This document shows, piece by piece, positions 1 to 45,444 of a DNA stretch of 45,444 bases. The stretch lies in sequence record SRR31156797_5597, one strand, 5' to 3'. The translations under genes were made by a program, and so were the position numbers. The first letter of the stretch is position 1. Each line of letters begins with the position of its first letter. The notes under the pieces are model-generated. The model saw nothing but the letters and a program-made list of their open reading frames with translations. It was not told where the DNA came from and searched no databases.

Positions 1-491
1 TTCCCTGAACACCACAATTGACTATAACTCAATCCCTTAAGGTTAAATCATACCTGAAATGGCCTGTCTAATGCCGTTTTCGAAACTAAAACATGGTTCA
101 ATTCACCTCCATCAGGAGTTGTTTACAATATGGACAGGAAGCATATTTAGCTTAAGGAAAAGAGAGAACTATTCACCTTCGACTTGGCCATCTTGCGTAT
201 AATGCTCAATCGCTCAAATTTCCCTGTCTCAGAAAACATCTTTGGTAGCCTTCAATAAGCCTGAATCCAAGGTTTTTAATGAACTTTTCAGCATGTTTCA
301 CTGGTGATAGTTAATACCAGGACGCACATTAAACGTCTGTCATTTGAGTCTTATAAACCGGCCCTCTTCCTCCTTTATCAACACCGAAATTCTACAGTTC
401 AAAGTTTGAGACGAATTAATACCGTAGAAGGTTTTCAGGGTGACTTATTCCTCTGTGGTTCACTTCTTTATTGTAATTTTTTGTTTTTTGC

Positions 492-1104
492 ATTGCCGAT
501 GAGGATCTCGAAAGGATATTTGAACCTTTTTATACAAAGAAGATTATGGGGCGAAGTGGGACAGGCCTGGGATTAGCAATAGTCTGGAGCATTGTTCACG
601 ATCACTCTGGTTACATCGACGTGGAAACCAGTATGAATGAGGGTACTGCATTTAAGCTGTTCTTTCCTATAACAAGAGATAAAGAGGTCACTGATAGTTG
701 GTCGTTCAATATCAATGACTATATGGCTAACGGTGAGACAATCCTGGTTATTGATGATGTACATAGTCAACGAGAAATATCCAGAAACATGCTAGAAAGA
801 CTAGGATATAGTGTACAAACCGTCGCAAGTGGAGAGGAGGCCATTGAATACATCAAGAACCAATCGGTTAATCTGTTACTGATTGATATGATAATGGAAC
901 CTGGCATTAACAGTTATGAAACGTATAAGAGGATCATACATATTCATCCAAACCAAAAAGCAATTATAGTCAGTGGATTTTCAGAAACAAGTGATGTTAA
1001 AAAAAACTCAGGATTTAGGCGCAGGAAAGTATTTAAAAAAACCTTTAACTCTCGAAAAGTTAGGTGTAGCCATAAAAGATGAGTTAACAAAAGTAAAAAG
1101 TTGA
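492..1104 (+). pseudogene. Hybrid sensor histidine kinase/response regulator remnant (HATPase C-terminal end + receiver domain), 5'-truncated and frameshifted
   Basis: Frame reads IADEDLERIFEPFYTKKIMGRSGTGLGLAIV (F and G2 boxes) from about 492, with no upstream kinase sequence. A receiver follows (ILVIDD...LLLIDMIM...IIVSG). Removing one A from the A8 run near 999-1006 restores a typical receiver end KKTQDLGAGKYLKKPLTLEKLGVAIKDEL, with stop at 1102-1104. Confidence 0.85.
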
Positions 1105-1227
1105 TAAAACTAAATTTGACATTTATTCAGATTAATTAATATTATCAACGATATGCTCAAAATCAGCGGCTACTGGAACAGCTTAAATTCCCCTATCAAT
1201 ATCAATGTATGAGCTGTTTCTCAGTAC

Positions 1228-1458
1228 CTATGCCTCTGGCATTACTAAGCCCCAACTGACTGCACCTAAACGCATAATCTCCAAAATGAGAAAGGCGCTT
1301 TCACCAGCTCCAGGCAAGTTATATTCAACCCGAGGTGGCACCTACGGATATACAGTTTATGATATCAATCCAGCACTTTCCAATCTTTATTTTCCACTCA
1401 ATAAATCCAGGGAAAATTCGGCGTGGTAGCGATACTACTTTTCACTCCCCTTGATCAT
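1228..1458 (-). pseudogene. HxlR-family winged-helix regulator pseudogene
   Basis: Manual translation: MIKGSEK*YRYHAEFSLDLLSGK*RLESAGLIS*TVYP*VPPRVEYNL... This matches HxlR motifs (LDLxxGKW; LExxGLIxRxVYPxVPPRVEY) but has four in-frame stops and lacks the central HTH segment. Divergent from the VOC gene. Confidence 0.8.
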
Positions 1459-1633
1459 AATATTCTCTCACCTTCTAAAAAAAATCTATCGATATCGTTA
1501 ACCCATGCAATACGAACCTATTGGTGCGTGTCGAACAAAATAGTGCCTTCTTGCTACTCAGTTTCCAAGCGTTATAGTGTAACTGTACTTGGGATAACAC
1601 CCAAACAACAATATACTATGACGGAGCACTTCA

Positions 1634-2137
1634 ATGACATATCCAAGAACCTTTTCTCACATAGGGTTATCCGTGACTGATCTTGAAAGAGCAGTCGATT
1701 TCTACACCAAAGTACTCGGTTGGTACGTAATAATGCCTCCAACAGAAATAATATCAGATGACTCTGCGATTGGGGTTATGTGCGATGATGTTTTCGGTAA
1801 AGGGTGGGGGAGTTTCAAGATTGCTCACCTTTCAACCGGAGACAAAATTGGTGTTGAAATTTTTGAATTTAAAAACGCAGCACAACCAGAAAATAACTTT
1901 GAATATTGGAAGACTAGCGTCTTTCACTTCTGCGTGCAAGATCCTGATGTTGAAGGCCTGGCGGCTAAAATTGTAGAAAATGGTGGCAAACAGAGAATGC
2001 CGGTGAGAGAGTATTACCCAGGGGAAAAGCCCTACCGCATGGTATACTGTGAAGACCCTTTTGGGAATCTTATCGAAATTTACTCCCACAGCTATGAATT
2101 AACCTATTCCGCAGGAGCATACCAAGATAAGCTATAA
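1634..2137 (+). CDS. VOC / lactoylglutathione lyase (glyoxalase) family protein
   Basis: FSHIGLSVTDLERAVDFY, FHFCVQDPD and YCEDPFGNLIEIY motifs; GGAG RBS upstream. Confidence 0.92.
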   Translation: MTYPRTFSHIGLSVTDLERAVDFYTKVLGWYVIMPPTEIISDDSAIGVMCDDVFGKGWGSFKIAHLSTGDKIGVEIFEFKNAAQPENNFEYWKTSVFHFCVQDPDVEGLAAKIVENGGKQRMPVREYYPGEKPYRMVYCEDPFGNLIEIYSHSYELTYSAGAYQDKL

Positions 2138-2151
2138 GTGTTATTGTGACG

Positions 2152-2179
2152 TAGCCTGCAATATTATTGCAGGCTATTT
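2152..2179 (+). terminator. Intrinsic terminator-like hairpin after the VOC gene
   Basis: TAGCCTGCAAT-att-ATTGCAGGCTA stem followed by a short T run. Confidence 0.6.
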
Positions 2180-2332
2180 CCCTTCAAATCTAGTCATACC
2201 TTCCGAGAATCGAAAAAATAGGATCTCTTGTTTTTCTTTTGAAGAGACGACGGTCGCCAATGCAAACATTTCGCAAGCTACGAAATGTCCCAAATATCGT
2301 TATTCCAATATTTTTTGCAGCATAAAGTCGTG

Positions 2333-3322
2333 TTAAAAACGAAATACCGTTGCGGCAAAAGATAGGCCGCCACCAGAGGTAATCATCAAAATCAATTCGC
2401 CCCTCTTTAAACTACCACTTTGAACCGCGTCATCGATGGCCATAGGAATGCATGCAGCACCTGTATAAGCATATTTATCCATAATAGTGTAAGCCTTACT
2501 GCGGGAAACATGCAGAGTGTCCATAGTTTCGTAAATGCTGTTAACATTAATCTGGGTCATGAAATAGTGATCAATATCGGTAGGTTTAATAGATAATTGC
2601 AGGCATAATTCTTCAATCATTACAGTCCAGGTTTCAGCATTTTTATTATCTGGAAACTTTTTAACAAATTGAAAATAATGATCACCCTTAGCAAGAGCTT
2701 GTGCAGAGATAGGGCAGTGCGTCCCGCCTGCATAAATACCCATCCATTCATGATACTGTCCTTCAACTTTATTTTTTGCTCCTAAAAAGCCTCTGTCTCC
2801 CTCCTCTGATACGGTAAAAAGAGCTGCTCCGGCCCCATCTGCGAACAAGGTCACTGTTTTCTTGTCATTTTTGTTCAAATATTTACTCATTGCGTATGCA
2901 CCGATGACAAGGATCGTTGAATAATCTTCTCCTGACCGAATATAGCGACTTGCCATCTCTGCCCCCACAACAAAACTTGAACAAGCAACATTCAAATCTA
3001 CAGCACCGGCATTTGTTGCCCCTAAGTGATATTGGACCGCAGATGCAGTGGAGGGAGAAATGTGTTCAGGTGTATCTGTTCCAACAATTATTAAGTCCAG
3101 ACCAGAGGCTTCCAACTTAGCATTCTTCAAAGCCTTTCTAGCAGCTTCAATACACAAGTCGGCGGTGGATTCATTCTCATTACACCAGTGACGCTCCTGT
3201 ATGTTCATCTTCGTTTCTAGCCAAGTGCTAACATCTTCACCCAAAATTTGATCGAAATAAGTATTTGCCATTATTTGACCCGGAACATGTGAACCTGTTG
3301 ACTGGATAACAGCATTTCTCAT
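2333..3322 (-). CDS. 3-oxoacyl-ACP synthase III (FabH/thiolase-fold) family protein with non-canonical catalytic residues
   Basis: STGSHVP, IIVGTDTPE, DLNVACSSF (catalytic Cys), LFADGAGA and GGGLSF motifs. HQAN is replaced by TQIN and GNTS by AYTG. Confidence 0.9.
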   Translation of the reverse strand: MRNAVIQSTGSHVPGQIMANTYFDQILGEDVSTWLETKMNIQERHWCNENESTADLCIEAARKALKNAKLEASGLDLIIVGTDTPEHISPSTASAVQYHLGATNAGAVDLNVACSSFVVGAEMASRYIRSGEDYSTILVIGAYAMSKYLNKNDKKTVTLFADGAGAALFTVSEEGDRGFLGAKNKVEGQYHEWMGIYAGGTHCPISAQALAKGDHYFQFVKKFPDNKNAETWTVMIEELCLQLSIKPTDIDHYFMTQINVNSIYETMDTLHVSRSKAYTIMDKYAYTGAACIPMAIDDAVQSGSLKRGELILMITSGGGLSFAATVFRF

Positions 3323-3744
3323 AGCGTTGCGACTCCATAATTTATATTAAATGACTATTAATTTCTGATGCGTAGCGAACTAAATATCACTGGCTTATGA
3401 CCTTATCAGAACCCATTAAATGAACTTAAAATTGACCGTAAAAGGGCTTACAAAGCTTAACAGGCGAAGAACTTACAAGGATTTGACCTTCATTCTGTAC
3501 CTCTACGAATTCACCTAGCCTCACCTAAACACCCTCTAAAATCAGTGATAACCTGATCTACATAGGAATAGCGTAATCTTAGAGACTTGATGGAATAATT
3601 AACATTACCATTGATAGCCTTCTTCAATGACCATAGTCGGTGCCCTGTTTACAGTAAACACCTGCTCTTCTGAGACGCCACATTGGTTCAAAGGTTCTTC
3701 CTGGCAATATCTACGTCACCTTGTATATTTTAATCAGTTTTAGC

Positions 3745-3929
3745 AACCTTTGGGGTTAGGATGTATTATTTTTTCATCCCTAAAATGGGCGTCGGCCCCA
3801 TGATGTCTTGTGCTTTGGCGGGGCAACTTTTACTCGCAGTTATTGCCAGTCACTTTGGTTGGTTTGGTAAAAATCCTTGGAGTACTTGCTTTAATTGCAG
3901 GGGTTATACTTATTAATATTGAAAAATAA
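3745..3929 (+). pseudogene. DMT/YdcZ (DUF606)-like transporter C-terminal remnant
   Basis: Reads YYFFIPKMGVGPMMSCALAGQLLLAVIASHFGWFG, then after a frameshift/deletion VKILGVLALIAGVILINIEK*. The upstream part (to about 3590) is degraded, so the 5' boundary is approximate. Confidence 0.7.
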
Positions 3930-3942
3930 TTTGGGATACCAA

Positions 3943-4359
3943 ATGGAATTTAAAATAGTATATGATATCAGCCATATTGACTGGAAAGCTGTATCAGAAA
4001 CTTTACGATCAGCGGGAATGGCATACCAATCACCCGATAAGCACAAACGTGCTTTTGAGGCCAGTCATACAACTGTTTTCATATATTCGGATAACAAATT
4101 AATCGGTTTCGGTAGAGCTCTATCTGACGGTGAGTACCAAGCTGCCATTTATGATGTTGCGGTTTTGCCAACTGTACAGGGGAAGGGGGTTGGAAAGGTC
4201 ATAATGCAATCTATCTTAGATCAACTCCCAGACTGCAATATCATTCTTTATGCAACTCCAGGAATGGAAGGTTTTTATAGAAAACTTGGTTTTGGAGATA
4301 TGAAAACAGGAATGGCTGTATTCACAACTCCGCAAGCAATGGAAAAGTTCACCAAGTAG
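3943..4359 (+). CDS. GNAT family N-acetyltransferase
   Basis: LIGFGRALSDG..AAIYDVAVLP..QGKGVG acetyl-CoA motif and FYRKLGF. ATG 3943 preferred because the longer ORF overlaps the DMT remnant. Confidence 0.9.
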   Translation: MEFKIVYDISHIDWKAVSETLRSAGMAYQSPDKHKRAFEASHTTVFIYSDNKLIGFGRALSDGEYQAAIYDVAVLPTVQGKGVGKVIMQSILDQLPDCNIILYATPGMEGFYRKLGFGDMKTGMAVFTTPQAMEKFTK

Positions 4360-4602
4360 TTTGCTAAGCCATTTAATTGATCGGTTTAGGTTGCCAAGCA
4401 GCACCTCTGAAAAGTGTATGAGGCATCCAACTTAAGCATTATTCCTCTTTACATATTCAAGAAAAGATTCTCCAAAAATCTTTTTACCTCATACCTTATG
4501 GCCCGGTGGCCAGATAAAGTCAACATCGACAGGCAAAAAATATCAGGTCAAGTTTAGATTTTCACAGCTAACCAAAACGAGAGGTGCCAACAAATTTTGG
4601 CC

Positions 4603-4842
4603 TTATTTTTTCACATGTCCATGGGTGACCCAAAAGAATATGACAATCAAAAGCACCAATTCTATAATCATAGGCCCGTAAATCGCAAAACTAAAGGCAA
4701 CATCACTTGAAATGTCATTGGTTTTATAAATGAAAAACAGAGCCAAGATATGGCAACCAATTGTGAGCCACCCTTCCCTGGAAATAGGAGCCCATAAGGT
4801 GGGGCTCACTTTTCGAAACCAATATTTTTTGTTTTTTTGCAT
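4603..4842 (-). CDS. Small hypothetical membrane protein (2 TM)
   Basis: 79-aa ORF with YWF..W.P.S.EGW start and two hydrophobic segments. Confidence 0.6.
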   Translation of the reverse strand: MQKNKKYWFRKVSPTLWAPISREGWLTIGCHILALFFIYKTNDISSDVAFSFAIYGPMIIELVLLIVIFFWVTHGHVKK

Positions 4843-4946
4843 CTTGCTTCCGAAGATAATATCATTGTGGAACGTTGATGGCTTCGTAAAAAGGTACGAT
4901 CTCCTGCATTGTATATCAAATTTTCCTAATTGAGATAACCATAGAA

Positions 4947-5605
4947 TTAATCTATCATCTCCGACTCGTAAAAGTGTACTTCGGAACCTGTTTTTCCACG
5001 GGCCACCTTTACCATAAATCGAGCAACTGACTCGGCTTGAACAGGTCTATATTTTTTAAGAGAACCCAGCAAGTACGGTTGCAGCAAGGGAGTTACCATT
5101 GCCCCTATTTTCTCTCCCAAGCGGAACTCTTCTCGTGGCCCCAAGAGCAGCGATGGCCTGATAATGTGTAAACGGGGATACCCCACACTTAGTACAGCCT
5201 CTTCCATTTCTCCTTTGACCCGGCTATAAAACACCTTCGATTCTTTATCGGCACCCATCGAGGATATTACCAAAAATTGTTCTGCGCCTTGTTTCCTCAT
5301 TAGCTCTGCTACAGTAACAACTAGAAAAAAATCTACTTTTTTGAAGGCTTCTTGAGATCCAGCTTTCTTAATCGTGGTCCCTAAACAGCAAAAAACATCA
5401 TCAGCCTTTATACCTGCTAGTTCGTGTTCAAGGTTGTCAAATTTTACTCTAACAATTTTGAGTTTAGGATGGATTGTTGCCAGGGGGGGGGGCTTACAAG
5501 AGCGATTACTTCTGCATAGCTTGGATCTTCGAGAAGTGCTTGCAGACAATATCCACCGATGAGCCCTGTTGCGCCAACGATGAGTGCTCTTCTTTTGGTA
5601 ATCAT
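4947..5605 (-). pseudogene. NAD(P)-binding epimerase/oxidoreductase (YraR/TIP30-like), frameshifted at a G10/C10 tract
   Basis: True N-terminus MITKRRALIVGATGLIGGYCL (Rossmann motif, ATG 5605, GGGGAG RBS) is in a different frame from DDVFCCLGTTIKKAGSQEAFKKVD...IIRPSLLLG. The shift lies in G10 at 5483-5492; 8 or 11 nt restores frame. Could be a sequencing error. Confidence 0.85.
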
Positions 5606-5702
5606 GGTTTGCTCCCCTCTAACCCTATAAATACTTAAATCAAAATATCATCCACTTTGAAAGCAACTACACCCTCGAAGGACGTTATAGACTGAGCATA
5701 TT

Positions 5703-6239
5703 TTACATGCGGATCACCTCATCGCTGCCCTCCATCAAGGCATCACTCAACTGTCTCTCCCGCTCAGTCAGAGCCGAGTCTGCAAACGTGTTCCCGTAGT
5801 AGGCGTTGATGACCCGGGTTGAACTTTTTGCCAAAGTCTCAAGAAACAGGGCCAAATTACCAGCCTGGAGGTAGAGGGTTGCGTCGTTAACAAACAAAAT
5901 GTCCCGCTTCTGTTTTGCAAACTCGGCAAACAGCTCCTCTATCTTCCGGGCGTTCTCTGTGGCCAACTCAAGAGTGTGGTCCGCATCACTGCCCATAAGA
6001 CGGGGAGCGATAATTTGCGTGGTAAGGTACAAAACATCTGTCCCCGGTGGAAGAGGCAGCTTACCTCCGATTCCACGAACCGGGTCTGGGGACAAATCCA
6101 GCACCGCAATCTGCTCGCCGTATCCGGCTTGTAAAAAAAACTCCAGAATCGTAGTGGTCCGGGTTGTTTTGCCGGAGTTGACATCTCCGGCAATCAGTGT
6201 CTGCCTATTAAGGAGATGTTTTATATCATATTCCTTCAT
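5703..6239 (-). CDS. Uncharacterised small P-loop NTPase
   Basis: Walker A LIAGDVNSGKTT and hydrophobic-Asp ILFVND. Start overlaps the upstream transporter stop (TAATG coupling). Confidence 0.8.
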   Translation of the reverse strand: MKEYDIKHLLNRQTLIAGDVNSGKTTRTTTILEFFLQAGYGEQIAVLDLSPDPVRGIGGKLPLPPGTDVLYLTTQIIAPRLMGSDADHTLELATENARKIEELFAEFAKQKRDILFVNDATLYLQAGNLALFLETLAKSSTRVINAYYGNTFADSALTERERQLSDALMEGSDEVIRM

Positions 6240-7501
6240 TACATGATTCCGAATTGAGTAAGGAGAAACCGTACAGCCAGAAAGGAGGTCACCAACAACG
6301 TGACGCCGCCCATAAAATTCAGCAAAGCCGAATTTCGCGTTTTACAGCCCGACCGGTTGAGCAGGTAGAGAATAATCGCGATCACAAGAGGAGTGCCTGT
6401 AAGGCCCAGAGCAAGCATCAACGGAAGAAGCAAGAAGAAGCTGCCTTTAACAAAGGGACCGAGCATACTCACCAGGCATCCGGCAAAAACAGCCACGGCA
6501 AAGCGTTTATCTTTAACATCCAGTGCCCATCCCATTTTATCCGAAATAAAATAAGCTCCGGCCATAAAGGTTGGTGAGAGGGTGGAGAGAGTGGCAGCCC
6601 AGAGGCCAATCATAAAAATCTTCATGGCGCTGTCCCCCAAAAGAGGTTTGAGGGCTAAAGCCGCGTCAGTTGCCCTTTTCACTTCAATCCCATTAGGGTG
6701 AAGGACGGCTGCCGCTACCAGAAAGATGGCTGCACTGTAGAGACCAAAGGCCAAACCCATGGAGGAGATGGTGTCGAATCTAGCCAATGGTAGATCCTTG
6801 GGTTTCCAACCCCTGGCATTGGTATTATAGGTATGCATCCCGATAATGGTAATATGAACAGCACCACCCATGATAGCCGCCATCATCAAGGCCGCATCGA
6901 TCCCGCCAGGAAGATTAGGGAGAATCCCTCCGAAAATACCAGAGACAGAAAGATCAGCCATGAATAGGGTACCCACAAAACAAGCCACAACAAAAATAAC
7001 CAGGACTTTACAGACCGTTTCAAATTTTCGGTACCCCTTGCGCACCAAAAAAAGAGTAATAACTATACCGTATACGACTCCCCAATAGGGGGTATCCAGG
7101 CCTGTGACCAATGAGGTTACTCCTGCAAGGGCGTTCATCAAGAACATCGCTGCAAGCCAGGTGGCCAAGAGAGCGTCAATGGTAAGAACCCATGCCCAGC
7201 GTTTGCCCAGGTGTTTTTCCGTTGCGGCGATTATGCCCATTCCTTCCATGATACCTACCCTGGCAGCCAAATACTGTGCTGTAGTGCCAAAGACAGCACT
7301 TAAGATAACAACCCACAGCATCTTGTAGCCGTATGTTGCTCCGGCAATGGCTACACTGGCCAAGGTTGCAGGCCCACAGGCAACGGCACTGATGATCCAC
7401 GCAGGACCCAGTTGACTGATATATTGACCGTATATTCTCATTCCAGAAACACCTCGTTCCCCATCTTGTGGGGAACCGGCAGTGGTTTCTTTGGTTTTCA
7501 T
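6239..7501 (-). CDS. NRAMP-superfamily (YcsG/MntH-like) transporter lacking the canonical metal-binding motif; candidate thiamine or precursor transporter
   Basis: Multi-TM protein with LGPAWIISAVACGPATL...GATYGYKMLWV...QYLAARVG pattern of NRAMP fold. AGGAG RBS before ATG 7501. Preceded by a TPP riboswitch. Confidence 0.85.
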   Translation of the reverse strand: MKTKETTAGSPQDGERGVSGMRIYGQYISQLGPAWIISAVACGPATLASVAIAGATYGYKMLWVVILSAVFGTTAQYLAARVGIMEGMGIIAATEKHLGKRWAWVLTIDALLATWLAAMFLMNALAGVTSLVTGLDTPYWGVVYGIVITLFLVRKGYRKFETVCKVLVIFVVACFVGTLFMADLSVSGIFGGILPNLPGGIDAALMMAAIMGGAVHITIIGMHTYNTNARGWKPKDLPLARFDTISSMGLAFGLYSAAIFLVAAAVLHPNGIEVKRATDAALALKPLLGDSAMKIFMIGLWAATLSTLSPTFMAGAYFISDKMGWALDVKDKRFAVAVFAGCLVSMLGPFVKGSFFLLLPLMLALGLTGTPLVIAIILYLLNRSGCKTRNSALLNFMGGVTLLVTSFLAVRFLLTQFGIM

Positions 7502-7608
7502 AAACAATCTCCTTTTTTACTGGCAGCAATTTTAAAGAAAGGGACTGTCGAGGTAGGCGGGAAGGCTTTGCAGGAGGCAGAAAAATTTTCCGGCTGGAAA
7601 AGCGATCT

Positions 7609-7693
7609 CCGAATTCCCTGCGACAGTATGAACTGTATCAGGTTCGATGAGTATAATCTCAGCCCTGCCTACATTGCAGAACACCCCAATCGG
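7609..7693 (-). ncRNA. TPP (thiamine pyrophosphate) riboswitch aptamer
   Basis: Minus strand reads CCGATT-GGGGTG-TTCTGC..GCAGGG-CTGAGA-TTATACTC-ATC-GAACCTGAT-ACAG-TTCATA-CTGT-CGCAGGGA-ATTCGG. It contains the THI-box hallmarks (GGGG, CTGAGA, GAACCTGAT, P5 stem, CGxAGGGA) and lies about 110 nt upstream of the transporter start. Confidence 0.93.
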
Positions 7694-7846
7694 AATGTGG
7701 AATTACTAATGAGTTATGAAAAAAAAAGCAATTTATTTTGTAAATTCAAGGTAACGAAACAATATCTGAGGTGCAAGATTTCTCCTTACAGGACCAGATT
7801 TTTTTCAGCCTGCGTACTACCTCTCAAGATAAAAGCGTAATCGTGA

Positions 7847-8251
7847 CTAGGATTTACAGTCACAATTGAAACGTGCGACAATATACTTTTCTATACGAGG
7901 CTGGATAGTTTTCAGTAAATAATCACTTTCCAAATAGGGACAGGGTTTATCATACGGAAATTCCCGACACTGCCTTGGCCGGGCGGTGTGAATCATACAA
8001 CGGGCTCGCATCTTATTGTTACTGAGAAAAATACAGGAACCGTCTTCCCTTACCTTAAAGGTGTTTCTGCCTTCCAGATAACGCTGCCTGACCACCCCAT
8101 CTGCGACGTTAAAATGGCGTGCAATCCGGTTGATGTCATCTCCATCCAGATAGAGCGTTGCCCCTTCTAACCGGTAGCAGCAGTAGCCTGGGCAATAATT
8201 ACAGTACGTTTTGTTCGCGGCAAGACAATAGATTTCTGGTGTTTTTTCCAT
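7847..8251 (-). CDS. YkgJ family cysteine-cluster (CxxCxxxCC) protein
   Basis: CNYCPGYCC...SCIFL...CMIHTARPRQCREFP. Start placed at MEKTPEIYC. Confidence 0.88.
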   Translation of the reverse strand: MEKTPEIYCLAANKTYCNYCPGYCCYRLEGATLYLDGDDINRIARHFNVADGVVRQRYLEGRNTFKVREDGSCIFLSNNKMRARCMIHTARPRQCREFPYDKPCPYLESDYLLKTIQPRIEKYIVARFNCDCKS

Positions 8252-8546
8252 GGACAGGCCCAGGCAGAGGTGATAACGCAGAAAGCCTAGGCGTTGATAT
8301 TTCCAGGCAGATATACCTGTGATACATACTTCTGAACCTGTTAAGCCACAAGGTATTTCACATCCGAGTGCCATATCAACGCTGTTCTGACGTATCTGGC
8401 TTGTCCTTTTTCAAACCAAGAGCCAAAAAATCTAGCGCAACAAGTCGATATACCATTGTTGATGCAACACTAGTCATTTCACTTCTAATAGTCTTGCCCG
8501 CTCTGTTCTCCACCAAAAGAGCGCCTGATGAAATAGTGAGAAAGGG

Positions 8547-8573
8547 GTTTGGGTTTTAAGGATAAACCCAAAC
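8547..8573. repeat. Perfect 10-bp inverted repeat, possible regulator binding site
   Basis: GTTTGGGTTT-taaggat-AAACCCAAAC in the divergent intergenic region. Confidence 0.45.
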
Positions 8574-8608
8574 GGCTAATGCACAAATGCCCTTCCCCAC
8601 CCTTCTTT

Positions 8609-8624
8609 ATTGCAGTTCTGCAAT
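8609..8624. promoter_or_regulatory. Candidate bEBP upstream activator site ATTGCA-N4-TGCAAT
   Basis: ATTGCAGTTCTGCAAT, about 80 bp upstream of a sigma54 -24/-12 element. The same motif recurs at 9638 and 9671. Confidence 0.6.
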
Positions 8625-8701
8625 CATTCAATACAATTACCCCAAAAAGCTAACAACACGCAACGACTCGGTTTCATTACATAAAAATCAAAAAAATACA
8701 C

Positions 8702-8717
8702 TGGCATGCTATGTGCT
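8702..8717 (+). promoter_or_regulatory. Putative sigma54 (-24/-12) promoter
   Basis: TGGCATGCTATGTGCT = GG-N10-GC. An IHF-like AATCAA-N4-ATA lies just upstream. Confidence 0.6.
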
Positions 8718-8839
8718 TAAAAACAATTATAAAACCTTTTCCATGTTTTTTCCATGGAGACAATTTGAGGGTAACCAACTGGATTTTTAAACGTTCAACC
8801 TGGTTATGCTTTCTAATTACAACAGATTGGAGTCGTGTC

Positions 8840-9244
8840 ATGAGTCAATGGTTAATTTTTCTTGCAATCATCCCCCTGTCCAGCTTGCACCTAACAAAGC
8901 ACTTCCAGCTCAAACACAGGTGGTTGATTAATGGTATCGCTTTTGGGCTGGTGGCAGCTCCGGTAAGTCTCGGATTATTACAGATGACTTATATACCGGT
9001 CATCGGCAAATTACTGGGCCTGATAGGGCTTGTTGCCAATCTGACGCACGGATCAGTAGGCTTTTTTTGCCTCCTGGGCAGTGGCGTGCTTGAATTGAAT
9101 TCTGTTATCACCGCTCCTCAGTTAGTTATGATAAATATGGTAAACGCAATTTTGTTTGCCCACTGTTATGGATTGATCGGCTACGCTATTGATAAAAAGA
9201 TGGCAGCAGAAGCAGGTACAGACGGCCACATGATGCCTGTGTAA
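8840..9244 (+). CDS. Hypothetical membrane protein (about 4 TM)
   Basis: 134-aa hydrophobic ORF from ATG 8840 with GGAG RBS, followed by a terminator. Confidence 0.75.
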   Translation: MSQWLIFLAIIPLSSLHLTKHFQLKHRWLINGIAFGLVAAPVSLGLLQMTYIPVIGKLLGLIGLVANLTHGSVGFFCLLGSGVLELNSVITAPQLVMINMVNAILFAHCYGLIGYAIDKKMAAEAGTDGHMMPV

Positions 9245-9277
9245 CAATGATATAATATTCTTCCTCATTCTCTCCTC

Positions 9278-9323
9278 AAGGCAGTTTTACTGATTGTGCC
9301 TGCAACAGTAAAACCGCCTTTTT
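9278..9323 (+). terminator. Intrinsic terminator
   Basis: AAGGCAGTTTTACTG...CAGTAAAACCGCCTT followed by T run. Confidence 0.75.
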
Positions 9324-9634
9324 GCTCATCCTGCAGTAAACGAGTCCTAACTCCCCCATCATAGACCTGAGTTGATAACGTTATGAACAGTTACAGTTCA
9401 AGGTCATTTGTTTATTCGCTGAAGTTACCTATCAACTTTCATCTCTTTTTCCATTACTTCCTCTAATCGCTGCCATACCTGGCAAGGTGACTTTGTACCC
9501 TATGCATTTCCCACTCTCATTCCCACTATATTTCCCTCAATAATAATGTCTTAGAAAGCTTGCCAGAATCAACTCCATGCCTTGCTCCTCTCTTTCTCTT
9601 TAACTGAGTACAACAGGTCCCTATGCAATTTGCA

Positions 9635-9686
9635 ATGATTGCATAGTTGCAATCATCCACTCTAAAAAAGATTGCAGGCCTGCAAT
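9635..9686. promoter_or_regulatory. Two candidate bEBP upstream activator palindromes ATTGCA-N4-TGCAAT
   Basis: ATGATTGCA-TAGT-TGCAATCAT (9635-9656) and ATTGCAGGCCTGCAAT (9671-9686), upstream of a sigma54 promoter. Confidence 0.65.
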
Positions 9687-9737
9687 GCTTTGCAACACAC
9701 CACCCCCCATCTAGTTGATTTTACGCACAATAGAAGA

Positions 9738-9753
9738 TGGCACATGAAATGCA
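9738..9753 (+). promoter_or_regulatory. Putative sigma54 (-24/-12) promoter for the cytochrome locus
   Basis: TGGCACATGAAATGCA closely matches TGGCAC-N5-TTGCA, with GG-N10-GC spacing. Confidence 0.75.
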
Positions 9754-9797
9754 AACTCTAATGTAAGTTTTAGGCATCAGCATGTTGTATTGTGCCT

Positions 9798-10358
9798 TAA
9801 AAATGACAATTACAATGGCCGATGAATGGCAATTAAGATGACCGATTGTATTTGCTGCATATCGGCCAAGAGACATCTTTTGAGAATGGAGGTTTCGCGT
9901 GTCTGGCAAGCCCATCAATTTCGAACAAATTAAACTTTACAAGGAAGCACGCGGCAACGGCAAAACCCAGAAAACAGCTGCTGCCATTGCCGGAATTTCA
10001 GAAAGATCCGGTCGTAGGATTGAAAAACGGGAATTCCATACCATTGACAATAGAAAAAGAGGCTGGAGGACTCACCCAGACTCATTTGCAGAGGTATGGG
10101 TCCAGGAGATTGTACCTCTTTTACAGGAAAACCCGAGGTTAACAGCAAACACCTTGTTTAAACACCTGCAAAATGAGCACCCCGGCAGGTTTTCCGATAA
10201 CAAGCTTCGAACCTTTCAACGCAGGGTAAGCCAGTGGAAGGACCAGTACAACGTATAGCAGGGAAGGCTTATCCTGCAAAGAAGTAATGACAGTTATACA
10301 AAAAATGAAATGCCGGGCACGATAGTTGTCAGCAACCGGACAAGATAACCAACAGAAC
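9798..10358 (+). mobile_element. Internally deleted IS21-family element (mini-IS) with degenerate multiple terminal repeats; boundaries approximate
   Basis: Left end has two 21-bp repeats at 23-bp period (ATGACAATTACAATGGCCGAT 9803-9823; ATGGCAATTAAGATGACCGAT 9826-9846). Right end has inverted copies at the same period (CCGGGCACGATAGTTGTCAG at 10313; CCGGACAAGATAA at 10336). They enclose an IstA N-terminal ORF; no DDE domain and no istB. Confidence 0.75.
9899..10258 (+). CDS. IS21 transposase IstA N-terminal DNA-binding (HTH) domain only
   Basis: TQKTAAAIAGISERSGRRIE...RGWRTHPDSFAEVW..EIVPLL..NP.L...TLF..LQ..HPGRF....LRTFQRRVSQWK is typical of the IstA N-terminus. GGAGG RBS with GTG start. 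Clean stop before the catalytic domain. Confidence 0.85.
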   Translation: MSGKPINFEQIKLYKEARGNGKTQKTAAAIAGISERSGRRIEKREFHTIDNRKRGWRTHPDSFAEVWVQEIVPLLQENPRLTANTLFKHLQNEHPGRFSDNKLRTFQRRVSQWKDQYNV

Positions 10359-10436
10359 TTCAAAAATGCTAAACCTCTTCACTTTATTCACCAGGCTCCC
10401 AACAACAAATGAGAGTCTACCAGGAGAAATTATGCC

Positions 10437-11558
10437 ATGAAAAAAATGACCCGCTGTATGTTGCACTTGGGATGTTCCCTTATGCTTGTATCCTGGCTTC
10501 ACCCTACCCCCCTCAGGGCGACTGAAAATGCAGAATGTTTTGAGTGTCATTCCGATGAGACCCTTACCAAGGAAAGTACAGACAACATCCTGCAGACTGA
10601 AATGACAGAATCCATGTATGTGGACGAAGAAGAGTTTGAACATTCTATCCATAATATAAACGGCATAACCTGTGTTGATTGTCACACTGGCATTGAAGAA
10701 CTCAACTGGGATGAGGAGGTTCCTCATAAAGCGGATTTAGATCCTGTGTTATGTGCCGAGTGTCACGAAGAGTCTGGAGCAGAGTTTCAAAACAGTGTGC
10801 ATATGAAAATCCGAAAAAAAGGTGTGACAATGCAATGTTACGCCTGCCATGACTATCATTATGTCAAACCAATGGAAGGGATTCAGGTCGCCGAAAGGAC
10901 AAACAGTAACTGTTTAAAATGCCATAATCCCAATCTTTCACACGACTGGTTACCAGCAGGTGATTCGCACTTTGCGTTTGTGGAATGTGTTGTCTGTCAT
11001 GCTCCTGAAGTGCCGAAATACATTAACCTCCGCTTTTATGATCTTGTTACCGATAAATTTTATGACGGTGATCAACTCTTGGATATCCTTGGCCTTACCA
11101 GGGAAAATTTCATGGATACCATCGACAAAAACAGCAACAAAATTATTGATAGCGATGAGCTTGACGACCTGGTTTTTATGCTCAAGCAGAACAATATTCA
11201 CACCCTTATGCGTGCAGAACTTGTTGCCGACATAAACCCAATAGCCCACCAGATAAACAGAAATGCGGCACAAAAGGACTGCGAAAAATGTCACTCAGGC
11301 GACTCTCCTTACTTCAACGAAGTATCCATGCTCCTGACACATAATGACGGTACAGTAGAAAGGTATACAATTGATCGTTCGGTGCTTGAAAGCTACCATG
11401 TAAGCCATTTCTACCTTCTTGGCGGCACCAAAATAAAGATGCTGGACAAAATAGGCATTCTTATTCTTAGTGGCGGTATCCTTGGTGCATTTGGTCATTT
11501 CTGCGGAAGAATTTTGACAGTCAGGCTCCGCAGAAGACGCAAAGAGCCACAACATTAA
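10437..11558 (+). CDS. cbcA: Membrane-anchored heptaheme cytochrome c, CbcA-like
   Basis: Signal peptide; seven CxxCH (CFECH, CVDCH, CAECH, CYACH, CLKCH, CVVCH, CEKCH); EF-hand-like loop DKNSNKIIDSDE; C-terminal TM helix with His; adjacent to a cytochrome b. Confidence 0.85.
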   Translation: MKKMTRCMLHLGCSLMLVSWLHPTPLRATENAECFECHSDETLTKESTDNILQTEMTESMYVDEEEFEHSIHNINGITCVDCHTGIEELNWDEEVPHKADLDPVLCAECHEESGAEFQNSVHMKIRKKGVTMQCYACHDYHYVKPMEGIQVAERTNSNCLKCHNPNLSHDWLPAGDSHFAFVECVVCHAPEVPKYINLRFYDLVTDKFYDGDQLLDILGLTRENFMDTIDKNSNKIIDSDELDDLVFMLKQNNIHTLMRAELVADINPIAHQINRNAAQKDCEKCHSGDSPYFNEVSMLLTHNDGTVERYTIDRSVLESYHVSHFYLLGGTKIKMLDKIGILILSGGILGAFGHFCGRILTVRLRRRRKEPQH

Positions 11559-11595
11559 TTTTCTATTCTATTTTCATATATAAGGAGATTTCTCA

Positions 11596-12219
11596 ATGAA
11601 TCATCAAAAGCTCATATACATTCACCCTGTTCCAGTCAGAGTTTGGCACTGGATAAACGCAGTATGCTTTATAGTCTTGATTGTTACCGGTTTCCAGATC
11701 AGGTATGCGGAAACATGGGACTTCATGACTCTCAGTAGTGCGATCGCGGTACACAACTATTTGGGATTTTTAGTTATTGCCAACTATTTTATCTGGTTTG
11801 CGTACTACCTCGGCACCGGAAAGGTTAAAATATATATCCCAGACCTCCGTAATGTCGTCAAATTGGCACTGAAGCAGGCACAATATTACGGTTACGGATT
11901 CTTTGTCGGCAAAGTCAATCCCCATGAGATGACACCAGATAACAAATTCAATGCTCTTCAGCAGCAAGCATATCTTGTCATTATGATGGTACTCCTCCCG
12001 GCACAGATGATCTCCGGGCTTTTCTTGTGGAAGGTGAAAGGGTACGAAGAATATATTATGTTATTGGGTGGAATAAAAATTATCGACACCATCCATGTCC
12101 TGATATTTTTCTTCTTCACTTCATTCATATTTATCCACTGTTATCTAGCTACCCTAGGGCACACGCCATTGGCCCACTTTAAAGAAATGATTACCGGCTA
12201 CGAGAAACATCACGATTAG
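11596..12219 (+). CDS. cbcB: Di-heme cytochrome b subunit (Ni_hydr_CYTB family), CbcB-like
   Basis: RVWHWINA, VHNYLG, KFNALQQ, TIHV, FIHCY: four TM helices with heme-ligand His residues. Confidence 0.88.
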   Translation: MNHQKLIYIHPVPVRVWHWINAVCFIVLIVTGFQIRYAETWDFMTLSSAIAVHNYLGFLVIANYFIWFAYYLGTGKVKIYIPDLRNVVKLALKQAQYYGYGFFVGKVNPHEMTPDNKFNALQQQAYLVIMMVLLPAQMISGLFLWKVKGYEEYIMLLGGIKIIDTIHVLIFFFFTSFIFIHCYLATLGHTPLAHFKEMITGYEKHHD

Positions 12220-12683
12220 CCGGATTTTTGGGCCGGTTTAGCCCGGGGTGGAAGCACCCTATGAGAGTATTACTGATGCCTGTAACCAATGGCTCATCTT
12301 AATGTGTGTATCCGTGAGGCTATCGGGTTGACAATTTAGAATCCAAGCAAAGTATTGGTTCCAGTCGTAACTTTATACATTGGACTACCCATATTTGCCT
12401 GCAAACATGGAACTTGAACTTTTTTTCAGCTAATACTGTTACGTCACTTGTATTGACGACACCTAGCAATACCGGGTATCTTCGTTGGAGACTTTTTCTA
12501 TCCAGGAAGCCCGGTACGACCCTCTTAGTCGTTGTGGGTAATCCAGGGGAATGGAACAGTATGGTTTTTTCACAAAAAATGGAACCCTGCTTACATGCCC
12601 GTATCATCATATTTAACCAGATGATATGATGGTGACAGGCACAGAATCAACATGGTTACAGGTTCCCCACCAAGGTATTTCTC

Positions 12684-14255
12684 ATGCAGAAAAGTAAATA
12701 CCCAAATGCAGTTTCACCTAAAAAGGATGCTCATGACAAAGTGACTTCCACCAAGAAGCAAAAAAACAAGAGTGGCAAACAGAGCCCCCTCACGGCTGGC
12801 AAAACGGCTTCTGACCAATCCAGGGACATTACAAAATCAGCCTGCCCCGGTTCTTGCCTCAGTCATTTACCAGATAATAATAACACCTTTAGCACATGCA
12901 TCCTGGAATCCATTGCAGACGGAGCTTTTACTGTTAACCATAACTTCGAAATTACCTCTTTTAACCGGGCTGCAGAAATAATTACCGGCTTTAAGCGAGA
13001 AGAAGCTATCGGCACCAAGTGCTTTAACCTGTTTGGAGCCAACATCTCCAAACCTGACTGCCCGCTCAAAAAATCAATTGAGACCGGTACGGAAATGGTT
13101 AATCAAAAATCAATTATCAAAGACATTCACGGTGATGATTTAAAAATTGCCATCAACACGTCTGTGCTCAGAGATGGCGATCAAGTTGTTATTGGCGGTG
13201 TTGAAACATTTCGCAATGTCTCCAGCCTTGGCAATGTACGAAAGAACATTCCGCAAAAATACAACTTCCATAACATTATTAGTAAAAACAAGAGAATCCA
13301 AAAAATTTTCTCAACTCTGCCAACAATAGCAAACAGTACTAGCACGGTACTCATTGAAGGTGAAAGCGGATCTGGCAAAGAGCTTTTCGCCCGCGCTATC
13401 CATACCCTTAGCTCAAGAAAAGGGCCTTTTGTAGCCATTAACTGCGCAGCTCTTCCCGACTCACTGTTGGAATCTGAATTGTTCGGCTATAAAAAAGGGG
13501 CATTTACCGGTGCTGCAAAAGATAAGCTTGGCCGCTTTGCAATGGCAGAAAATGGCACCCTCTTCCTTGATGAAATCGGTGATATCTCCCCTGCCCTGCA
13601 GGCAAAGTTGTTACGTGTACTCCAAGAAAAAGAATATGAACCCCTTGGCGGTACATGCACCCTAAAGGCAAAGGTACGAACCATTGCCGCCACCAACAAA
13701 AAACTGAAAGAACAGGTTACCAAGGGTACCTTTCGCAGTGATCTCTTTTTTCGCCTCAATGTTATCAATATTGCATTGCCTCCCTTTTGTAAACGTCGTG
13801 AAGACCTACCGTTGCTAGTTCAGCATTTTATAGACAAATTCAGGGACTCCCAAAAAAAGAACATCCAGTCGGCCACCCCTACTGTACTAAAAGTCCTCAT
13901 GCAGTATGATTTTCCAGGTAATATCAGAGAGCTTGAGAATATTATCGAACATTGTTTTGTCATGTGCCAGGACTCGGTTATCGATGTGAGCTGCTTACCG
14001 GAAGAAATTATTAAGTCCACGTTACACTCCTGCAAAGCAGAAGAGACTGAAGCAAATCCCCTTTCAAATGCAGAAGCCAGCGCCATATGGGCAGCACTCC
14101 ACAAATTTAACGGACACAGAGGGAAAACAGCGGCGCACCTGGACATAGACAAAACAACACTCTGGCGAAAAATGAAAAAATATTCGATTCAGTATGCGGT
14201 GAAAAAGAAATACCCTAATGGACACGATGATAAAGAACATGAGCTCAGACTATGA
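12684..14255 (+). CDS. Sigma54-dependent enhancer-binding protein (PAS-AAA+-Fis HTH), BccR-like position
   Basis: PAS region (FNRAAEIITGF), GESGSGKE Walker A, ESELFG, GAFTGA, FLDEIG, FRSDLFFRLNV, FPGNIRELEN, C-terminal HTH (TTLWRKMK). Confidence 0.95.
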   Translation: MQKSKYPNAVSPKKDAHDKVTSTKKQKNKSGKQSPLTAGKTASDQSRDITKSACPGSCLSHLPDNNNTFSTCILESIADGAFTVNHNFEITSFNRAAEIITGFKREEAIGTKCFNLFGANISKPDCPLKKSIETGTEMVNQKSIIKDIHGDDLKIAINTSVLRDGDQVVIGGVETFRNVSSLGNVRKNIPQKYNFHNIISKNKRIQKIFSTLPTIANSTSTVLIEGESGSGKELFARAIHTLSSRKGPFVAINCAALPDSLLESELFGYKKGAFTGAAKDKLGRFAMAENGTLFLDEIGDISPALQAKLLRVLQEKEYEPLGGTCTLKAKVRTIAATNKKLKEQVTKGTFRSDLFFRLNVINIALPPFCKRREDLPLLVQHFIDKFRDSQKKNIQSATPTVLKVLMQYDFPGNIRELENIIEHCFVMCQDSVIDVSCLPEEIIKSTLHSCKAEETEANPLSNAEASAIWAALHKFNGHRGKTAAHLDIDKTTLWRKMKKYSIQYAVKKKYPNGHDDKEHELRL

Positions 14256-14498
14256 GTTCGTGTTAAACGATCGTCACCTCTTTCCAGCACGTTCAACTGC
14301 TTAAAGCGAGGCGATCAACAAACACAAATTAACTGGACAAATCCAGGCTATCCTGTACAAACACCCATAGCCGAGAGCTATTGATGCTAACAGTGCCTAA
14401 AACAGTATTTATAGAATGAGACTACAGCATTGGATCCTTCTCTCTTTTACCCTTAACGCACTGACTACTAACTACTGATACAACATAAGGAAAATATT

Positions 14499-15065
14499 TT
14501 GAAAATACTTACACTACAGGGTGGTGCCAGAAAAAAAGGCAACACAGCAACGATACTAGGTTGGGTTGTCTCCGAGTTAAACTCCATGGGACACGAAATC
14601 ACTTCTGTAACACTACACGACAAAACTATAAAAGGCTGTCTTGCATGCGGCCAGTGTAAAAAAGTAGCAGATAAAATTAACTGCATCCAGGAAGATGAAA
14701 CCTGGCCAATTCTAGACGAAATGGTCGCCGCTGACTTGGTTATATTCACCTCCCCCCTTTATTTCTGGGGTGTTGCCGGACCACTCAAATTATTTATCGA
14801 CCGAACCTACAGCCTTTACACAGGCTATCATCAGCCCGAACATGCTTCACTTGTTGACGGACAGCGGCAAGCATTGCTGATGACCGGGGGCGGACCATAC
14901 GAAAATAACGCCGAACCTGTGTTTGAAGCTTTTCGGAAATTACAGGATCCGCATAAGGCGACCAATGCTGGGGAATTATACATTGGCTCCTGCACAACAC
15001 CTGAAAATATTGATAGCAAAGCAAAAGAACAGGCCATAGCCTTTGCTCATAAGATCGTAAGCTAA
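14499..15065 (+). CDS. Flavodoxin-family / iron-sulfur flavoprotein (FMN_red)
   Basis: GGARKKGNT, CLACGQC...C, SPLYFW motifs; TTG start with AAGGA RBS. Confidence 0.9.
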   Translation: MKILTLQGGARKKGNTATILGWVVSELNSMGHEITSVTLHDKTIKGCLACGQCKKVADKINCIQEDETWPILDEMVAADLVIFTSPLYFWGVAGPLKLFIDRTYSLYTGYHQPEHASLVDGQRQALLMTGGGPYENNAEPVFEAFRKLQDPHKATNAGELYIGSCTTPENIDSKAKEQAIAFAHKIVS

Positions 15066-15083
15066 CTCTTTTCGATGCCACAC

Positions 15084-15122
15084 TTACCTGCATCTCTTGC
15101 TCCAGGTAAGAGATGCAGGTAA
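15084..15122. terminator. Strong hairpin downstream of the flavoprotein gene
   Basis: TTACCTGCATCTCTT / AAGAGATGCAGGTAA 15-bp perfect stem; no clear U-tract. Confidence 0.5.
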
Positions 15123-15207
15123 CCTCCCCGCTGCTTTCCCCAAGCCTTCTCGCACTCTTTCCACACTAGTATTTTGTATTATTGACCCCACCATAATTTT
15201 TCCGAAA

Positions 15208-15309
15208 AAAAAATTGGTATGGTGGTATTAACAATAAGAAAAACTTATAACATTTCGTTATTTATTAAAAAATAATCAAACATAAACACTAACAGCATAC
15301 CAATTTTTT
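15208..15309. promoter_or_regulatory. Pair of inverted candidate GntR/FadR (LldR-like) operator sites upstream of dld
   Basis: AAAAAATTGGTATG (15208-15221) and its exact reverse complement CATACCAATTTTTT (15296-15309). TGGT/ACCA cores are typical of FadR-subfamily sites. Confidence 0.5.
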
Positions 15310-15391
15310 ACTTTAAACTTCTTTTTGCTAGATTTTTCCAACTCACAGCATTAGTATATTAAGAACTATTCCTAAAATAAACGAGGGTTCT

Positions 15392-18217
15392 ATGCTGCCG
15401 GGTAATTACAAAATTTTCCATGACAAAATTAAAAAGACTCTTCCAAAGGAAAATATTATCACCGACCCCTTACAAACTATCATTTTTGGGACAGACGCTA
15501 GCTTCTATAGGCTAATTCCGAAAATTGTGATCAATGTAGAGCAAGAAAAAGAAGTCCAACTCATTCTTCGCGAGGCCAAGAAACTAAAACTGCCTGTCAC
15601 CTTCAGAGCTGCTGGCACCAGCCTATCAGGACAGGCAATCTCTGACTCCATCCTTGTCAGATTAGGGAAAGGATGGGATAAATATCGAGTTTTTGATACT
15701 GCTCAAAAAATCCAACTTCAACCAGGTATAATTGGCAGCCAAGCAAACAGAATCCTGGCAGAGTTCGGTAAAAAAATTGGACCTGATCCGGCATCAATCG
15801 ACAGTGCAAAAATTGGCGGTATCTTGGCTAATAACGCCAGCGGCATGTGCTGTGGCGTAGAAGAAAATAGTTATCAAACCCTTGATAGCATGAGCATTAT
15901 TCTTTCTGACGGCACCGTAGTAGACACTGCTGATGACAAAAGTAAGGCAGCATTTTGCCGGAGCCACAGTAAAATACTGGATCAACTTTCCGAGCTGCGA
16001 CAGAGGGTGTTGAATGATCAAGAACTGACAGAACGCATTCGTTATAAATTTAAAATTAAAAACACCACTGGATACAGCCTTAACTCACTGATCGACTTCT
16101 CAGATCCTTTTGACATTATGCAGCATTTGATGATTGGATCAGAGGGGACCTTGGGATTTATTGCTGACGTTGTCTACAAAACCGTGGTTGAACATGCGCA
16201 TAAAGCCAGCACGCTAATCATGTACCCTGATGTTAAAACCGCATGCCAGGCAATTCCAATCCTGCAAGGTCAGCCTGTATCAGCAGCCGAACTCATGGAC
16301 AGGGCTGGGCTCACATCAGTAACAGGTAAACCCGGCATGCCTGATTATCTCGCGGACTTAGGCCCCACAGTAACAGCATTACTGGTGGAGACTAGGGCTG
16401 AATCAAAAGAAGTGCTTGATGCCCAGATCAATCAAATAATTGGCGCCATTCAGGACCTGAAAACAGTCCTCCCCACCGTTTTTACCGATATACCAGAAGA
16501 ATTCAACACGCTGTGGACAATTCGTAAAGGGCTTTTCCCTGCAGTCGGCGCAGTTCGGGAGACCGGAACCACCGTTATTATTGAAGATGTCGCCTTCCCT
16601 GGAAAACACCTTGCTGATGCAGCACTTGATCTCCAAGACCTGTTTCATAAATATCGTTACAATGAAGCCATCATCTTTGGACATGCCCTTGATGGCAATC
16701 TTCACTTTGTGTTTACACAGGATTTTTCCATTGAAAAAGAAGTTATACGCTACCGCCAGTTCATGGACGAAGTTGTCGAGATGGTTGTGGAGAAATATGA
16801 CGGCTCGCTCAAGGCTGAGCACGGTACAGGAAGAAACATGGCTCCCTTTGTTGAAAAGGAATGGGGCGAAGCTGCTTTCACGTTGATGAAGGACATCAAA
16901 CAGATATTTGACCCGGAAGGTCTTCTCAATCCAGGGGTGATCCTAAACGATGATCTGGAGACACATATTAAAAACCTGAAACCCTTGCCTGCTACCAACG
17001 AACTAGTAGACAAGTGCATTGAGTGTGGATTTTGCGAACCAATCTGTCCGTCACGAAACATCACTTTTACCCCGCGTCAACGCATTGCCGGACGCCGGGA
17101 GATAAGTCGGCAAATGGCAGCAAATGAAAATCCTGCGAAAATAAACAAGCTCGTCAAACGGTATAAGTATCCTGGAAAAGATACTTGCGCAGCCGACAGT
17201 CTCTGTTCCACCAGGTGTCCGGTTGGTATTGACACCGGTAAAATGGTTAAAGCCCTGCGTAGTGAAGCCAACGGGCCTCTGGCAGAAAAGGTTGCCAACT
17301 GGGTTGCTAATAATTTTGCCATTGTTACAAAAGGGATAGATACGACTCTAGCTGGTGCAGATGCTCTCCATAAGATCACAGGTACCGAGTTCATGGATGT
17401 CGTTGCCCGTGCTACAAGGAAAGGAACGTTTGACACCATTCCATTATGGAACAAAGAAATGCCAACGGGTTCGCCTCAGCTCAAACAGGAAAAAATTGAT
17501 CCTGATAACTCACTGAAGGTGGTCTACTTCCCTAGCTGCGCCAGTCGCTCCATGGGTGGACCGGCACGCGAAGAAAAAAAACGGGAAGCATTACCCCAGC
17601 AAACCGCTTCTCTTTTGAAAAAGGCTGGCTACAGCATTCTTTATCCTGAGAAAATGAACAGGCTCTGCTGCGGACAGGCATTTGAGAGTAAGGGTTTTAT
17701 GGATCAGGCCGATCTTAAAGCAGAAGAACTCGATCAGGCACTGCTTACAGCCAGCAAAAATGGGGAAATCCCAATCTTGTGCGACACCAGCCCATGCCTG
17801 ATGCGGATGCGTAACACCTTAGACAAACGGCTGCAGCTCTTTGAGCCCATTGAATTTGTACTTACCTTTCTTATGGATAAGTTAAAATTTACCCGCAAAG
17901 ATGTGAAGGTTGCGATCCACCCGACCTGCAGTACCCGTAAGATGGGACTGGAAAACCAACTTAAGGAACTGGCCAACAAATGTGCGGCCACGGTTGTCTG
18001 GCCGGAAGACATCAATTGTTGCGGATTTGCAGGTGACCGTGGATTTAATTTTCCGGAATTAAATAAATCAGCCCTGGATGGACTAAAGGACCAAGTCTGT
18101 GAGTGTGATGAAGGATACTCAACCAGCAAGACGTGCGAGATAGGGCTTTCCCTACACGGCGAGATACCCTATCGCTCTATTCTATACCTGGTAGACGAAG
18201 TAACTGAAGCTGTCTAG
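15392..18217 (+). CDS. dld: FAD- and Fe-S-binding D-lactate dehydrogenase (Dld-II type)
   Basis: DASFYRLIP, FRAAGTSLSGQA, GPDPAS, GSEGTLG, FGHALDGNLHF, KAEHGTG, CIECGFCEPICP, CCG domains. Confidence 0.92.
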   Translation: MLPGNYKIFHDKIKKTLPKENIITDPLQTIIFGTDASFYRLIPKIVINVEQEKEVQLILREAKKLKLPVTFRAAGTSLSGQAISDSILVRLGKGWDKYRVFDTAQKIQLQPGIIGSQANRILAEFGKKIGPDPASIDSAKIGGILANNASGMCCGVEENSYQTLDSMSIILSDGTVVDTADDKSKAAFCRSHSKILDQLSELRQRVLNDQELTERIRYKFKIKNTTGYSLNSLIDFSDPFDIMQHLMIGSEGTLGFIADVVYKTVVEHAHKASTLIMYPDVKTACQAIPILQGQPVSAAELMDRAGLTSVTGKPGMPDYLADLGPTVTALLVETRAESKEVLDAQINQIIGAIQDLKTVLPTVFTDIPEEFNTLWTIRKGLFPAVGAVRETGTTVIIEDVAFPGKHLADAALDLQDLFHKYRYNEAIIFGHALDGNLHFVFTQDFSIEKEVIRYRQFMDEVVEMVVEKYDGSLKAEHGTGRNMAPFVEKEWGEAAFTLMKDIKQIFDPEGLLNPGVILNDDLETHIKNLKPLPATNELVDKCIECGFCEPICPSRNITFTPRQRIAGRREISRQMAANENPAKINKLVKRYKYPGKDTCAADSLCSTRCPVGIDTGKMVKALRSEANGPLAEKVANWVANNFAIVTKGIDTTLAGADALHKITGTEFMDVVARATRKGTFDTIPLWNKEMPTGSPQLKQEKIDPDNSLKVVYFPSCASRSMGGPAREEKKREALPQQTASLLKKAGYSILYPEKMNRLCCGQAFESKGFMDQADLKAEELDQALLTASKNGEIPILCDTSPCLMRMRNTLDKRLQLFEPIEFVLTFLMDKLKFTRKDVKVAIHPTCSTRKMGLENQLKELANKCAATVVWPEDINCCGFAGDRGFNFPELNKSALDGLKDQVCECDEGYSTSKTCEIGLSLHGEIPYRSILYLVDEVTEAV

Positions 18218-18254
18218 AAAAAAAGGCAGTCACCCATGAGGTGACTGCCTTTTT
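18218..18254. terminator. Bidirectional intrinsic terminator
   Basis: A-run-GGCAGTCACC-catga-GGTGACTGCC-T-run. Confidence 0.88.
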
Positions 18255-18388
18255 AATATCAGCCCAAATTTCTCATCAGCTCAGGCTGTACCAAGTTTAA
18301 AGCTTTTGGTAGTAAATATAGCCTACTATCGGAGTCTACGCTTACCTTTCTACTTCCAAAAAAACTGAAGACGATGATACCGCATGAA

Positions 18389-18497
18389 CTGAGCTTCGGT
18401 GAGCATTTTGTTACTTTTATATTTCATTGACCTTAACGGTATAAGCTTGAAATCCATAATTTTTCAAAAAATGACAAAATGCTCATGAAAGATTCAG
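18389..18497. repeat. About 110-bp element with long imperfect terminal inverted repeats (MITE/REP-like)
   Basis: CTGAGCTTCGGTGAGCATTTTGTTACTTTT ... AAAAAATGACAAAATGCTCATGAAAGATTCAG; core TGAGCATTTTGT / ACAAAATGCTCA is a perfect match. Confidence 0.5.
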
Positions 18498-18514
18498 GCT
18501 AGGGTCTGTAGCAA

Positions 18515-18931
18515 TTACACCAGCAATTCAAGCCCTGAGAAAAAGTAACCAATCTCAAATGCTGCGGTTTCTGGTGCATCGGAACCATGAGTCGCATTTG
18601 CTTCCAGAGAATCACCAAATTCCTTTCGCAGCGTACCCTCTGCAGCATCTGCAGGATTAGTAGCGCCCATCAGGTCACGCCATTTTTTAATCGCGCCTTC
18701 AGCTTCAAGCACCATAACAACACATGATCCGCTTGACATGAAGTCTGTCAGTTCACCAAAAAAGGGCCGCTCGCTGTGGACATGATAAAAGCCTTCAGCT
18801 TCCAGCTTGCTGAGGTACAACTTTTTCAGGCCGACAATGCTAAAGCCTTCAGCATAAATACGGTCGATTATTTTACCGGCATTACCTGCGGCAAAAGCAT
18901 TTGGTTTAATGATGGCAAACGTTCTTTCCAT
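18515..18931 (-). CDS. ndk: Nucleoside diphosphate kinase
   Basis: [34 protein letters not shown]. Confidence 0.98.
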
Positions 18932-19038
18932 TTTATAAATCCTCTTATAGTTCCTTTTAAAAGTTGCCGGCTAACAATATTATTTTTTCACGCACCGAGC
19001 TATACCATGTTCGTCCACCATGTGGCAACAGACAGGAA

Positions 19039-20205
19039 CTACTTTTTATCATTCATCAAAACAAACTTGCCATCCTTAACGGTCAACATGACAAAGGCAT
19101 CAAGCCCCAGACCGTTATGGTCTGTTGCTGAAAAATTAAAAACACCTGCAGTACCAATCATGTCACTGATAGTTTCAATGGAGGCACGCACCTTTTCCCG
19201 ATCATCCCCACCCTGCTCAATAGCTTTGGCCAAAATATTCATGGCATCATAGCTATGACCGCCAAAAGTAGAGATAGCCTCATTAAACTTACTCTCATAC
19301 ATGTTCTTATACTTTAAGAGAAACTCCTTCTGCTCTCCGGCCGGAAGACTTTCGGCAACCATAAGTTTACTCGCTGGAAAGATTATGCCTTCTGCAGCGG
19401 CTCCGGCAGCTTCCACATATTTAATATTGGCAAAACCATGACTCTGGAACAGAGGTACATCCCAACCTGCTTGTCGAATATTTTTAGCAACGATCGATTG
19501 AGCTGGGACTATGGACCAATTAATGACAGCCTGGATCCCTTCATTGGCTTTGAGCTTGGCAACAACTGCTGAAAGATCTGTAGTCTTCTTATCATAGACC
19601 TCCTGGGCAACAATCTCGACGTCGTATTCCGGGGCAATTTTTTCCAGTTGTTTTTTTCCAGCCTTGCCAAAACCGGTATTCCCAGCCAACACGGCTACGT
19701 TGGAAATTCCCATGTCTTTTATGGTCATAAAAATCTGCCGTGCAGCATAACTGTCACTTGGTGCCGTCTTAAAGACATAAGAAGCGAGCGGACTAACGAT
19801 AAGCTCTGCAGAAGCACAGGAAATAAGAATAGTTTTACCCTGCTGACATATCTTCTTAATTTTCAGTGTCTCCCCGCTGGTGGATGGACCAATAATGGCA
19901 AAGACTTTTTCTTCTTCAATAAGTTGCCGAGCAAAAGAAATCGCTTTTTCAGGGCTGCCGCCTGAATCCTTAACAATCAGCTCCACCTTTGTTCCGTTAA
20001 TACCGCCTCTATTGTTGATATCATCAACCAGCATATGCAATGAACGGCTTTCAGGTCCGCCAAGAAAAGAAGCAGGACCAGTTTCAGCAAGTATGGCACC
20101 TATTTTATAGGTAGCAGCAATAGCTCCAGTGGCAAACATTACAACAGCACCCACAACCAACACATAACTACCCCAAAAAGCCGTAAGGCCTCCTTTTGTA
20201 CGCAT
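19039..20205 (-). CDS. Branched-chain amino acid (LivK-like) ABC substrate-binding protein
   Basis: Signal peptide; YKIGAILAETGPASFLG, INNRGGING, IIGPSTSG, GVFNFSATDHNG. Confidence 0.92.
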   Translation of the reverse strand: MRTKGGLTAFWGSYVLVVGAVVMFATGAIAATYKIGAILAETGPASFLGGPESRSLHMLVDDINNRGGINGTKVELIVKDSGGSPEKAISFARQLIEEEKVFAIIGPSTSGETLKIKKICQQGKTILISCASAELIVSPLASYVFKTAPSDSYAARQIFMTIKDMGISNVAVLAGNTGFGKAGKKQLEKIAPEYDVEIVAQEVYDKKTTDLSAVVAKLKANEGIQAVINWSIVPAQSIVAKNIRQAGWDVPLFQSHGFANIKYVEAAGAAAEGIIFPASKLMVAESLPAGEQKEFLLKYKNMYESKFNEAISTFGGHSYDAMNILAKAIEQGGDDREKVRASIETISDMIGTAGVFNFSATDHNGLGLDAFVMLTVKDGKFVLMNDKK

Positions 20206-20460
20206 CCTGTCTCTCCTTTAATAAAAATCAACGCGATGGACTGTACCGGCTTGTCAGAGTATTATAGCTCCGACAAACGACTTCAACCATCCTCCAAACA
20301 ACATAATTCCAACTAGTTAATACCATAACCGGCGAGCAAGTCAACAATTCCAAACTTTGCGGTAGCAGTGGATCATGGTATACCTCCAAAGGTGATAGTG
20401 CGTTTAACCGTTTGCGTTACAGAAAAAACTCATCTTTCACCTCAAAACAGAGGCTAAAAA

Positions 20461-21396
20461 ATGCGAAAATTCAGGATAATTCCCCGCCCATCGACTCTGG
20501 CTTTTATCCGAGAAGCATGGAAATCACCGTCGTTCTCATTGATGGACTGGATCCACGGCTATGTTTATGGGAGATGGACTTATATCTATATAGGAATCGG
20601 CAAAGGGCATCATCCCTTGGCTAAGATTATCTGGCCGCTTGTCAGCTTTTTTCAGCGCGCCGGGCGTTTTCTACCCACCTTTACAAGCTCAAACCGCCAA
20701 ACCACCTTCAGCGACACTTACCACGGGAAGGTTATTTCGGTTGATGAGGCCAAAAAACTGGTCACCATTAACCGTGAAATAGTTATTGATGATTTGGAGA
20801 AGGTCATCCCTTACACCAAGGCTCGGAGTATAATCCTCCAAAATCCAGAACATATTGTTGTCCTTGATTGCCCCTGTCGGTTATCGAGCCCTACTCCCTG
20901 CTTACCGGTGGATGTCTGTTTGATTATCGGTGAACCCTTTGCGTCTTTCGTGCTGGAACATCACCCTCACCGATCAAGAAAGATAACAGAGACAGAGGCA
21001 CTCACTATTTTGGAACAAGAGCATAAAAGAGGGCACGTACAACATGCTTTTTTCAAAGAAGCTATGCTCAATCGCTTTTATGCTATCTGCAATTGCTGTG
21101 GCTGTTGTTGCGGGGCTATCCAGGCCATGAACAACGGCACGCCAATGCTTGCATCATCTGGATATGTTGCAACCATTGACACTGAACATTGCGAAGAGTG
21201 TCTGACATGTGCACACTTTTGTCAATTTCAGGCCATTACCGGGAAACGAAACCATAGGGTAACAGTTGAGACAGATAAATGCTATGGGTGCGGGGTCTGC
21301 GTTGACAAATGTAAAAACGACGCCATAACATTAACAAGAGCTCCACACCGAGGCACCCCACTGGTTGTTGAAAACCTGTTGGCCAGAAATCAGTAA
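20461..21396 (+). CDS. Uncharacterised 4Fe-4S ferredoxin-domain protein
   Basis: CPCR..C....C and ICNCCGCCC cysteine clusters plus two CxxCxxCxxxC motifs. Confidence 0.88.
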   Translation: MRKFRIIPRPSTLAFIREAWKSPSFSLMDWIHGYVYGRWTYIYIGIGKGHHPLAKIIWPLVSFFQRAGRFLPTFTSSNRQTTFSDTYHGKVISVDEAKKLVTINREIVIDDLEKVIPYTKARSIILQNPEHIVVLDCPCRLSSPTPCLPVDVCLIIGEPFASFVLEHHPHRSRKITETEALTILEQEHKRGHVQHAFFKEAMLNRFYAICNCCGCCCGAIQAMNNGTPMLASSGYVATIDTEHCEECLTCAHFCQFQAITGKRNHRVTVETDKCYGCGVCVDKCKNDAITLTRAPHRGTPLVVENLLARNQ

Positions 21397-21431
21397 AAAG
21401 GACACATAAGTATTGCCCCTAATTTCATGGT

Positions 21432-21648
21432 GTTCAAGCTCAACCCCAAACCTTGGAAGCGCCTCCTCCATATCTCCATTAAAACAACAACCAAACGTAC
21501 TGTTCCCTTTTGGAGACAATTTGCAAGCAAGCACATGTACCACGTTTTATTCGTATGCGTGCCCTTTATTGCATTTCACTAAAAAACAATGTATTGGCAG
21601 CAGTATAAACCTAAACAGAAGTGCCGTTGATCAATAATAATATGGCGT
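21432..21648 (-). pseudogene. Degenerate tandem copy of the sirtuin 3' end; boundaries approximate
   Basis: Encodes ..LLINGTSV*VYTAAN..LVKCNKGHAYE*NVVHVLACKLSPKGNSTFGCCFNGDMEEALPRF versus gene LMVIGTSAQVYPAAD..LVKRNNGLVYEFNQEHVLSKLSPKGNSVVDCCFEGDVEETLPWF. Shares exact ACTGTTCCCTTTTGGAGACAA. Confidence 0.8.
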
Positions 21649-21659
21649 TTCTCCAAATT

Positions 21660-22439
21660 TTAAGGTGCTGAGGCCAAGCTAACAAACCATGGAAGTGTCT
21701 CTTCCACATCCCCTTCAAAACAGCAATCGACCACACTGTTCCCTTTTGGAGACAACTTGCTTAACACATGTTCCTGGTTGAATTCGTACACGAGGCCATT
21801 ATTGCGTTTGACCAAAAACGGGATGTCCGCAGCCGGGTACACCTGGGCAGAAGTACCAATAACCATCAACAGATCGGCTTTGGCGGCTATTGCAGTAATT
21901 CTATCATACTCACGAACATCCTCGCCAAAAAGAACAATACAGGGTTTCAACGGAAAACCGCACTTTGGACATGGAACACTGCTGCTCCCCTGATAATGGG
22001 ACTTATGCACTGGTAGACGGTGCCGGCACTGCAGGCAATGCAGATGCTGATGCTCACCATGGATTTCTATTACCTGACTGCTCCCAGCCTGTTGGTGCAG
22101 TCGATCGACATTTTGTGTAATGACTGTTTTCAGTAATCCCATTTTTTCCAACTCAACTAAAGAGTTATGGGCTTCACTTGGTAACCTGTTTTGCAAAACC
22201 AGACCAAGGGCACGGTATAATTGCCAGGCTTTATCAGGATTGCGAAAAAAAACTTCCAGGGTGGCGTATTCGTCGGGATTAAATACGCTCCATAGACCAC
22301 CAGGACTTCTGAAATCCGGTATACCTGAAGCAACCGAAATTCCGGCACCGGTAAGCGCAATAGGGTATTTTGCCTTCCGATATGCTTCAACCGCTTTCTC
22401 CAGTTCATCACTCTGTTCAAAAGGGAAAATATGAAACAT
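21660..22439 (-). CDS. Sir2/CobB family NAD-dependent protein deacylase
   Basis: LTGAGISVASGIPDFRS, ITQNVDRLH, EIHG, CxxC...CxxC, VLFGE, VIGTSAQVYPAA. Confidence 0.95.
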   Translation of the reverse strand: MFHIFPFEQSDELEKAVEAYRKAKYPIALTGAGISVASGIPDFRSPGGLWSVFNPDEYATLEVFFRNPDKAWQLYRALGLVLQNRLPSEAHNSLVELEKMGLLKTVITQNVDRLHQQAGSSQVIEIHGEHQHLHCLQCRHRLPVHKSHYQGSSSVPCPKCGFPLKPCIVLFGEDVREYDRITAIAAKADLLMVIGTSAQVYPAADIPFLVKRNNGLVYEFNQEHVLSKLSPKGNSVVDCCFEGDVEETLPWFVSLASAP

Positions 22440-22632
22440 GGTAACAATCTCTTTTAAAAAATAATATTGCCCGCTTTACTATAACTTGCAGGCTGCACTG
22501 TTTAGGAACACACAATACGTGTTATACTGTCCCTCAACAACAGAAGAGATACTGCTTGACCAACGGAAAACGCCATCCAAACTGGAACAAAAACTGCAGT
22601 CCTTATTGAAAATTAATTTCTAGAGGACAGTT

Positions 22633-22833
22633 ATGGTCGTTTTCGCATGTACCCCCTACTTTAAAGAACTGATACGTTACTCTGATGAAGAAAGGACAAA
22701 GATTCTCTTTAAAACAGCCTGCCAAGTATTGGCACCCCAACTGCAATCAATCGATGCAGCAGAGTTCTGTAAAAATATGGGCGTAGGTGATGACTATATT
22801 CCTCTTTTTTATAAATACACAAAAAACCTGTGA
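22633..22833 (+). CDS. Small hypothetical protein
   Basis: 66-aa ORF with GAGGA RBS; no recognised family. Confidence 0.45.
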   Translation: MVVFACTPYFKELIRYSDEERTKILFKTACQVLAPQLQSIDAAEFCKNMGVGDDYIPLFYKYTKNL

Positions 22834-22980
22834 ATTAACCATTAGAAAAACTGATAAATCGACCAAGCTGTGTATCAAGCATTTCCCTCTAAAGGGGTAG
22901 AAGAGGACGATAAAGGTGGCCGCAGCTTGCTGCATGAAGGGTTCAGCCAGGAAAGGGACAAATGATCGCCGCTGATGGAC

Positions 22981-23022
22981 AAAAAAAAAAGGCATCTCAA
23001 GTTTGATACTTGAAATGCCTTT
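22981..23022 (-). terminator. Intrinsic terminator downstream of tRNA-His
   Basis: Minus strand: GGCATTTCAAGT-atcaa-ACTTGAGATGCC followed by T10. Confidence 0.85.
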
Positions 23023-23030
23023 AAATTTTG

Positions 23031-23108
23031 TGGGGTGAGCGATGGGACTTGAACCCACGACCTCCGAGGTCACAACCCGGTGCTACCACCAGCTGAGCTA
23101 CGCTCACC
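23031..23108 (-). tRNA. tRNA-His (GTG)
   Basis: G-1 GTGAGCG...CGCTCAC C CCA; anticodon arm CCGGG-TT GTG AC-CTCGG; GTTCAAGTC T-loop; encoded CCA. Confidence 0.96.
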
Positions 23109-23165
23109 ACAGAACGTGCGACTATATACCCTTATGCAAATCTTTTAGCAAGCATAAAGTACAAT

Positions 23166-23816
23166 TTACAATTCTTTCTGACAATATTTACACACTGCAG
23201 CACGACTCTTTATCAACTCGGCACAAAACGGGCACTCTTTAAGGAAGTTTTTCGCCAGCAATTTATTAAGCACCATGTTCACAGCTTGTTCAATATCTGT
23301 ATCGCGAAAATTAAAATTACGAAGAGGATCGACGCAGGAAATATCGTTTAAGGGAAGCAGGTATTCAACGGCGCGCTTCCTGTCAGAAAGTTTGCCATGT
23401 TCATTAAGAATGAGATAGAGTACCGATTCGAGATCGCCATTCTCAACGCAACTATCTAGAGCGGCAACAGCTTTCTTTTCCTTTTGAAACCGCTCATTCT
23501 GATTTTGAAGGCCCTCGACATCGACAAGACTGCCTTTAAAAGCAGCGCTACCGGCAACCATCATATTATAGGTTTCTTTAGAGCCTGGAATTTCCATATA
23601 CCGGTAAGATCCAACATGACCATATTGATCTTCAATGTATTTCCACCCTTTAACAAAGAGAGGACATTCATCATTAAGACAAATAAAAAGAAACTCAGAC
23701 CCCCAGCCAAGCCCGTCACCGATATGCATAGGCGGCGCATGGCAAAGTGATAGTTCATCTTTACAATGGGGACAGGTATGTTTTTCTTCGAGATACTTCA
23801 AAGCACGGGACAACAT
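23166..23816 (-). CDS. Conserved hypothetical zinc-ribbon protein
   Basis: N-terminal CPHC...C..DEC and C-terminal CPFCAE.IK..A..CKYC motifs; GGAG RBS. Confidence 0.8.
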   Translation of the reverse strand: MLSRALKYLEEKHTCPHCKDELSLCHAPPMHIGDGLGWGSEFLFICLNDECPLFVKGWKYIEDQYGHVGSYRYMEIPGSKETYNMMVAGSAAFKGSLVDVEGLQNQNERFQKEKKAVAALDSCVENGDLESVLYLILNEHGKLSDRKRAVEYLLPLNDISCVDPLRNFNFRDTDIEQAVNMVLNKLLAKNFLKECPFCAELIKSRAAVCKYCQKEL

Positions 23817-24014
23817 AAAGGCAAAAGCTCCTTATTTAGAGAAAATTGAACATGTTTTTTTACCCTACCATCCAAGGTTAGTCAGTTTCCTCTGAATCAC
23901 CTGATAACCCTCTACAACAGGTACTATTTTAAACATTTGACACTTTTCCACCCAGTAAAGATGGACACAGACATGAAAAGTAACCATTGGTAGTTTAATG
24001 GTCAACACACCTTA

Positions 24015-25697
24015 CTAAATCATTTTGCCCAAAACCTTATCCACCGCTTTAGCCTGCTCCATTCTTGCTCGCAGAAAGGGGTCACTCAGGTGCTTGGCAT
24101 TGTCATTAATCAGCTCACTTAAACGACCTATGGAGGCCGCATCTGCAAGCTCCATTATGGTCTGCAAATTTTTTAAAAAATCGATCACAATTTTATTACC
24201 AGCACCCGAGGTCGACATTATTTCTGCATAGGTCCTCGGATTCTGTGAATGTACCCTGGCCATTGCCAAGATAGGATAGAGAGATGTCAGTGTACTATGG
24301 CTTGTAATATCTTCACTGGTAATTTCATTTTCTTGCAGTGTCATAGCCAAGGCAACGGAAATGGCAGTGGGCAGCTTCTGACCAACGCCCATCAATAAAT
24401 CGTGCTGAATCGAACTGTCGTGATAGATATCAGCGCCGTGCTTATACATAAAGGCTTCAAACTCACTACAATACAATCCGCTTCTGGGCGTCCTCACCAC
24501 CACTGCATTTTTATCTTTCATTGTGGCGGCTTGCGGCCCCCACAAATTATGAACCAGCATGACTTCTACGCTTTCAGAGGTTGTTTCAAGTGCTGTATCA
24601 ACAGTTTTTTCCGATTCGCCAGCAAGTAATATAAGCGCCTTGTTTCCTGCAATCATCGGTCCGTATTTCGCAACGGTTTTTGTCGTAACCGATATGGGAA
24701 CACAGATGATGACAACATCCACATAACGTATCATCTCTTCCGGTCGCAGTGAGGTGGAACGCCCACTCATAAACACTTTGTATCCTTCACTCTCCAGACG
24801 ACCAGCAAACCATTTGCTCATTGCTCCGGTTCCAATAAAACCAAACGACTTTATATGCTTGGTTCTCATGTCGATCCGGGGGAAACTCCCAAGCACTTGT
24901 ATGGCACCCGGTTGCTGAATAACCTTGTTCTCTATATGTTGCAGTGCGCTACTCATCACATCGGTACTGATATGCCCTTCTGCTTCTATGTAGATCTGCA
25001 GCTTTTGGGTTTTGATATCGTTCTCGGAACGCATATCAAGAATATTAATACCTCTCTGTGAGAATTCCTGCAGGATATCGACTAGCAACCCGACTCGATC
25101 ATCCAAGGGAACAGTGACAAAAGTTGTGGCATCGTACCCCGTTGGTTTAGGCAAATCATGGGCAAAAACAGCAAACCGGGTACGATTATGTGGAGCAACC
25201 TCTCGCTCAAGTATATGTAGACCATTCTTTCCAAGCATCTCCACAGAACCAATGAATCCTACCCCAGTGCGTTGCTGGCCGCTCATTTCAGCCATTACCT
25301 TTTCAACATCGCTAACCACCATTTGATCAACGTCTGGTAAATGTTGATCAATAAACTCTGCACACTGACCTAGTACTTCTCTTCTCCCTACCAACAATTC
25401 TATGGAATTTAAATCAGCATCTGCCTGATACATCCCCAGTGAAAGATCTGAGTACACAATAACATTGTCCACCCAAAACCCTGTTTTGAGATGGTCAAAA
25501 ATACGAAAATACTGTTTATTCTCCCCTTCCCGGGTATTATAGACAGGCAGGATTGCGCAATCCACATCATGGTTTACAAATGAAGAAATAACTTTCTTCG
25601 AACTCGAGTGGGTGCGCAGCACTGCATCATCTGCATATTTTTTTGCAGCTTTCCACGCTAACGATTCCTGAGGGCCAATTGTGGCAATGGTTAACAT
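24015..25697 (-). CDS. Prephenate dehydratase-ACT-prephenate dehydrogenase fusion
   Basis: PDT region (IATIGP, LPVYNTREG, NRTRF), ACT (DRVGLL..IL..F...GIN), then TyrA-like domain (FIGTGAMS, ICVPI, VHNLWGP, HDLLMG..Q, SQNPRTYAEI). Start placed at MLTIATIGP. Confidence 0.88.
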   Translation of the reverse strand: MLTIATIGPQESLAWKAAKKYADDAVLRTHSSSKKVISSFVNHDVDCAILPVYNTREGENKQYFRIFDHLKTGFWVDNVIVYSDLSLGMYQADADLNSIELLVGRREVLGQCAEFIDQHLPDVDQMVVSDVEKVMAEMSGQQRTGVGFIGSVEMLGKNGLHILEREVAPHNRTRFAVFAHDLPKPTGYDATTFVTVPLDDRVGLLVDILQEFSQRGINILDMRSENDIKTQKLQIYIEAEGHISTDVMSSALQHIENKVIQQPGAIQVLGSFPRIDMRTKHIKSFGFIGTGAMSKWFAGRLESEGYKVFMSGRSTSLRPEEMIRYVDVVIICVPISVTTKTVAKYGPMIAGNKALILLAGESEKTVDTALETTSESVEVMLVHNLWGPQAATMKDKNAVVVRTPRSGLYCSEFEAFMYKHGADIYHDSSIQHDLLMGVGQKLPTAISVALAMTLQENEITSEDITSHSTLTSLYPILAMARVHSQNPRTYAEIMSTSGAGNKIVIDFLKNLQTIMELADAASIGRLSELINDNAKHLSDPFLRARMEQAKAVDKVLGKMI

Positions 25698-25877
25698 TCC
25701 TACACCTGTAAAATTTTGTATACACAGTACTGCGACAATCTGCGAGCAGCTCAACAATGAAATATATGCGCTCCATGTCACTCAAATCGGTTTATGAGTA
25801 CCCTCCGTGATTATGGAGTGTAAAGACAGCCCAATAGTATAAGATATTTTTAAAATAACAAACACTAATAGTTATCA

Positions 25878-28814
25878 ATGGAGACTCCACTCGAACGAAC
25901 AGGTGTTGCCGAATATCTCACCGCGCTGAAACAATCCGAAAAGTTTGGTCAACAAGTTGTTATTCATCGAACCGATGCTCCCCAAACCGCCGATTATGCA
26001 GCGTGTAAACGACTATCTCCCCCACTGCAAAACCTACTGCAGAGTATGGGGATAAACGCCCTTTATTCCCACCAGGCAGCCGCCATAAATCATATTACTG
26101 CAGGCAAACATGTTATTATTTCCACAGCTACAGCTTCTGGCAAAAGCCTGATCTATAATCTACCTGTACTGCAAAGCCTGCTTACGTTGCCCAAAACAAA
26201 GGCACTCTATCTTTTCCCTTTAAAAGCCCTGGCTCAGGACCAGTTGAAAGCCCTCCAGAATCTATGCCACCATCTCCCTGAAAATATATTGCCGGAAAAG
26301 AATGTTGCTGCAATATATGATGGTGATACCTCCGGCTACAAGCGAAAAAAAATAAGAGAAAAACTGCCGGCAGTGCTTATAACAAACCCTGACATGCTCC
26401 ATCTATCCCTCTTGCCATATAGTGATAAATGGGCTCATTTTTTTTCAAATCTTAAATATATTATCATTGACGAAGTGCATACCTATCGCGGCGTTTTTGG
26501 CTCACACATCGCTTGGGTACTACGTCGTCTGAATAGAATGTGCGAAATATATGGTGCTCAACCGACTTACATCCTTACTTCTGCCACGGTTGGCAACCCC
26601 GAAGACCTTGCACAAAACCTTACAGGGCTACAGTTTGTTTCCGTTAACAGCTCAGGCGCAGGTAATGCAGCAAAACATACCCTCCTGCTCAATCCGATAG
26701 ACTCTGCTGCGGGTGCTGCCACCCTACTGCTCGATGCTGCTGTACACAGAAAGTTGAGGACTATTATCTATACCCAGTCCAGAAAAATGACCGAACTGAT
26801 CACCATGTGGTCTGGCAAACGACTTAAAGATTTCCAGCAAAACATAGCTTCTTACCGGGCCGGCTTTCTTCCAGAGGATCGTCGTCTCATAGAAAAAAAG
26901 CTTGTGACAGGGGAACTGCTTGCAGTTATCACTACCTCAGCACTTGAACTCGGGATAGACATTGGTACCCTTGATATATGTATTATGGTTGGGTATCCGG
27001 GTTCTATTATGGCAGCCAGGCAACGGGCTGGGAGGGTCGGTAGAAATAATCGTGAATCTCTTGTTATTCTAATCGGCCATGAAGATGCCCTTGATCAGTA
27101 TTTCATGCGCAACCCGGATGATTTTTTCACTCGCCCGGTTGAATCTGTTACGATCAACCCCCATAACACTTTTATATCCAGCCAGCATCTGGTTTGCGCA
27201 GCTGCGGAAATACCTCTCCACCAAGAGGAGCCAATGCTCCAGGCGCATAACCTAGCCCAACAGCTACATGAACTAACCATTACCGGTGAGTTACTGCAGT
27301 CTGCAGACGGAACATCATGGTTTGCCGCACGAAAATATCCTCAACGACATATCAACATCAGAGGGAGTGGTCACCCCTATTTTATTTACCTTTCAGCAAC
27401 TAATAAAAAAATAGGCGAGATTGACGGTCAGCGTGTCATAAAAGAATGCCATAAGGGAGCAATCTATCTGCATATGGCAAAAAATTATTACGTTGATGCC
27501 CTTGATATGGACCAAAAATATGTATATGTCAGTCCGATATCTCCTAACTATTTTACCCGCGTCCAATCAAACAAAACCACTGAAATACTGGAAGAATTCT
27601 CACAAATCCAACTCAAAGGAGCGGCAGTTGCTTTTGGTCGGCTGCGGGTAACCGAACACGTAACAGGATATCTGAAAATTCTCTCCGGCAGCATGAAAAT
27701 TATAGGCAGGCGCCCGCTGAACCTCCCCCCACAAACCTTTGAAACTGAGGGCTACTGGCTACTGTTGCCGCCAAATATCAAATGGGCATGTGAGCACCAT
27801 CAACTCCATTTCATGGGTGGGATACACGCCATGGAACATGCCCTTATTGGGCTCATGCCGCTTTTGGTACTTTGTGACCGCAATGATATTGGAGGTATTT
27901 CACATCCTTGGCATGACCAGGTTCAAGGCCCTGCCGTTTTTGTTTACGACGGCCATGCCGGAGGAGTAGGACTGGCTCGTCAGGCATTTTGCAATATAAA
28001 AAAGCTGATAAAAAGTACACTCCAAGCAGTACGTTCCTGCTCCTGTGATGCTGGTTGCCCAAGCTGTGTTCATTCTTCAAAGTGCGGTTCAGGTAACCGG
28101 CCAATTGATAAAAGAGCATGCATCTATATTATCGATGCGCTGTTGACCCCTTCTCCCGCTTCAAGCTCGGCAATTGCAAAACACCCGCCTTTACCTGCTT
28201 CCAAGAAAAATAAGGCTCGACTCGAGCAGCCCTTTCTCCTCCCAGAAAACTATTGCGTTTTTGATATAGAAACCAAAAGGTCGGCCCAGGAGGTTGGCGG
28301 CTGGCATAAGGCACAGAATATGGGGATCAGTGTTGCGGTAGTCTATGACAACAGGCGGCAAGAATTCCTTGTGTACGAGGAAAAACAGATCGGAGAATTG
28401 ATTGCGTGCCTTTTTTCATTTGATCTTGTTGTCGGGTTCAACAACAAGCGCTTTGATAACAAAGTACTCTCAGCCTATACCCAGAAAAAACTTTCTAGAC
28501 TACCGTCCTTTGACATCCTGGAATTTATTTACAATCAACTTGGCTACCGACTCAGCCTGGATCATCTGGCCGAATATACACTGGGTAAAAGTAAACAGGG
28601 ACATGGCCTGCAGGCTCTTGAGTGGTTCAAGCAGGGGGAGATGGAAAAGCTGACTGCATATTGCCGAGAGGATGTACAACTGACAAAGGAACTTTTCTTA
28701 TTTGGAATCAAGCAGCAGTACCTTCTTTTTCAAAACAAAGCGAAAAAGAAGGTACGACTGCCGGTTAATTTCCAAGCAGTTTTATCCCTATTGTCGAATC
28801 AGTCAAAACGATGA
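25878..28814 (+). CDS. SftH/MrfA/Hrq1-family DEAH helicase with DUF1998 (MZB) fused to a C-terminal RNase H-like 3'-5' exonuclease
   Basis: TASGKS, DEVH, SAT, ALELGIDIG, QRAGRVGR; C.C..GCPSC zinc motif; C-terminal VFDIETK, FNNKRFD, YCREDV. Confidence 0.92.
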   Translation: METPLERTGVAEYLTALKQSEKFGQQVVIHRTDAPQTADYAACKRLSPPLQNLLQSMGINALYSHQAAAINHITAGKHVIISTATASGKSLIYNLPVLQSLLTLPKTKALYLFPLKALAQDQLKALQNLCHHLPENILPEKNVAAIYDGDTSGYKRKKIREKLPAVLITNPDMLHLSLLPYSDKWAHFFSNLKYIIIDEVHTYRGVFGSHIAWVLRRLNRMCEIYGAQPTYILTSATVGNPEDLAQNLTGLQFVSVNSSGAGNAAKHTLLLNPIDSAAGAATLLLDAAVHRKLRTIIYTQSRKMTELITMWSGKRLKDFQQNIASYRAGFLPEDRRLIEKKLVTGELLAVITTSALELGIDIGTLDICIMVGYPGSIMAARQRAGRVGRNNRESLVILIGHEDALDQYFMRNPDDFFTRPVESVTINPHNTFISSQHLVCAAAEIPLHQEEPMLQAHNLAQQLHELTITGELLQSADGTSWFAARKYPQRHINIRGSGHPYFIYLSATNKKIGEIDGQRVIKECHKGAIYLHMAKNYYVDALDMDQKYVYVSPISPNYFTRVQSNKTTEILEEFSQIQLKGAAVAFGRLRVTEHVTGYLKILSGSMKIIGRRPLNLPPQTFETEGYWLLLPPNIKWACEHHQLHFMGGIHAMEHALIGLMPLLVLCDRNDIGGISHPWHDQVQGPAVFVYDGHAGGVGLARQAFCNIKKLIKSTLQAVRSCSCDAGCPSCVHSSKCGSGNRPIDKRACIYIIDALLTPSPASSSAIAKHPPLPASKKNKARLEQPFLLPENYCVFDIETKRSAQEVGGWHKAQNMGISVAVVYDNRRQEFLVYEEKQIGELIACLFSFDLVVGFNNKRFDNKVLSAYTQKKLSRLPSFDILEFIYNQLGYRLSLDHLAEYTLGKSKQGHGLQALEWFKQGEMEKLTAYCREDVQLTKELFLFGIKQQYLLFQNKAKKKVRLPVNFQAVLSLLSNQSKR

Positions 28815-28869
28815 TCGAATAAAAAAGTTGAAGTATACCAACAGTAACCACTCTTTCCTGACAGAAAAC

Positions 28870-29328
28870 TTAAGGCCACACAAGAGTACGGTGGACCCAG
28901 CCCTTTATCTCAGGGTGACTGACCTGTAACCAATCTCCCTGCCGATTGCCCTTTTTTAGAATAACGTCCTTTGATACGGTTCCTACCTTTGCGTTATCAG
29001 TTCCAGGGCCACTACGGACATTGCCTTCCTTGACCTTTACAATCACATAGGGAGATGACGAAACCAAGGCATCATAAATCCACCCTTTGTCACCTTCGTA
29101 ATCCTCAATTTTCATCCACTGCCCTTTTTTAGATAAAACTCGTACAGGGTAATTGACAGGTAACTGGTAGATAGCTTCATAGTTGGTACCAGGGCCTGAA
29201 CGAAGGTTTACACCGTCCTTGGTTACACTTACATACTCAGCTGCAGATGAACTAAAAACTGCAGCACCTAATAGAGCTGCGGTAGTAACAGTTGTTATGA
29301 ACACTTTTTTAACGAGACTTCGCTTCAT
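28870..29328 (-). CDS. Exported tandem SH3b-domain protein
   Basis: Signal peptide; two repeats N[LV]RSGPGT...W..(I/V)...GW. Confidence 0.9.
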   Translation of the reverse strand: MKRSLVKKVFITTVTTAALLGAAVFSSSAAEYVSVTKDGVNLRSGPGTNYEAIYQLPVNYPVRVLSKKGQWMKIEDYEGDKGWIYDALVSSSPYVIVKVKEGNVRSGPGTDNAKVGTVSKDVILKKGNRQGDWLQVSHPEIKGWVHRTLVWP

Positions 29329-29359
29329 GATTAACTCCTTATTTATCTGAATCTATTCT

Positions 29360-30112
29360 TCAGTGAAGATCACTTATTTGGCCGGTAAGCAGCACAAAAA
29401 ATTCCTGGTTGCCTTTTGCCCCACGGATAGATGAGGGAATAACTCCTTGGGAATGCAACCCAAGGGTTTCTGCGTGTGTTTCCACCATTTCAATAGCTTC
29501 AGCGTGCAAAGCCTGATCGGTGATAACACCTCCTGCAGTAATCTTTTCCTGCGGCAACTGGAACTGCGGTTTTATTAACGCCAAAATCATGGCAGTGGTA
29601 TCAAAAAACTGAATGAGCGGTTCCAGTAGTACATTCAATGAAATAAATGAAGCGTCAATAACACAAAAATCTACAGATTCTGGTATTTCTTTTGTCGTAA
29701 GGAATCGGGCATTAGTTCGCTCCAACACAACCACTCTATTATCCTGGCGGATTTTCCAGTCCAATATACCATAGCCAACATCCACGCAGTAAACACGTTT
29801 TGCATTATTCTGGAGTAGGCAATCGGTAAAACCTCCTGTGGAACTGCCTATATCGAGGCAGACTTTTCCTGCAGGATCAATAGCCAAACGCTCAAGTACA
29901 GGAGCGAGCTTTTCCCCACCCCTGCTGACGAAACGTTTGATTTTGTGAAGGCTGATTTTAACGTTCTCTTCGTGCTGGCTTTCAGGTTTCTCCCGAAGTA
30001 TCCCGTTCACACGAATCACGCCCGAGCAAATTAACTGCCGCGCCTCATCAAGGGTCCTTGCAAACTGCCTTTCCAACAGCATGGTGTCGAGTCTTTTTTT
30101 CTTCCTACCCAC
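29360..30112 (-). CDS. tlyA: TlyA family rRNA 2'-O-methyltransferase
   Basis: S4-like RLD, FVSRGGEKL, LDIGSSTGGFTDCLLQ, DASFISL, LIKPQF, GAKGNQEF. Confidence 0.95.
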   Translation of the reverse strand: MGRKKKRLDTMLLERQFARTLDEARQLICSGVIRVNGILREKPESQHEENVKISLHKIKRFVSRGGEKLAPVLERLAIDPAGKVCLDIGSSTGGFTDCLLQNNAKRVYCVDVGYGILDWKIRQDNRVVVLERTNARFLTTKEIPESVDFCVIDASFISLNVLLEPLIQFFDTTAMILALIKPQFQLPQEKITAGGVITDQALHAEAIEMVETHAETLGLHSQGVIPSSIRGAKGNQEFFVLLTGQISDLH

Positions 30113-30237
30113 TCTTAAGCAACCCAGAAATAATAGAAACCGTTCCTATACAATCGTTTTGACGCCAGCGCCAAGTTTATGGGAACCGTTGATCGCATTA
30201 TGCGTTGTAACTGTGCCGACTGCTTCATCCCGTTTCC

Positions 30238-31269
30238 CTAAAGGTTCCCTAGCCGACTCTTTGCTTGGCCTGCTTCACTACTACTGGCATAATCATTGAT
30301 AAGCTTTTTATATATTATTTTAGCTGTCTCATGATCAGTAAGTTTTTCAAATGACATCCCCTGCTTAAGTAATGCTTGGGGAGTAAGACTATTTTTAGAA
30401 TGATTAGAAATCACTTTTTGATAATCAAGGATTGCCAGGTCATACTCCCCCTGGTTGAAAAGGCATTCTCCCATATAAAAAAGCGTTTCAGCGGCTCTCT
30501 TGCCTTGTGGGTTTCCAGATAAAACCTGCTCAAATCCACGGTAAGCATCCTGGTATTTTTTAGCCTGATACTGCTGCATGGCTTGGGCAAAGGGCTCTGA
30601 TGTTACATCAGGCGTTACAACCGTTTCGACTCGCGGCTGTGCCTTTTCTGTTTTGCGAGCTGCCGCTCTGGAGGCCTGGGCTGGCGTTCCTCCATCGTTT
30701 ACAACAGAAGCGTTGCCAATCCGCACTTTCTTTTTGCCAGGCCTGACTTTTACAAGTTGAGAACCGCTGGTTGCCGCTACATAACTTTGGCGGCGTGCCT
30801 CGTCAGCTTTTCTCGCAGCTGCTCGAGCTCTGCTTTCGGCCTCTCGAACCCTTTGTTGCTGCGCTTGTTCAATATTTCCTCTTAACAGAGCGACTTGCTG
30901 TTCAAGTACGGTAATTTTCTGATCTGTTTCAAACAACTTAGCCTTATTTTCTTCACGCATTGCCTCCATGGCAGCCTGAAGGTTAGCTATATCCTCCTTG
31001 CCCTGCTCACGGTAAAGACTTGCCTGATGTGCACTCTCCTCAATCATGGACTGCAGGCGCATGGTTTCACTCTCGACTTGACCGATTTTATTAACCGAGC
31101 TGGCCTGACGCTTTTGCATCTGATTAACTGTAGTGGATTTAACCTCATCCACTTTTTGATTAACGGCTCGGAGTTGATAATTCAAATCCCGAACTTCATC
31201 TTGAGTTGCGCATTGGGTTAGCAGTAACAATGAACAGCCGGCCACAGTAATATTACGAATAGTTTTCAT
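30238..31269 (-). CDS. cpoB: Tol-Pal coordinator CpoB/YbgF (coiled coil + TPR), probable lipoprotein
   Basis: C-terminal TPR (FYMGECLF.Q..Y..AILDYQKVI...ALLKQGMSF); LLLTQC lipobox-like signal; downstream of tolB. Start at ATG 31269 with GGGAG RBS. Confidence 0.88.
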   Translation of the reverse strand: MKTIRNITVAGCSLLLLTQCATQDEVRDLNYQLRAVNQKVDEVKSTTVNQMQKRQASSVNKIGQVESETMRLQSMIEESAHQASLYREQGKEDIANLQAAMEAMREENKAKLFETDQKITVLEQQVALLRGNIEQAQQQRVREAESRARAAARKADEARRQSYVAATSGSQLVKVRPGKKKVRIGNASVVNDGGTPAQASRAAARKTEKAQPRVETVVTPDVTSEPFAQAMQQYQAKKYQDAYRGFEQVLSGNPQGKRAAETLFYMGECLFNQGEYDLAILDYQKVISNHSKNSLTPQALLKQGMSFEKLTDHETAKIIYKKLINDYASSSEAGQAKSRLGNL

Positions 31270-31532
31270 GCACGCTCCCTTTTCTTTCACTCTATAATAA
31301 ACCGGTTTAAGGAAACCTCAAATCCCACCCCAAAAGACGGTCGGCTCTTTACTAAAAAAAGTTCAAAACCTCGCCAAGAAGGTGCGGGAAAATGGATTTT
31401 ATTAATTACATTTCTATACTCTTGTAGCAACAAGCCTTCCACTTCTTAGAACAAGCATGCTGCCAGTGAACATCTTTTTATAGCCTCCGAAAAAGACACC
31501 ACACGTTTGACCCGCGACTCTCTACAATACAC

Positions 31533-32831
31533 TTATTGTAAAGAAGGGGACCACTGAGGGTACGATTTATTGCCCTTAAAAGGAAAAAGTACTTTTACTC
31601 CTTTTCCATTTTTACCTATCACACAGATCTCGGACTTACCATTTCTTCGACGGGTAAAGGTCAGCAATTTGCCATCTGGCGACCATGATGGCGACTCGTA
31701 ATCCCCCCAACTGGTGGTTAATCTTTTTATATTGCTCCCTTGCGGACTCATGGTGAAGAGCTGATTATGCCCATCAACCAGCCCGGAAAAGGCAATCAAA
31801 TCTCCTTTAGGAGACCAGCTAGGTTCGCTGTTTTGAGTCCCCGCAGACTTAAAGGTCAAACGCCTTACGTTTCCGTTCCTCAGATCCATGCTATAAATTT
31901 GAGGTTGACCACTGCGGTCGGACACAAACACAATAGTGTTACCGTCCGGAGAATAGGAGGCAGAGACATTAATTCCTGACCGTGAAGTCATTCGTTTGAG
32001 AATTTTACCTTTTCTATCCAGAAGATATAAGTCGGGCCCGCCATCCTTGCTCAAGGTGACCACCATATTCTTGCCATCCGGTGAAAAAGCAGGTGCCAAG
32101 TTCATCCCCTTTCTGCGTGAAAGTGATCTGGTCACCTTATTTTGCCTGAGATCCGTGATATAAAGATCCTGATTTCCACGATGATAAGTAGTGTAGGCGA
32201 GATAGTTACCATCGGGAGTAAACCTTGGAGAAACAGCCAAATGCTTGTGTTTGGTGACCTGTCGCTGATTTCGCCCCAAAATATCAGATATATAAACTTC
32301 CTTCCGGCCTGACACATCAGACACATAAGCAATTGAGGTTCTGCTGATACCTGGTTCACCTGTAAATTCCTCTATCAGGCCATCGGCAAGGCGTAACACC
32401 ATGTCATCCTGCTGGCTGACAGCTCCACGGTAACGTCTTCCTGCCAAAAGTCTGTTTTCAGCCACATCAAGAAGCCGTCCCTCAACAACCATTTCTTCGT
32501 TGGCCTGAGTGTACTTTCCGATAACAGCATAATCAACACCCAAGGCACGCCAATCGACATTTTGCACTCCTGCGTAACGACCAGTATCCACCAGATCTAT
32601 AAAGCCATGAATTTCAAGCGCACGTCCCAGCAGTTGTGCCATCTCTTTTCCCTTTTGATTACCGGCAGGTGACCCAGTAAAGGTAAAGGCAGGTACAGCC
32701 ACAACCACTTTGCGAACATCAGAGGCAGTTATATCAAGATACACACGTTCAGCAGATACATTCTCTGCCAGAAAACTGAAAGTAAGTAAAAGAGCTGCAA
32801 TGACTAATAAATGGCGTTTAAAAAAAATCAT
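31533..32831 (-). CDS. tolB: Tol-Pal beta-propeller protein TolB
   Basis: TolB N-domain (FTGEPG..RTSIAYVS) plus PD40 repeats (P.(F/W)SPDG). Confidence 0.95.
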   Translation of the reverse strand: MIFFKRHLLVIAALLLTFSFLAENVSAERVYLDITASDVRKVVVAVPAFTFTGSPAGNQKGKEMAQLLGRALEIHGFIDLVDTGRYAGVQNVDWRALGVDYAVIGKYTQANEEMVVEGRLLDVAENRLLAGRRYRGAVSQQDDMVLRLADGLIEEFTGEPGISRTSIAYVSDVSGRKEVYISDILGRNQRQVTKHKHLAVSPRFTPDGNYLAYTTYHRGNQDLYITDLRQNKVTRSLSRRKGMNLAPAFSPDGKNMVVTLSKDGGPDLYLLDRKGKILKRMTSRSGINVSASYSPDGNTIVFVSDRSGQPQIYSMDLRNGNVRRLTFKSAGTQNSEPSWSPKGDLIAFSGLVDGHNQLFTMSPQGSNIKRLTTSWGDYESPSWSPDGKLLTFTRRRNGKSEICVIGKNGKGVKVLFPFKGNKSYPQWSPSLQ

Positions 32832-32858
32832 AGTTTTTTGTCGTATGTTTGAGAGTTA

Positions 32859-33851
32859 TCACATTTCCAGTTTACCTGGTCGAAAGCGCAGCCCTACCTC
32901 AATGGTCTTTTCCTTCATGAGCTTAGGAAAAGTAGGCATTGGAGCAGCACTATGCAGTGTTTTTACCACAACTTGGTTGAAAAAAGGATCTCGCGATTTC
33001 TTTTCAACTGTTGTTTTCAATACTTGCCCGTTCTGATTGATAACCAGGACAACTGTCGCCTCAAGGCTACGATCCCATTTACGCATCTCTGGCAACACCC
33101 AATATCCTTGAATATGTGAATAGAGGGCCGCATAATATTGCTGGGCAACAATTGACTGAACCTGTCGTCTGCCTGATGTGCCTGAATCGCTGGCAGCACG
33201 GGTTGTTCTTTTTCCTTCCAATGCACCTTGGCTGCGATACATGTCCGCCAAAGCCCTTCTCGCATCTTGGGCAGCTCGATCAGCCTCTTTTCTAGCTCTG
33301 TCTGCCCTCGCTACAGCTGCAGCTTTTCGAGCAGCAGCCGCTTTTCGTTTCCGCTCCTGCTCCAATTGCTCGCTGCGCTGTCGCTGGCGCTCTTTTTCGC
33401 GTAGCGCAATGGCCCTTTTCTCACGTTCTTTTTCTTCGGCAAGTCGCGTATCAACGGCCTTTTTAATTTTCCGTTTTAAAGGTTTTACTGATATCGGTTT
33501 AGCCGCCACCTCTGGATCGGGAACAATTTCTGGCTCAAGGGGAATTGCAACTTCGGCGGGTTCTGGTTCTACTGCCTCTGGTGGTGCCTGAGGCGGTAGT
33601 TCCACAACTGGCTGTTGTGTTTGTGGGGGTTGAGGCATTTCAGGCAAAGCAGACGGTTCTGGCATAGATACCAGATCAACCGTAACAAATTCATCCAAAA
33701 GCGGTTTCTTGTCAAATATATCAGGCAACAAAAAGGACCACGCAAAAAGGACGACATGCAGCCCAACCGCAACGGATGCTCCTGCACGCCACTTGTTGTC
33801 AGCACATTGCTGCTGATAATAAAAATCGGATTCAGTTAATTTTACAGCCAT
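32859..33851 (-). CDS. tolA: TolA / TonB-family energy transducer
   Basis: N-terminal TM with S-x4-LH motif, Pro/Glu-rich then Ala/Arg helical linker, TonB_C-like end; between tolR and tolB. Confidence 0.88.
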   Translation of the reverse strand: MAVKLTESDFYYQQQCADNKWRAGASVAVGLHVVLFAWSFLLPDIFDKKPLLDEFVTVDLVSMPEPSALPEMPQPPQTQQPVVELPPQAPPEAVEPEPAEVAIPLEPEIVPDPEVAAKPISVKPLKRKIKKAVDTRLAEEKEREKRAIALREKERQRQRSEQLEQERKRKAAAARKAAAVARADRARKEADRAAQDARRALADMYRSQGALEGKRTTRAASDSGTSGRRQVQSIVAQQYYAALYSHIQGYWVLPEMRKWDRSLEATVVLVINQNGQVLKTTVEKKSRDPFFNQVVVKTLHSAAPMPTFPKLMKEKTIEVGLRFRPGKLEM

Positions 33852-33866
33852 TTAATTAAAAGGACT

Positions 33867-34286
33867 CTACTTCTTCTTATCTGCAGGCACAGTAATCATA
33901 CCAAGTTTTTTAAAACCGGCTGACCGGATATCTGCCATGGTGGCCACCACGACGCCGTAGGGAACATTCTTGTCAGCTTTTAGATACACAGGCTGTTCCT
34001 TTTGAACGTCAGGTAAGGCTGATAACTGCTGCACAAGGAAAGAGGCATTCACGTCTACACCACTGAGCTGCACTTTTCCTTGCTCACTTATAGTGACCAT
34101 TATCGGTTTTTCCTGCTGCCTTAATGCTTTGGCAGTCGTTGCTGGGAGATCGACTTCTAACCCTTGCGTCATCATCGGTGCGGTCACCATGAAGATGATT
34201 AGCAGCACCAACATTACATCAACCAAAGGCGTTACATTGATTTCAGCAACAAAACCTTTTTTATTTCTTAATCCTGAAGGCCCCAT
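33867..34286 (-). CDS. tolR: TolR
   Basis: AEINVTPLVDVMLVLLIIFMVTAP; LKADKNVPYG. Confidence 0.95.
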   Translation of the reverse strand: MGPSGLRNKKGFVAEINVTPLVDVMLVLLIIFMVTAPMMTQGLEVDLPATTAKALRQQEKPIMVTISEQGKVQLSGVDVNASFLVQQLSALPDVQKEQPVYLKADKNVPYGVVVATMADIRSAGFKKLGMITVPADKKK

Positions 34287-34293
34287 TATATCC

Positions 34294-34986
34294 TTATGCG
34301 CGCGACAGAATATCGCGTTCGATGAGATTCAAAAAATCCGAACTGAAATTTTCAATATCTGATTCAGAATCAGCGAGTTTATTGGAATAATAATTGAAAA
34401 AAATAACAGCCGGAATGGCCACTGCCAGGCCGGCAGCAGTCGCTACCAAGGCCTCTGAAATGCCGGGAGCGACAACAGCCAATGAAGCAGAGCCGCGCTC
34501 TCCGATATCTTTAAATGACGTCATGATTCCCCAGACAGTACCAAACAAACCAATAAAGGGAGTTGCGGAACCTGTGGTAGCAAGAAATGCAAGAGAGCGC
34601 GACATCCTGTCGCTCTCCATCAACTGGGCTTTTCTTACAGACCTTTTTAAATTTTCCATGGTGGCTAACTGCATGTCTAGGGTGACAGCGCCTTCACCGC
34701 CATTTCTAGCTGCACTTATTTTTTTAAGCTCTGTATAGCCGGTTATAAAAACAGAAGCCTCTGGACTCTGAGTATACTCTTGGGCTGAGTCATAGGCCTC
34801 ACTAAGGGTTTTGCTATTCCAAAAATCTTCAAGAAAATTAGCCGAGGCATTCTGCGATTTTTTAAACATGAGGTGTTTTATGATTATAATCGACCAGGAT
34901 AGCACGGAAAAAACAAGCAAAGTAATCATGACAAGTTTAACCATGAGCCCAGCATTAAGCAGCATTTCAATTATTGATAATGTCAC
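34294..34986 (-). CDS. tolQ: TolQ
   Basis: FLATTGSATPFIGLFGTVWGIM; VAPGISEALVATAAGLAVAIPAV. Confidence 0.95.
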   Translation of the reverse strand: MTLSIIEMLLNAGLMVKLVMITLLVFSVLSWSIIIIKHLMFKKSQNASANFLEDFWNSKTLSEAYDSAQEYTQSPEASVFITGYTELKKISAARNGGEGAVTLDMQLATMENLKRSVRKAQLMESDRMSRSLAFLATTGSATPFIGLFGTVWGIMTSFKDIGERGSASLAVVAPGISEALVATAAGLAVAIPAVIFFNYYSNKLADSESDIENFSSDFLNLIERDILSRA

Positions 34987-35337
34987 AGTTTACCTAACGT
35001 TGGAGTTGAATTTGAGTAAGTAACCGGCAAACCCTACTTGCGACTCTTGCGCCGACCTTTCTTATGCAAGGGCTAAGCCTAAAGACACAGGTAAACGGTT
35101 AATCTGGTCACGCACGACTGGTTATTAACTGCTTGCAGGAGAGATACTGTCTGATTTGCAGTACACCATAATTGTGAACAAAAACTACAGTTTGAAATTA
35201 TAAATGAAAACAATAATTCTGTCGACCTTGATCTAATGATGGTGTAGAAATATTTGTGAAATATTCATGCATAAATACTATCCCCTGGTTGTGTAAACAT
35301 GCAGGGGTAATTTTTTCATATTGAAGAGGAGAGCAAG

Positions 35338-36258
35338 ATGCCTGAATCCGTTTACGATGTGGTAATAATTGGTGCAGGTCCCGCAGGTATACAGGCAGCA
35401 ATACATGCATCGAGAAAAAAAACCCGTGTGTTAATGCTCGGCCGTATTGAAAACTCCGCCCTTTTTGGGGCACACATTGAAAACTATGCCTTTATTGCCG
35501 GAGTATCCGATGGGTGTGACATTCTTCGAACTGGCGTGGAACAGGCAAAATCTTTTGGGACTGAAATATCCCACGAAGATGTGTTGAAGATTTCCGCTAA
35601 GGAAGACAGTTTCGATTTGACCTTGGAAACAGGAAGGTCTATCACAACCAGGACACTTATCTTTGCCATGGGTGTTTCCAAAAAGAAACTTAACGTTCCT
35701 GGTGAAAAAAATTTTTCAGGTCGCGGAGTCAGCTATTGTGTGGATTGTGACGCCAATTTCTACCGAGGGGCTACAGTAGCAGTAACTGGAGACAGGAGTG
35801 CTGCAGTAGACGGTGCCTTGACCTTGTTAGATTATGCCTCTAAGGTCTACCTTATTGCCAACAAACTCGATGTCACTAAAGAACTTGAAAATAAATTGCG
35901 CTCAAGCGATGTCGAATTCATTTCAAATGATATCGAAGAAATAAAAGGAGAGCATGCTGTAGGATCGATACTGCTTAAAAATGGATCTACCATTGAGACC
36001 GAAGGTGTTTTCATTGAACTCGGCTCCAAAGGCGCCCTGGAGCTTGCCACTCAGGTCGACGTTCAACTCGACATGGAATCCTTCAAGTACATTGCGGCAA
36101 ACAACAAGCAGGAAACAAATATTACCGGTATCTATGCTGCCGGAGACATCGTGGGCCCTCCTTACCAAATGGCTAAAGCTGTCGGAGAAGGATGCGTTGC
36201 CGGGATGGAGGCTGCCACCTATGCCCGTTCACTTAAACGAAAGCTAGAAAAAGCCTAA
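35338..36258 (+). CDS. trxB: Thioredoxin reductase-like FAD oxidoreductase (atypical pyridine-nucleotide site)
   Basis: IIGAGPAG, GRGVSYCVDCDA (CxxC), TNITGIYAAGD, AVGEG. Confidence 0.88.
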   Translation: MPESVYDVVIIGAGPAGIQAAIHASRKKTRVLMLGRIENSALFGAHIENYAFIAGVSDGCDILRTGVEQAKSFGTEISHEDVLKISAKEDSFDLTLETGRSITTRTLIFAMGVSKKKLNVPGEKNFSGRGVSYCVDCDANFYRGATVAVTGDRSAAVDGALTLLDYASKVYLIANKLDVTKELENKLRSSDVEFISNDIEEIKGEHAVGSILLKNGSTIETEGVFIELGSKGALELATQVDVQLDMESFKYIAANNKQETNITGIYAAGDIVGPPYQMAKAVGEGCVAGMEAATYARSLKRKLEKA

Positions 36259-36352
36259 GCCAACAGTTCTCCCCCTCTGCATTGCAGGTGATGCTGTATT
36301 GTATATCTGTGCAGCAGAGGGGCCCTTTCTTCTATCACCAATACGTTTCGTT

Positions 36353-36886
36353 TCATTTCGTAAAACGCTGTTGCTCTCTGATGGCCATCAGGTAGCGGAA
36401 AACCTCCCTGCTATGCCTGGGATTTCTTGTCTGAACAAATAAATAGGCAAGCCTGAGCAGTGTCTTCTCCTCTGCACCAGGTAGTTCATTGGCTATGGAC
36501 ACTGCAACTCTGGAATCCCAATGTTCTGTCCATTCCATGTGTTCGGTTGCACACTGTTTTCTAGCTTCTATGGCTTCGTTTAGCAACGAGTCACGCCAAT
36601 ATTCAATTTCATGAAACTGTTTATTTTTAACAAGTTCTCCTCCTTTCCGATCAGCTAAAAACGTATAGAGCTCATCAAGGGGTTCTTCCTTCAATAATTT
36701 GGTGATGTATTTAAGTTGTCTCTTTTTTGACCCGCCCTTGAGTCCATAGCTGTCTATGAGAAGCTCTCTCACCTCCAGGGAGCAAGGGCATTTTTCAACA
36801 ACCTGGCGTGACAGTTTGGCTAATTCTATCACCAGTATTTCAATTTCCTTGACACGTCTTTTTTGTTCCGATCGACTTATGTGCAC
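36353..36886 (-). CDS. darP: Ribosome biogenesis factor DarP (YjgA/DUF615)
   Basis: ISRSEQKR, KKRQLKYITKLL, FHEIEYWRDSL, REVFRYL; GTG start at 36886 with GGAG RBS. Confidence 0.88.
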   Translation of the reverse strand: MHISRSEQKRRVKEIEILVIELAKLSRQVVEKCPCSLEVRELLIDSYGLKGGSKKRQLKYITKLLKEEPLDELYTFLADRKGGELVKNKQFHEIEYWRDSLLNEAIEARKQCATEHMEWTEHWDSRVAVSIANELPGAEEKTLLRLAYLFVQTRNPRHSREVFRYLMAIREQQRFTK

Positions 36887-37040
36887 GTTTTTGCTCCAAC
36901 AATTAATAATAAAAGACCCAATGCCATCCTCATGATGTTCAATGATACCCAATCAGCACCAAATAAATCAAACACGGAAGAAAAGATAGGTAGTAATGCG
37001 AATCAGGGTGGGCAAGGCGACGCTCACTGCTGGCAAAGTG

Positions 37041-38273
37041 TTATCTTGCCAGCAGGAGATCCACCACTTTGTTGAGAATCCGATTAGCAGTCCCCTCCTT
37101 GGAGAGGAGCGGGAGTTGGCAAATATCGGTGCGATCTATTAAGGTGACTTGGTTGGTTTCAACATCAAAGCCTGTTTTCGAGCCAAGAATATCATTGACC
37201 ACTATCAGATCCACGTTTTTCTCAGTGAGTTTGCGCAAACCCTCCTGCTGGTGATTTTCACTTTCTGCTGCAAACCCAACCAGCAACTGCTGTCCTTTTC
37301 TTTCCTTTCCGAGCCTGGCAAGGATGTCACTATTTTTGACGAGTCCCAGGTTGAAGTTATCAGCTTTTTTCTTGATTTTATGATGTTGTTCAACAAGAGG
37401 ACGGTAATCAGCAACTGCAGCCGCTTTGATAATAACAGATGCATTCACGGCATGAGCAATAACTTCATCCTCCATCTCCTGAGCAGACTGTACCCGGACA
37501 ATCGAGACCCCAGGAGGCGCAGGCAGGGTTACCGGTCCACTTATCAAGGTAACAACAGCTCCGCGGCGGACAGCTGCCCTGGCAAGAGCATATCCCATTT
37601 TACCGCTGGACCTGTTTGTCAGATAGCGAGCAGGGTCAATGGCTTCTCTGGTGGGCCCCGCAGTAATAACGATATTTTGTCCAGTGAGGTCATCGGGGCA
37701 CATTACCTGGAGCAATTTCTCTCTGGCCACGTCCCAATCAGGAAGTCGGCCATCGCCAACTTCACCACAAGCCAACGAACCGCTATCGGGTGCTACTACA
37801 TGGTATCCGAAGCCTTCCAACTTCTTGATATTCGCCTGTGTTGCGGGGTGAGTAAACATGTTTGTATTCATTGCAGGACACACAATGACTGGTTTTTGAG
37901 CAGCCAGTATTGTAGTGGATACCAGATCATTGGCCATGCCCTGACTTAACCGTACCAAAGTCTGGGCAGTAGCCGGAGCCACAAGCACTACATCGTTATC
38001 TCGTGATAGATTGATGTGAGCCATAACCCCTTCCTGGTCATCCTCAAACATATCATGATATACTCGATTTCCGGAAAGTGCAGAAAAGGTCAACGCTGAA
38101 ACAAATCGTTGACCTGCACTGGTCATCATTACCGTTACAATGGCTTCTTCTTTGACCAAGGCACGGACCCATTCCGCAGCTTTATATGCGGCAATGGATC
38201 CGGTAACGCCAAGCAACACCCGCACCCCCTGCAGACCAGGTCTCGACAGGTCCACATTAAAGTTCTTCACCAC
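37041..38273 (-). CDS. coaBC: Bifunctional phosphopantothenoylcysteine decarboxylase/synthase
   Basis: GVTGSIAAYKA, APATA, PAMNTNM, LACGEVGDGRL, TAGPTREAIDPARYLTNRSSGKMG, VGFAAES. Confidence 0.97.
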   Translation of the reverse strand: MVKNFNVDLSRPGLQGVRVLLGVTGSIAAYKAAEWVRALVKEEAIVTVMMTSAGQRFVSALTFSALSGNRVYHDMFEDDQEGVMAHINLSRDNDVVLVAPATAQTLVRLSQGMANDLVSTTILAAQKPVIVCPAMNTNMFTHPATQANIKKLEGFGYHVVAPDSGSLACGEVGDGRLPDWDVAREKLLQVMCPDDLTGQNIVITAGPTREAIDPARYLTNRSSGKMGYALARAAVRRGAVVTLISGPVTLPAPPGVSIVRVQSAQEMEDEVIAHAVNASVIIKAAAVADYRPLVEQHHKIKKKADNFNLGLVKNSDILARLGKERKGQQLLVGFAAESENHQQEGLRKLTEKNVDLIVVNDILGSKTGFDVETNQVTLIDRTDICQLPLLSKEGTANRILNKVVDLLLAR

Positions 38274-38327
38274 AGGCTAGTCCCTTTCTGAATTATATAA
38301 AAAACATTTGGTAATAGACACTGATTG

Positions 38328-38834
38328 CTACTGAGTAACAGCCTCACCAAAAGGATTTAAAGAGGTCGCTGCTGTCTCATCAATGGTTACGTAAAAAGTT
38401 AGCTTTGTTTTAGACAAAGGTCCCCCTTCACTGATTACCATCATACAGGTTTTATTTGGCTTGACAAAAGCAAGCATGATATCCTTTGAAGATGTTTCAC
38501 CAACTTGTTTCCACTTGTTATCTTGCATGGATTGAACCATGTAGTCTTTCAAAGACATGACAGCGACCTTGCCCTCATACACATACACGCCCCCTCTGAA
38601 AGACTCGGTTTTGATACCCATCGAACTCTTTCTATCCCACTCAAGCTCAGTTGGAAGAACAATATCATGTATGTCGCCTGCAAAGCCAGGTACAGGTGGA
38701 AGGGCGTCAGGACTTTCGCCAGGCGCAGAAGCAACGGCTGTTTTATTACCGACACAACCTGATAAACAAAAGACAGTTACCAACCCCACCAAGATAATGC
38801 TAAGTACAACAGATTTATTCTTCATGTAGATCAT
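38328..38834 (-). CDS. Hypothetical lipoprotein
   Basis: Signal peptide with LSGC lipobox; the true start may be 38825. Confidence 0.8.
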   Translation of the reverse strand: MIYMKNKSVVLSIILVGLVTVFCLSGCVGNKTAVASAPGESPDALPPVPGFAGDIHDIVLPTELEWDRKSSMGIKTESFRGGVYVYEGKVAVMSLKDYMVQSMQDNKWKQVGETSSKDIMLAFVKPNKTCMMVISEGGPLSKTKLTFYVTIDETAATSLNPFGEAVTQ

Positions 38835-39256
38835 TCTCCGATCATAGAGTGAAGGCCACTTAAAAAACTATTTCCCGACCAATATCTGTGAAATGATAGA
38901 AATTCCATTCTCGAATTAGTGCGTATATCGGTGTTGAAATTTCCTCATAAATTATCATGGATCGAGAAATTTCATTTTCCAAGGTACCCTGTAATAAAGC
39001 CTGTTCTGATACAGTAAAAAATGGAAAAGAACTCAGTATTTCACTGCTCAATAAAAAATTCACCCAGGCTAACCTTTACTTATAAATAAATATTTGGTTG
39101 TAAAAAAATAAGGTTTTAATGTCAATAAACATTCACTATGCTATATAAGTCTTTTTTTTAGTGAAGAGACTCACCTGTTTGTTAGACGAACTAAGGTTTT
39201 CTCATAACAAACGAAAATAACTTTTCAGAAAAAGTCATCAATACTGACTTATATAT

Positions 39257-40072
39257 ATGCAGAACAAATCGACGAATAAAGGTTCCCCACCTCCTGGTCT
39301 TAAGCTCATAGACACCCACTGTCACTTGGACATGCATGCATACAGTAGTGACATTGATCAAGTTCTTGAGCACGCAGCGCATGCAGGAATCCACAAAATT
39401 ATTACTATTGGCATAGACCTGGAAAGTTCAAAGGCAGGGGTTAACCTTGCCGCCACATACCCACAAATCTTCGCCACTGTTGGGGTCCACCCCCATGAAG
39501 CAGGCAAAGTTACGCCCACTATCCTGCATGAGATTTCCCGTTTAGCAAAATCTTCGAAGGTTGTGGGTTATGGTGAGATAGGCCTTGATTATGCAAAGAA
39601 CTACGCTCCTCATGAAGTTCAGCGAAAAGTTTTTGCAATGCAATTAGAACTTGCAAAAGAGCTCAAGCTGCCTGTCGTTATCCATGACAGGGAAGCCCAC
39701 GACGAAACCATACAACTTTTAAGGGAAATTGGGCCGTTCCAAAAACGAGGGGTCATGCACTGTTTTTCTGGTGACGTTTCCCTTGCCCGTCAGGTCATCG
39801 ACCTTGGATTTTATATTTCCATACCAGGAATTGTTACCTTCAAAAATGCCAAAGAACTCCAAGAGGTGGTCCAGGTAACAGACATACGACACCTTCTTCT
39901 TGAAACAGATGGCCCCTTTCTAGCCCCTGTCCCTTTTCGTGGCAAAAGAAATACCCCTGCCAAAATTATTCATACCGCCCAGATGGTGGCTGATTTAAAA
40001 AACATGTCGCTTAATGACGTTGCAGCCACAACAACTCGCAATGCACTCGATCTCTTTCAGTTACCTGGTTAA
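39257..40072 (+). CDS. tatD: TatD family hydrolase/DNase
   Basis: IDTHCHL, GVHPH, GEIGLDY, IHDREAH, GVMHCFSG, LLETDGPFLAPVPFRGKRN. Confidence 0.95.
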   Translation: MQNKSTNKGSPPPGLKLIDTHCHLDMHAYSSDIDQVLEHAAHAGIHKIITIGIDLESSKAGVNLAATYPQIFATVGVHPHEAGKVTPTILHEISRLAKSSKVVGYGEIGLDYAKNYAPHEVQRKVFAMQLELAKELKLPVVIHDREAHDETIQLLREIGPFQKRGVMHCFSGDVSLARQVIDLGFYISIPGIVTFKNAKELQEVVQVTDIRHLLLETDGPFLAPVPFRGKRNTPAKIIHTAQMVADLKNMSLNDVAATTTRNALDLFQLPG

Positions 40073-40081
40073 CGCAAAAAC

Positions 40082-40771
40082 ATGATACAAGAAAATTACC
40101 ATACTATACGCCTACAAATAAATCAGTGTGCGGAAGCCTGCCACCGCGACCCGAATACAATTCAGTTAGTTGCAGTTTCAAAAAAGAAAGAAAAGCACTT
40201 AATACAGCAGGCTTTTGACTGCGGACAAAAAATCTTTGGGGAAAATTACCTACAGGAAGCGGTTCAAAAAATACCAAATCTACCACCGTCGGCAAGATGG
40301 CACTTCATAGGACACCTCCAGAGCAACAAGGCCAAACAGGCTGTTACTTTTTTTGATGTGATAGAAACTGTTGACAGTTTAAAACTCGCAAAACTTATAG
40401 ATAGACATTCCAAGGCTCTTAGCAAATCTACAGCCATTCTGTTGCAAATCAATATCGGAAGGGAACCGCAAAAAGCTGGTATTTTACCAGAAGAAGCCGA
40501 GTCCCTACTCCAGCGAATTACCAGCGAAACCAAACTCCAGGTACTTGGGCTCATGGTGATCCCCCCCTTTGCAAGTACTCCAGAAGCCAGCAGACCTTTT
40601 TTTAAAGCGACAAGAAAGCTTGCAGAGGAATTTGCAAAAAAACAATTATTTTCAAATAATAAAAACGTTGTCCTTTCAATGGGCATGTCAGCAGACTTTC
40701 ATATTGCCATTGAAGAGGGTGCAACACACATACGAATTGGAACAGCACTGTTTGGTGCCAGAGATTATTAA
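40082..40771 (+). CDS. yggS: PLP homeostasis protein (YggS/PROSC)
   Basis: LVAVSK, FGENYLQE, WHFIGHLQSNK, LSMGMSADF..AIEEGAT..RIGTALFG. Confidence 0.96.
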   Translation: MIQENYHTIRLQINQCAEACHRDPNTIQLVAVSKKKEKHLIQQAFDCGQKIFGENYLQEAVQKIPNLPPSARWHFIGHLQSNKAKQAVTFFDVIETVDSLKLAKLIDRHSKALSKSTAILLQINIGREPQKAGILPEEAESLLQRITSETKLQVLGLMVIPPFASTPEASRPFFKATRKLAEEFAKKQLFSNNKNVVLSMGMSADFHIAIEEGATHIRIGTALFGARDY

Positions 40772-40783
40772 AAGGAGAAGTTA

Positions 40784-42094
40784 ATGCACATTACCATGAT
40801 TGGCACCGGGTACGTAGGTTTGGTGACAGGTACCTGCTTTGCCGAATTTGGCCACACCGTCACATGCGTCGACAAGGTAGAGGAAAAAATTGAAAATTTG
40901 AAACAGGGGATTATACCTATATATGAACCGGGCCTTGACAGCTTGGTGAAAAAAAACGTCGATGAAGGAAGACTCCGTTTTACTACTGACCTTGGCGACC
41001 CTGTGCCACAGTCGGATGCGGTCTTCATAGCTGTCGGTACCCCCAGCTCCAGGCGAGGTGACGGCTATGCTGACTTGACCTATATCTATCAGGCTGCAAA
41101 AGAGGTTGCACAACACCTTAAAGACTATACAGTTGTTGTGGATAAAAGCACTGTCCCTGTCGGCACGGCTCGTCAGGTAAGTCGGATAATTAAAGAAACC
41201 AACCCTGCTGTTGACATTGACGTGGCATCGAACCCTGAATTTTTACGGGAAGGTGCTGCCATAGCAGATTTTATGCGACCAGACAGGGTAGTAATTGGGG
41301 TTGAATCAGACCGTGCAGAAGAAATTATGCGCGAGATATACGAACCGTTATACATTAGAGACACCCCCATTGTCAGCACCACCATAGAAACAGCAGAACT
41401 TGCCAAATACGCAGCAAATGCTTTTCTTGCCGTAAAAATCAGTTTCATTAATGAAATTGCTAATGTCTGCGAGGCAGTTAACGCCAATGTAACAGACATT
41501 GCCAAGGCCATAGGCATGGATGGCCGTATTGGCAGCAAATTTTTACACCCCGGCCCGGGTTATGGCGGCTCTTGTTTTCCCAAGGACACACTGGCACTGA
41601 TGCGTATCGTTCAAGAAAACGGGGAAAATGTTCGAGTTGTTGAGGCTGCAGTAGAGGCTAACTCAGCCCAAAAGGCACGAATGGTTAAAAAAATCAGAGA
41701 AATGCTAGGTGGATCTGAAGCAGGTAAAACTATTGCCGTACTCGGTCTTACATTTAAACCCGAAACAGATGACATGCGGGATGCACCTGCTGCAACAATC
41801 CTTCCGGCCCTTCTTGAAAAAGGGGCGACAATCAAAGCACACGACCCTAAAGGCATAGAGGAGGCAAAACACTACCTCCCAACAGGGATAGAGTATGCAA
41901 AAAACGCCTACGAAGCTGCTGCTGAAGCAGACTGCGTTGTTCTTATGACGGAATGGAATCAGTACCGGGCGCTTGACCTGGAAAAAATAAAGAAAAGCAT
42001 GAACACTCCGGTGTTTGTCGACTTGCGCAATGTATACGAACCTCAAAAAATGAGGGAACTAGGTTTTAAATATATGGGAGTTGGTCGAAAATAA
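40784..42094 (+). CDS. ugd: UDP-glucose 6-dehydrogenase
   Basis: IGTGYVGL, KSTVPVGT, SNPEFLREG, KYAANAFLA.KISFINE, GYGGSCFPKD. Confidence 0.96.
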   Translation: MHITMIGTGYVGLVTGTCFAEFGHTVTCVDKVEEKIENLKQGIIPIYEPGLDSLVKKNVDEGRLRFTTDLGDPVPQSDAVFIAVGTPSSRRGDGYADLTYIYQAAKEVAQHLKDYTVVVDKSTVPVGTARQVSRIIKETNPAVDIDVASNPEFLREGAAIADFMRPDRVVIGVESDRAEEIMREIYEPLYIRDTPIVSTTIETAELAKYAANAFLAVKISFINEIANVCEAVNANVTDIAKAIGMDGRIGSKFLHPGPGYGGSCFPKDTLALMRIVQENGENVRVVEAAVEANSAQKARMVKKIREMLGGSEAGKTIAVLGLTFKPETDDMRDAPAATILPALLEKGATIKAHDPKGIEEAKHYLPTGIEYAKNAYEAAAEADCVVLMTEWNQYRALDLEKIKKSMNTPVFVDLRNVYEPQKMRELGFKYMGVGRK

Positions 42095-42101
42095 CACAAA
42101 T

Positions 42102-42140
42102 AAAAAAGGCCTTTGTCTGTAGTAGACAAAGGCCTTTTTT
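42102..42140. terminator. Bidirectional intrinsic terminator
   Basis: AAAAAAGGCCTTTGTCT-gtagt-AGACAAAGGCCTTTTTT between convergent genes. Confidence 0.9.
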
Positions 42141-42205
42141 ATTACTTAACAACGGGTGAAGGGCTTATACTATGCCAGGCTCCCTCTTACCACGGAAAGT
42201 TGAGA

Positions 42206-42457
42206 CTAAGCTCTTCGCTTGGAAGAAGCTCTCTTTGCAGCTTTCAATGGGTTAATACGAACTTTAACCACTTTAACTTCTGGTTTTGAGTGGGTTGCAA
42301 AATTACAAATTCCAAGACGCCATCTTGCATCTGGCTGTACGTAAGTGTTGCAATATTTATTACTTTCAACCTCTACTATCCGTTCGCACCCTTCACATTG
42401 CTCAACAACCGGTTGAAACAGTCCGTCACTGAATTTAGCTGTATCATTTGTCTGCAT
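42206..42457 (-). CDS. PxxKW family cysteine-rich protein
   Basis: PVVEQCEGC..C..Y..PDARW..G.CNFATH...INPLKAAKR; start MQTND with GGAG RBS. Confidence 0.88.
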   Translation of the reverse strand: MQTNDTAKFSDGLFQPVVEQCEGCERIVEVESNKYCNTYVQPDARWRLGICNFATHSKPEVKVVKVRINPLKAAKRASSKRRA

Positions 42458-42648
42458 CTTGCCAACTCCTGAAAAAATATAAACTTTTTCTTGAATCAAG
42501 AAAAAAACTTACCTACAATATCATTAATTGTGACCTTTTGTCACATCACCAATAGAAAATAGATTTTATAAAGGCTATTGCACTTTCTGTCAATACCTTA
42601 TATTCAACAGCCTTTAAAAATATCAGGAAGTTGTCTGGAGAATGATTC

Positions 42649-43854
42649 ATGCCAATTTATGTTTGGAAAGGAAAAAACAGTTACGGCGAAAAACGCAAAG
42701 GTGAACTGGAAGCACCCGATGAAAACTCTGCTCTGGCACAACTCAGGCGATTGCGGATTGACAATATTAAGATAAAGGAAAAGCCCAAAGATATTTTAGA
42801 ACAGATTCCGATTTTCAAGCCAAAAGTCACCGGCAAAGACCTTGTTATCTTTACCAGGCAACTTTCTACTATGATTGATGCTGGTCTTCCATTGGTGCAG
42901 TGCCTGCAAATCCTCGGCAAACAACAGGAAAATTCCACCTTTAAAAAGGTAATCCTTGAGATTCAGACCGACGTTGAAACAGGAACGACACTTGCCGATT
43001 CCATGCGCAAGCATCCAAAGATATTTGACAATCTATATTCAAACATGATCGAAGCAGGTGAACTTGGCGGTATCCTCGACACCATCCTCTCCAGATTGGC
43101 TGTTTTCAAAGAAAAAGCCATGGCACTGCAGAAAAAAATTAAGGGCGCGATGACATACCCAGCAATATGCCTCGGTATTTCGCTCATCATTCTTGTGGTC
43201 ATCCTTGTTTTTGTTGTTCCCGTTTTTGATAAAATGTTCCAGGAATTTGGTTCTACCCTCCCTGTACCAACGCAGATTGTTGTCAACATGAGTACTTTTT
43301 TCAAGGGTAATTTTATCTATATTGCCCTTGGGGCTGTCCTCTTCACCTGGGTTTTCAAACGTATTTATAATACTGGAAAAGGTCGGCTCAGAATTGACGC
43401 TGCCCTACTCAAGTCTCCTGTAGTTGGCACCCTGCTTCGTCGGGTTGCTGTTTCCAAATTTACTCGAACCTTGAGCACCATGCTGCAAAGTGGCGTACCC
43501 ATCCTTGAAGCTCTGCAAGTCGTCGGTCGAACATCAGGAAACAAGGTTATTGAACGAGCTGTCTTTAGAGTTGCTGATAGTATTGCAGAAGGGCGGCCCA
43601 TTGCTGAACCGCTTGAAGAATCCGGCGTTTTTCCGAACATGGTTGTACAGATGATTAATGTCGGAGAATCTGTCGGTGCTCTTGACACCATGCTTGAAAA
43701 AATCGCGGATTTTTACGATGAAGAAGTTGATCAAGCCGTAGATAACCTAACCGCGATGATCGAACCTTTTATGATGGTCTTCTTGGGAGGAATGATTGGC
43801 GGGTTGGTCGTAGCTATGTATTTACCAATTTTTAAGATGGCAAGTGTTGTTTAA
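42649..43854 (+). CDS. pilC: Type IV pilus inner-membrane platform protein (T2SS F family)
   Basis: FTRQLSTMIDAGLPL, AGELGG.LD, KIKGAMTYP, VGESVGALD.ML.KIADFY, EP...MYLPIF. Confidence 0.95.
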   Translation: MPIYVWKGKNSYGEKRKGELEAPDENSALAQLRRLRIDNIKIKEKPKDILEQIPIFKPKVTGKDLVIFTRQLSTMIDAGLPLVQCLQILGKQQENSTFKKVILEIQTDVETGTTLADSMRKHPKIFDNLYSNMIEAGELGGILDTILSRLAVFKEKAMALQKKIKGAMTYPAICLGISLIILVVILVFVVPVFDKMFQEFGSTLPVPTQIVVNMSTFFKGNFIYIALGAVLFTWVFKRIYNTGKGRLRIDAALLKSPVVGTLLRRVAVSKFTRTLSTMLQSGVPILEALQVVGRTSGNKVIERAVFRVADSIAEGRPIAEPLEESGVFPNMVVQMINVGESVGALDTMLEKIADFYDEEVDQAVDNLTAMIEPFMMVFLGGMIGGLVVAMYLPIFKMASVV

Positions 43855-43901
43855 TTCAGTTCAATACTTACTCTGTCTATATTCTTATAATAAATTTATA
43901 A

Positions 43902-45221
<1,320 letters not shown>

Positions 45222-45315
45222 GGATTGACAATTACGGGTCTCGCTGCCTATCATATAAATAACAGTACAATTTTAGATTAAACCATTGCAAATTCGCTTC
45301 ATTTGGAGGTTAAAG

Positions 45316-45444
45316 ATGACATTGACCAAGGCTGATTTAGTTCAACAAGTGTATAAACTACATCCAACGTTGACAAAATCTCAATCAACTGCATCTGTAG
45401 AAACCTTTTTGACCTTGTCTAAATCATCACTTATCAAAGGGCAG
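45316..45444 (+). CDS. ihfA: Integration host factor alpha / HU family protein, truncated by the window end
   Basis: GGAGG RBS, then MTLTKADLVQQVYKLHPTLTKSQSTASVETFL.., the IHF/HU N-terminus; not in the ORF track. Confidence 0.8.
   Translation, partial: MTLTKADLVQQVYKLHPTLTKSQSTASVETFLTLSKSSLIKGQ

Follow-up and report, generated by a model that had tools for sequence, protein, structure and literature searches.

Why does a gene of the Nramp family, all named homologues of which are annotated as Mn2+ or divalent-metal transporters, stand behind a TPP riboswitch? The question is raised by a locus in the 45,444-nt stretch of sequence record SRR31156797_5597 analysed here in full (the window). 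A reading of the sequence alone had predicted this annotation and had proposed that the gene product probably imports thiamine or one of its precursors. In every in silico test that it named, the outcome favoured this interpretation. A search of openly accessible papers, at the level of listings and abstracts, returned no published report of a link between Nramp/MntH proteins and TPP riboswitches. The answer we favour, with a probability of about three in four, is that the locus is a TPP-repressed operon, the transporter of which (P0001) imports an organic compound of the thiamine pathway and not a metal, the second protein (P0002) being most likely an ATP-acting partner. We infer the direction of transport, the substrate and the kinase role from sequence, including that of related loci and their host genomes.

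A TPP riboswitch heads a two-gene operon

The following features were delineated at the locus:

7798..7827, minus strand: promoter-like site TTGAGA-18-AAAAAT (consensus scan, 9/12 matches; a weak pattern match only)
7597..7698, minus strand: TPP riboswitch aptamer, RF00059 (Rfam covariance-model match)
7502..7596, minus strand: expression platform, comprising a conserved leader and a candidate SD-sequestering helix (consensus fold and window MFE)
6239..7501, minus strand: gene of the Nramp-related transporter P0001, 420 aa (Pfam PF01566; ORF from ATG)
5703..6239, minus strand: gene of the P-loop NTPase P0002, 178 aa (ORF; Walker A and Walker B motifs)
5669..5685, minus strand: terminator-like hairpin 3' of the P-loop gene (pattern scan only: 7-pair stem, then a T-rich tail)

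The promoter-like site is flanked by the aptamer on its 3' side and, on its 5' side, by a terminator-like hairpin (7867-7839) that belongs to the upstream gene. The start of the P0002 gene overlaps the stop of the P0001 gene (TAATG), pointing to translational coupling of the P-loop gene downstream of the transporter. This second operon gene (6239-5703, minus strand), a conserved partner of the transporter, was absent from the sequence-only reading.

When both strands of the whole 45 kb window were searched with RF00059, the minus-strand match at 7597-7698 covered the full model (positions 1-105) and scored 65.7 bits, above the gathering score of 54.3 (E 8e-11). The aptamer had previously been placed at 7609-7693, which corresponds to the core of this match, and about 110 nt upstream of a 420-residue NRAMP-like gene; the distance is indeed ~110 nt from that coordinate, and 95 nt from the end of the RF00059 match to the transporter ATG. 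The alignment of the window aptamer with 15 aptamers located 5' of homologous genes has a mean column identity of 81%.

The transporter ATG is preceded, at a distance of 7 nt, by GGAG (7512-7509). In the leader, ACAGTCCC (7548-7541) is predicted to pair with GGAGATTGT (7512-7504), covering the Shine-Dalgarno sequence. The same helix is present in the consensus fold of 11 Desulfobulbales leaders (columns 165-173 with 210-218), where the pairs 165:218 and 167:216 are kept through two-sided changes, each in one of the 11 leaders. In the MFE fold of the window leader, this stretch is also paired, the pyrimidine-rich TCCCTTTCTTT (7544-7534) with the AAAAAGGAG region, as expected from the earlier proposal that a pyrimidine-rich segment could sequester the ribosome-binding site. 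These folds suggest an off-switch, in which the Shine-Dalgarno sequence would be sequestered upon TPP binding. With ample TPP, the aptamer (7698-7597) would be occupied and the leader would hold the ribosome-binding site paired, with translation off; under TPP shortage, this site would be freed and both operon genes would be made. The region from 7827 to 5669 (minus strand) would, in this scheme, constitute a TPP-repressed two-gene operon of a Desulfobulbales bacterium.

An Nramp-related carrier with a replaced metal site

P0001 matches the Pfam Nramp family (PF01566) at E 5.8e-78 over residues 48-384 and no other Pfam family at E<=0.1; there was no match to the ThiT, PnuC/T, CytX/NCS1 or ThiW profiles. 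An 11-TM LeuT-type architecture is expected. The protein falls below the NCBIfam cut-offs, with 107.2 versus 430 bits for MntH and 47.4 versus 50 bits for Nramp_1, and likewise below a further MntH/Nramp_1 cut-off (72 versus 272.5 bits). P0001 shares its Pfam family with canonical MntH/Nramp proteins, and a phmmer alignment to Deinococcus MntH (DraNramp, 8e6h) spans residues 16-383 (E 6e-25). Replaced in P0001 are the motifs DPGN in TM1 and MPH in TM6, as well as the glutamate of TM3: TM1 reads ACGPAT where the Deinococcus protein has MDPGNF, and TM6 reads GGAVHIT where it has ATVMPH, bearing out the CGPAT and AVHI noted from the sequence. DraNramp residues D56, N59, E134 and M230 are aligned with C42, A45, M120 and H216 of P0001, and no acidic ligand is left among the latter; E134 in TM3 of DraNramp is described in PMC12873925 as part of the proton pathway. 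The earlier notion of a lacking metal-binding site is accurate in so far as all four residues are replaced; it has to be amended in that the site is not empty but occupied by Cys, Ala, Met and His. P0001 would then be an Nramp-related LeuT-fold carrier in which both the Asp/Asn/Met metal site and the glutamate of TM3 have been lost.

Across 37 close homologues, 136 positions are invariant, including ACGPAT and GGAVH. In more distant relatives (40-46% identity), His216 is invariant; Cys42 is replaced by Ala, a change that speaks against metal binding by a Cys/His pair. A metagenome scan with an alignment of the distant members recovered the hypersaline archaeal type only.

The link to TPP riboswitches is old

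Linkage of homologues to TPP riboswitches was one of the tests proposed in the sequence-only reading. Of the 51 bacterial loci of the family, the window included, 27 have an RF00059 match upstream of the gene and in its orientation: besides the window, these are 15 of 37 close loci and 11 of 13 further loci, the latter obtained by sampling 401 genomes evenly across the phylum. The riboswitch-bearing loci are spread over several clades, including three deep-branching ones, and the state of the riboswitch on the family tree requires a minimum of 4-5 changes, from which we conclude that the link is of old standing and did not arise by chance proximity. Furthermore, in eight of 15 genomes scanned whole (G018, G021, G022, G023, G104, G065, G225 and G312), the RF00059 match before the transporter or its operon is the only one among the candidates scored (150 of up to 466 first-look candidates).

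At 22 of the 49 assessable bacterial loci, no TPP riboswitch was detected at the Rfam gathering score or with our own TPP model at E<=10. These include close relatives at ~80% identity (L004, L010, L012, L013 and L014) as well as every locus of a Desulfarculales-type clade. An alignment of the sequences preceding the gene at five close loci without a riboswitch, with 40 nt from L015 added, revealed no common element (38% mean column identity). A search of 80 archaeal-type loci with our own model, built from the aptamers of the bacterial clade, found none (0/80). The 51 bacterial loci yielded no riboswitch of any other class, the M-box (RF00380) included (0/51).

A conserved P-loop partner

The P-loop gene directly follows the transporter gene at 44 of the 51 bacterial loci (the window, 31 of 37 close and 12 of 13 further loci) and at 20 of the 80 archaeal-type loci. 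It is single-copy and adjoins the transporter in four genomes (G001, G004, G005 and G104), and is absent genome-wide from six genomes whose transporter locus is without one. This conserved, translationally coupled partner is a new point beyond the link between riboswitch and transporter.

The P-loop family, which occurs in bacteria and archaea, carries no annotation: P0002 matches no Pfam or NCBIfam family, and a sequence-profile search of the PDB with the family gave a best match at E 0.24. P0002 contains Walker A (GDVNSGKT) and Walker B (FVND) motifs, with GxVNxGKT and ND invariant in 30 sequences, and has neither a Cys residue nor a G3E-type motif. Its AF2 model (pLDDT 91.3) adopts a RecA-like fold and is closest to CobA (1g5r; Z 13.2, 144 residues aligned, rmsd 3.2), followed by FlaH (Z 12.5), CobU (9vio, Z 11.9) and TK1 (2orv, Z 11.4). 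It resembles CobA, CobU and TK1 in fold and size, these being enzymes with ATP- or GTP-dependent action on small molecules, but is only 9-16% identical to them. Comparable scores (Z 10.9-12.5) were obtained for FlaH, for Rho and for ATPases of the RecA type, so that the fold is indecisive between a kinase and a motor or regulatory ATPase; Foldseek returned generic RecA/Rho/F1 matches only (TM ~0.5). Prediction of a complex between the transporter and the P-loop protein, run without alignments, gave no answer (score 0.00), which speaks neither for nor against binding.

Most likely, P0002 would act with ATP on whatever compound is imported, possibly as a trapping kinase that achieves metabolic trapping and stands in for the thiazole kinase ThiM. 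A regulatory ATPase role is also conceivable. Two more specific kinase roles were considered and rejected. A strict replacement of ThiM by the P-loop protein is contradicted by 17 genomes in which both occur, nor does the distribution of the P-loop gene follow any pattern expected of a ThiL replacement, the 11 ThiL-less genomes including some with and some without the P-loop gene.

Thiamine genes at the loci and in the host genomes

Some homologues also bear out the anticipated linkage to thi genes. At four loci a thi gene shares the riboswitch leader, being located between the riboswitch and the transporter. In L022 this is thiD, the only strong ThiD match in that genome; in L158 and L159, it is the gene for thiamine pyrophosphokinase (TPK), the first of the operon and the only TPK match in the respective genomes; and in L020, it is a 61-residue thiM remnant. 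In addition, thiE lies immediately 5' of the riboswitch in L017. As clues to the substrate these conflict: HMP is suggested by thiD, thiamine by TPK, and thiazole by the remnant of thiM together with gene content.

Among the three, we favour the thiazole half, as HET or in a carboxylated form, to which we would give somewhat less than even odds. No match to the thiazole synthases ThiG or Thi4 was found in 18 of 26 genomes with riboswitch-bearing loci versus two of 22 with riboswitch-less loci (Fisher p 2.7e-5, ignoring phylogeny). A phylogenetic test of this association comprises just 3-4 independent contrasts and has no statistical power; the absence of a gene is weak evidence here, since most of the genomes are MAGs, and that of Thi4 applies to the 44 of up to 104 first-look candidates that were scored in the whole-genome searches. 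Five genomes (G018 and G020-G023) yielded no ThiG, Thi4 or TPK, and retain ThiE (5/5), ThiD (4/5) and ThiM (4/5). With ThiC wanting as well, this gene content suggests that precursors must be imported. Neither the ThiT nor the PnuC/T family was found in these five genomes; a ThiW search carries no information, control genomes being equally without a match. Three further genomes (G104, G065 and G225) keep ThiC and yielded no ThiG, Thi4 or ThiM. In the 21 genomes in which no thiazole synthase was found, the P-loop gene alone occurs in 12, ThiM alone in four and both in four, and none has neither; in the remaining genome the locus is cut by a contig end.

A more far-reaching and more tentative proposal is that of a dedicated two-part import-and-trap system for the thiazole half. 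It would combine the first SLC11/Nramp carrier of an organic substrate with a non-homologous HET kinase, replacing ThiM in many anaerobes devoid of thiazole synthases, and the pair would be old and common to Thermodesulfobacteriota and haloarchaea. We regard this as possible, albeit somewhat less probable than thiazole import as such.

Alternative substrates

The carrier could instead import intact thiamine, a cation like the ancestral substrates of the family. Its conversion would fall to TPK, or else to the P-loop protein as a thiamine kinase, with ThiL acting next. This is the best of the alternatives, though an unlikely one. It is favoured by the TPK genes that head the riboswitch operon in L158 and L159, by the retention of the riboswitch-controlled gene in full prototrophs (G001 and G002), as is usual for thiamine transporters, and by the presence of ThiL above the cut-off in 39 of 50 genomes. 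However, G020-G023 carry the transporter and neither TPK nor the P-loop gene, yet keep ThiD, ThiM and ThiE, a gene set that fits the salvage of precursors better than that of thiamine. Furthermore, ThiC, retained in G104, G065 and G225, would be needless if whole thiamine were imported, and the first two of these have no ThiL above the cut-off, so that their TPK may serve biosynthesis rather than salvage.

Less likely still is import of the pyrimidine half, in the form of HMP or a similar aminopyrimidine, followed by phosphorylation by ThiD. The thiD gene between riboswitch and transporter in L022 would fit such a route, but it is a single locus. No ThiC match was found in G018, G022, G023 and G030, G020 having a fragment and G021 only a paralogue of a lower-scoring type, and in G018, G021, G022 and G023 the only TPP riboswitch found precedes the transporter gene. 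On the other hand, ThiC is present in 33 of 37 host genomes, which rules out ThiC loss, that is, HMP auxotrophy, as a general driver, and the riboswitch tracks missing thiazole synthases, not missing ThiC. Moreover, the ThiC-less G018, G021 and G023 already have CytX above the NCBIfam cut-off (thia_cytX), and G022 has a split copy, none of them with a riboswitch.

A third possibility, which we consider improbable, is that the pair handles some other cationic or heterocyclic cofactor compound, such as a nicotinamide riboside-like compound or a damaged cofactor, or that it exports, TPP control having been recruited in some lineages for a side activity. The many bacterial and archaeal-type loci without TPP control are consistent with this scenario, as are the neighbours of some of them. 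In the Desulfarculales-type clade, the neighbourhood contains a nudC-like gene of the NUDIX type together with an MFS gene, the former, encoding an NADH pyrophosphatase, being divergently adjacent in nine loci; in archaea, the pair is conserved beside thiamine-unrelated genes (fibrillarin, Nop5 and GCS2 ligase) and no thi genes. By contrast, the binding-site region is invariant across bacterial members with and without the riboswitch (the 136 positions in 37 sequences), which favours a single common substrate. Moreover, TPP control is placed on deep branches of the tree, and no riboswitch of another class was found at any bacterial locus.

Finally, import of a divalent metal, perhaps Zn, Co or Ni via Cys42 and His216, with the riboswitch incidental and the P-loop protein a metallochaperone-like NTPase, has in its favour the clear family membership and the annotation of homologues, the ability of Cys and His to bind soft metals, a gene for DUF2284, a predicted metal-binding protein according to its Pfam description, in the operon at four loci, and the transport of Mg2+ by the Nramp-related NrmT and probably of Mn2+ by a relative from A. 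capsulatum, as stated in PMC4072509, but is very improbable in view of the TPP riboswitch at 27 loci, the sole one found in eight genomes, the missing metal-sensing riboswitches, the replacement of all four site residues with loss of the acidic ligands, the Ala at position 42 of distant relatives, the P-loop protein without Cys or G3E-type motif, and thiD or TPK within the same operon.

Comparison with known systems

P0001 has a parallel in the Mg2+ transporter NrmT (EleNRMT), which likewise belongs to a non-canonical branch of Nramp/SLC11 and the function of which, according to PMC4072509, was first inferred from a preceding riboswitch. The distant Bacillota relatives are only 23-26% identical to P0001; three of five, all from Clostridium (L038, L039 and L041), have an M-box (Mg2+) ~1.9 kb upstream, whereas a TPP riboswitch is found here; TM1 reads NAGNDAGG there and AVACGPAT in P0001; and the partner is an MgtE-like fragment, according to PMC4072509, as opposed to the P-loop NTPase. 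The same paper regards Nramp-related groups as a link between LeuT-fold carriers of organic substrates and metal carriers.

Control by a leader-borne TPP riboswitch is common to the P0001 operon and the known transporters of the thiamine pathway. The families under such control comprise ThiT, PnuT, ThiBPQ, CytX, ThiV, ThiW and ThiXYZ/YkoEDC; the transporter is often co-transcribed with a salvage kinase, and PnuT is paired with TPK. P0001 has no sequence relation to these proteins, its only Pfam match being Nramp, and its partner is a P-loop protein of an undescribed family, not ThiD, ThiM or TPK.

Implications

If the proposed reading is correct, it would provide the first function, and a non-metal one, for one Nramp-related group; a 2026 preprint (PMC12873925) describes these groups, except for 'NRMT-like' and 'G-motif 3', as entirely uncharacterized. 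The annotation of the homologues as Mn2+ or divalent-metal transporters would imply that metabolic models of sulfate reducers and sediment MAGs assign metal traits as well as vitamin B1 traits wrongly. No known thiazole synthase was found in many of the host genomes, nor, in many cases, ThiM, and the operon is a candidate for the missing steps. It may thereby bear on the dependence on B1 precursors among the organisms of anoxic sediments, and an unannotated P-loop family of bacteria and archaea would gain a testable function.

A predicted TPP riboswitch-controlled transporter operon

A TPP aptamer had been proposed on the minus strand in the sequence-only reading, and the Rfam TPP riboswitch model RF00059 indeed matched there over its full length, at 65.7 bits (E 8e-11 for the whole window) versus a gathering score of 54.3 bits. 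The only other match in the Rfam scan of the 45 kb was a tRNA. Together, the ORFs, the aptamer and the sites found by pattern scanning delineate a unit of riboswitch, transporter gene and P-loop gene.

Features of the operon, and the tRNA
7867-7839, minus strand: terminator-like hairpin of the upstream gene (pattern scan match only)
7827-7798, minus strand: promoter-like site (pattern scan match only)
7597-7698, minus strand: TPP riboswitch aptamer, RF00059
7512-7509, minus strand: GGAG, 5' of the ATG at 7501
7501-6239, minus strand: transporter ORF P0001, 420 aa
6239-5703, minus strand: P-loop ORF P0002, 178 aa, its start overlapping the P0001 stop (TAATG)
5685-5669, minus strand: terminator-like hairpin directly 3' of P0002 (pattern scan match only)
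23034-23107, minus strand: tRNA, 57.6 bits

The 95 nt between the aptamer end and the ATG belong to a leader that is conserved, at a mean column identity of 79%, across 11 Desulfobulbales loci. In the consensus fold, ACAGTC-CC pairs with GG-AGATTGT, which comprises the Shine-Dalgarno sequence and the spacer leading to the ATG, and two helix pairs are each preserved via a two-sided change in one sequence each. The same region is paired in the minimum-free-energy fold of the window itself (z -1.8 versus shuffles), including the pyrimidine-rich leader run previously suggested to sequester the ribosome-binding site. Such folding fits translational repression, and we infer a TPP-driven choice between alternative leader folds.

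Other genes in the vicinity are a CxxCxxCC-domain gene immediately upstream of the riboswitch (7847-8374, minus strand), an ORF aligning to NAD(P)-binding/epimerase profiles over their C-terminal two-thirds only (4947-5549, minus strand), a GNAT acetyltransferase (3895-4359, plus strand) and an ORF with many CxxCH motifs, by eye a multihaem cytochrome (10437-11558, plus strand).

A divergent Nramp-superfamily protein

P0001 matches the Pfam Nramp family (E 5.8e-78) and falls far below the NCBIfam MntH cut-off (107 versus 430 bits) and just below that of Nramp_1 (47.4 versus 50 bits). In the phmmer alignment with Deinococcus MntH (DraNramp, 8e6h), the metal ligands are replaced (D56 by C42, N59 by A45 and M230 by H216), as is the TM3 glutamate E134 (by M120). 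P0001 is a member of the Nramp superfamily that, judged by its motifs, the missing TM3 glutamate and the NCBIfam scores, lacks the defining features of canonical Nramps. The 136 positions invariant among 37 close homologues include A41-C42-G43-P44-A45-T46 and G212-G213-A214-V215-H216. Full-length relatives in a library clustered at 50% identity extend down to 40% identity and retain GGAVHIT, with conservative variants in two (GGSIHVT and GGAIHIA), and Cys42 is replaced by Ala in four of the seven. His216, Thr46, Glu161, Lys165, Tyr225, Trp232, Asp243 and Asp321 are invariant across 39 sequences. With no acidic ligand and a dispensable Cys, the site would be unlike one for divalent metals. A 42%-identity relative of 510 aa (in the cluster of P0129) is filed under transcriptomes of two unrelated algae, Diacronema lutheri and Picocystis salinarum, whose entries share a single 90%-identity cluster; it represents either bacterial contamination common to both or a genuine copy in eukaryotes.

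Recurrence of the riboswitch link

Scanning one genome per species, we recovered 37 close loci (60-94% identity) and five distant ones in Bacillota; the close loci lie exclusively in Desulfobulbales, Desulfobacterales-type and Desulfarculales-type genomes. Fifteen of the 37 have a same-strand RF00059 match upstream, and a custom covariance model gave no further TPP match at E<=10 in the remaining 22. Of 401 genomes sampled evenly across the same phylum, 19 contained a homologue, 13 of these being new (50-63% identity); RF00059 precedes the gene in the same orientation at 11 of the new loci, the others being L146, where it is absent upstream, and L153, which has only 183 nt of upstream DNA. The check on homologue linkage to TPP riboswitches proposed in the sequence-only reading is thus positive for 27 of 51 bacterial loci including the window, or 27/49 with L015 and L153 set aside for missing upstream DNA. 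In a quick maximum-likelihood tree, riboswitch-bearing loci include three deep bacterial clades and the fewest state changes number five (four without the archaeal rows and the outgroup), so that the link looks ancestral in the bacterial branch, with a few losses.

Five loci at ~80% identity (L004, L010, L012, L013 and L014) have long upstream regions with neither a riboswitch nor a common element. In riboswitch-less Desulfarculales-type genomes, a divergent nudC-like gene (NADH pyrophosphatase; NUDIX and zinc ribbon) adjoins the transporter-P-loop pair at nine loci (for example, L023:3024-3959, minus strand), and an MFS transporter gene lies 3' of the pair in five to six (L023:5752-7074, plus strand, and four to five related loci). 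Riboswitch-less and archaeal-type members may be regulated otherwise, expressed constitutively or serve a different role. A match to a group II intron domain (RF02005, 71 bits, L009:9009-9260), truncated by the end of the locus, lies ~3.2 kb downstream of the P-loop gene behind the transporter.

Genome-wide RF00059 searches covered 15 related genomes, with 150 of 154-466 first-look candidates scored per genome. In eight (G018, G021, G022, G023, G104, G065, G225 and G312), the single match found is at this gene or operon. G001 and G002 have two each, one here and the other before a thiG-containing operon running to thiC, and G003 has four, at thiC, thiM-thiE, an ABC binding protein and the transporter gene. 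The one match found in G004 is at thiG, with none at the transporter gene. The only one found in G020 (G020:C11:152003-152419, locus L055) precedes short ThiC fragments that score 36 and 22 bits, one of them interrupted by a TAA, which looks like a decayed thiC remaining behind its own riboswitch.

The linkage extends to thi genes, which the earlier reading had also named as a check. In L022, the riboswitch is followed by thiD (PF08543, E 9e-98; the sole strong ThiD match of its genome) and the transporter; in L158 and L159, by thiamine pyrophosphokinase (TPK; PF04263 and PF04265; the sole TPK match in each genome), the transporter, a DUF2284 gene and the P-loop gene. L020 retains a 61-residue thiM remnant between riboswitch and transporter, and in L017 thiE ends ~180 nt upstream of the riboswitch. 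DUF2284, which Pfam labels a predicted metal-binding protein and which, in the searchable parts of the literature, is mentioned by name in passing only, separates the transporter from the P-loop gene in four riboswitch-controlled operons (L158:2774-3379 and L159:3140-3748, E 1e-33 to 3e-34; L149:2631-3314; L150:896-1480).

A conserved P-loop partner

In 31 of the 37 close loci, the gene immediately 3' of the transporter encodes a P0002 homologue; these include L006, where it has an in-frame stop, and L033, where it is truncated by the contig end. The gene is also found downstream at 12 of the 13 new loci, and the remaining one is truncated. The L006 copy (Desulfogranum mediterraneum, 5263-5694), with a stop near its start and a shortened aligned stretch, is likely a pseudogene beside an intact riboswitch and transporter. 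Profile searches of whole genomes show one copy of the gene, next to the transporter, in G001, G004, G005 and G104, and none in G007, G017 and G020-G023, whose loci are likewise without it.

P0002 matched no Pfam or NCBIfam family and no PDB sequence, and the similar entries in the ESM Atlas belong to unnamed clusters of Thermodesulfobacteriota and Archaea. Family invariants include Walker A (G18, G23, K24), D48, the G56-x-G58-G59-K60 loop, P79-R80, N96, Walker B (N118-D119), N145, Y147, G149 and E161. The confident AF2 model (pLDDT 91.3) is structurally closest to CobA (1g5r, Z 13.2), followed by FlaH (Z 12.5 and 12.3), CobU (Z 11.9) and TK1 (Z 11.4), with Rho and RecA-type ATPases just behind. 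The modelled fold would allow a small-molecule kinase or transferase, without being proof of one.

Predicted substrate

We compiled the gene content of 50 host genomes, mostly MAGs. Five Desulfobacterales-type genomes of one clade lack ThiC, ThiG, Thi4 and TPK and retain ThiE (5/5), ThiD and ThiM (4/5 each) and ThiL (4/5 above cut-off), a gene set that would make them dependent on imported pyrimidine and thiazole. No member of the ThiT or PnuC/T families was found in these five, and CytX occurs without a riboswitch (above cut-off in three, a split copy in one). More broadly, no match to ThiG or Thi4 (44 of up to 104 Thi4 candidates scored) was found in 18 of 26 genomes with riboswitch-bearing loci versus 2 of 22 with riboswitch-less ones (Fisher p 2.7e-5, for clade-bound traits with only 3-4 independent contrasts, on which a sign test has no power). 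In the Desulfarculales-type clade, which lacks the riboswitch, each of the 16 genomes has Thi4. G104, G065 and G225 retain ThiC with no match to ThiG, Thi4 or ThiM. Among 21 genomes where no thiazole synthase was found, 12 have only the P-loop gene, four only ThiM, four both and none neither, the locus of one being cut by a contig end. This pattern is as expected if the carrier were to import the thiazole moiety and the P-loop protein to phosphorylate it, replacing ThiM.

The earlier inference of a thiamine-pathway importer is thereby supported, as a predicted function, by independent comparative evidence, and from these genomic data we consider it probable (about 0.75). Within that reading, thiazole is our tentative choice of substrate. 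Thiamine itself, to which the TPK genes in the L158 and L159 operons point, seems unlikely; since ThiL is missing above cut-off in G104 and G065, TPK may there be a biosynthetic step. HMP, suggested by thiD in the L022 unit, is a still more doubtful candidate.

Four Desulfopila/Desulforhopalus-type genomes, G003, G007, G009 and G016 (hosts of L007, L003, L005 and L015, respectively), have best ThiL scores of 81-91 bits versus the NCBIfam cut-off of 184, G003 despite having riboswitch operons for thiC and for thiM-thiE. In these genomes, TMP may be phosphorylated by other means. Two ThiC-family matches (~620-660 and ~565-583 bits) occur in 22 of 37 genomes, and G021 has only the second class, which may be the benzimidazole-synthesis paralogue known from anaerobes.

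Distant relatives and known systems

A metagenome scan with distant members yielded 80 loci of a 453-aa type, to judge by contig names from hypersaline samples, with fibrillarin, Nop5 (archaeal) and GCS2 ligase as neighbours; only a quarter (20/80) are followed by the P-loop gene (E<=1e-17). Three of the five distant Bacillota loci (L038, L039 and L041, Clostridium) carry an M-box (RF00380, 140-142 bits; about 1950-2320 in each locus) and a ~421-aa gene between it and the Nramp-related gene, a relative at 23-26% identity. This is the known arrangement, as expected for NrmT-type Mg2+ carriers; P0001 is not an NrmT.

Other riboswitch-controlled B1 transporters are often paired with a salvage kinase, and the transporter-P-loop pair would resemble them functionally in this respect. 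The Nramp 'outgroup' has been discussed as possibly bridging metal carriers and those for non-metal substrates (PMC4072509), and Nramp-related groups beyond NRMT-like and G-motif 3 are described as entirely uncharacterized (PMC12873925). Titles and abstracts of the full-text-searchable literature tie no Nramp-type protein to a TPP riboswitch or thiamine transport; subscription journals, supplements and curated regulon databases lie outside this scope and may hold a prior prediction. Beyond the initial proposal, the comparison adds a P-loop partner that is conserved but carries no annotation, a riboswitch link that recurs and runs deep, and gene content that favours the thiazole moiety. By genomic inference, the operon would represent a riboswitch-controlled importer of a vitamin precursor in which both the protein family, an unexpected one, and the partner are new to this role.
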